A stretch of DNA of 64,000 nucleotides from Dimorphilus gyrociliatus. Taxonomy: Eukaryota; Animalia; Annelida. How positions within the stretch are numbered: the first letter of the stretch is position 1; every line of letters begins with the position of its first letter. The translations under genes were made by a program, and so were the position numbers. Location: assembly GCA_904063045.1 (NCBI GenBank), contig CAJFCJ010000022.1, forward strand, positions 186,001 through 250,000, written 5' to 3'. This document shows, piece after piece, positions 1-64,000 of the stretch. Under the pieces are notes generated by a model. It saw nothing but the letters and a program-made list of their open reading frames with translations. It did not search any database and was not told the DNA's origin.

Positions 1-1853
1 TCCACAGCCCATCAATTGGTAAAAATATCCAATATATGCTGTTTAAGGCAATTCTTTACGCAAAAAAAAACAGACGAAAATCCTTGCCTTTTTTTTGCTA
101 TTTCAATTGTGTTTACGTTGGAAACCGTGGAATAGGCTTACATTTTATTGATCAAAATTTGTGTTTCCATTAGAGATCAATATTATTTGTATTTAAATAA
201 CCGTCTGCTATTTTTTTTAATCCTAAATATATGCATACCAATGTACTAAAAATACAGTGTACAGTGTAAATATAAAGCATGTATCACCTCATCAGGTATG
301 ACCTTCCCCAGCTTTCTCACTCGACAAAAACACTCAGGTCTAAACGCCACTACAATAATATTTGCTTTATTCTTTTTAAAATATGATTTATAAAGATATA
401 ATTATAAAAAGGAACAGAGAGTAAATAGTCCTAAAGTTGATAATCAACTTTCTAGAAGGAGAGGGAAAGGGGAAAGGGGGATGGGGGAGAAAGGAGAGTA
501 TTTTTTTTCTCATTAGTAAATTCTTTTCCTCTTTTTAGTCTACGAATATGGGTTAATAAAAAAAGCTTTTTCACCTTAAATAATTAGAAATATGGCATTA
601 CTATAGGTATAAAAAGCTTTTATAGTTGGATTATGAACAGCCTATTTGCCTAATAAGACACAACTAAATGAATAAATATGACAGAAATTGATACTTTGAG
701 GAAGAGTCTTGAATTTGATTTGCATAAAATTCTTTATTAATTCACTTACAAGTAATTTCTACATTTTTTATACAATATATAGAATATACTTGAATATATA
801 ATCATAAATATACGAATTGATCGTATTTTATTTATAATGTTTTTATTAAGAGAGAAAGAGGAGAAGAAGGAATTCTCTCTCTAAATTCTTTAGAAAAGTT
901 TCATTTAAGAATAGGTAGAAGGCAAACGTGTCTCTCTACAATGATAAGATAAGAAAGGGTAAAGAGAAAAATATGTTAATAACAAGCCTTATTAGAAATA
1001 TCTCATAGATATAAGAGAGTATAATAATATCCTTTTTTTTGCTGCCCTTCGCTTTGCCACGAGAAAAAAGGAACATATTGTTATTGGTTGTATTTATCTA
1101 TGCAGTATGTATTTCATAATCTATTAAATAGTGTTAAAAACGCTATCTATTTGTGTAAATAAAGATATATATATATATATTAATTATTTAACTAGTTCAA
1201 ATCCTTAGTTTTATCTTGACATATTCAAACTCATTTGATTATCGATAGGGTTTATAAAGAAATATTTTCAGTTTTCGATTCCATTTTATCATATTTTTTT
1301 TAGGCTTTTCCCTTCTAAAATTTTTTAATAATACTCTTGTAGTTCTTCTATTCAATTTTCAATATAAACTTCTAATAAACCATACTTTTGAACGCTTATA
1401 ACAAAAAAAAATACAAACTAAAAAAGACAGATATTACATTAGAAAATGCTGTGTAAAAATTTAATTGACAATACTTAAACAGTCGTTTCAGTTGAACAGT
1501 CTTATTTCAGTTTCTCATCAGTTTATGTGGAAGAGTAGTAATGGTAGCGAAGAAGAAGTAGTTGTAGTGGGAGGAAGAAGAGAAGGAGCAGTAGGAAGAG
1601 GAGGACAACTTCAAAAATGAGGAGAGTGTTGAGTAAAAAATTAAAATGTAGATATATACAGAAAGAGGGAGAGAGAGAGAGAGAGAGGGATGAACTGGTA
1701 GATAGAGATAGTTGACCACAAATATTATATGAATAAACTAAAAAGACGCCAGACTAAACAAAGATACATTAGCGCTAATCCAAAATGAAACTTTAACACC
1801 AACATGATATTCGTTTTTCGTGAAAGATTTGAAATACTTTTTGGATTCCTCCA

Positions 1854-3377
1854 TCATGCATTGTACGGTTCCGGTAATTGTTCTTTGCAGGTTAATATTC
1901 CCAAAATAAACTTGATCCCTTTCCTAAAATCATCATCAAGTGTTATGTAAACAACAAACTTCCATAGACAATTACCAATAGCCAACCACATTAAGTAAAA
2001 ATGCAGTTTTCCAGAAGCTTCTTCTCCACCTGGCAGCGTGGACGAATGAATATATAGAGCAAACTATTGGTTAATTGGAAAAAGAAGTTTGGTGGACTGA
2101 ATTTTTCCCCGAGTATTAACATATATAATCTATATGATTTATAGATTGATTATTTAAAATTATCCTATATAGATGTTATATTTGATGGATTTTCCATTAA
2201 GAAAGGAATGACGCAGAGAATATGTAACGTTCCTTGATAATAAAATGTTTCTTATTATTTTACTTTGAATTATTTACTTGTATATAGTCATATTAAACAA
2301 ATAGAAATCGCACGATTTATAAAAAAAGATTGAGCTATGAAGAAGAAGACGGAGAAGTTGATGAAGAGGAAGACGAAGAAGAAGTGAAGGAGAAAAAATG
2401 TTGTAAAACGTTGAAAAATTTGAAAGGGAAAAATGTGTTATCTTTACATTTTAACCTGATCTTTACGAGAGGAATATTTTGTAACAAAAAGGTTAAAGAA
2501 TTGGCTAGATGCCCGAGATAAAGTGTTCCGAATTTGATTTCTAGTTTGCCTTCTCCCCTTTTATTCTCTACCCTTAATCCCTCCCATCATTGATTTTCAT
2601 TCTAGGGGATTATATCGTTCATTCGTCCAAGCCTATGTGTTCATACAACTGCAAAGTGCACCAAGGTATCCAGGACACAAAAAATAGCAGACATAAAGCA
2701 GCGGAAATTGCATATTTTTGCGGTCGTTTCGCCATTTGCGGTATTTTTGAACAAACCCTCTGAGCTAATCTAAAATGTCTTGACCAGAGGAAAGAATTTG
2801 TAACGGCTAGAGCGGCAGTAGGTGGTGTAATCACTAATAAGCCAGACGCTATAAAGTATGCTTTTTGCATTTTCCAGTCAATTAGGCAAATAAAGGCATC
2901 AGGGTAATAGGTTGCTCTGGAAACTCCAAATAAAGGTGGGCAACAAAAACTAAAAGCCGCTATCCAGACAAACATAACCCAACATCGACTTCTCATATCA
3001 GTCATGATTACTCCGTATCTATCCGGTTTATTAACGGCGACGTAATGATCAATACTCATCCACATAAGAGAGTATAGAGAGGCCAGCCAACATATAGCAC
3101 ATAGATAACTTTGTATATGACAAAATGCTGCTCCATATAACCATCCTTGAAATATTCCGTTCCAAGTGACAAATGGAGAAATGATAAAGGATATTAAAGC
3201 ATCGGCTATGCTCATTGAAGTAAAGAAATTACGATTCACGGCTGTAACACCTTCCGATTTGAAAAGAACTAATAAAATAATACAATTAACTAACAATATT
3301 CCTAAACTCATTGCCGTAGAAATAAAGCACTGAAAGTTGAAGATTGGATGGTTAATATCTGTAGTATTACCGGCCAT
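1854..3377 (-). CDS. Orphan rhodopsin-like (class A) GPCR, GPR21/GPR52-like invertebrate type; 2 exons 3377-2633 and 2029-1854 (306 aa)
   Basis: The ORF has TM1-TM6 (SIADAL; WMSIDHY at the DRY position; CCPPLFG; CLIDW; SWIPW) but stops before TM7. A second exon read by hand encodes GGEEASGKLHFYLMWLAIGNCLWKFVVYITLDDDFRKG...PYNA*, i.e. TM7 plus helix 8. The join that best restores the loop uses a GC donor at 2632 and the AG acceptor at 2030. Family name is inferred from motif memory. Confidence 0.85.
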
Positions 3378-5524
3378 CTTCGCCTGCAAAACGCCGACTG
3401 CCGTAATAAAAAAACCGCTAAGACCGTAGGCCTACTATGATCGATTTTCTCCCCTGTTTGATTTGTAAAAGAGATCCTAAATGTAACAAGTACAGACTCT
3501 GATATCATAATAAAAAAAATGATTGTTTAATTTACAAGTGATAAATTAGAAAGTAGAAACAAGATAAAAATAGCCCCTAAAAGACAATTTAGTAAAAAAA
3601 AATCGACGTTTATCACTCATATCATGTAAGCAGAACTGCAAAGAAGAGAAACAGAAAACACAGTATGGAATAAGGGATAGAGAAGAGGCAGAAGAAGAGG
3701 GAAAAAGAGGAAGAAAAATTACTAAAAATGAAATAAGACAAAGGAAGAGACGACAAAAATTAAACTAGTTTTTTTTATCTTTCTGTACCTGTCTAATTTA
3801 ATTAGCCGTCACCTTATATTATGTTTATTACATGTTTCTTCCTATTTTTATTAATATTATTATTGTGATCATTACTATTGATTAAAGGAGGTAATAAAAG
3901 AGTCATGTATGTCAAATGATACGTTAAAGCTAAGAATGACCAAGGAAAACTGGACTTTGAATTCTTATGTAATAAGAGTAAAAAAAGAATATCAAGATAG
4001 ATTCAGTATATACAGCTATATATAAATATGCATATATATATACCGCACATGCCGTATACACTGAATATACTAATATATAAACATAAATACACTGCATATA
4101 GCGGAACCTTCTATATCTATTAGAAATTTCATTCCCTGCTATGCCTTCTTCTTTAGAAATACTAGGAAGGCAGCTGCTCCATTCAATAATACTTTCGTAT
4201 AAAATTACACTAACATCTAGCCCCTGCCAAAAATATACGCAATAATATTTATCTGTACCTTAGGTCTATATCTGGAATCTTTCTCTCCCTCTATTGGAGA
4301 GAATAGAACTGAATTTATTACCCAATCGACGATATTGTACTTTTTAAATATTAACTGACACAGAAGTGTAGAGTATGATAGCCATTTATCGTTTGATATG
4401 ATTCCCTCTTGTCTAACTTTCCTACCTACCTACATTAGATAATATACTATGGTTTACTCAGCACATGCTCTTTTATATTAATTTACTCATCCCATTAATA
4501 TTTCCATATTTAGTTCCCTTTTCTTTCAAAGGAACTAAGACAAACTAAATTCACAATTTCATCAATAATTTCTATAGAAAATGTAAAAAATTATAATAAA
4601 GGGAAAAGAGGCCTAGATCTTTATGCAAATCTTTCAAGTTGAAGACAACTATTTTCCTATAAAATGCAGTATATATAGTTGATGAATGTCTTATTAAACG
4701 ATTAATCGACGAGAAAATGTATATAATGAAATATCTTTAAGTTAACCTTCTTGTTTTTTATGAGTATAGAGAGTACAATAGTTTATAAATGAAGGAGAAA
4801 AAAAATATCGTTCTTAATAGGTTTGTATATAAAAACATTTCCTACCAATTAATTCAATTATACTGTAGCCTATTTACAGTATAATCCATATAAATTTAAA
4901 AAGCAATATATATGATTTTTCTTGGAAATTTTTACTTGGTACTTTTTCAATACTTAATAAAATTATCTAACTTGTGATATTCTATGCAATATAAGCTATA
5001 TATATATATATAAACAGTATACATGATTTATTATGTTAAATAACTCTTCAAATTATCATTAATATTACTGTTAACTATCTCATTCTAATTTAGCTGGTCT
5101 AATTGATCGAAGGATGGGGGAAAAGACTAAGATTAATTTGTATGCGATATGTATAATGGAATGGTATAAACAAGTAGAGCTTTAAAGTACACAATATTTA
5201 AAGCTACTCCTAATATACTAGTCTATTATTAATATATTAAGTCATTGTTGTTTTTTATTTTTAAGTATTGCTATTAAAATACATTTTGATAAGGAAATAG
5301 GGCGGCATGAATTCTATTGAATATATTAACACAATTTCGTTCTTGTTCATGTTCTTCTTCTTCTAATAATGATGAGTAAGACGGAATATATTCCATAAAT
5401 ATGAAAAAATAGAATAATCACGTTCTATCTAAATAATCATTTAAATGTTTCTGATATAATGTTTTTATTTTTCCTTATTAATTCACTGATGGTGCTTTTA
5501 TATTTTTTCTCTCTTTTCCTCTTC

Positions 5525-7616
5525 CTATTTCCCCTTCTTCCTCTTCATCGTCGTCATTTCTTTCTTTCCCTTGTTCCTCTTCCACCTCTTCTCCTTCTTC
5601 TCCTTCTTCTCCTTCTTCTTGTTCTGTTAATTATATAACACTTTACGAGTTGTCATTTTTAATTCTAACATACCCTTGCTTTTTTTAATATCGAAATGTA
5701 TTGAAGATACTTGAGAATCTCCCAGTTTTCTTGTCAACCGTGAGAGGAATTTCCAGGTCCATAAACCCCTCGCTGCTCTATAATACAGTATAAAAAGGGT
5801 TGTCAATGAAATAGCAATAAAAGCCAGTATAACAATTAGAGCTATTGCTGTTTGAAATTGAAGAACAAAAAGCGTATTATCTAATTAATTCAACTTTAAA
5901 ATACGACAGCTAACCTGTTTGAAAATAGCTCGACTTTTGATCTTTATTTTTTCTTTCATAAGAACATATTAAACTGTTTGGATCGCAAATTTCTGTTATA
6001 AATAAAGGCATAGTCTTTATAAAGAATATATTAGAATTATAAAAGGTTTATATTTGTATTTCGCAATATTACCGACTAAGCATAAAATATTATTCAATTC
6101 AGTACATTCGGCTGTTTTACACTTTCCATTTTCAAGGATAACGCATTTTTTAAAATTGTCAATTTCCGGTTGGCAAACATCCCATTCGCATTGGCCGCCC
6201 ACGTAATAATCACTTTGGCATTTGCATTTCCATTTTTGTTTTACAGCATCTATCCAAATCTCGGTATTGGACGGTAAAACATTTTTAACCTTGGCTTTTT
6301 CATTGCAATTTATAAAACTCGGCAATCTTGAATTGCTTGAAAGACATCTATAATTAGCCTCGTACCAATCAACTGGAGTATCATGATAATAAAATCCAGC
6401 TATGATATTACAATGATTAAACGATGGATTTGATGAAATGTTATTATTTTTTTTTTACATTTATGCTACATTAGAAACTAGATTATATACGAACTGGAAT
6501 TAATGCAGACAAACTTCTTTTTATCACCGCAAACGCAATTCGTATCGGACAGAGAGAAATCGTCATCTTCTTTGGCGAATGCGCAACTTTTAATGTTATT
6601 GTTTAAAGGCTGACCCATCTTCCATTTTATTTCTCTACAACTTGCTGTATATTACAAAACGTAGGCTTACAGGAATATTTCTAAATACATTTTACTTAAA
6701 TCAATTATATAATTACAATAAATGAAATATAAAACTCTTTAATATTATATAATAATTTACCTACTATCGTAATTGGAATAGACAAAATTATAACCGTTTC
6801 CTCCGCAATTCGATCCATCTCGACATTTAATCGTGCATTTATCAGCTGAGGATCCGTAACTACCAAAAGAATTACCACAATAGCAAATATTTATAACCTT
6901 TTTATAAATGGAAAAAGATGATAATTATCCTTATTATAAATGTAAATGGCAAAAGAGAATTGAAAAGATATTTACTCCATCGAATTGAATGCCGCTATAG
7001 AAATAACCTCTTCCGTTACTGGATACTGGATATTTAGAGCAAATCTCCGAACAAGATTTTTCATTTATATACAATGAAATTAGAGGTGACCTCACATCTA
7101 AATCGCTAATTATTGAACTGTCGCCATAGCATCCTTGTTGAAAGAGTTTTTTTGTACCTTCAGCTAAAAGAAACATGGACCCTTTTAATTTTTATATCAT
7201 AAATATATACAATATATAATAGTAGTTTAATTACAATTCGTCCAAATAGAATTCTGATCATCCGCGACGATATTAGTCCAAAAAGATCCACCAAATGACG
7301 ATAAATTCTTAAGCAACTCTCCGTGCGGTTGATGGCAAAATTCAGCTACAATACTCTTCGACCATTCTTTACCGAGGTTGGCACAAAAGTCCCTTTGATT
7401 ATTACAACTCGACGGAATTTTTGTAACGATTTTATAGCAGTACTTTAAACCATCTAAATGAACAAGAGAACCTCCTTGCCTTTGACATTCTTCCACAGTC
7501 ATGTCATCTCTTGTGCATTCTTTGGTATCACAAAAATTTTGGCTAATTGTATCAATTTTCATAATTGAAATAAACAGATAAACTAACGAAAAATTCAATA
7601 AAATTGAATATTTCAT
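5525..7616 (-). CDS. Type-I membrane protein: signal peptide, C-type lectin domain interrupted by a WSC domain, second C-type lectin domain, TM helix, acidic tail (about 8 exons)
   Basis: Hydrophobic N-terminus; CYK...C...FWT..W (CTL first half); GCYGD...C..IC...YSGIQ...CYCGNS...C.IKC...CGG (WSC); WKMGQP..SCAF...D.NC...FVC (CTL second half); DWYEANYRC...EIWID...CVIL...C...LC (CTL 2); TM TAIALIVILAFIAISLTTLFILYY at about 5770-5850; last exon EQEEGEE...KGK*. GT-AG junctions are phase-consistent. Confidence 0.8.
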
Positions 7617-8224
7617 TGCTACTGTGATAGTAATTGAAAAAAATATTATCTCTTTCTCTCTCCCTCTCTCTCTCTACTCCCTACGGTCACGACGTTTTTC
7701 TCGATAAACAACGAAATTCATGCCGTCGTCTAGTTAAAACTTCTTATTTTGTTTTCTTTTGTACGAATTTATCAGCTAATAGTAAACTTTCAAAAGAGAA
7801 GGAATGAAAAATGAAAGTCACGTGACTTTATGAAATCCTAATATCTTAGTATATTATAAACAATTGTTAAGAAATTGTTAGTTTAAATAAGAAATCTAGG
7901 GAAATATTCTATTCTATTATGATTAAATTAATAGTATAAATCTTCGACACATTCAAATTCGATCCTTATTTAAATAAGGAGAAATTCCAAGACTAAAATG
8001 TTATTTATAAATAGAATATTTGAATAAAATATATAAGCATATAATATATTAGTACTAATATGTTTTATATTCGTTCTATATATATTCTGTATAACCAAGA
8101 TTTAAGTATTTCAATAAAAATTGAATTTTTATACTCTACAGAGGAAGAGAAGCAATAGTTTTCGTTTTTTGTTTATTTATTTACTAATTAAACTAATTAC
8201 AAAACAATCTTCTAAAGAGCTTTT

Positions 8225-9904
8225 CTAATAAAGAATATCTGCTTCTATACTTTGTTCGTTTAATGTAGCTTGGTAATAGTCGTCTTCTTCGCTATATATC
8301 GATTCTAAATCTATATCTTTATCTATTTCTTTTGGTCTTATTCCCTCGTCGACTTTTTCGTCTACGGCAATTGTTTGTTTTCTTATCTCTTCACCCTCTT
8401 CGGCCATTCCCATGAACGTTCGGTAGAGCTTGAAAGTATCTGTTGTTGACAATGTTACTCTACCACCTCCCTCTCTATGAGAAGTTCTCATTACCGTTTC
8501 AAGTAGTTTCCTCCTTTCTGGAGTAACTTCTAAATCAATATCAATGAGTCTCGTTACAATTACAGATGATTTCTTAAAAAGGTTTTCACTTCCCTCTATC
8601 GGAACGACTCTTTCACATCGAACTTTAACCTTTGTAATGAATGAAAAGGAAAGGCCATAAAAGCTAAATTGAAACGAGGAAGAGGAAGAAAAGTGCTTAC
8701 CTGTAATTTTGCTATACCGTTTTCAAAGCATAAATCTACCTTTTCAGAAACAGTATCAAAATTCAATAAGGGATCGAACGAAGATACGGAACCAGTTATC
8801 TCTTCTTCTTCCCTCTCGACGTTAATAGACTGCTTTATACTAGTCGACGGAGCACCGTATAAAAGTCTTAGAATCTCTTGCCTTTCAGTATTCGATGGGT
8901 TGATAGGACTAGCTTTTGGAAGAAAGGAATTCCAATTATCGCTTAAATTATATTCAGAATTTTCTCTGTCTTCAGTAGAAGAATTTACGAAATCTACAAC
9001 ATCGCTAGACCTTCTTTTGACGATAATCTTAGTATTCTTCTTCATTGAAGGTTTCTTATTTATTCGTATATTCTTTGTGATAGTTTCCGTTTTAGTTTGA
9101 GAGTTATCAAACTTTCTAAAGGAGCTATTCTGACTTCCAAAACTTTCAGTTAAATTCATATTGCGATTTACCATTATTGGTTCATTTATTTGAACATTTT
9201 TAACAATTTTTCCACTTTTCATTTCATTGCTGCTATTAAAATTACTGCTGTTTACCGTATTAAATTTGCTTGTACTTTCTATGTTATTTGGACAATTAAC
9301 CCGTAATTTTTGATTTATATGCATTTCAATTGTTGGTGGTATACCAGTGTAGGCGTGAGGTGCTCCTTTATTCATTTCAGTAATATGAACATTTCTCTCC
9401 TTCAATAGTGTTTTTTATTGAAAAACGATTATAAGCCTTATATTCATAAAACGTTTAATAGATACTTACGTGAATATTTTCACTCTCATTTGCTGGAAGT
9501 CGATTTAGCTCGTTCGAACTTGTAACATATACAACATTCGACCCATATTGCTGTGATTGTCTGTTTGTTGAATCCCTTGATGAGATTGGCCGAAAATTTT
9601 GCCCATTGATGCTATTCTGCAAATTGATACTTTGCAATTGATTCTGTTGTAAGTTGTCCTGATTAACTGAATGATTGGGTATAGATCCAGAAGCGAACAG
9701 TTGAAAGGGAACTTCAACTTTGTATTCGCCATTTTCTCTCCAAGCATTAGTGCCTTTTTTCTCAATTCTTAGCTGCGACGTCGAACTAGCCGGAATATCC
9801 GAAATAATTTTTGTACTTGAACTAGATAAACTTTTAGTAACAGGTTGAAAAAGAAACGCTTGATGTAAACTATCTCTATTGGTATTCGTTTGAAATTGAT
9901 CCAT
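8225..9904 (-). CDS. Uncharacterised protein, long S/N/Q-rich region plus a compact C-terminal domain; exons 9904-9470, 9399-8701, 8629-8225
   Basis: Three long ORFs join in phase 0 through GTAAGT/AG and GTAAGC/AG introns (435+699+405 nt). Extra 5' exons are possible. Confidence 0.75.
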
Positions 9905-12468
9905 AATAACCTCTATTAAAACTATTATACCTTATCTATTTTGCAGTTATTCTTATATTTTATAACTTTTTGCAGTAGAATAAGGTAAAGTTAAAAAAAC
10001 AATATCATAATAACAAAGAAAAAAAATAAAGAGTAAAGACTTATTCCTTTCTCTGATAGTTTAAATATGAAAAAAAAATTCAATTAAAGCGAAAATTTCT
10101 TCAAGTTTTTATGTAAATTAGCAAATGTTTATTTAAGGATATCACATACCTGTAAAAAAAAAGAAGAGTGCCCTGAATACAATGATTTAATCAATATTGA
10201 TTATTGAAAAAAAAACTTTTTAAATATAATTCAAAGTAATAAATCTTTTGGCAAAAAACTTTAGAAAAAAGTTCTTAAAAAGTATTATCTTTTTTTTTAT
10301 AAAAAAAAAATAACAAAAAACAAATAATAACAAAAAAGTTAATAGCACTGAAGGAAAGTAACCATATTTTAGATGAAATTATTATTATATATATATATAT
10401 ATACAGTATAGAAATATGTTAAAAATTTTCTTAAGTATTCTAAATTTACATAAAAAATTATTAATATATCTATATATATATAATTATAGAAATCCCATTT
10501 TAATTATATATTAAGCAACTTATCAAATATTGAACAGGTATATCTACTCTATAATAAATAACGCAATAACAATATAGCTTGTATTGAACAAAGCTAACTT
10601 TGTACTAGAAATGAAAAAAAAAAGTACTAAAGAAAAAAAAATATGCTTAATTTGCTATAAATGAAATAGTTTAGCTAAAAACTTTGACGTATTTTCTACT
10701 TTCTTCTTCCCTAAACTAAACGAATGACTGTTCACCAGCATATATTTAATGATAAAGAGAATCTATTATAAATAGATAGGGCTATTGGGAAATTTTACTA
10801 AATAACATTAGTATACAGTATATCTGTATTTCAACCTTTTTATATCGATTAATTTATTGAAAAGATGTTTTTTTTTATTTTTCTTATCATCCATATCTTA
10901 TTGATGATTTTATTGATTTTTCAACTAGCTCGACTTTTACACAATAAAATATACATTCTCTTTCATTTCGAAATAACCAAATATATTATAATGAAAACCA
11001 GTGAGTCATTGAACTTTTATGTTTGCTAGGATTTGCCTACGGTGCTTATTTTCATTCTATATTATTAAACCTTTACACTCATTATAAAGTTCGCTGTTAA
11101 TTGTACAATCTCATTAACTAATGAATCATCTATACTTTTCCAACTGCAAAACAACGTGGTTTATTTATTTCCTAAAGACACTTGCCAATTGCTGTTTTAA
11201 TCGTTTATTTCTTCTGAAAAGTTCACAAATTAGTTGGATATATTACGTGTTTTACACTTCGTATAAAAATCCAATTCGAGTGTCCCGTGTATTGCTTTCA
11301 GAAAAAAAAAACAGCAAAACTGTTTACGACGTAGAGTGCTATTTTCAGTATAACAGTAAAAGATTGTTCAGTAAGAAAATTGGTAACAAAATTTTAACTA
11401 CAGTTGTAAAAATATATTTCTTTCACAAAGGCTATCATTGATAACAGGTCGACGAGATGAAAAGGTGACTGATTAAATATATTATCTTAGCAAGTTAATT
11501 CTGGAAATTCTGTTGTTCGTCTTATCAACAAAAATGAATCGATTCTAATACAAAACACCTTATACATTACTATAAACGATTCTTTATATTATGATATTTA
11601 TTGCAAGCAAAAACTTAGCTGTTAATTATTTATTAATCAATCAATAGATCTACGCTCCTGCAAGATTTCTTTCTATTAGGGAGAAAAAACGGTTCATATC
11701 AATGCAACTAACTTCTCTTATCTAACAAATTATTGCTCAGTAAATGGGTCATTCATTATAAATAGCTGAAAGGATGACGAAAGGAAGAGAATACAAGACA
11801 AATGCTCGACAGGATTGTTGAACTTTTGGCAAAGGTCTTCTAGTATAATCCTATAATTAACTTATCTATAGTTATGAAAAGAATTGAATATATACAGTAC
11901 AAATATCTAATTCAGTTAAATAACTTATCAACAGTTTCTATACAGATATACATTAAATTTTAACCTTGTTCTTTCTCAAACTACCTAATGAAACGCCTTT
12001 CAGAAATTTAATTCCTTAAATTCACCCACTTTCAAGACAAAATCCTCTACTTTCTATTTCATAAATATACACGAATCAATACCCAAATATGCTGATTATG
12101 CTAACTCGTATATTGTGTATAAAACAAACTAAAAGATACTATTTATTCAGCTTTGTATAAATCTTAACGTAAAGAGCTTGAAACAAAAAAGAGATTTTAT
12201 GAATGAAAAGCAACTTCTGAGATGCTCGATTAAATAATTAAAACAAGATGTTACTTGTATAGTATTTTTCATATACATATTTAACAGTAATTAAACATTT
12301 CTACTAAAGGAATATACATATTTTGAACACACAATCATACACATAGCATTTACTTCTACTTCTTTAACACCTACGATATATAGGTGGGAACACATGATAA
12401 TAGTTATTATCTTTGAACAATGCTCATGAATAAACTGGGAAGTTCGTATTAACTCTTGTTCTGCAGTC

Positions 12469-13439
12469 TTATTTATCGATAGACTCAAAATCTATAACGA
12501 TCTGCTTCCTCTTTAATTTAAATTGCCTGAAAGATTTAGAAATAATAATTAAACGGCGGTAGACACTTCTCTTTCTATTAAATTAGCCTATATATTCTCT
12601 CAAATTGTAATTTTTACCTGAATTTTACTTTTGCCATATCTAATAGTCTTCGTGACGCTATCATTTCTGGCCTATCATGATATTTATCAGACATATAAAT
12701 TACCTACAAAAGAAAGATTTTCAGTTAGCACACCTTGGCTAAACATATATCAAGATAATGATTGTTCAAAGACTTTTAAAAAAAACGAATTAAAAACACC
12801 TCTTTAATTCCTGATTGAATAATTAATTTTGCGCATTCATTACAAGGAAATAAAGCTACATAGATTGTACAGTTGTTGACATCTGACGAATTCTTATTGA
12901 GAATAGCATTCATTTCAGCATGACAAACTAGATAAAGTGAAAAAGAAATAAGAATTTTTTGATTAAAAAGTCAAATAATCTAAACCGTATGGATATTTCG
13001 TGTCTAAAGTATCTTCTGCAATCCTATTCCAAGGTAGTTCGTCATCACTGCATCTATTTGGCATTCCATTATAACCAATACCGACTATTTTGTTCTCATC
13101 GTTAACGATACATGCCCCAACCTAGAGACATCAAATTTGAATAGCTTAGGAATTGATTAAAAATACATATTTGTTCAAATTTTAATACTTGCGATGACGG
13201 ATCCTTACTTCTTTGGGCTGATAAGAAGCTTATTGCCATAAAGTACTCGGACCATTCTAAATAGTCGTCTCTTTTAGAAATTTTTCTGTACAAAATATTT
13301 TATTATCGCTCAAAAAAAGATTTATCAATTATTTCAGCAAACAACGCAATTAGACAATTTGTCATTAATTGTATATTATTCTTTAAACCAGCGTGCCTTA
13401 CTTTATCGAATTTCCATTTACTTTTGGTTCAGAATTCAT
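12469..13439 (-). CDS. DCTD: dCMP deaminase; 6 exons 13439-13402, 13285-13189, 13121-12986, 12927-12800, 12703-12618, 12526-12469 (180 aa)
   Basis: [36 protein letters not shown]...IGYNGMP...PW...[15 protein letters not shown]...[27 protein letters not shown]; HAE and PCxxC zinc motifs; exon lengths sum to 543 nt. Confidence 0.97.
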
Positions 13440-13457
13440 GTTTAGAATTAGATTGGA

Positions 13458-13469
13458 TTTGGCGGGAAA
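13458..13469 (+). promoter_or_regulatory. E2F-like site TTTGGCGGGAAA just upstream of the DCTD start codon, within the divergent DCTD/bZIP promoter
   Basis: Sequence match to the E2F consensus about 20 nt from the ATG; fits an S-phase nucleotide-metabolism gene. CCAAT-like boxes are nearby. Function is inferred. Confidence 0.55.
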
Positions 13470-14193
13470 TTATTTGGTAAAATATTCTTACTAGTACGGC
13501 TCCAGTCACTCTCAACCGGTGACCAAGGTTAAATCGACGACGATCACTTTTGTCATAAGGGAACTATATTTGTTGTTAACTATTTTTTTATTTGTTAAGA
13601 AAAAGGCCTGGTTTGGTTTCCGATCAAGTTAATGCACGCCCAAAATTTTGGCCAGAACACAAATACATGATATACGTCACCGCCCCGACTGTCAACTACC
13701 AATAATAGCAACAGTAAAGAGAATCGTGATTGGTTGACCATATCGTCATTTCTATTAATAGAAACTTCCTTTCGATATATATTCTAAACCGGATACTTGG
13801 AGTCCATAGTTGAGAGTAACTTTTTAAGCGTAAGAGGGAGATTAGGAGCATCGGGAAGGCACGGCCTCCGTAAAACAAAAACAGGTGAAAAGAAACAAAT
13901 ATTATATAATAGTATTTGAAATGCTTAAATAAGACGATAGTAACCTATTTATGATGAAATTAATCATGGAAAATAATTTTTCACCTGACGATGACTCATC
14001 CATAATTTTAATATTTGTCTTTTTGACTGTTTCAGGCGTTTAGCAAAGCAACATAGAAGGCGAAGAAAGCCGATTTAATTTTTTCTTATCGCAGTCAGCG
14101 AGATCGTTCACCATTTCTTCCCACGACAGCCTAGATTTATCAGATATCTTTGAAAAATGTCAGAATTTGCAGAATCTAAAAACTTGTACAACA

Positions 14194-15305
14194 ATGGAAC
14201 TGAGAAAAACGGAAACCCCGACTCTGAAATCCCAGGCTTACTCTTCGGAGGAGCAGATTGCTTTATTGGATGTTTTGAATTTCCCAGAAATTCTGGAGAC
14301 AAAAGAGATGGATGTGCGAATGAACTATGGCCCAAGTGGCCAATTTAACGATAACGGTAAATCTTTTAAATACTATATAAAAATACTTTTAAGAAAGAGA
14401 TAATGTTTTCTTCTCATGATTCATAACTTTTGGTAACCATAAATCTATGTAAATATTTATTGCTAACAAAAAATCCGAAGTGCGCATGCGCGAAAGAATT
14501 GCACAACAGATTCGCAATACCATAAGAGTGAATCGTTAAATACTTACAATGAGCCTTTTTTATCATTAACCTTCATGAATGCTTATCGAAACTATCTTTT
14601 AAAATCTTCTATGATATTATACTTTCGATTAAGCGAATTTCAAAAAGCAGGAATAGGATAATTCACCCGTAGTTTTTAATCTATATTTCGTAATCATCTT
14701 GAATTGTTTCATATTATTAATCCAATCAATTTTTCTTCTTAAATAAAGATCTTTCCGACCTGAACATCGACGAACTGATAAAAAACCCTACTCTGGAATT
14801 GCCTTTGTCGCCGGTTGAGAGTGAATTTGTTGAAGAGGAAATGAAGCCAGAAAATAGTCAAAATTTGGAAGATTTCGAAAAGAACTTTGATTTTGATCAC
14901 TTTCTTGCTAACTTTAAAGAAGAAGTGGGAGTGCTCGATGTAATAAATTATAATAATAGTCAATTATTAATATTTATGTACAACGCTTTCTTTTTCCTTA
15001 AGGATCAACAACTCTCTGATTCTGAACCTTGCTTAAAGAGGGCACATCTAGATTTCGACTCGGAAGCTATTGAAGCTAACTACTATGTAGAGGGAGATAC
15101 TAAATATCGCGAAAGGAGAAGGAAGAACAATATAGCATCCAAGAGATCTAGACAAATAAGGAAGGCGAAAAATGTTGCCCAAGAAGAGGAGGTCGTCATT
15201 TTGGAAAGGCAAAATGAAGACCTGAGACGTAAAGTTACAGACTTGGAAGCTCAGAACAAAGAATTTAGAGAAAAGTTGATGGTTCTTTTATGTAAAAAAA
15301 AGTAA
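14194..15305 (+). CDS. bZIP transcription factor, PAR/CEBP-related; exons 14194-14356, 14749-14939, 15003-15305 (218 aa)
   Basis: Basic region DTKYRERRRKNNIASKRSRQIRK followed by a leucine heptad (LERQNEDLRRKVTDLEAQNKEFREKL). Phase-consistent GT-AG introns, 657 nt total. The start codon choice is the least certain part. Confidence 0.88.
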
Positions 15306-18300
15306 AACAAAAATGATCTTTCTTAAAAGATTCATTCGATCTAAATAAAAGTAAAAGAGGGTGAAAAGAAAAGGAATCTTCCCACGTCAATTAACAATAA
15401 AAATAAATAAGAGCAATTCAGAAGAAATGGAAAAATAAGCCTTTTATTTACTTTTATTCAATTCCTTTTCTTTTCATTACTTTCATTACCACGTATTGTT
15501 GTTTGTATGTGTGTTAGAATCATAATTAATCTTCTATAACAACCTAAGGGAAAAAACTTAAATGTATTCACAAGAAAATTCGTACTAAAATGCATTTAAA
15601 TATTGAAACGAAGAAAAAAATAAAAGAAATGAAGATAAACGTATAAAGATTATATGTAAAAGCTATATTTGTACACTGTTCAGTTATTTTTACTGATGAA
15701 TTTTACAGAACAAGATATTGAATTTAATATTTTTACTATATGAGTTTAAAGTAAAAATATTCCTTTATGTAATAAATGTATTAAATGTCTATTAAATGAA
15801 AGTTTTCTATTATTTGCGTGTATCACAGTTTGTAAAAGTTATCATCAGGGGCATTGTACACTTTTATATTTGGTAATCGTACTGGGAAAAGTACTAGATA
15901 TTGACAAATATGTTTTTATTGAAATATTTGTCTGTTCTTTATGCTGTATATCTTTATTTATACATATATATATGTATCTATACTATTTAATTTCACAACT
16001 AGATGTTTTGATTTGTTCTCTTTGTTAGAATAGAACAGTTTAAAAGAGACAAGGTTTTCCTATTCCCTCTACCAATGGTATTTTGTCCGTTATTTATGAC
16101 AATAGTAATACACCTTGGTCAAAAACAATAATTACAAATTGAGTAATTTTTAAAGTAACTATTTGTCGCTCTAGTTTGAACTTGTTTTGAATATTGTGTT
16201 GTCGTGGCGCCATCTAGTGAATTAACTAACTATTGTCACCTGTCGACATCTACCGATACACTCAATATGGAAAGATTACGTGAAAGTGTAGTCAAAGCAA
16301 TATAACTCTAGCTTTTGAAATCAAATAGGGCACGTGACGGGAATCGTTAATGATCCTACTCTGTAATCTAAAGACGATAAAGTGGTTTTAATGACGAAAT
16401 GTATTCCGTTAAATGACAAACGAAGGCGATAAATATCGTCATGAACTGTCAAAAATTGGGGATAATTTGGTGTTGTAAAACTAGAAGCACGTCCCCGATG
16501 CCGATTATTACACCTGCACGCTTTCTTTGTGTTATTTTTATTACATCATAACTCAGCGAAGCTTCCAAGAATACATAATCTTTTAGAGTAGGCAAACTCG
16601 ATTAGAGCTCTGATTGGTTTTTGCAATGGAATTATTTGAAAGTAGAGTTACTGGAATGAAACAAACAAACAAACGAACAAACCAATACAAGAATGCTTTC
16701 CTTATGCTATATCCCTTTACAGTAAATCTCTTTACATCTTTCCACATTTAACTTTTAATACGAATAGTATCAATAATAGTAAAGATATATTATGGAAAGC
16801 TAATCAAAATATGAAATATTCATACAAGTATATGTTGAATAAACTGCGTCTCTGTTTATCCACCGCCCATCCGACTATCTGCCTGTATGTCTCTCCCTCC
16901 CTCTTTCTCTCCCTGTCTCACTTGCTTTTTTCCCCCCTTTTTCCTATCTCTATTTATGTATGTATGCATGCTGTTTATATAACACGATCGACAAATTTCA
17001 TTAGCTCTAAGCTTGTTACGATTGTAAATAATTGAAATTTATTATTGAAATCTTTATGCTAATATCATTTAACTCTAATTTATGTTGCAATTAACCTTAC
17101 TTTACATCTAATGAAAATTCTCATCGGTCATTGACCGAAAGCTTTAAAGAGATGTTTTTAGTAAATTAGAAATTCTATGCTATACTAGTGTTGCAAGTTT
17201 TTTTTTTACAGTATCTGATGCTTTTTGATTAAATAAGATCAATTTAATTTGCAATCTTTCCCTCCCCTTCTCTTTCTTCTCCCTTCTTATCCTTCTCCTA
17301 ATTCTCCTCCTCTTTTGCTATCCACTTGAGATTGAGTAATTTTCTTTATTTACTGTCTTTGCCTCAGCATATCGTACCTTCGCCTCTTTTATCTATCTAT
17401 ACGTCTGTCTCTACCACTTCTTTCTTCTTGTTGATTTTAAAAATTATTTTTAAATCTTTAAGTAAAAAGAGTGAACTTTATAATAAATAAAACTCTTGTT
17501 TCCTTAAAGAGAAGCTTGAACAAATATTCTATATTCCTTTTAAATGCACATACAGTATATGCAGTATTCCATTTTTTTCTACTTATAGCCATTTCATTGT
17601 CTTGTTCGCTCTTACTCTGCACAAAGATCACAAAGGCTACTTTTTAATTCATTGTAAAAGTTTTAATAAAAGGGAAAAGTATTAAATGTTACTGAGAAAG
17701 ATTAATATCTTCTTTCTCTTTCAAAAATCAATTTAACTCTTTCCTATACAGTTTACCAAAGAAAAAATACTTCCTTATTTCTTTATCTTGAATAATTTCT
17801 CTATTCAAGTCAAAAATTACTCCTATTAATCATCATTGACGAAAATTCTCTTCAACAACTACAACAACACTCTAAGTGTAGAATATATTAAGGCGATTTT
17901 CAAGCAGTTAAACAGATCAATTTATTCTCTTCTTTCTATTTTCGAATTCATTATAAAAGTAACTTGTTTTGCGTTTTAATTTTATCTCTTTCTTCCTATT
18001 GTTATCTGTCTAATTTAGGCGAGAAAGCTATACACATTATTATAAAAGAGAGAAGAAGATAAGGGAAGAAAAAAAAACAGAGAGAAAAAGGATGCTTGGA
18101 GAAATTTGTAAAAATCTATTCTATTTAGTCTGTTTGCTTAAAATGTTTTTTATTGGGAAAAGGAGAGGAAAAAAGTTGGGTTAAAGGTGAAAGTTTGTAA
18201 GAGAGGAAGCTTGGATTTCTTTTTAGATTGGTTGTTTACGATTTTTTCATGCTTTTTATTAATCTTATCGAAGAATATAAGCTAGTGTAATGATGGCAAA

Positions 18301-20328
18301 TTTCGACTAGAAACGATTTAATGACGGAGTAAATCTTTTTACGAATATGCCATTATTGGCCATCAGCCAAACATAAACGATCGGACGTCATTTTTAGCTC
18401 TAGCGTCAACGCCTAATCATTTTATTAATTCCTGGAAAAAAGCCGATCATTTATGGACTGTTTTAAAAATAAATACACAAGTAAACTGTATATATTCTCG
18501 TATATATCTTTAGTTTATTCTTACTGTCTTGCATTTGGTAAGTTATTGTTATTAAATATATTTATATCAGACAGAATTACTCATAACCTTAAATACAAGC
18601 GAAAATTTCGAGTTCAATTACTGTTAATTACTTAAAGGTTTTTGTTTCGTATATTTGTTAATAAATATCGAATCGTACGAAACATAGAGATTCATCAAAT
18701 ATATAATTTTATTAAATAATATCAAATAACTAAATTAATTTTCATTCACTTATTATTAATTGCCAATTTACTTTAATCATATATTATATTCAATACACAA
18801 ATATTATTGTAGTTACCTCTTTTCTAATCTACTTTTTTACTTTATTATCGACATTGATAATCATAATATTTTCTATTATTTTGGCTCTTTTTTAAACGGT
18901 TAACTTTGTTATTTAAAAGGAGATAATGTATTGATATATCCTTACCTATAAAACCTACACGCAAAATTCAAATTAACACCAACTGATTACATATTTAAAT
19001 TTCCTTTGAATGTATTTACAAACACACAAACGTACAAGAATCGTTTACTTTCTATGCTCTCTTTCTCTCTCTCTCTCTCTCCTAACCAATCTCTCCTTAT
19101 GATTCGTTAGATAGATAGTAACGATAATAGTGCAATAAATCAGTACACGTTTTGTTTACTTTTCATTAAAATTATCTTAAATATCAAAATTACTGTAAAC
19201 ATTATGATATAAATAAAAAGAGAGCGTTGTTTAAAGTGATCCTTGTATATAAGTTTAAGTTAATAGAATATAAAAGTCTATCTCTAAAATAGTACTTAGG
19301 AAGATACTATTTGTAATCTTGGTTGTCTATCTCTCCTACTTTTTTCCTATTTTTCTTTTCTCTTTTCAAGAAAAACTACTTTCTTTCCTCTCTTTATTTT
19401 TTACTTTCCCTGTTCCCTTCTTCCACATCTTTGGCTCCACCTCTATCTAACTTCCCGCTATCTTATATTATGTATAGTATTGCTGAATACAATGTAACAA
19501 ATAGGGAAATGTTTCATTTTGGCTCTTGGAATTTTGTTTTTTTTTTTTTATAAAACATCTCACAATATTGGACGAATAATGAGAAATAGTGAGATAGGTT
19601 TGCACTTTTGATGGAACTATTATATTGCAAAGGGCCCTTTCCGGTCTAAATCCATCATTGACCCTAAAACCTTAAATACCAACGGGTGCTCAAAAGGGAA
19701 GACTCATTCGGTTCAATGAAGTTCTTTTCTATATAGAAAGGTTGATGATATTTCCAATTGGACAAAGTATATATTAGTTATTTTACATCAATAGTACCGT
19801 TTATGACAAAGTTCTAATTGTTTAGAAGGAAGGTGCCAGCGTGGGGTAAAGAGAAGATTAAAACAAAGAATGAGAGAGAGAGAAAAGGGGAGAGACGCGG
19901 AGGGGGAGGGAATAAAGGGAGAGTGATTGAGTGAGTGAAAGTGAGAGTGAGAGTGAAATAGATAGATACAAATACGCAATGTAGTACTTTCACTTATATA
20001 AAACATATTCAACTGCGTATGCGTATACTTTATATATGTATAAAATACTTTAAATAGTGCAGTCTCTTTCCGAATTTTTGCGCATAAAACGAAAGGTAAA
20101 GGGAAAGTAATAGATAAAAGAGATTACCGGAAAGATGAAAAGGATAACTATTTCTGTATAATTTAATTTATTTCTATTTTAATTAAAAATTGTCAAGATT
20201 TTTCTCCAACAACGATAAAATATTAATATAATAACAAAAACAAATCCTTATAATTATGTAATAAATAGATCTGTACGATGGCGCCATCTTTTCATTTTTG
20301 CATTTATTACTAAATATTTTTACTATTA

Positions 20329-21094
20329 TTAACTTGATGTATGATTTGCATTATTTGTGCTGTTTGTAACGTTCATTGAGTCTTCTTCTGAAAGTAAGAA
20401 AAAGCTTTATTAATAGATTTTTATCGACAAAATCTTTAAGAGAGATTATATATCCTAGAGAAAGCTTATGCTCTCAATATTACTCGTCTCTTACAATACA
20501 ACATATTTCATTAAGCAACATAGAAGATAGAATACCTTTTATCCATATAACAGGAATAACAATAGCCATTATTACTAATAGACTGCAGACAACGGCCAAT
20601 AATATCCAGATTTCCTTCAAATTACGCCGTGACCCTCCAAATTTCGCTCTTGAACGTACTAAATCACCTAAACTTATTCTAAATTCATGCGATAGTCTGA
20701 TGTTATGGTCGTGGATTGAACTTTTCTTTTTCCCATAATCAGCTGTAAGAGCTAAAGAATGAGCTGTAAGACATGGCTTATCTTTTACATCTTCGTAATC
20801 CGAAAACGATGTCTCAGATGCTCTACTCTTACGCTTTTTAGAGGATTTTCTCTTCTTCCTACTTGACGATACAGAAGATGATCTGTTTTTCGTATACAAG
20901 CCCCCACTACCGATATTATTATTGTTTACATCGTTGAATTTATGTAGATCCTTTGATGTTCCATCTTCTTCCTCTTTGCGCCCACTATCGCCTACGCCCT
21001 CGGGAATATTTTCGCAACATTTATCAGTTTGTACGTCTTCAAATTCCTCTTCTTTTATAAAACCAAAGTTAACGTGGCCATTCGTTTTTCCATT
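20329..21094 (-). CDS. Uncharacterised single-pass membrane protein (C-terminal TM helix, short N-glycosylatable tail); exons 21094-20536 and 20387-20329; 5' exon(s) unresolved
   Basis: Charged, S/K-rich ORF ending in IWILLAVVCSLLVIMAIVIPVIW; donor GTATTC; last exon EEDSMNVTNSTNNANHTSS* carries NxT/S sequons. Confidence 0.65.
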
Positions 21095-22861
21095 CTGTAT
21101 TGATTTTAGATAGAAAAATATATTCATATTGGTCAATGAAATTTTACAATAAAGAGAAAATTTCAAGCGTTCAACAATTAATATTGTATCCATAATTTTT
21201 AGAAAATATCAACTGGCTTTACGTACTTCTTTTCGGCTAGTTTCCTCCATTTTTCCGCATTGAAGTCTCCTTTATTCTTCTCTTTCTTCCTTCCTCGTTA
21301 TTTTCTTCTCTTTCTCAATTTTTTCTCTTTCTTCTCTAGTGTATTATGACTAACACTTTTTCTGTTTAGGCAGATTCCCTAACCCTTATCGTATGACTGA
21401 TCGATAATACCAAACATATATTAATGAGGGGTTTATTGCTATAACTCAAGAAGAAAAATGCAAAATTTTCTCATAATTAATCAAAACAACAAAATAGCTA
21501 AATTTCGTGAGCGAAATTAAAGAGAATGTTTAATATGAATTTTTTATTGAAAAGGGCGCTGTCTCGTTCAAGCAGTGTTCAAGATTGTTTTTTAATAAAC
21601 AATCTTAACAATGTAATATTATATCATATTAGAAAATCGTTTTTGAATAGTATGAATTTATACAAATTAAACGAATATGGTCGACCGGCTAAGGGTTATT
21701 TTTGCGTTTTCGTACGCATATGCATACCTCCTCTCAATGTATTCCCATGCTAAAGATAAGAGATATATGATTATTTTAATGATTAATGACAACAACGAAT
21801 ACGGTAAATGCAAATAGCAAAGAAAGAAGAGAAACGAAGAATAGGGGCCGTACAAACGTATCATGAAAAAAGAGATTCTTTTTTAAAAGAATAACTCTTC
21901 CCATACAAAGAAAACAGAGAGACACATTAGTAGCTCAGTTAGCTTAACGCTTCATCGTTCTTTCCAAATGAATATGCATTATTTATATAGCAGTAAATAT
22001 TTGCTAATTTTCAGTGAACATTGCTCAAAGCGTCATAGACGGAGTGAATTTACAATACAACAAAAACAATATATCTCTTTACATTACTTTATCTATGTTA
22101 CTAAAAATATCACTAAAAACTATAGAATTGTATAGATATATGCATTTTTTGGAATAGTTTAATAATAAATATTACTAATAACGATATAATTGATCAACGT
22201 GAAAAGAGACTAAAAGAAAACAAATAATTTTATTCATTCATTAACTAGGGGAAAGGGGATTATAAGAAGGATAGTAATATCTATGAGAGATATACAAATT
22301 TTTGAATGAAGTATTCAATCATTCCGAAAGACTGCAAAACTAAAAAAAAAAGAATAAAAACAAACAGCAACGAAAATTTATGATGATGCTAAACGGAAAC
22401 TAGAGGAAATCATTTTTTTTATTATTTATGAAGTTTATAAAATGCATTGCAACAATGGGAAAAAATAGGTGAACCATTGATTTTTTACCTTACAAATTAT
22501 ATAACAAAAGAGAAAAACAAAAATAACTTTTTTTATTATTTTTATCCATTCAAAAGTCTTATTTCGTTGTTATCTCTGTCTGTCTGTCTGTGTGTCTGTC
22601 TCCTCCCTCCCCCTCTCTCCCCCCCTCTCTCTCTCTCTCTCTCTCTTGCTTCACATGTATACATGTCTTTCATGCTATACATTTTTTTAAATTGACAAAA
22701 TATTTATATATATACAAAAGGTATTAAGAGAGAATGTACAAAGAGGATGTTAAATTCCCTAAGTATATGATCATATATACGTTGTAGTCCTTTTTTCCAA
22801 CTTTTACTTAATAGTATTAGTGGAAAATCTATATTTTTTTTATCTTGGAATGTATACGAAT

Positions 22862-23147
22862 TTATTCTGTTAATGTTTTTTCATCGATCGTTTGCCTTGA
22901 TACTTTATGTTTGACATCTGCCATTTCTCTCACTTTTCGGAGGAAATCAACTATTAATCTTTTCTTCAAGTACTAGAATCTGTCTCTGTTCTCATTTATT
23001 TTTTTGTTATAAGTACAAAGAGGTCATTCGATAGCTTATCTTTCGAAAAATATGATAATATATAACAAGTTCATTCACTGCTCTAACCAAAGTATGGTTG
23101 CCAACGGAAGTTGATATTGGCGTAACCGTATTTGATTACAGTAGAAC
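22862..23147 (-). CDS. Tentative 3' end of an unrecognised short-exon gene; exons 23147-23088, 23039-23017, 22972-22862
   Basis: Hand-spliced peptide STVIKYGYANINFRWQPYFDKLSNDLFYLKKRLIVDFLRKVREMADVKHKVSRQTIDEKTLTE*. It is phase-consistent, but the introns are only 48 and 44 nt and no homology was recognised. Confidence 0.3.
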
Positions 23148-24500
23148 CTGATAAATTAATAAATAAAAAAATATCATTTGATAAAAATTTAATAGAACGC
23201 TTTGAAAAAATCAATTATCAACAAAGGAAGTTGTTTTTAATCTTGTTCAAGTAATAGTTATTATTATTATTTCTATTACAATTAAGATGATAAGTGGCGG
23301 ATGCGCATACATACGGGTAATAGCTTTATGAAAGATTATTCAGGGTGAATAACATCTCTCTTATTCTAGGAAAGTGTATTTTTCTCTTCTTTTTTTTATA
23401 AAGCGTCCCCATTTCTACTGACAGACAGCGTCTTCTTTACGTCCCTTTCCCATTTCCTATGTTAATTATAAAAGAATATTATAGGAAATCGATTAGTTGT
23501 ATGAGAAATGGAAAGTATTTAGAAAAGGAAGTTTTTAAGGAAAGTAAGATAGATAATAACAAATAGAGTAGTAAAAAAGAAGCAAAAATTCGCCAAGAGC
23601 GAATAACCAACTATAAAAAACAAGGGGAGAAAACCAGGGATTTCCCCAAAGATTGCAGTCGTTGTTTGGGTTCCTTATATTTTATATATATTTTTTAAAT
23701 GTTAAATCAGTTTAAAGAGAAATAACGAGTAGTAAAAAGAAAAAGAGTAAAGCTAATTGATGCCAAGTCAGAGATTAATGTAAAAGGTTAACATATGTCA
23801 TTCAGTTAAGGTAAATATCAAGCTTTTCCCAATAAAAACAAGGCCATCTGACAGCCTTGGTTTGGATTTATATCCGATGGGAAAATCTTAATTTTTTACT
23901 ATTTCGTTTTATTCTCTAATTCGATCAAGTCGTAACTGGAAAGTAACACGCAAACATCTCAATATATTACTTTCATTCTTCTCTCGCTAGAATCGATGGG
24001 ATAAAAGAAATAGACGAGTTTAAGTCGATAGATCGGCATTATCAATTATACGACTGTTCTCCCCTTCCCTCTTAAGAGCCAATAAAGTAATAAGGGTGAA
24101 TGAGAGAGAATGTTAAAAGTTCATCGTTCAATTTACAATCGTTTCTTTCATTGCTTTTCAAGAAGTAGCAAATAGAAACAAACAAAGAAAAGTAGAAAAT
24201 GAATAGATTTAAATAAAAAAGTAAAATCTTGAGGGAATTAAACCGAATATCTTTCAAGGGTATCGAGTCAACTTTTGGCCCTATTGAAATGAACGAAATT
24301 CTTTTTTAAGTATGTTCTTCGAATCCCTTCTATCAACTATTTCTTATTGTAAAACTATTCTTCGTTAACGAATAAACTTTATTTAAAAGAAAATGTAAAG
24401 AAATCGTTTTAAATCCATTAAAAAAAAAGGGAAAAGAAACCTGTTGGGAAAAAGAGAAACTGAAAAAAAATTAGTAAAAAAGCATGACTCGTCATTATCG

Positions 24501-27099
<2,599 letters not shown>

Positions 27100-27190
27100 T
27101 TTATATTCATTTTCCTATATCGTATATCTAATTATTAATATAATCTTTAAAAAAAATACGCATTTCTTCCTTTGTTTTACCTCTTATACG

Positions 27191-27200
27191 GCGCATGCGC
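27191..27200 (+). promoter_or_regulatory. NRF1-type palindrome GCGCATGCGC about 90 nt upstream of the GLIS2-like start codon
   Basis: Exact consensus match in an AT-rich background, inside the divergent GLIS2/TFAP4 intergenic region. Confidence 0.6.
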
Positions 27201-28213
27201 AATAACTGTCACAGACTTTTACTTACGTAGAATAAGATAGATGGCAACACTGTTAACTAATTTTATTTTGGTGGTAAAAGAAGACTTTGGATGTTATTTT
27301 CTTGTTTGAAGACAAATGAATTTACGTTAAAAAACTCAAAGATATTTATAGAAATATAAAATTTCAACAAATACATTTTAATTTATGTTATGACTGATGA
27401 AAATTAAAAAATAGAACAAGAATAGAACGATTACAAAATGAATATAATAGTTAGCGTATATTTTAATATAGAATGTTAAGTAATTTGACGTTTTTGAAAG
27501 TATACAGTAAATATTTTTTATTGTGTAATAGCTAGGAAATACAACATTATAAATTTCTTGGCGAGAAAAAGCGTTTTTAAAAATTCAGCTGATTCGGCCA
27601 TTTTCTCGCAATCAGCTGACCAAGCCCCGCCCAATTTCGATTGAGTGCGTCATAAGAAGTAGAGAGAATTCTTTCAAAATAATAGACTTTTAGGTATAAA
27701 CAGTCAGTTTTAGTAGGCATTTTCACTGGAATACAATAGTTAATTGTTTTAAAAAATGGAAAGTAACAAGAAACGGTGGTTTTAGAGAGTGAGTCGTAAA
27801 ATATAAGGGAAAGTAAAGTGCTCAGACGCGACGTTTTCTCCCTAGTCTACTATAGCTGATGAATATTTATCAGTCAATGTAAAACAGGACTAATCTAATT
27901 GGTTGGTGATTGGTTAGACACAAAAAAATAGTTCCACATCAACAAAGGCCAGTTTGTCATAGAAAGGTTGTGATTTTATAAAAAATATTATTCGTTTGAG
28001 GTTTTATTTTGTATTATAAATGAACTTGTAAAAAATTTTCAAAAGAGGACTTTTTTACAGCGTTCGTCGCGAAGGAATACAACCGAAGAACACATCATTC
28101 CCGCCATCGTCTACGAAACACGTTTCTCATTCTGGCGATTGGCGCCGATGTAGTACAACGTATTTGTAGCGTAGTGACTGCTCCTACTATCATAAATTAG
28201 ACGCTTCTCTCAA

Positions 28214-29125
28214 ATGTCTCTACCTGCCTCCCTTAAACGCCGAGCCTCCTGTCAAGAAGATATTGGTGATAGGTACGGACTATAATTTTTTGGCGGACAT
28301 ATTAAATGATTATTTAAAATTCGTTAAATTTTCAAAATAGAAGTCCGGATATTCAAGACATGGACAAACAACGTAAAATTCGACGGCAAATCGCTAATAA
28401 TAACGAAAGGCGGCGAATGCAAAGTATTAACGCTGGATTTGAAAGTTTAAGAACTATGTTACCATTAGTTGATGAGAAGATGAGTAAGGTATGTATATTT
28501 TCACTAGGGCTAGTCTAGGGGTCAGTGGGTACAACATATGGCCAGTGTAATTAATGAATATTCATGAGGTCGAATTTTGGCGGGAGCGGCTCTCTTTTAC
28601 ATTCCAGACATTCCTATCGATTTTTTTCTGTAGGCCGGCATACTTCAAAGAACTAAGGATTATCTAAATCGCCTCTTACAAGAGAGAACGAACCTTAAGA
28701 AGGAAAACGAAAAATTATTAGGACAGCTCAGTCACGGAGACAGTCCTCCTCAAAAACGACGGAAACGTGATACAAGCGAAGCATTGGACGAAAGTTTACC
28801 ATCAGATTACCGTCAAGAGTTCGAAGAAGAACGACGGAAACGAAAAGAACTCGAAGAGGAGAACCGTGAATTGAAAAACCGCCTTTTAGAACCGTCGAAA
28901 CCTCCCGAAAGAGTGGTAGATAGCAGTATGTCGTCCAGGAATATCCAAACAATAATTGCCGCGATAAATTATTTGGAAGGTGATAAGTTTGAAGATTGTT
29001 CCACAAACCGAGGAGCCAGCGAAGAATCAGAAGCCAGCTCCGAAGGTGATTTAAGCGGTGGCGAAGAATACGACGCCACATTACGCGTAGCCGTCTACCC
29101 TCGACCGTCATTACGAAGCTCTTGA
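28214..29125 (+). CDS. TFAP4: bHLH-LZ transcription factor AP-4 (cropped orthologue); exons 28214-28272, 28341-28488, 28634-29125 (232 aa)
   Basis: KIRRQIANNNERRRMQSINAGFESLRTMLP...EKMSKAGILQRTKDYL..LLQERTNL matches the AP-4 bHLH-zipper; SRNIQTIIAAINYLEG matches the AP-4 C-terminal TIV motif. Exons sum to 699 nt. Confidence 0.95.
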
Positions 29126-30214
29126 CTGGAGATGGAAGGTTCAACAACTGTAATATAGATTATACATATTCTTTATATCGACTTAGTATTGCACTATATT
29201 GTTTGTAAATGTTCTTTATTACTTTTATTTTATGTTTCTGTACATAATGTAAGATAATGAAAACTTAAATGCCAAAAAATTTCTAAGGTGGATTTTCAGT
29301 TACCTCAGAGTGTATGTCTATAGAAAAAATTGTTTGCATGTGTGAGTGTGCCTTCACATCGGCAGCTATAACCGATTTGTGATTCAATTTTTGTTTGTCA
29401 AAATTGTATGAAAAGCAAAAAGTGTTTCTATTTATATAAATAATTATAAAAGCTAAAATACATGTATATTTTCAAATATACATACACATAAAAGAACATG
29501 AAAAAGGTCTGTTAAATATCAAAAAAGAATCTACATCGCGGAGAAAGATCAGCGGTCCACATCTATTATGTTCTATACATAAATACTATTAATATGTTAA
29601 TATATACATTATATACATACAACGTTTATTGCCTTACATCGATGAATTTAATGATTTTTTCCGTATTAAGACATAGCGGGACGGAGATTCTAGCTCTAGC
29701 TCTATAAATGAATGTCTTGACTGCAATAATCAGCTGTGTAAACATAGGTGCATAAGTGGAAAAGCAGTTACTTAAAGGCGCGCACGAAAATCTGGTTCGT
29801 GTCTTATTAAAATCATGCGAAATTCTAGACCTATGTTACCTGTCTACGGAATCAGTCCTATTGTAAAGATTATCAAGAAGAAAATGCTTTAATTTTCCGT
29901 TTAATATCTATTGAAAAAGTAAAAATATGTTTATAAGAAATTTGCCAACTTAATTTGTGTCCGTTAAATATAAAAAAGCGTTAAAAATAACAAAAATCAC
30001 TTTCTCCATTTCCAATTGAAGTAGTTTTAGACGCCAGTTTAGAATTCATAATATTACTGATAAAAAATACGAACAATAGCTTAAAAGATTTATAAGAAGG
30101 TCCGAGAAGAGAATGATTTACGTAAAAAAAAATCCCAGCTGATATTTGTTTATTTGTATATTCCGTGCACGCTATACGCGTGCCCTAGTATCAACATAGT
30201 ACCGGCTTCAGTGA

Positions 30215-30502
30215 ATGACGTAACGTCTACTATTTAAAGGTCTACAATTCTTACATAGACTTTCAACCGAATTAATAGCTACCTATAAAACAAACTAAAA
30301 TCGTTATTATTACCCACAATCCTCAACCTCCTCCTCCACCCCTCAATCGATCGTTTCGCTTGGAGTAAAATTGGAAGGGGATCGGCCGGTGGGTGGTTGA
30401 TTGGTTGGTTAGTGGGTGTAATTGTTCGATAAAACTATTCGATATAAAACGCCCACCCAACAAATCATAGACAGTGCTATTGGAAAACTTATATTCATGG
30501 GT
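30215..30502 (+). promoter_or_regulatory. Candidate TATA promoter: ATGACGTAA (30215), ATTGG (30400), TATAAAA (30443), possible short first exon ending ATG G|GT at 30500
   Basis: Motif order and spacing seen in sequence; no downstream coding exon was confidently linked. Confidence 0.35.
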
Positions 30503-33500
30503 ATATTTACTTAATATGTTGCATTACTATGTACAACCGCATTTTAAAAATTCGCATTTAATATAGATTATAAAATAAAGGTTGAACGCTCTCATTTAAT
30601 ATCTTATTTCTCTTTTATTCCTTTTTTAACATTGTTTTATACAATTTTATATATACTGTATATAAATTTATTTGTATATATACAATATATCTATATTTAA
30701 TTCAATTTTGAATTTTAGACGCCGACGCAACCGTATTATATAATCAGCTTGATATTCACATGTCATTTGTAAGGTGGATAAATATGCAAAAAATGACTTT
30801 ATATCTGTGTACGGTTCATGCGTATTCGTATTTATACATATACTGTATATACAGTATATATATATATATATATATATGTGTGTATGTGTGTATTCTGTGA
30901 CCTATGTCTTTGACCTTAGTATTTAGACTGGTTAAAAGCATGATCTTCAACCTTCGATGAAGATTATATAAACGCTTTGCTAAGCAGAAAATCCTGAAAA
31001 TTCCCTGACCTCTACCTAAAATCAGCGGTTACCGGATGGCCTATATATTCATACATATACCCAAATGCATATGCATACACCTACGCATGAATAGTTGGGA
31101 CAATTTGAACGGGTAGAAAGAACTTGAATTGACCTGAAGGATTACATCCCTAAATTGAGATTGTTAAATGCATATACAAGCTTAAAAAAGTATCTCTTTC
31201 AAATATCGTTTTATCGTTTAATATCTGAAAAAAAATTTAATAGTAGATTGATAATATCAGTAGGAATTAGTTTAAGCGCCGAAAAAGCTATAAAGATATG
31301 TTTTAGTTTTTTAACTCTGTTTGAATATAATGCAATGCGTAGACCAATTAATTTTACTCATTTAAATTTCATAGATAATAATCATATAATTCTACGGTCC
31401 TTAGCCATTAGATAATGACATATACTTTCCCTCTATCTCACTTTTCCGCTCCCCATTTTCAAGCATCTTTACCTTGGTTCCTTTATCTTGAAAAAAATCT
31501 GCGTGTTCAACAATGTTAGAGGTCACAAGGTCATATTAATCATGCACTTTTTCTCATTTTTCTTCAATGATTTATAGGAATTTTGAACAATCATTTTTCT
31601 CTTTTAATACAAAAAAAGATCAAATATACTAGTGCGGACGACAGTACTCTCAATCCGTAAATTATACAGATAGCTCTTCAATCGATTCTAAATCCACTTA
31701 GGTGGGGATCATGACCTGAATTCCTTCCTTTCAACAAGTCATATACAATAAATTTTAAACAAGGTTTTTTTTTTATTTTTCTATTAATTTAAAGAGAAAG
31801 AAGAACTAGACCAAAATCAAAGTATAAGTAGTGTCTAGACCTAATTAAACACGAGGGAAATTTCCAATTTTTATATACGAATTGATCGTAATATACTGTT
31901 TAAGCTTTCTTGTTTTCAATTCATACGCGTCACGATCGATCATAACCTGAATTAGCTTAGACGATATCTTCTCTCATTCTCTCTGTCTGTCTGTCTATCT
32001 GTCTATTTCTCGCACTTTAGGAAGAAAGAACTTTGCTAATTGTCTTCTACTTTTTATTCGGATTTATAAACTTGCTGGAACATATCAAAAGATGTAACGA
32101 TATTCTCAATGGGATTCTAATAGATAGTGTTCCGTTTTCATTCCATTCAGCGAGCGATACCTATCTTAGTCCTAAATCTGTAAGGGTAGCTAGAGAATTA
32201 GGGACTTTGCGTCTTTCTAAAGAAGTAAATTATTAAATGAAAAGCACAAAATAGGTAAACAAAAATAGTTCACTGTTCAATGTACTTTAAAATTTTTACG
32301 ATGTAATAAATTTCAAGTAAATTCTCAGCGACGCTTTTTTAATGAAAGTGCACTAGCGATAGGCTATTAAAAAATCATTCATTACCCTTTAAGTTTTTAA
32401 ACGACACCTTAAGCTACACATTTAGCCTATTTATACTTTTGATAAGTATATACTAGTCTCAAAAAAAGTAATCTACAAAAAGAGAAAAGTTTTTAGGGCT
32501 CTTAATCGGTGAAACAGCTATCGCTACAAAGAGATAGAATTAAAACAAGTCTCAAGGGGTGACGCCCTCACATGTACTAGAATTCAATTTCCACAGTTGC
32601 ACAAAAAGGTTTGTGTAAAAATAATTTGACCTATAACCTTTAAAAATTTGTAAATTTTTAAAGCAACTACTTTACTGGAACATCAACAAATACTTATTAA
32701 CTTTAAAACGAAAAAAAAAGGAAAATTAGCTGGAGAGATAATTACTACTGCAGGTAGAAGACATAAAGCCCTTCATTGTTCATGTATTGATTAAAATCAT
32801 CGTGAAAAAGAATTTTTCAACTTCCAGCCTATTCAATTAAGGGGTTGCGAGACGCCGTCGACGCAAGGGTCGGTAAGCAGACAAAAGATCGGACAAATAT
32901 GCACATTTGGGGCAGCATCTAATCGAATTTAGACGCCGGCCAGCCTCTATAGACGCCGCTGATAATTATGTAAATTTTCACCCACCGACCGTCAGGCAGG
33001 AGAGTAAGCTAATTTCGTTTTTCATACCAAGAGTCTGGGTATTTTACGGTAGAGTTTTTACTTTTGAATTTTGATCTTGCGAAACTTTCTGCCCGACCTT
33101 TCACAAGTTAGTACAACTGATCAAGGTCATTAAAGGTGGAAACGTCCTAGAAATAATTATACATAGAAAAATTGTAGACTGTTAGGGAAAGACTAAACTA
33201 ATTTAAAAGCTGAATTTGTCACCAAATTTCTTTAATTTTACATAATTTATTATAAAAGAAGCTTTAAATTTCCATCATTTATTATGGGTTTAAAAGAACT
33301 CGAAATATGCTCTTTATTAACGATAATTAATCAATACTGCACCCAGGATAAAAACAGAGGCATTTATTTTTTGTATTTTGTCAATTTTCTTTGTCATGAC
33401 TAATAAGAGAAAAGAGGAGATTGAAATGTATGAAAAGAGAGTCAGAAATAGGGAGAAAGAGGCAGACAGAGAGAGAGAGAGAAAGAGAAATCAGTCAAAG

Positions 33501-34633
33501 AACTTTATTGATAAAAGACTTATGAAAAAATAATAACATATACTTTTTCTTGTATTGATAAAAAAGACTATAATAAGAATTATGTGAATTTATATTCGTT
33601 TCTTTTTTTTTCACTTCTTTCCCTTTTCTTCGTAATAATGATTTATCTATCAACTTGCGTCACATAAGTTAAATCACATTATTTATTCAAGAATAGCCTT
33701 CTCCGTTGAAAAGTCATATAAATTATTTAAGGAATTGTAAATAATCATCCTACGGATACTTTTAATTACAAACCGCTTGATCAGTAGCGACTAATCGCCT
33801 CGTTAAACGAAGCGCGAAGAAGGGCGTCTATCAGACGCCTCCGATCGTTTTCCAATCGCCTCATTATGCGGGATTCACAAGTCGATTTCTCGAGGGTCGT
33901 CCAATAATCGAGTACGTGGTTGTTGCCTGAAAACAAATTGTTGGAGAGTTGTTTACTAGAAAGGAGTTAATTCTCAGAATAGTCACGTGACTATCTTAAA
34001 AACTTTTTCGATTTGCAATTGAACATAGTAGATTTTCGGATTAGTTGAAGATATAATAAACTCGGCATTTGAGTATAAACTCTAAAATAAGTTCAAGTAG
34101 AAGACAGAAAAAGACAATGTAAAAGTCATAAATAATAGATATGTATGCATTTATCACGGAATGTACCAAGTAATTAAAAGTATACTCCCGACAGAGGGGA
34201 GAAATGGTGTGACCTCACACAAAAATCATTTTTGATAGCCTTTTGCCGATTATAATCCTTTAAATAGTATTTGCTACAGAGTTTGTAAATAATAATCAAA
34301 CATATTGTACTGTATATTAATTTGAAATCAACTAATCTTTAAATACACAAAACTATATAGCCATATGCGATATGTTTATTCAATTATATCAACTCGCTTC
34401 TCATTGCTTGCCACTGATTTTGTTGTCGATGGATGATGTTTATTAATATAAAAATTAAATACCATTTTATATAGTAATCTAAAAGGTATTTGAGGTGGAT
34501 CTACATAGACTTATGAATTTTACATATTAAAGGAATATTAGAAAGTGTAGCATTTAATCTTTTCATTAAATTGCTAACTGCAAAATAGTGTAGCCCGTCT
34601 CCCTCTGCTTCCCCAATTCACGTGGTTCCATCG

Positions 34634-34660
<27 letters not shown>
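34634..34660. repeat. (TC)n microsatellite; one of many GA/TC, TA and CA microsatellites in the window
   Basis: Directly visible. Confidence 0.95.
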
Positions 34661-34666
<6 letters not shown>

Positions 34667-37600
34667 AACTTTTCTTGCTTGCCATTGTCCTTCCTTTCGA
34701 AAGATATTTTGTTTTTCATTTTGCTTATAATTACCTCTATCGAGACTGTTGTAAAAACTCTTTAAGAGGGAGTGTTTGTTTCTATGAATAATGTTATATT
34801 ATATTCAATTAGTTAATGCCAAATTGGGGTTGTATATGTACTAGTATTTGTACTGAATTTTTTTTAATAATTTCTCTTTATAAATAGATTTTGGATGGGC
34901 CTAAAGACGGCGGTCAAACGCTGGGAGAACGGAAACAACAACAAAGAAAGATAGGGAAAAATACTGAAAAAGAGTAAGAAACAAACGAACGCTGTAGTTA
35001 TTTATAATACATTTTAACAAGGAAGACTGTTTATCTATTATCGATAAAAAAAATATAATTATCACTTTCTTTTTTACGCTAGCAGCAAATTCGTATTCAA
35101 AATGGTGTCCATCCTGCTTTCGGTTTTCCTATATACAAGAGATTAATGTTATCGACGCGGAAACGCAAGTTCGTATTGATCGGTAGGCGGCCAATTTGCT
35201 ACCTTTTTCCGGGGAGTTTATTTTTTAAACAAAAAATTATTATGTGTCTATTTTATTTCAAAGTCACTTTTATAATAATTAGTTAAATGGGCGTATCCTA
35301 TTTTTGGAACAGCAAAATATGACCTGGATTTGGTAGCAAGGGTGTATACAAGATTTTGCTTCCATAGTTGGTAAAATTTTATTACATCGTTGTTTGTAGT
35401 AACTACCTAACTACCCTCTGGATTCTTCAAGATCTTTAAAAATCTACCTTACGGTTAAAAACGAGCCTAAGGCTTTAATGTCAATTTCGTGTCCAATAAA
35501 GAGGCGTTACCTATTATGTAATAATGTTTCTTTCTCTTTCATTCTAGAAATGTTTCAGAAATCCCCTCATCAATCATTTGGTCAGAATTTAGATCAGAAA
35601 ATAAGATGAAAATTTGCCCTAGTTTTATGGTCTAGAAAGTAACCTCGGGGTTTTGAGACCAAAATAGTTGATAACTGTGTCAAGTAGGGGTCAGTCTGTT
35701 ATTTCTTCTGCCTCTTATTCATCCTCTTGATGGCGGGCACTCATCTTCGTCAATGTTTTTGTCACGTGGAAATGTTGATGTCAAATATTGATCAATTGGT
35801 ACAAGTTCCCTATAACACGTGTTTTGCCTATGAAGAGATGAATTCGAGACGATTTTAAACGATATCCTCATTGCAAGTAACAGGCCTAGCTCCAGTTAAA
35901 ATAAAATGGCAGAATAATGTCGTATTCTACGAAAAAACAAGACGCGATGAGTAAACAACAAATCTAATTAGTCTAAATCTAGACCAGCCAAACCACCTGG
36001 TCACATGATTGAAGCGTCATATTTTATTCAACGAGCTGGATCATTGAAGTGTATTCAATAAAGGAGAAATCTGGGCCTATAGAACAGATGGCTCGAAGTA
36101 GATTATCTTTGTTATAATCTAGTTCAACTCAGGCGATGTTTAAAAAAGGATTACTCTGAAGTAATTTTACTATCTAAACAATATAATTTCTCTTGTAAAA
36201 TTTTAGCTTAGATGCTTGACAAAGAAACATCTTCTTGAAAAAAAAACAAAATCAGGAATAGTTTTGATCACGTGATGAAATCATCGATTTTTTTGAAGGT
36301 TCCCTCGAAGAAGCTGGGCCTACAACTACTACCAGTAGTAGTAGTAGTTGTAGTAGTGCACCTGATGCGCTTTGGGCATGCTCATGTGATTCTGTCGCGA
36401 CTTAATTTGAATAATAACAGTAATAATAGAAATTTGGATGATAAAAATAACAACACAAAGTTTCCCAGATATGTTTATTGAAATGTAGAATATGTGTAGA
36501 GTATATTCTTTGTATATACATAGCGAAATGTATGAAAAAGAGCAGTACAACGTTAATAAAATGATAAACGAAATGCCTAGCTTTTAAAGTGTTATACATT
36601 GTATTATATATATAATATGAAACCATAATTAATGGTCATTTATATTATTATCAAAAGCGTAAACAATATAAAGAAATACAACTGTAGTGTAAACTTTAGA
36701 CATATACAAATCCGCAAATGTATTGCTGCTGTATTTCTTATTATAATCTATATATATACAGTATACTGTATATACTAATATATCTATATATATATGTATA
36801 TATATATAAGTTGTATATTTAGCAATTCTTTTCATGAAATATCAATAAATCATCGCACTCTTGGCGTATTCGCTACGTGAAATAGTTCAGACTGTCGGGA
36901 GCTACAAAGAACCCAGAAACCCAATTAACCAACCACGTGATCTGATTTTACAAGTATATATATGTGGACGAGACCAAATGACTAAATGTTTTAACTTCGT
37001 GCAACTATTACAATGCGAAGTTTTTCAATATTCCTTAACGGAAAAAGTAAATTAATTATGCGGTCTAATAGTGGCTTTCGAGGCCTAGATTTGTTTCTAT
37101 TCTATCCAATTGACACCGTCTAGATGTATTCTTTATGTTTCTTTTATTAGTTAAATGACCAAGTTACTTTAAATTTCCTAACAACTGAGGTAGGAAAATC
37201 GATAGAAAATCTTTCTCTTAATTAAGATTAAGCATGTTTTGCCTAATCTCAACAACACGAATATTTATCTGTTTTAAATAAGTATAAATAAGCTATAACT
37301 TTATCCTTCTTCCTATTCTTTCCTTACTTTAGTTGAAGACTTCTTTTTGAAAGCTTCTGGCTGGAGCTTTAAGCCCGAAACGTCAAAGGAAGGCTATACT
37401 TTATTAACAATTTATGCTTGCTTTATTTTTCCTCTTTTGATAATAGAAATAAAAAACAATAAATAAATAAACAAATAAGTAAATAAGCGAATGAATAGAA
37501 GACTATTTGTTTTGTTTTTGTCTAGTTGTACTAAGATTTTAAGACTAGAGAGAGCATTTGAGGTTAATATTCTCAATATTCTTTTGTATAAAAGAATAGC

Positions 37601-40600
37601 AAAATGTGAGTTGTCTCTCCATCCCTACTCCCTAATAAGATGACGCTTTCAGGATAAAATATGACAAAACTGATTAGCAGATTATCATGATTATTTGACA
37701 TGTAGGAAAAAAAAAAGTCTGAATTTTTTTTACCCGTTTTTATTTGTCTATTTTAACTTAATTGATGAGAAATTGAAGTAATAATACATAAAAAAAGATA
37801 ATAAAAAACCATCTAATCTATAAATCTATAAATTATTATAATAAAAATAGGGGAGAAACGTTAATTTAAAGGTAAGTTTTCTTCATAAAAAAAAAAAAAA
37901 AAAAACAGCGAACAAGAGAATTAGAGATAAAAATTTTTTATTATCGTACAAAGTTAACAGTTTCGTAACACAAAGCGAAATAACAAAAACACGAAAAGAT
38001 TGAATGAAAATTACATTTCTTATTTCTCTCTTTCTCCTTTTCCTACAATTTTAGAAAACAGGATGATTATGACGGAGAGAAAAAAAATACACATTTATTT
38101 TTTTTTCAGTAGTCATGTGATCGAGGGTCGTACTTTCCCAGACAGACGCTCACGTGACCATTCGAAAGAATTCGGTCAGACAGCGCCACTGTCTAGACTA
38201 CAGGCGGTGAAATGTTCTCGATATGCTCGATACATATATGTCTCTATATAAATATATGTAATATGTTAAGTCATATAGAAGCGATAATACATAAAATATA
38301 TAGAATATCTTTATATACATATTAACAGATATACACACACACATATATATATATATATATACTGATATAAATGTAGGAATTAATTATAATGCACATATGT
38401 ATATGTTATAGGAATAAACATGTAAATTTCTTGTTAAATATAATGACATAGACATTTATTTCTACATAAGATAAATATAGAACATATATATTTATAGAAA
38501 ATTTATATTCTACAAGCTGTAAAAATTCCTAAAAAAAATAGTCGCAACATCTGTCCACCAACGCCCACGTCTGACTTAAAAAATTATATAGGGCAATTAA
38601 AAGGGTGTAAATGCATAACAGCAATATGAAAATAAAGCCACTAACGAAAAAGAGACGCCTTTCACGTCATCACATTTTTTTTGGAGGGAAAAAGGGTGAT
38701 AGCACACGGTCTGGCATTTTGCCAAAACGTAGACGCGTTTGGCGTTTAGCCAAGTCTGGTCGGCAAGGCGACGGCATAATACCGTCTACAGCTGGTTAGG
38801 CGATTACAGCGCCCCCACATAAACAAGAATAGTAGGGTCAAAAAAAAGCATTACCCTCAATACTAACAGCTGTATATCCGTTTTGGGTATTGTATTCAAT
38901 TACAGGCAGTGTTTGTCAACATGTCATACAACTGTAGGAGACAAAATGGATAGAATAGAATATAAAAACATAGTCACAGCAGATTTCATAAAGAAGCGGA
39001 CGTCGTAAGCTTGTTATGTGTGTAAGGAAAGAAATAAGTTGAAAGCTGATATGACCGATTGCGGATCCAATATATATATATATATAACGGTTTAAAGATA
39101 TAATACGCAATTTCGTACGAATTCTCATTCAACTCCAAACAAATTAATCTGATAAAAACAATTCTCAATAAATTTCACATCAAGATAATCGCCGTTAACT
39201 AACTGGAAATAGTGTGAAGAGAGGAAAAGAAAAAGAAAGAAAGAAAGAGAGATAGAGAACGAGTGAGGGACTTGGAGATGTCTTACAAGATACAACTGAA
39301 TGTTGCCTATTTCTATAGGCCAAACGAAAACAAAGCAAGCAATCGAACTAATTACATGCAAATTAAATTGATAAGAATAAATAGATATCCCAATAAAAAA
39401 GCTGCATCGAAATTATTACTTTAGATAAAGAAAAACGTGTAAAGGCAAGCAAATGACTGAAATGAATGAATTGAAGCAAAAAGAAAACTGTATTGTTGAT
39501 AATAAAATATAAGCAAAATAGAAGCCCCTTTCAACACATTATATTATCGGTGTAACAAAAGAAACAATCAAGCGGTCGTGCTTAAACCAGCCAATTCATT
39601 CATAAGCAACAGGGATATGTGTTCATGCAAGAAATTGCTTTGTTATACCAAATCATCTGAAAAATTGACATCTAATTCAAGTTTAAACACCTTACAAGCT
39701 TTTTCTTTAAGAAATATATAGATACAAATCATTAAATAAACTATAAAAATCTGGCCAAACAACTTGATAGAATAGGAGTAAAAACTTATTTATATTTTAA
39801 CTTTTCACTTTGCATATAATTGGAATTTTCTGTTAAATAATTAAACTAAAATGGGAAAGGAAAATGTTAATTTTTAAAAACTAAACCAAGGTTATTTAGT
39901 GTTTGACTGCGGATATAATGCTGTACAAACTAGCTAAGCAGCAATATAAGCACGCAGAACAGAAAGAAAGACTGAAAGACTCTGCAAGAAAGACGTCGTT
40001 GTCGGCTGCATACGCATTCATAAAGTGACAGCCGACTTGCAGAGTTTTCCAACTTCGGTGTCCAGTTCATTTATAAAATTATCACGTCTGAGCGTCATAG
40101 AGAAATTTAGCAAGGGGCTCATAGTTGAACTTTACCATATTAGTCTACCGCAAGATTGTGCTGTAGGATCATTATCTCAAAACAAACACTACAAAGAATC
40201 GTGAGACGCATCTATAGTGAAAAAATAAAGGGAAGAAATTTCTTTGTATGGTATTTTTTGTTGTTGAAGATCGGAAGAATATAAGACGATATAGATAGCT
40301 CAGTTGGAGTGATATAATCAAAATTTTTAACTCTTTTCAATACAAATCTGTATAGATTTTGTATAGGTAAAAAAAATTCTTTTACAAACAAACTACACGA
40401 AGTTTATGAAAGATAATTAAATGTCATCTGCTAAATATGAAATTCTCATCATTCTCTTTCTCTCTTTTTTACGTGTTTGTCCAAAAATTCTAAGTCATAA
40501 TAATTAATTGATTTATCTGTACTATACTCTATATACATACAATTAATGATACAAACTATATAACGTTCCCAGCCTATTCGAAATTAATTTTCTACAAAGT

Positions 40601-42848
40601 TTGCCTTGTTTGTCCAGACTTTTTATACTCCTTTCATATTTATATTTCCTCAATTGAGGAAAGGAAAGGGAGCGGTATTGGCAAGGTTATGAAAGATGGA
40701 AAAGAGAGTTGCGAAATTGTAAGCGCTAGTTTTCCTCTTTTTTTTTAGGAAAGGCAAACATAAAGTTTGGAAAAATCTATTTCGTGAGAAAAAGATACAG
40801 TATAAGCAAAAATTTCGCTGTTGGGTCAAGAGCCTCGCAGAAACTAATCACTTATTCATTGCACGCTTAACGAACCGTAAGCGTTACTTTTCGCTGGCGT
40901 CCATTCGTTATTTTTACAACTCTTCACCTTGCTAGCTGTTAATAATGTAGATTTTGCCCGATCAATATCAGTACGTATTGAAAACAGATTCACGCCACTG
41001 AAAAATTCGATTTTACACTCAATCGACTTGAACATTAACACAAGCTTGTACACTCTTGAATAATTGTTTCCATTCCACAGATTAGTGAATTATATAATTC
41101 ATAGTAATATTAAAAAGTGATCGTTTCAGCCCAGACGGCGCCATTGGGACACGAGATCGTTAGATCTGAATATATTGAAAGTACTTTCATACTCTGTATC
41201 ATGATACTACAGTTGTTTTAGAAAAGTTTCTGCATTGGGACAGAGGTGTTGGCTAATACGACTAATTAAAGGCATCCGAATTACTATCGACAGCTACGTA
41301 GTCGACGCATAAAGAGTCCTATTAATAGCTTAATGTCTGGTGTCATGCAAAACATCCATGACTTTTAAGTAAGGTTTTTATCACGTGATGTAATCAATTT
41401 GCAGTAAATTCGGTTGATAAAAGTGTTCTGTATGTTTAGATAAGATCATCATTTATTGCTACGATGAGATTTTGTTCACGACTCGGTTAACCGAGTCATG
41501 CAGATGGGTCGTTTGTTTACCAGGCAAATATTACGCTGACTAAATGACCCATGAATGAGACAATTAATCTAGATAGGAAAATTATAGTAGTTTCAGTCTA
41601 GTTTCTCATCACAAACCAATTTTCCTTTCTCATATCTGCTCTCTTTAATTTTTAATACTTTACTCTATTAGGTTATTTTCCCCAAACACTTGATCAATGT
41701 ACGCTTTAGCATTTTATCTATTCAAGTCTTACAGACTAGACAAACAAGAATTAAATGATAAGGTTAAAATAAGCAATAAGAAAAGAGGAATGAGGAGAAA
41801 GAGCGAGAGAGGGAGAAGCTTTATGTGTTTTCCTCCCCGTATACCCCAGGAGAGTTCTTAATTCTATAATAGTTTAGTCTAATTATTGAAATATTCACTT
41901 ATACATAAAAGGCAGTATATTCATCCAAGCAGCAACATTCATATTAAAGTAAACAGACTGGTACAGAGACTAATAAGAAAATACAGATAGAATGTAACTT
42001 TTGGGATTGTTACATTGTTGTATTGTTAGCGTAATTGTTTCCTTATGCCTTTAAGTTTGATTAATTGGTAGGGAGGAGGGGGAGAAGAAAAAGTATACAA
42101 CGATCAGGAAGGGAAAAACTATTATAACACTCACTTTGATAAAGTGCAAAGAAAAATAGAAGCGTTTAATGGTCGCTGAAAGACATTAGATATTCTAGTA
42201 ACGCCAATCTTGATAAATGGGCCGATTGTAAACAAAATAGGGACGCACACGAGTACAACATCTTTTGTTGACTGGATATGGTCGGTGTAGTGTTTCGGCC
42301 TTAAAAGCAGCTTGTTAGTTAAACGTTGATGGGATAATAGATAATTATATAGAAAATATATCAACCATCTAAAGACGGGTTCAGAACGACAAGCATTCGG
42401 TTGATGAACAATTGTAGACAGATAGTAAGTCAACAGATATATTTCGTGACAACTATCCGTTTCATGGGGCTAATGTTTAAACGTTAAGTCTTCTATATAA
42501 TGCATTTGTCTTTTCATTGTTTCAATTTCCGATAATAGAATTTATTTACAAGATAGTTTAATTATACAAGACGGAAACTGGTAAAGATATTTCTGCTTAT
42601 TGTTCAAGAACTTTTTAACTTTTCAACTGTTAATCCCATAATTGCAGATTATTCATAATAATTATTATTTATTAATGGAATGTGTTCAAACGGATTAAAT
42701 ACATTTCTTTTTATATATAGTATATTTCTTCATTATTTCTTCATTATTTCTTCATTGTTTATTTATTTATGCATAAAGTAATATTTTGAAATAATTATCT
42801 AGATTATTATTAAATTTGATATGCAAAATAAATGAAAATGAGACCGTT

Positions 42849-42879
<31 letters not shown>

Positions 42880-45242
42880 ATCTCTCTACTGTTTTTAATA
42901 CATAAACAAGTGATCGTGCTTTGAACGGAACTCAAAGTAACCTGAAGCGATTCAATCTTAAAAAAGGATTTTATATTAAAGCTTTGCGCAAATTTACATT
43001 TTTCTCCTTTTATTTTAAAATAGATCTATAGGTCTAAATTCTCGCAATATCTCTTTTTAATGTGCTATACATTCATTTATAGTCTCATTCTCTAGTATAT
43101 CAATCCAATATAAATTCTTAATAATAGAAAAAGGGCGTGGTAACTTTTACGAAAGAATGCTAAAGAGGAAGAGTGTAAAGAGGCGAGAAACGTTAAAGCT
43201 GAGTATAATAAAGAAAGAAACCATTGGGTAAGACGTAAGAGAATTATAAGAAAAACAAATACTCGAGTAGTAGGAAATATTATATTAAAAGGAAAATTGT
43301 TTTTTCCTCTTATGATCATAGTATCCCATTTTTTTTATATAAATAATCTGCAATTTTTGATTCTTACTGTAAGGAAAAGTTGAATGGAAATGATAAAATT
43401 TCGATAGTTACAGCTCTATGAATGAAGCTTTGGAGTACATTACGTAGAGTTATGTAATAAATTTACACCGGTTTCTTTGTTCGGATGATTCTTATGAAAC
43501 AGACGAATGGTAGAGAGACTCTTTTAAATTACTTCAGTTCGCTTGACTAGCAATAAACTTGAAAAATTGTTTAGAAAAATAAAGATGGACAGATAGAGAG
43601 AGAGAAAAGACAAGATGCGTATATATATATATACAGTATATAGTATATATTATAAATATATTTATATACATTCGTGTATATATGTGGAGTGATTAATCTT
43701 ACGTTTACACATGAAGATATATATATTAAATACATATATATATATATAAATATATATATAATATACATTTAATTTAATTCACATGAGACTACAAATGATA
43801 GATTTATGGTATAGTCTTTGCTGTTTATCTTGCCTGGTTATACAAGCCTAATAGCATATTGTTTCGGTAGTACTGGCTACTATTGTGTCTATTGGAGTTA
43901 TTGCCTAAGCCAACTTTGGCCAATTGTGCACACTTTTCATCTTTCAATATATTGCATAATTCTTTTTATCAATTTACAACTCTATTATTGTTCTTAAATG
44001 AGAAAAAAGTGTCGTAGAAAGTAGTAATCTTTTCACAAAGAAGATGAAATATATCGCATAAATTTCCATATTAATTACTATTATCGATTACTCTATCTTC
44101 TGTTATTACGCTCTGTTTTTACATAATACTTGTCCGCAAGGGTGACATACTTTGGAGACACACCGGCTGATGTAGGTCTATAAAAATCTGGTTTTTATAA
44201 TGATTTAAAGTGAAATTCTATCATTTGTAAACTGTACCACAGTTAACAGTCTTTAGAATTAAAAGATTGTAGTATAATTGCGTTGTGAATAAATTAATAA
44301 TATAAATCAAAAACTGCAAATATGAATAATAGAAAGAGAACATAACGGTATGAATCAACTGTAGAGTAAATACACAAGCTACATTATACAAAAGAAGGGA
44401 CATTATAGCTATTGTTCTTAACAAGATTCTGCGATGATCATTCTCTGTAATACTTCTTGAATAACTAACTTCTATAATAGCTAGATAGAACTTTCCTTGG
44501 TCGCAGGCCAAAGTTATTTCCAACTGCTATATAGCACAATTACTTAAAATAATAGCATTCATTATAGATTCTTAATAGTCTAGACAAAAACCGTATAATA
44601 AAACAAATGGATGTATTAAATGTTCTCTATCTCTTTAAATAGAAAATTACTGAAAAGAAGTATCAGCTGACTTTGATTGACAAAGATATATACACAAAGA
44701 TACTACTTTTTTTATATCTTTATCATTATTATTGTTATTTCATTATAACAACATTGAATTTTAAGATAAAATCTAGTTTATGACATTATTATTCAAAATT
44801 TCATAGCCATGTAATATAAATAAACAACAACAATGGCGAAAACAACAAAAACAACAACAACAACAAAAGCCGCAGTAATAATAATATAATAACAAATATT
44901 TGTGATTGTGTATTGGACCATTCCACTAAATATATTAAAAGTTTTAGGGAGGGGAGCTCTTTAATTATGTGCGCTGTTTACTTGTTTCCTAATATATCTA
45001 TTAAGTTGATAAAAAACGAATAGAATTGAAGAGCTAAGTAAGAAAAAAAAGAAAGAAAATACTGATATAGCTAACTTATAAAACGGTTATTATTTTTATC
45101 GTCAATATGGCTAACATAAGCTGTATCTTCTTGTCTTACTTACAAATATGTTATTCGGATGAAGAAGAAAAGTCCTATCTCTCTGGATTTTATTCTATCT
45201 TTATTTCTTTATATTTTATTCTCTTCTTCCGCCTGCGCGCAG

Positions 45243-45270
<28 letters not shown>
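45243..45270. repeat. (AC)n microsatellite
   Basis: Directly visible. Confidence 0.95.
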
Positions 45271-45273
<3 letters not shown>

Positions 45274-48200
45274 CATACATGCACATGCACACTCTCTTCT
45301 TCTCTCTTTCTCGTATGAATCTAGTAGCAAAAGCGTGAAAGCTCGATCGTACACGCCTCGCTCGCCCGCTCACTCATCGTTTCTTTTCATCGGCCTCTTT
45401 GCTACTTTTCTCGCTCTTTTTTTTTTTGCAGTTAGTCTACAAGTGGTATGAGGTCATAGCCTTTATGGGTGTAAAGGGACAGAACTAAATAAAGATATAC
45501 TATAGGTGAATGTCTGACAAAAAAGAAATAAAAATATAACATTTGGGCTTCTATAAGTTAATCTAGTCATTCTTACGTTTGAAGTAGCGAACAATATAAA
45601 AAGAGGTTATAAATGATATAGTGGAAAAATAAATGAGTTCAAGTTTTACACCTAGCAAAAGATTAATTGTTCAGATATGAATAACACTCAACTCTACCAT
45701 GCAGTTATTCAAAGATTACCATACATAATTGATGTACTCGAAAAGAAACCAGGCACAAGCAAGTAAAGAAAAAAAATGGGGACAATCATGAATAAAACAT
45801 TGTAGATTTGCCTTTTATGGAAAACTGATAGTCAAAATGTAAATCTTACGAACTAGACAGCAATCTATGCTACTTAGACAAACATATTCTGACCAACTGA
45901 CCGGCTCACGACCTTCAATCTTATCGATTGTCCGAGACGACAAACCGGCCTACAATGCAACGGAAAAAGGCAAATTGTTTGTCATTTTCCCCCAAATATT
46001 TAGAAGCGGTCCGAAGGCAATCGTCTACAAATATTTTTAGTGTAGGTACATTAACCGGGGACAAACATGGATGTATTGAAGAAGCAAACAGAGAGAAAGA
46101 GAGAGAAAATTGGATGAAATCTCTCTACCATGAAGAAAAGAAAGTAGAACAAGAACCTTGGAAATTTCTTCTCTTTTTGTTTGGGATTATTGCTCGCCAT
46201 AACCGACTGCCAAACATATTCTTTCGTAAATAAGTTGTAACATATGAGGAATACAATCGATTGCAAACTTTTCTTCTATCACGTAAGCAGTCGTGTTAGT
46301 TTTTTATTTGTTTATTTATTAATAAACTATCTGATTCAGTCTCTTTTCTTTCAATTAATGAGACTTTTTCTAATAAATATTAGGTAGGAAACTAAGTTCC
46401 CTTTCGAATGTATATTTTGCAATAAAAGTCACTTTTTTTCCATTCAAATATCGTTTACAACATCAAGTTATTTAAATATGACTCATTTGAAAAGATATAT
46501 ACACGTTTGAAGATTTATATCTAAGGCCATAAAAATGATAGACAATATTTTTACAATTACAATCCCCTTCGTCAATTTCTAAGCGAAGCAGATGCTTAAA
46601 GCTGTTCTAGCGATTTATCACAAACTACTTTACTGATCGAAATATATGATTCTAATAGTAACAACTAAAAAAAATGCTCTGGAAAATTAAGAAGATGAAA
46701 AATACTATCTAATTGAATGAAAATTAACATAATAGATAGCTAGGAAAGACGTGGGATTTCGCACCTTGTGATATTTCAGATAAAAAATACACGACACGAC
46801 ATAACCCTTGACCTGAAATAAAATACGGCACGAACATAAAATGTGAATTTTCTTGCTTAACTTTGAATATTATATTAGTTTTCATTTCAGAAAGGAAGTA
46901 TGAAACGTTTTCCAGTAAGATAATAGCCATAGAAAGAAAAGGGCGGGATAATTCAAAAACTATTGTTTAAAACAAAGATTTTTTGTGAAAAAGAGTTGTA
47001 CTATATGATGGAAATATTTAAAAATGCATGCTTTCTCTTTCACTCACTCGCTCTATCTCTCTTTCTGTTCCGTATCCTAAGAATCATGAAAATGGAAATG
47101 GTGAATGTAGTATTTAGAAATAAATTATTATTGCTGGGAATATGTGTTTTTTTCTTCTTTTTGCATATAACTTTACTTCCTTTACAAGATTACGTAACAA
47201 GTATTTGTATTAAATACATACTTTAAATAGCTATTTCTTATTAATACTCTTAGAATAACGTAGAGGAATTAGTTGAAAATCTGTTCTCCTTTCTAAGAAT
47301 TCTCTAACTAATCAAGTCAGTGTTTTCCCATTAATAAAAATTATAGGGTGGGGAACGAAAAGAGAAAGGAAAGGGGGACGAAAGGAGAGAATGAGAGTGA
47401 AAGAGAGGAAAAAGATAAAGAGAGATTATAAATAAGAGTCACGAACATTGAAAATTGAATGTATGCGTGTCTAAAAACTATAAATTTTCCTGCAATATAC
47501 AGTATATACACACCTTTGTTTTCATTTAGTCTATTTTATCATATATTTATAAAGTAAAAAAATTTGAATATCAGCTCCATCTAAAATCGTATACACCTAG
47601 TATTTTAACTAAAGTATACGATTTCTTAATCATATAGTTGCCACGTGACGAATGGATTTAAATAAATAGTATTTCCTCGTAGTAAATTAAAGTGTGTCAT
47701 TTCATTCTTATACTGTTATATAAATACACGACATATATATATATATATAAACACTGTATATTTGAGAAGACTTATTTGGAAAAGAATAGCAATATATGTG
47801 TACATTACATGTAAATATTGTAGAGTACACTTCTGTATTTACTGCTTTTCCTATGTATTAAGTTAATTGTATTGATATTCGCTTTAACCAGTTTAATGTA
47901 CTCCCTTTGGTATAATCATTGCTATGAAATTTTTATGCAATTTGTACTCAAGAACACTCTTATTGCTTATTAAATATTAAAATTTACGTCTAAATGCTAA
48001 TTGAAGATTTCGACGGTTTATCGTGCAATAATTGACATAATCCGTAATTCACCTCTGGCCAAGAGGATTAGGGAATGCAACAGAGTTGCAAAGTTAATAA
48101 ACTAAACAAAAAGCATCACTAAGAAGGGAATTAAAGATAATTAATAACACAATAATAATTGTCCAGCACTACTTTTCCTTCAAAATATCAATATTCAATT

Positions 48201-51200
48201 TTGAAAAGACTTTTTATACCTTCTGTCTCGACCATAGCTATTGGTAATCTTGACACGTCACGTTAAGAGCAATTAATAAACAATTAACCCATTTCAAATA
48301 AAGAATAATCTATTAAAGTTCTATAGCAAGCAAAAAGAAGAAATTATATAATATGATAAAAGAAGAAAATTTTTCAAAGAGTAATTACTGCAATCATTTT
48401 CGTATTTCTTTTATGGTTTAAATAAATACCAAAATAAAGTTAACTTTTGGGCTAGAAACAAGGAATATTTCTACCGAATTGAAGAAATACCATTCACAAT
48501 ATTTTCACAGCATTTCTATAAATTTTCTAAGAGGAGGGTGGGAAAGCAAGAAGAGAGATCACGACAGCAGAGAGAGAGGGAGAGAATGAAAACATATAAT
48601 CAAACCACACCCAAAGAAATATAAAGCAAAAATTAATTAAAATTTGTACTTTTCATGTAAATGTGTTCATGACTAATCTCTTACCACGTGTACAAATTAT
48701 TAATAGATCAAAGCATCTCTAATTTGGAAAAGATAGTTGTTTCTCCTGCTTTTTTCATATTTAAATAATTACCCTGAACTGTAATAAAGAATTAGATTTT
48801 CTTATATTTCACTGTTTTATATATTCTTTTGTCAAAGTTTGTATTGGAATACTTACGTTGTTGAACAACGCTGTAAATAATCTATATAGTGTACTACTAT
48901 AAGCAGATTGTTTCCCTAGTTTGTTTACGTTTTTTATCTAATTATACACCTTGTTCACAATTTGCTGAGACCTGAAACTAGACAAGAGATTAGTGGGAAA
49001 CTTGATAAATATATGCAGTATATTTAATCGAGAATAGTCACGTTTCGTTATATAAATATTTCACTAATTTCCCGATAAAGACATGTATTTTTATAACTTA
49101 TGATTCTTCTTTTTAGTATTAGAAACAACTCTGGCAGTTTTGTCCTCTACTTAGTCTCCTTGCTCACTCTCCTTTCTCTTACTGATTAGGAAGATTTATA
49201 ATATCAATACAAGCACAATTCTCTTTAATTAATGAGATGTATATGAATTCAATTTAACAATAAGTCAACAATAAGACAATTGTTTAATAAAGGAATTAGA
49301 AAGCTTGTTTTGTGATTTGCTCTTTTACTTAAAGAAAATTGAATAGAAGAGGAAAGACACGCTTCAATTCTGTAATTTCTTCACGGGAATTCGTTTGAAT
49401 AAACTCTATAAACGTAGCTAGGCTTACTGACAACGTGTCGGAATCCGAAAGTAGTGCTGTACGGTTATATTAAAAAGTTATATACTTGGAGACGCCGCAA
49501 GAGTTAAATCGAGAATACATCTAATACCTGTTGGTCTGATGGCTTATAAAATACCCAAAGCCATCAACGTCACGACTTTTTGTCGCCCATCTTGCTTATT
49601 ATTTTTAGTACAAACCCCCTTAAAGAATTTATACGGAATCCAGGGCATAAAAGCCGAAACAAATAATGATACCATACAGATTTTAGACTTGCCTGGTAAA
49701 AAATTCGATTATAGATTTTTTCGGCTTGTTTGTCGGCAAGTTTCGAGCGTCTCTTACGCAATAATCGAAGTATCGAATTTCGGAAAAAAATCGTGTCTGC
49801 ATAAAAAATATTCGGCCTTGGGCAGAACAGGTGGCGGCGGCAAGGGTTTTTTTCGTCAGTTTGCCAACCTTGTTGGAAATTTGCCAAGAAAAATTACTTG
49901 AGACCTCTTTCTCTCACTTTCTCTCTCCGTCTCTCAGCTTCCTAAAAGAAATGTTCTTATTTCTTTTCTCTATCCTAGAAACCTTTAAAAATTTCCCTTT
50001 TATTCGTCAAACTTTAATACTCAAACTCTTCTACCATTTGATGTTTTGACATAATCTGCTCGTTCAAATTAATCAAAATAAGCAAATGTATAATTTCAAC
50101 TTGATTCATATTTCAAATATAGAGAATGTTAATATAACTCAACTTAGATATAAATGACAAACTCGATACTACAACACTATTTTTCTCTTTGTGAACTATA
50201 AATGAAGTATATAAAGCTTGTACATTATAAGCATTCTCTATTTATTAAAATAATAATATAAGTTCAATGCCATTAATCTTCGACATTCTTCCCTCTTTCT
50301 TTTCAAAAGACTTTCAAAATAGAAGTCTCTTCACATTTTCATACGCTGTACACTGTATTAAAACGGGTCATAGATTATTTTTCCAAATCATCATTTTCAT
50401 TATCGTCGCCTCTCTCTTTCCTTCCCCTTCCCCTTCTTCTTCTCCTTTTTCTCCCATCCACTCCCCCTCCTCCTACGCTTCCCCACATATTATACCACTC
50501 CCATAATGTCTCTTAAGTTTACAATAATGAATAAAAATGAACTATTAATATTTTACATAATATCAGTGATAATATGATCGAAAATCGATTATAACCTGAA
50601 GCTTCCTTTGTATAAAGAGGAAAGAAAAGAAGACTGTGAAATATCAATAAACTATAGACGAGAAATTAGAAAATTTGCTTAACTTTTTTGTATGATAAAT
50701 ATACTATTTACATAATTATATATATATAGTATATATTGTCTGTACTAACATATATATATATAGTAGTTTAAAGTAGCAATCTTACAAAATGGCAGATATT
50801 TCAAACATGAAAGAGTTATTTTTAGATTTAGAAAATGAAAGTAGAATTAGTATTCTAATAATAAAAGAAACTTCGTTCCTCTCATTCTTCTAGTAAAAGA
50901 AAGTTAAAGACTTGGTCACTTATACTCTCTTACTCCTCTTTCTTTCAATAAATAGAGAATAGTTATCCCCAAGTTAATGATCAAACCAAATTTTAGCTGC
51001 CTCTGACATCCTTCTACCCAAGGGAAGATCTCTTTAATCATGATCCGTATGAATCACATTCAATTGCTCATGTGTAGTACAAACAGGTCATTCTTAAGGT
51101 TACTCACAACGATTTCTCCTAAAAGATTATATGGCAAACATTTAACATTTTTATCGGCCAATTAGTCGATCCTAGTGACTTATGCGACGGTTTAGCACCA

Positions 51201-54200
51201 TTTATTAATTAGAGGTTGTTTAATCTGCTTTCGAATTAATTTTAATCTTTCCTTTGAACATTTAATAGAGATAACTAATCGTAAAAAAACCTAATACTAA
51301 TTTTTTACGCTATTTTACTTAATCGGCAAATAAAGCTCGTATTACCTTAGGCGCACACACAATCTCTCTCTCTCTCTCTCTCTTTCTATTCAAGATTAGA
51401 TAATATATTAAAGCCAACGGAAGTAAAGATAAACTTTTTCTAATAAGAAAACGTATAAGAAACAAAAATTCATTCAAACTGATTTTTTGATGGATAAAAT
51501 AACAAAATTCAAAAGACGAAATAAAGAAAGTGTTAGCTATTATTTAGTCAAAAAGTGAAAAAAGTGCTTTAATTAGTAATCCATAATGTAATTGTTTGAC
51601 TTTTAAACCAAAAAGTTGCTTCAGATTGATGGAATTTTTAATAGAAGGAAATTTTTTCAAAACATAAATAACTTGTATTTATTCAATTTAATTATATAAG
51701 AGATATTTGATTTATAGTCTATCTATTAACTTTGTAATAAATACGATGAATAAGTTGTTAAGTTAGATTGAAAAAGTAATGAAATAATAAAGATACAAGC
51801 CGCCTGTCTTTTCTTTTTCTTTGTATGCAAAAATTGAAAGTAAACTAAAATATTATCGGGAAAGATGTATATTACTAATATTAAAATTTCCCTCTGTATA
51901 ATCTGTCGCTCACTTAACATGTGCTTAAACTTCTGCCTCAGAATCGAGGATGGAAACTATTAAATTTCTTTTTTACCATTGATTAAATTCTTTTGTGTCT
52001 TGAACGATCACTGTAGACTTTAAATTGCATCTTTTTTTCTTTTCAACAAAGCGTGTTGATCGACGAAACAATATTTGTACGTCAGACCGCCTTTATTGAT
52101 AGCGTCAATATCGACGCTTCGTTACATTATTTACGCGAAACCTTGTTTATTTTGCGATCGTCGGACGCCGAAAACAAGGGGAAAAAAGAGACGAACGTCG
52201 ATATATTTCGCCAACAATACGAACTTATCGTCTTTCACTAGACGCAAAGGGTCGATAAACACTTTTCATACAACCAAGAACAACGTAAACAATTGATACT
52301 TCAGGTATCAATAGCAAGTGACCTATTGTGCAACTATCATGAGAAAAAATCCCTAAGAATTCCTGATACCTGCAAAAAAACTTAGACAGAACAAAAATAA
52401 ACTACAGAAAACCTTTCTTTTCTCTAATCAACGAGATACAGAGTATTAGCGAAATCTTGTTCATATTTAATAAAATCTCAACATTACGTGGAAATTAAAT
52501 ATACAAGGTCACAAGATAATATGGATGGAGGAAGAGCAGGAAGAGAAAAATAGAAATTGCGATTAAGAGATGGATAATCTTAGATCCTTTGGCGGAAAAC
52601 AGGTTTAATTTAATATGATTTAACACGGTTCATATTCTGTAACTGTATTTGCTATCGACAAATGTAAGTCGATGGAAGTTCATTGGGAGCTGGAGGATTC
52701 CTCAACATAATCAAAGTATATGTTCTTCTTATGCCGATGTATATTCATTGTATTAGCAATGTGTGCACTATTTATACATACATGTGCTTTCAACCGCAAG
52801 TATTCAGTAGGTAAATACTGCACTGAAAGTTTATAGCGGTTGAGGGGGCGGTGTGAGTACGAGATTCGCCTAAAGCGATGAAAACTACAACAATTTTTTC
52901 TATTTTCATAGAAGGTTAAAAGAATCGTTGGACGTAAGAAAAGCAAACGCTCCAAGATCTCTTCAGTCAGTCACCGTCTTAAATCAAAACGATAGCAGAC
53001 ATACTCCTTAGTTGAGTCTAAATGTCGTTTAAAAATGAGCAGTATGTCTAATACGCTAGACGATGTTTAATTTACAGCTGACAAGAGTTAAATAATAGAA
53101 AAATTCTCGCCTCTTTCTCTAATCTTTTCTTTTATCAGGTTAATTCAAAACGTTAAAAAGATGACACGTTACATCGGTAACACCTAATAAACAAAGAATA
53201 GATGATACAAAGAACAATCGTCGTTCAGTAAAAAATTTCAACCTAGACTAATAAAATTCCTGATCATGCATTTTCTCTTCATTTTTTCTCTTAAAATAGA
53301 AGAGAAAACCACAAAAATTTGAACTATAATTACAATCTAAATAGGATTGAAAAAGAGTGAATTCCTACACTGGAAGAGATTATTAGTATATACTGTATAT
53401 ATATATATATATAACCTGTACTTATAAAGTATATTAAGTAGTGCATAAAATCTTTATCATCTGCTATTATAATTACAGTAAAAAAAATACGAAACAAGCG
53501 GTTAAACATTTTTAAAAACTTATCTTTTTTTTATTAAAGGGCTTAAACACCATTTGAATACGGCTCAATTGGTGAAATAATCTAACCTTTACGAGAGATT
53601 AGAAATTTTTATGCTTCGCAAATTTCATTCATTGTATCCAAAATACAGGTTATTAAAATATACACTGGGATTAATGATAAAATTTGAAAGGTAACAAATA
53701 TTTTAGAATGTCTACTTAATTATTATTAATCAAGTATTGGGCAAAGGGGCAGGGAGGGGTTTAGTGTTACAGATCATTCGACTATTCAATATGCAAAAAC
53801 AATTCGACGCTAAAATGGAGAATTAACATCAAAAAAGACATGGACAACATGTTATTGTTGACTAGAAAATAACCGAGTTTCGTTTTTAGTGTTCCAGAGG
53901 AGGGTTTGTTGGATTTTTATGTTGTAGTTCCTACGTAAGGATGGTTACTATGTGGAAAACTGTCGCCGATCTATTTCCTTTAATGATAAAGTATTCATAC
54001 AATTAATATGCTTTGGTCTTTTGTAATAGACCACCGTTTTTCTGCTGTGGCTAAAGATTTAGATAATTCCTATAGTAAAGCCACTTTGACAACGACTAAG
54101 TTATTTGCTTTTATAACCAAGTAATCGTGAACTTTTGCTCAAATAAGACCCTGAACAACGATATCGTGACCTAGTTTGAATAGATAAAGACTCGGCCTTT

Positions 54201-57200
54201 TGAGAAACTATTGAAAAAAGCTCAATTTACTCATATACACTCTACTGCATTAATGAAATAAATAAGCGGAAAAAAATATACTATCTGTATTTTACTTTAT
54301 AACAAGAGAATTGCAGTATTATTACTAGAATTGATGAGCCTTAAATATTTCCGCTGCACCCCCTTTTCATTACAAATTGGTAACAATTCCATAGATTAAA
54401 GGAGTACGTTCGTCATAGATCTAATATTCTGCAATCTCCAAACTTCACTTTTCTATATAATTTCAATTTATTTTAATAAAATAAAGTAGAAAGAAGTTTG
54501 CATCGAATTTACCTCAATGGAATTTATTTTATCTGTTTTATTTAAAATAGATGTAAAATGTCAGAAAAGCTGAGTTTTTTTCTCTATATATATATATTTT
54601 CTTCTCTTTCCTCTTCGCATTGTGAAAGTGACAGATCATTTTATACATTTAACACATCTCAGTGGTTCCAACGTGCTTTGTAACAAAGTAGCGTTATGCA
54701 GTACTCAGGTTTTTTTTAATCAGGCAGGTAATTTTGCGTTATTGCCGTACTATTAGCTCCTCAAGATTTATACGCCAAAAACTTTGAATTAGTCTGAAAC
54801 AAATAGAGTAAATATACATTTTCGTTATTTAAAGAGAATCGTCGTTTTATATTTTTTATTATAACTCTTATATAGCATATACTGTATATTAGATATTAAT
54901 TTCGTATTTAAAAAACACTATCGGACTCTATCATAAAAGCTTATGATAAGCTCCAAAATAATGTGTCAACGTTAGATAAAAAGTGCAAATCCAACGGCCA
55001 GCTACGATAAAGCGTAAAATTATCAGACAGTAAAATAGCCCTACTAAAAAAATACCTAAATATAACTCAGACATACAAAATTGACATTTAAGTGAAATGG
55101 CCTTTAAGTTGTTCAACTGGTCTGAAAATTTCATCGGTAGATTTTTCCATCTTGTACAAATAATGCTAACAAATGTCTGATATACATGTAAAGGTTGATT
55201 TACTTTAACATCTGTATAAAAGAGTATATTTGAAACCTGGCTTTCCGACAAGTAGAAGGGAAACGTATATACTTGAAAATTAAGCAAAACGGTCAAGGAC
55301 ATTTCATATTTGTATTTAAAATAAAAATAATAACAATAATAATAAGAATACTAACAATAATAGAATAATATTCATACGGCTAATAATAATAGAAAGGGGG
55401 TGGGAGCGTGCCGTTATCTATATTTGTAATAAATGAATAAAATTAAAAAGATACATATAAACAAAAAAGTAGACCATAGCAATGAGAACTGATATAAATT
55501 CCTTAATCTCTCAATATATCGAATAAATATTTTATAAAACGTGATCCACAACACAAACAACAATAAAGTTCGTTAATGTTGGAATAGGAATTTCCGCGAT
55601 AATAATAGTTTTCAATAGTAATTTCAAATTTCCAATAGAAAGACAAGGTATTGTATTCAGGCTGTAAAAAGTAACACTGACCGAGAATCCTTTTCACATA
55701 GAATTCGCCTACTAAAAATAAGAAAATCACGTAGAGAAAAAACTAAACAAATTTCAATAAACAATACGGATCCCACTAGATTCTTCATACAATAAATAAG
55801 AATCACCCGATCAAGAACTATACAAATAAAGAAACCCCCGATCATACAGCCATCTTGAATCTACCATACGAAATGTAAACACTTGTGAAAGTCAAGTTTA
55901 GACAAGATTTTAAGATATTAAATATAAATCTGTTTATAATATATCAGTTCAAGTTTTATATTGAATGGTTAAAGAACAATTAAAAAAATTAGAATTCGAA
56001 AATGTCTTTACTTAAACTTCATTGCATTTTAGAGTTTAGTTTACATAATGAAAATTGTATAACGACCTTCAATTCAACTCGAACGAGAAAAACTATATGG
56101 GTCCTATTTGTCTCTGACTACTTTAGACAATGAACCGTAAGGGAAGAATGGTACGTGGCATTCTAGTATTCTATAATCTTATTTTACTTTCCCTCCTTAC
56201 TCGCGCTAGAAAATCTTAATAGTCAAAGGAGAAAAAGGGAAATAAATCTTAGAACAAACACCCAGAATAAAATATAGTAGATAAAGGGTATTCTACTTTT
56301 CTTCAATGAGAGGCACAACAATATGTCGACAAAGGTTAGAGGCCACAACTTTCACCTCATTCTAATTAGATCGACAAAAAAAAATTATGCGCTTTGCGCG
56401 ACTTCAGTTCAACTGACCCTATACAAATCGTCTAATAGTACAACCCAACCACTTGACATCTGCCCCTCATTTCTGCCTCAAGTCACGCAAACCTTTCTTT
56501 GCATGCTTTTCTCCTACGAGAAAAACAGAACGCATTCCACCCAAATAGAAACTTTAAGCAAAAACAGAAAGAATGAGAGAGCACCTGTTCTACTCACACC
56601 TGCTCTAACGGGTCACCTGCTTTCCCCGCCCAACCACCAGAGGGAGTGGTCTTCTGGTGGAATAACTCGTTTCAAAGGCCAGGAAAGTGGTTTCGTTTTG
56701 TGAATGAGCACGTATTTTATGAATGGATACTCGACATTCTTTTGGTTATGCCTCATAAAAACTTATCGGTTAGATCTCTTAGAGAAATGGCCTGTACCAA
56801 CAAGAACACGGTAGTTTAATCCCATTCATACATTTTTTTCAATTCAGCTTTTTAATGGAAGAAAAGGAAAGAACAAAAATTCCTACGTAGAACAGTTAAC
56901 TAAGAAAAAAAAACCGTTATAACCGTTATTAATTGAATAGGATCAACAATCTGTTTCCTAGATAAAAGTAGTCGCAGATCAACAAAATTTTTTTCATCTA
57001 TTGAAAAAAGAGGGTTAGTCTGTCAACAGCGTTTGAGGAGGAATTTGTAAATTTTTTATTAGATGACGGACGCTGCAGTTTAGAATTCGGTCAACACTTT
57101 AATCGGTTCGGTCAATAATTATTTCAATTAACTTACTTACTTCAAAGTTTTTTTTTTCTTCTCAAAAGGAGAGAGACTAACTTATACACTTATTTAAAAC

Positions 57201-58479
57201 GTATAAATAATTAACAGCGTTCTTTTCTGAATAAAACACACTTTATAAAATAAAAGTTACCTGAGTAAAGAAACTTTTAACAAACTAGTAATGTAGTTCA
57301 ATGAATTGTTTATATTCAAGAGAGAGTGAAGACTTGAACCTTACTTGCGAAATTTAATGTAAAGTATTTTAAATCAATATATCCCCATGGACGAAAAAGC
57401 TATTGAATCTAGAAAAAATCAATTCTAATCATAGAAGTAGGTTCCTTCGATAATTCTCTTTAAAATTTGATTCATTCACAGATTCTGCTACATTTTTGAA
57501 CTAAAAGTTTTTCCAAGTTATCTATATTAACTACGTTACACATATTATAGTCTCTCTTAATCGTCGTTAATCTAGCTCATACTTAAAAAAATCCCATGAT
57601 TAAAATATGGATAAGAGATACTTTAAAGCTTTCTATATCTATTGAAAAAAAATCATATAATCAATCTGTTTTTTTTTTCTTTTTAGATGTTGACCCACTT
57701 TTAGGATCATAAAAACATTAGGGGAGAATTCTTTAATTATCTAGGTCAAATCTATCTTGAAGTTGAAACTTTTGTTTATCAACATGTTAAAGCATATTTA
57801 TGTAAATATTTTCGAATTTGTTAGCGGTCTGTAATTAGATCAATTATAACAAGTATCTAATCAAGACCATGTTGTTATATCTAGAAGAATAGAGTTTCAT
57901 TTCGGTTTCTTTTTTTTTCGTTCTTTTTTTCTGACTTGTATGGTGCTTAACCGACGATTTAAAACTAAAATGTTATTCTATATCAAACAAAACAAAATAA
58001 TGTAAATTTACACAACGGCAAGTACGAAAAAATACGTTCTAAATAATCCATGACTAATATAGGACTACAATACGATAAGAACAATAGATAGGCAATAGCC
58101 ACTCTTCTTTCCTCGAATTATGTTGTAAATCTAACAAGGTGAAACAATAGCTTGATAACTTCATCTTTGTCACGTGACCAACGCTACGGTCGAGTAAACA
58201 ATCGTAGTGCGCATGTACAAAAGGCGTTCAAAAAACGCCGTTTCCGAGAGAGAGAAACATGTAAATATAAATATATATATTTGTTTATATTTTTAAAATT
58301 TAATGTTTATTATGACAGTATTATTAAGAATATGACACTAAGACTCTGTTAAACCAGACACAGACAGACATTATTGATTCTGTCGTTTTTAGGAAGAGTA
58401 AAAATCAAACGGAATTTTAAGAGATCAAGTCGGAACGAATTTCAGGCGCACTTTTTTTTTCTCATAGCGTTTTTGGCTG

Positions 58480-58592
58480 TCTGCCAAGTGGCTGGCGCGC
58501 GGCCAGACGTCAGCTGTGCTTATTTGCATTGATTGACAGCTAATGAATATTAATTATATGAATATGCAATAGTCTGGAAAATTTCCCGCCTA
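58480..58592. promoter_or_regulatory. Dense transcription-factor motif cluster (enhancer or CNE-like)
   Basis: GACGTCA, CAGCTG, ATTTGCAT octamer, TGATTGACAG (Pbx-Meis), two ATGAATAT words and TTTCCCGCC within about 100 nt. Confidence 0.6.
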
Positions 58593-59351
58593 GCTCATCG
58601 TCTCGCCTACGTTTTCTAAACATTTTTTATCTAAAATGTCAAAAAATTACCTTTCCGACTTTTAAATGATATTTCTAAAAAAATCATTTAAACCCTTTTC
58701 TTTAATTTACGAAGACTCTAATTGTCCTAGTTTAGAGCATAGATTATTTTTTTTTTCAACAAACGATAAACGTCTTTTAGAACAACCTTGTACTCTCCTA
58801 AAGAATTGTTTCGTTCATTCCCTAATATCAGAACCTATTTAACAACACAGATAAAAATAAGAGTCGTTAAGATAAAATTCTTTTTTTCACGGACGAATAC
58901 TAGCGCCATCTATTAATAAAGTGAATTTTTCTTATAGCCGCCTATCGGCAAATAAATTATGAAGATAAAATAAACTCGACCAGAAGGAGTGTCGGTATTT
59001 TCACTTGAAGGAAATATTAAAAATTTTCCAATAGAACAGTATTTAATTAAAGATATTATACAATAATAAAGTTTTATAGAATGCCATGTACTATTTCCAT
59101 TAAAATAAGTTCTGTATCATTAGATTTGGTTTTTTTCACTTATATGTTTCAACCTTCTTTTATAACCATGCATACGAGGTGACCTTTGTTTTTTAAAATC
59201 TTGCCTAAAAACCAAAAAATACCATCAAATTACCTGTTCCTCCATTCTTGCGGTTATCCTTTACATATATAAGCAAAAAACTATCCGAAAAACAAAGTCA
59301 TAGATGCCTTTTTTTGGCAAGTATTCAAACTTGCGCTTTCTTCTGGACTTG

Positions 59352-59371
59352 ACGCCATTTTGTCACGTGAC
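59352..59371. promoter_or_regulatory. YY1-like CGCCATTTT abutting the E-box palindrome GTCACGTGAC; housekeeping-type promoter signature
   Basis: Sequence match; the associated gene was not identified. Confidence 0.5.
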
Positions 59372-62153
59372 GAAGCCGGCGATTTAGGCCTAATGGAACG
59401 GAAAATATTGAATAAATTCGATAAAAACCAGGCAAAAAATTAAAGAAAATACTTAAAATTTACTTGATTAGTTTGATACTAGTAAAAAAATTAATTTTAC
59501 AGAACTTTATTAAGAAAGATTATAATAATTTCATTATTACTCTATACATTGATAAGAACCGGTCCATTTACCCGGTATATAATAATTTTCAAGCGGTTCT
59601 TTAATTTTTACAACTCTAGATATATTTTAGAATATAAGTTGTGTCTGTAAAACGATAGTATGAAGTCAAATCAATTTTTAATTCAATTAATCAAATTAAA
59701 AATGATATAAATATAAATTATAAGGATGATTCTATTATTAGGATAAAGAGTAGTATACTTTATATTTATAGATCATACTATATGATTCATTTATTCGTTA
59801 CAGTCTTTAGTAGAACAATTTGATCTATATCAGAAAGAGAACATATCGAATAGAAATTAATTAAAGGCGAGAAATCTTATGACAGTTTCTTAATATAGTG
59901 TAGATAGTTTAAAATTGTATTTTAATTGAACAGTTAGAGAAAAGGAAAAGAAACTATATATATATATAGATTCGAGTATACTATATAAAGAATGAATAAG
60001 CTTTTCTTTTTAAAGCTTTATCCCGTATATTTCAATAGAAGTAAAATAAATGAACAGTATATATATATATATATATATTAGTATATTATCAATTAGATAA
60101 ATTTAATATCTTTACGGTCATTTCATTTTTTTTCTCTTTATAACAAAGTTCAATAGAGTTGAATGAAGCAGGAATGGATTATAAAAATAATTCTCTTTTG
60201 AACAGACTATATTGATAATTTTTTTTTCTTTCCTTTTTAACTTTAAACGTTCTGTATCTATTTAGTGAACGGTTAGATACGTACTGTCTATATATAAATC
60301 AGTATGTCTATCTTTCTTGTACACTTACTTTTCAAGATTATAATATGTTTCAACCTTTTACAGTGCACTTGAAATACTATACTTTCCGCTTATATAACAA
60401 AAAGATGATAAATATAACTTTATTAATACATAAATAGTAGTGTAAATTTATTTTAGAATACTAGAATATTTCTTTTATAGAGTGTCTCAAACTTTTATGT
60501 TTAAGGATTATCTATTCAAAAAAAGGGAGGCGAGAGGGGTGGGAAGGCAACTGACAGATAGGCGGAGAAAAGTACGCAAGTAATAGGGTTTTTCTCTCCC
60601 CAACTACAAACTATAGTTTAAATATAGGCTATTCAACTATTCTTTAAGCGGAAAAATGTTATCTAATTATGTTATATAATTAAAAATTATCACCTTTTAT
60701 TCGCTGATAATATTGTTAATGTAGGAAGTTTCTCTTAATTTCGTTTATTGTACTAAACATTTAAGTATTGAATAAACTCTGTTACATTTTTTTAAACAGC
60801 TGGTATAGAAGTTGATCTCTTCTTTTGACATGTTTTACCAATCTGTTATTTTCACAGTTTATAGTAACAATTTCACTCTGTCATCCGTAACAAAAGAGAT
60901 TAGTGTCAATTTTTTATCGACTGGACAAAAAATGTTTCGCTTAATTAGAGATAATTAATAATTTACCGTTTTTGATATAATCTTGTAAGAGTACTCTTTT
61001 GTATTTTTTTGGAAAGAAAAGTTGATAAGGAAAGGGTCAGAAGGAAAGAAAGAAAACTTTTCATCACTTCTATGCTTTTTCTCATCCGTCGGCTAGGGAA
61101 TTTCCATAATTTAATTGTGTATATTTAATCTGTGATGAGATAAATCATATAAAAATAATGCATTTTTATATATTACAGCCTTTAATCCTATTCTTTTTTA
61201 GTTTACTTTGTACAATCCTATAACTAATAGCGTTTTTTTTTTGGATCCAACTAAAAAAAGAAGTAGTTTGCACAACGTTAGCTGCTTCTTTCAAATGTAT
61301 GAAAAAGGTCAAGAGGTTAACTATGTTAAATAAAAGCCATTATAAAATTCAATGTTTCAATCGGAGCTATTGTTCACTTTCAATTGGAGAGAAATTTTCT
61401 ATAATTTGTCTTTTTTAGTTCAATTTTAATCGTGGATCTATCATTAAGTTGACCCAATTTCACTTTTAAATTTATCAACGGAAAGAATAAACAGGGAAAA
61501 AGATAAATAACATCGGATCTATAAAAGAGACTACAGAGGAAAAATTACTTATATAATGAAACATCGCAGATGTAGAGGAAAGAATATATAGTACTTAAAG
61601 TCGATTTTTATTCTAAGCTTTGCAATCTTTTTTCCTCCCATTCTTCATCCATTATATCCACCTATCTACCTATCTATCTATATATCTTTCTCTCTTCACT
61701 GGGTAGAAATCTGTTGAATAATAGATTATGGAAATTCTAAATAATCTTTAGATGTATAATACTTTTTTTGTCAATTAGATTTGCTCTTCTTCGCTGTCCT
61801 TTGTTAAAGAGAATTTTTTTTATAGATAGCATGAAGAAACGAATATAGACATAAATCATCTTTATGCAATGAAGCTAGGTGGGAAAAGGTCTATCAATTA
61901 CTCTAAATTACTTTAGCAATGGAACAGCCACATAATATATTCAAGTAAATAGACTGTAGATAAAAGATCGGAATATTTGAAAGTGAGAAAGATATTGAAA
62001 ATTTCATGATATAGAATTATATAAAGGCTGTAGTTAGTTAGGTGTAAAACCTTTTTGTATAAAGGAAAAAAAAGTTGTAGCATAATTGTTCACATCTATT
62101 AGATAGAATTCTTTATTAATTTGCTATTATTTAGATATAAAAGAGCAAACATT

Positions 62154-63518
62154 TTATCTTACCACAGGGTCTACAGCATTTGATCTATGCTTTGAACAAC
62201 ATCGATACATTGCACAAAAGGAACAAGAGCTCCTTAACGACTTTGAAAAATGTTCAATAGTTATACAATATATTATAAAATTGCTGCTGGATGACGTCAT
62301 TTCAAGTATATTTGCTAAAAGTCTGAACACGATATACTGCAGTTGATAAATACTGCATTTACCAAATATGGATTTGTATACACCGTATTGACTAATACAA
62401 TCTGGAAAATGCCCGATTAAGAATACTACCGAGACACTAATTAACATAACGCTCACTTTGTACTGAATATTTGTATGGTCTGAAGTATGATTAAGATTTT
62501 TTATAGACTTTTTAACTTTTGAAACAGAATTTACTAATAGCATATTAAAAATGAACACAAGAATTAAAGGTATAAACTTTGCGAGCGTTACACGAATCCA
62601 AGAGTAAATAACGAAATCATTAGATGCTCCAAATGCAGTATTTAACATCCTGTATCTTGGTCCGCTAATTTTCTTACGAAAGAAATACGGTATGTTGATG
62701 ATAATCGACAGCAAAACTATTAAAACTGGAAAAAGAAAAAATCATTTATAACAGTTATTATTGTTATTATAAATAATATTTTTTATCTGCAAATGAAAGA
62801 AAGATACATTTTACAGTACAGTATTGAAAGACTAGTTATGTAAGAGTTTTTTGTTTTTCTCTACTCTACTTACAGCATATTTTCCTCGCTATTCTTTTCT
62901 CATCGTACTTTTTAATCATTAATAAACCTTTTCGTATTTGTACGTATCTCTCCAAAGTTACAGCTGCAGTTGTCCATACTGTGCACGTTGCTGCTATATT
63001 TCCCAAAGGTATATAAATATAAACCTCGTAAATTCTTTTCAGTAGTATATTACTATTCTTTGTTGTTCCGCATCTGAAAATATTCGAAAATTGGGCCCAT
63101 TCATTTAAAACAAATAGAATAGGGGACAAGATCTTAACTTTTAAAACCCTCCTACATACCCGAGGCATCTAGATAAGCCTATAGGGAGGACGATTATTAA
63201 TAAAGATAAATCGGTCAAAGCTATAGAAGTGAGATAAGTATAAATTGGCCATTTAAATGCTTTTTGACAGAATATAAAAATGTTTAGAAGGTTTAGAACT
63301 ATTCCAATTGAGCAAATAGTTGGTACGACGTATATATATCCAATGAGTTCAGCACTTTTTGCCACTTCGTTGGAATATACTGCAAAAACAAAATTGAAAA
63401 TAATAAGAATACAAATATGCTTCCATAAATTTTGAAATGATATGTTCTATATCTAACATTCTATTACATCCTTAGAACATTCGCCAAAGCTTATGTTTAA
63501 TTCCATTGAATTTGCCAT
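62154..63518 (-). CDS. Class A peptide GPCR, FMRFamide-receptor-like; exons 63518-63458, 63379-63160, 63073-62874, 62725-62154 (350 aa)
   Basis: GIVLNLLN (TM1), YLTSIALTD (TM2), WTTAAVTLERY (TM3), INIPYF (TM4), KFIPLILVFIFN (TM5), VFLIGHFP (TM6), SSSSNFIIY (TM7). GT-AG introns, 1053 nt total. Confidence 0.9.
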
Positions 63519-64000
63519 TATGAATGACTATAAAGTTTGACATAGTTTTTGTATTTTATGATTTTGGACGAATATCTTATTGGATGCAGTAAGTGTTTAT
63601 CAAATAGATAAGAAAAAGCGTTTCCCGCTCATTTATCACCATAAAATACATTTGGTATGATTATTTTATTCATAGGCTTAAAAATTTTCCTTTATTTCTA
63701 GCTAAGGTATTAATGAGAAGAATGCTACTAGCATTGCTCTTACTAACTTTCCAATAAATCGTTAGAAATATAATTTCTTCCCCTATTCCGTTACAATATA
63801 GTATATTTTGTTTTTTATTTCTGTTTAAGAATTCACACAGTATAAACACACACGTATATATACAGAAATTCAAATATATATATATATAGATATATATATA
63901 TGTATATAGATATCATATTAATGGTTTTATCAATTCTGAAACAATATTCAAAGCAAATTTTAATAGAATCTAGTTTTTAAACTTGAATTAATTAAAGTTT

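Follow-up and report, generated by a model that had tools for sequence, protein, structure and literature searches.

A putative GC-AG intron with a predicted, conserved terminal helix in a GPR52-like receptor gene of Dimorphilus gyrociliatus

A receptor gene of the annelid Dimorphilus gyrociliatus is interrupted between its sixth and seventh transmembrane segments (TM6 and TM7) by 603 nt whose two ends form an inverted repeat. The interruption can be read as an intron with a GC donor and an AG acceptor, both of them weak, and the repeat is predicted to fold into a helix that closes the intron in this species and in a relative. We propose that an insertion bounded by inverted repeats became a GC-AG intron, and that its weak sites and its length are tolerated by way of the terminal helix, which selection has kept. 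We give this proposal an even chance of being right.

The receptor gene and its two coding blocks

The gene lies on the minus strand of the window, by which we mean the whole stretch of 64,000 nt that was analysed. Its features are listed here by window position, with the basis of each in parentheses.

2633 to 3377, minus strand: exon 1, coding part, reaching from the N-terminus through TM6 into the beginning of extracellular loop 3 (7tm_1 match, dN/dS)
2030 to 2632, minus strand: inferred intron of 603 nt, from GC (2632-2631) to AG (2031-2030) (frame-preserving two-exon join)
2618 to 2632, minus strand: 5' arm of the repeat, intron +1 to +15, containing the GC donor and the TGA at 2621-2619 (inverted repeat, fold)
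2436 to 2506, minus strand: stretch of 71 nt unchanged from the relative's locus L016, beginning at the AG 2506-2505 (alignment with L016)
2064 to 2066, minus strand: in-frame TAG upstream of exon 2, its AG a strong-looking acceptor (score 9.5)
2036 to 2050, minus strand: 3' arm of the repeat, ending 6 nt before the acceptor AG, with its core at 2040-2050 (inverted repeat, fold)
1854 to 2029, minus strand: exon 2, coding part, with the rest of loop 3, TM7, a short tail and the stop at 1856-1854 (dN/dS, orthologue alignment)

A minus-strand open reading frame (ORF; 3377..2619) runs from a putative start ATG at 3377 to an in-frame TGA at 2621-2619. It matches the Pfam profile 7tm_1 with an E value of 1e-29 over profile positions 2-226 of 260; since the match reaches only position 226, the ORF stops after TM6. 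A second block, which can be read in frame between 2029 and its stop codon (1856-1854), holds a TM7 that aligns with those of orthologues. Judged by the 7tm_1 match together with this TM7, the gene is a GPR52-like receptor of the rhodopsin family of GPCRs. The top protein matches of exon 1 come from annelids and molluscs, and the closest named one is an Octopus 'GPR52-like' protein (merely the name given by the source); aligned with GPR52-like orthologues, exon 1 is 45-48% identical. Exon 1 ends in phase 1: its final base, G2633, opens a Gly codon. An initial annotation of this DNA had placed 603 nt between TM6 and TM7, and we found the same separation (2030-2632, minus strand).

Is the gene, split in this way, still functional? 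The relative that we used for comparison was identified through P0010, a 90%-identical protein on Logan contigs of a related lineage, and its locus L016 carries the whole gene. Against L016, exon 1 has a dN/dS of 0.059 (dS 0.81). Exon 2, with a dS of 0.52, has a dN/dS of 0.11 overall and 0.048 over its TM7 part; read in its two other frames it gives 0.46 and 1.8. The stop codon occupies the same position in the window and in L016. Strong purifying selection thus acts on both blocks, and hence the gene is alive and the intervening sequence must be removed. Codon conservation also reaches upstream of the first Met of exon 2, from which it follows that exon 2 is translated as the continuation of an upstream exon. 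That the insertion destroyed the receptor and that nothing is spliced would agree with a public annotation that stops at the intronic TGA. However, with dN/dS at 0.05-0.11 in exon 2, the stop codon position kept and the same gene architecture present in four taxa, we attach almost no credence to a dead gene. The pseudogene that the initial annotation had allowed for is contradicted by these same exon 2 values.

The public protein P0001 (NCBI/UniRef), which is the sole annotated form, has 252 aa: the intronic TGA ends it before TM7. Among annotated products of 32-101 aa, none contains exon 2. When exon 1 and exon 2 were searched separately in the protein collection, we recovered only the genomic ORFs P0010 and P0011 and no spliced product. 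The public gene model is probably truncated because an intron without a GT donor was missed.

Other read sets placed on the window were the DNA-like contigs of a further relative, X5, and a DNA run of the species itself, X7. Two coral metatranscriptomes gave matches only to a GAA-rich tract (2337-2384) and a CT-rich tract (1577-1610); low-complexity tracts attract coral contigs, which explains the coral metagenome RNA runs, and these do not carry the gene. Across all four read sets we saw no spliced joint and no transcript of the receptor gene.

Two observations concern exon 1 itself. The ORF called at L016 begins 16 codons upstream of the Met of the window (L016:2037-2084), and the start codon of the window is putative. 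In X7, a 60-nt contig with a depth of 35 (window 3241-3295) omits 53 nt of the TM1 coding region, with ends CT..AC, and the contigs adjoining the gap have depths of 132-204. The gap may reflect a minor deletion allele, or else a graph artefact arising at a short direct repeat.

Intron borders and splice-site strength

In a frame test, each GT or GC donor after the WIPWC motif was paired with each AG acceptor. Within the window, the frame stayed open across two exons only for the join from GC (2632) to AG (2030). The homologous join is open in L016, where the intron lies at the same place and has 539 nt (L016:2830-3368). This upholds the frame logic of the initial annotation, which had found no GT donor in the workable phases and had joined the GC donor at 2632 to 2030, and extends it to a second lineage; the AGG at both junctions and the in-frame TAG (2066-2064) that it described are also present. 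The joined reading is ..LQLYEHIG-GEEASGKLHF.., and its loop, YEHIGGEE, fits the orthologue pattern [HY]E..G.E (e.g., HELIHGGE.., YELYLGAEE..). This fit places the interruption at or beside 2633/2029.

The acceptor offers a further comparison. It reads CCAG/G in the window, GTAG/G in X5 and TCAG/G in L016, and in a fourth taxon, known only as the ORF P0011, a Leu codon that necessarily ends in A is followed by GG. The AG is therefore kept in four taxa while the bases that precede it vary, as they would before a 3' splice site and unlike coding sequence. GC at +1/+2, AG at -2/-1 and an in-frame join are found in both the window and L016, and on these grounds of sequence GC (2632) and AG (2030) are the most likely cut sites.

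Several other borders were tried and rejected. The acceptor at 2064 (AATAG/, score 9.5) was considered with or without an inner exon of 49 nt or 38 nt; X5 has GGG here, L016 offers no counterpart, and all four changes that X5 carries in 2031-2063 would be non-synonymous. A U12-type intron (/RTATCCTT donor; branch TCCTTAAC at 10-15 nt from the 3' end) was rejected by eye, since its donor matches neither the GC site nor the GT at 2646 and its branch motif is absent near 2030. A mirtron was rejected on an intron length of 603 nt, pairing confined to the ends and a search of Rfam without a match.

We scored splice sites with crude position weight matrices, which are rough, built from 21 GT-AG introns inferred in the myosin genes of this genome. 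Scores ran from 4.4 to 10.6 for the 21 reference donors and from 6.3 to 15.2 for all but one of the 21 acceptors. The GC donor at 2632 scores 0.9, below every one of the 21 reference donors, and matches the consensus only at -2, -1, +1 and +5. It is a single transition away from the GT donor type that this genome uses; with C changed to T it would score 5.8, inside the range of real donors. The final acceptor is almost without a pyrimidine tract and scores 1.4 in the window and 5.3 in L016. Measured against the reference introns, a donor at 0.9 and an acceptor at 1.4 mean that both splice sites are weak. Candidate branch-point A residues lie at 2051 and 2047, which are 21 and 17 nt before the 3' splice site, and both are conserved. 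The intron is also about nine times as long as the species median of 66 bp, in a species in which longer introns are more often retained and 944 open-chromatin peaks fall in unusually long introns (PMC7854359).

Two other loci of the same genome were noted in passing. A neighbouring mGluR-type gene (L051 ~1675-2140; G000:C22:263675-264140, minus strand) is also split between TM6 and TM7, with 7tm_3 positions 2-223 within one exon, and its intron is a canonical GT-AG intron (CAG/GTAAGA ... AACAG/). A myosin gene (G000:C19:264937-265285, minus strand) has two adjacent copies of the exon that matches Myosin_head positions 174-209, and these look like a mutually exclusive pair.

Perhaps the interruption is not one intron but two? 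The 71-nt stretch inside it (2436-2506), around which looser conservation extends out to about 2527, is more conserved than the coding exons, whose dS between the lineages is 0.5-0.8. It contains a CCAAT motif, two GTAAAGAT repeats and a GATA-like site, and it holds a candidate micro-exon of 38 nt (2467-2504) followed by GTAAAG (2466). We found in this block no significant RNA structure and no significant pairing with the arms or with other conserved parts; the Rfam search gave a best E value of 0.098, with nothing near gathering scores, and no tRNA was found. The block may serve as a micro-exon, as a splicing element or as a regulatory element within the intron.

If it is a micro-exon, two GT-AG introns would be removed, one from a donor at 2646 (GTATGA) or 2649 to the AG at 2506-2505 and the other from the GTAAAG at 2466 to the AG at 2030, leaving 2504-2467 between them; the terminal helix would then bridge the two introns and loop the micro-exon out. 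This path, which the initial annotation did not contain, is open in frame in both the window and L016. The micro-exon sits inside an unchanged run that starts exactly at the AG, a possible upstream branch motif is kept as well, and the donor GTAAAG, at 4.9, scores in the low-normal range. However, the first donors score only 0.8 and -5.2, and the acceptor falls from 2.1 in the window to -8.1 in L016, where it follows a purine-rich run ending in AAG. The path would also drop LYEHIG, which matches the orthologue motif LQ[LV][HY]E, and a helix that looped the micro-exon out would favour skipping and so shift the frame. Moreover, three-exon paths are often open by chance: we counted 122 and 158. 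We regard the micro-exon path as distinctly unlikely and continue with a single GC-AG intron.

Terminal helix

The arms of the terminal repeat are 15 nt long and complementary at 14 of 15 positions (93%), with 12 perfect pairs in succession, just as the initial annotation had described them. The predicted helix closes the intron in both the minimum free energy (MFE) and the centroid folds of the window and of L016. When the intron was folded with its exon flanks, the pairs at +5..+15 had a probability of about 1.0 in both species, and the two outer G-C pairs had probabilities of 0.94-0.96 in the window and 0.65 in L016. For the terminal duplex we obtained energies of -24.2 kcal/mol (window) and -21.3 kcal/mol (L016), compared with -1.9 to -8.3 kcal/mol for the terminal duplexes of 17 canonical myosin introns of the same genome. 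One of 3,960 pseudo-introns had a duplex as strong as -24.2 kcal/mol. At one fixed register, two of 200,232 pseudo-introns reached 13/15 and none reached 14/15. Such a stem is rare for any one intron, yet a whole-genome scan, covering tens of thousands of introns, could meet a few by chance, and hence the weight rests on conservation. It is conservation in relatives, and not single-sequence statistics, that makes the stem more than chance.

The 5' arm is identical to that of L016 at all 15 positions and sits in a run of 51 nt (2606-2656), unchanged in the same comparison, that spans the junction. The 3' arm is identical at 14 of 15 positions; the one change, A2039 to T, breaks a pair beside the existing mismatch and leaves a core of 11 bp. 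No difference is listed for 2034-2052 in X5, and in the fourth taxon the 3' arm reads ..FIHSS.. in the protein ORF. At a dS of 0.5-0.8 the remaining intron is saturated, mostly at about 50% identity with many gaps, and despite this interior both 11-nt cores of the helix are invariant. Among the conserved pieces of the intron, only the two arms pair significantly, and they do so with each other. The comparison with L016 revealed no compensatory substitution in the arms, the sole change being the one that breaks a pair. Neither this point nor the 51-nt run had appeared in the initial annotation. Since conservation at the 5' end extends over 51 nt and the likely branch region lies partly in the 3' arm, the two arms could be conserved for separate reasons.

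An ordinary weak GC-AG intron would be read in just this way: the terminal repeat would be a relic or a coincidence, the 5' arm would be a splicing enhancer and the 3' arm a branch site, and the helix would have no role. The lack of covariation, the pair lost in L016, a 5' conservation that far exceeds the arm and the chance occurrence of such stems in a whole-genome scan all agree with this account. However, it leaves two 11-nt cores invariant in a mostly saturated intron and a helix that dominates the folding ensemble in both species, and the donor is too weak for its consensus alone to explain. We think it unlikely that the helix has no role. The structure-assisted splicing suggested by the initial annotation stands in part: folding predicts a helix in both species, with a conserved core, but covariation is absent.

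What would a helix at this position do? Because it covers the donor bases, U1/U6 pairing would require it to unfold or be rearranged; for the same reason it could also slow splicing and favour retention, which would give the 252-aa six-TM form. A helix over +1..+6 should compete with U1/U6 pairing and might hinder splicing, which counts against a helping role. A regulated switch would make use of this effect: the helix would mask the donor and leave a retained intron with a 252-aa six-TM protein ending in GLDE, and once opened it would allow the seven-TM receptor. The helix does span the donor (+1..+15), the read-through end GLDE-stop is identical in L016, the public annotation has only the 252-aa form, and long introns are retained more often in this species (PMC7854359). 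Conservation of GLDE-stop, however, is explained by the 51-nt unchanged run and is not coding, and the strong selection on exon 2 shows that the seven-TM form is the selected product. A switch of this kind would be, in our estimate, quite improbable.

Origin of the intron and comparison with known systems

The initial annotation had pointed to orthologues as a check on the intron. We found it present in the relative L016 and absent from three orthologues of other animals: P0002 and P0007 are single ORFs on genomic contigs with no intron here, and the Ridgeia orthologue P0004 is uninterrupted over residues 1-301, which include TM6, the loop and TM7. Since all three are intronless at this place, the intron is a lineage-specific gain.

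We searched the genome (77,897,245 bases in 349 contigs, about 30% GC) for related sequences. With the 603-nt intron as query, the 78-Mb genome returned no second copy and only a low-complexity match. The 11-nt arm core occurs 44 times in the genome, compared with 18 times for a control word, and no other inverted pair of the core was found nearby any occurrence. Without a second copy of the intron or of its ends, a transposon origin is unsupported, and the MITE or Introner ancestry put forward in the initial annotation loses the related copies that it would call for. Terminal inverted repeats of the kind that transposons carry are present (15 nt, 14/15). The junction direct repeat is AGG in the window, AGGC in L016 and TAGGC in X5; it is short, and its 3' copy does not adjoin the arm. 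An insertion is argued for by only these terminal repeats and the short direct repeat (AGG/AGGC). An old insertion would agree with the inverted ends, the direct repeat and the lack of the intron in orthologues; sister copies, if there were any, would have decayed beyond recognition at this divergence.

Our preferred reading, in which an inverted-repeat-bounded insertion became a structure-assisted GC-AG intron, would run as follows. Before the sampled Dimorphilus lineages diverged, the gene for a GPR52-like receptor, ancestrally without introns, would have taken up about 0.6 kb of DNA bounded by inverted repeats. The point of entry, among the loop-3 codons, would have been a site resembling a proto-splice site (..ATAG^G..), and a short direct repeat would have remained at each junction (AGG; in relatives, AGGC). 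Removal at GC (2632) and AG (2030) would restore ..YEHIG-GEEASGKLHF... A helix of 11-15 bp, between +1..+15 and the stretch before the acceptor, would put the donor beside the branch and acceptor region and so enable removal, and selection would have kept the core of the helix since the insertion. In this reading, where exactly the cuts fall, that the helix helps and that the DNA arrived by insertion are our inferences.

Removal might instead be guided by structure and dispense with the spliceosome, as has been proposed for euglenid nonconventional introns, with the cuts falling anywhere in the AGG(C) repeat. Two weak splice sites, a helix that joins the ends and a direct repeat that leaves the borders ambiguous would all suit such a process. 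Against it, the borders can be read as GC..AG, all four taxa keep the AG, and 17-21 nt upstream there is an A that could plausibly serve as the branch point. In addition, we know of no non-spliceosomal pathway of intron removal in animals except the IRE1 cleavage of XBP1. We consider removal outside the spliceosome highly improbable.

Intron gain is rare in animals, and its mechanism is still debated. The receptor intron is a dated case that can be compared across lineages, being absent from other annelids and molluscs and present in four related lineages, and it combines weak, non-consensus splice sites with a conserved helix that is predicted to clamp its ends. If the cut is at GC..AG and the helix is needed, inserted DNA can become an intron in a bilaterian by bringing its own end-pairing, an origin known so far mainly from protists and one tunicate. 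It would also mean that a spliceosome tuned to introns of 66 nt can handle one of 600 nt through RNA structure. The public gene model, a six-TM protein, is probably truncated, and hence annotation would be missing such introns; our literature search found no paper on introns of this kind in annelids. More tentatively, and with more doubt than confidence, we suggest that nerve-signalling genes of D. gyrociliatus, or of Dinophilidae more broadly, may contain recently gained introns that form a class of their own, with ends set by a terminal RNA helix and not by the pairing of U1 with a GT donor. The receptor intron may be a long, old member of such a class, which could be removed by a spliceosome tolerating GC or GG donors or by a structure-guided pathway new to animals.

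How does the receptor intron compare with introns already described? It resembles the U2-type GC-AG introns of animals in its GC at +1/+2, its 3' AG and its phase-compatible exons. Known GC donors, however, make up for the C at +2 with a near-perfect remainder (AG/GCAAGT), whereas the donor here, at 0.9, has no such compensation.

The Introner and MITE-like introns of Micromonas, Aureococcus, Amoebophrya and Fritillaria borealis are likewise lineage-specific, with terminal inverted repeats and a junction direct repeat, and they carry a gc or gt donor at the end of the element and take their ag from the duplication, an arrangement that the receptor intron may share (PMC11282704; PMC7789003). 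They are multicopy elements, whereas the receptor intron has neither a second copy nor a second inverted pair of its core, and the receptor insertion, with a dS of 0.5-0.8 between its carriers, is old, unlike those cases.

In the nonconventional and intermediate introns of euglenids, too, a helix near the ends joins them and the junctions have repeats resembling target-site duplications, the intermediate ones having GT/GC-AG borders as well as the end helix (PMC4770533, PMC3935182). Their helix is short and fixed, +4..+6 pairing with -8..-6, and they belong to a different kingdom from the receptor intron (PMC4770533, PMC3935182). The receptor intron combines a predicted helix that would join its ends with non-canonical borders; since its borders can also be read as GC-AG, the intermediate type is the one that it resembles.

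The 'zipper' stems that run from donor to branch point in yeast, reportedly described for RP51B by Goguel and Rosbash in 1993 and by Libri and colleagues in 1995, are alike in that they shorten the effective distance between donor and branch and help a long intron in a species of short introns. Those stems are internal to the intron and clear of the splice-site bases, and they serve introns with consensus splice sites, whereas the helix predicted here covers the donor itself.
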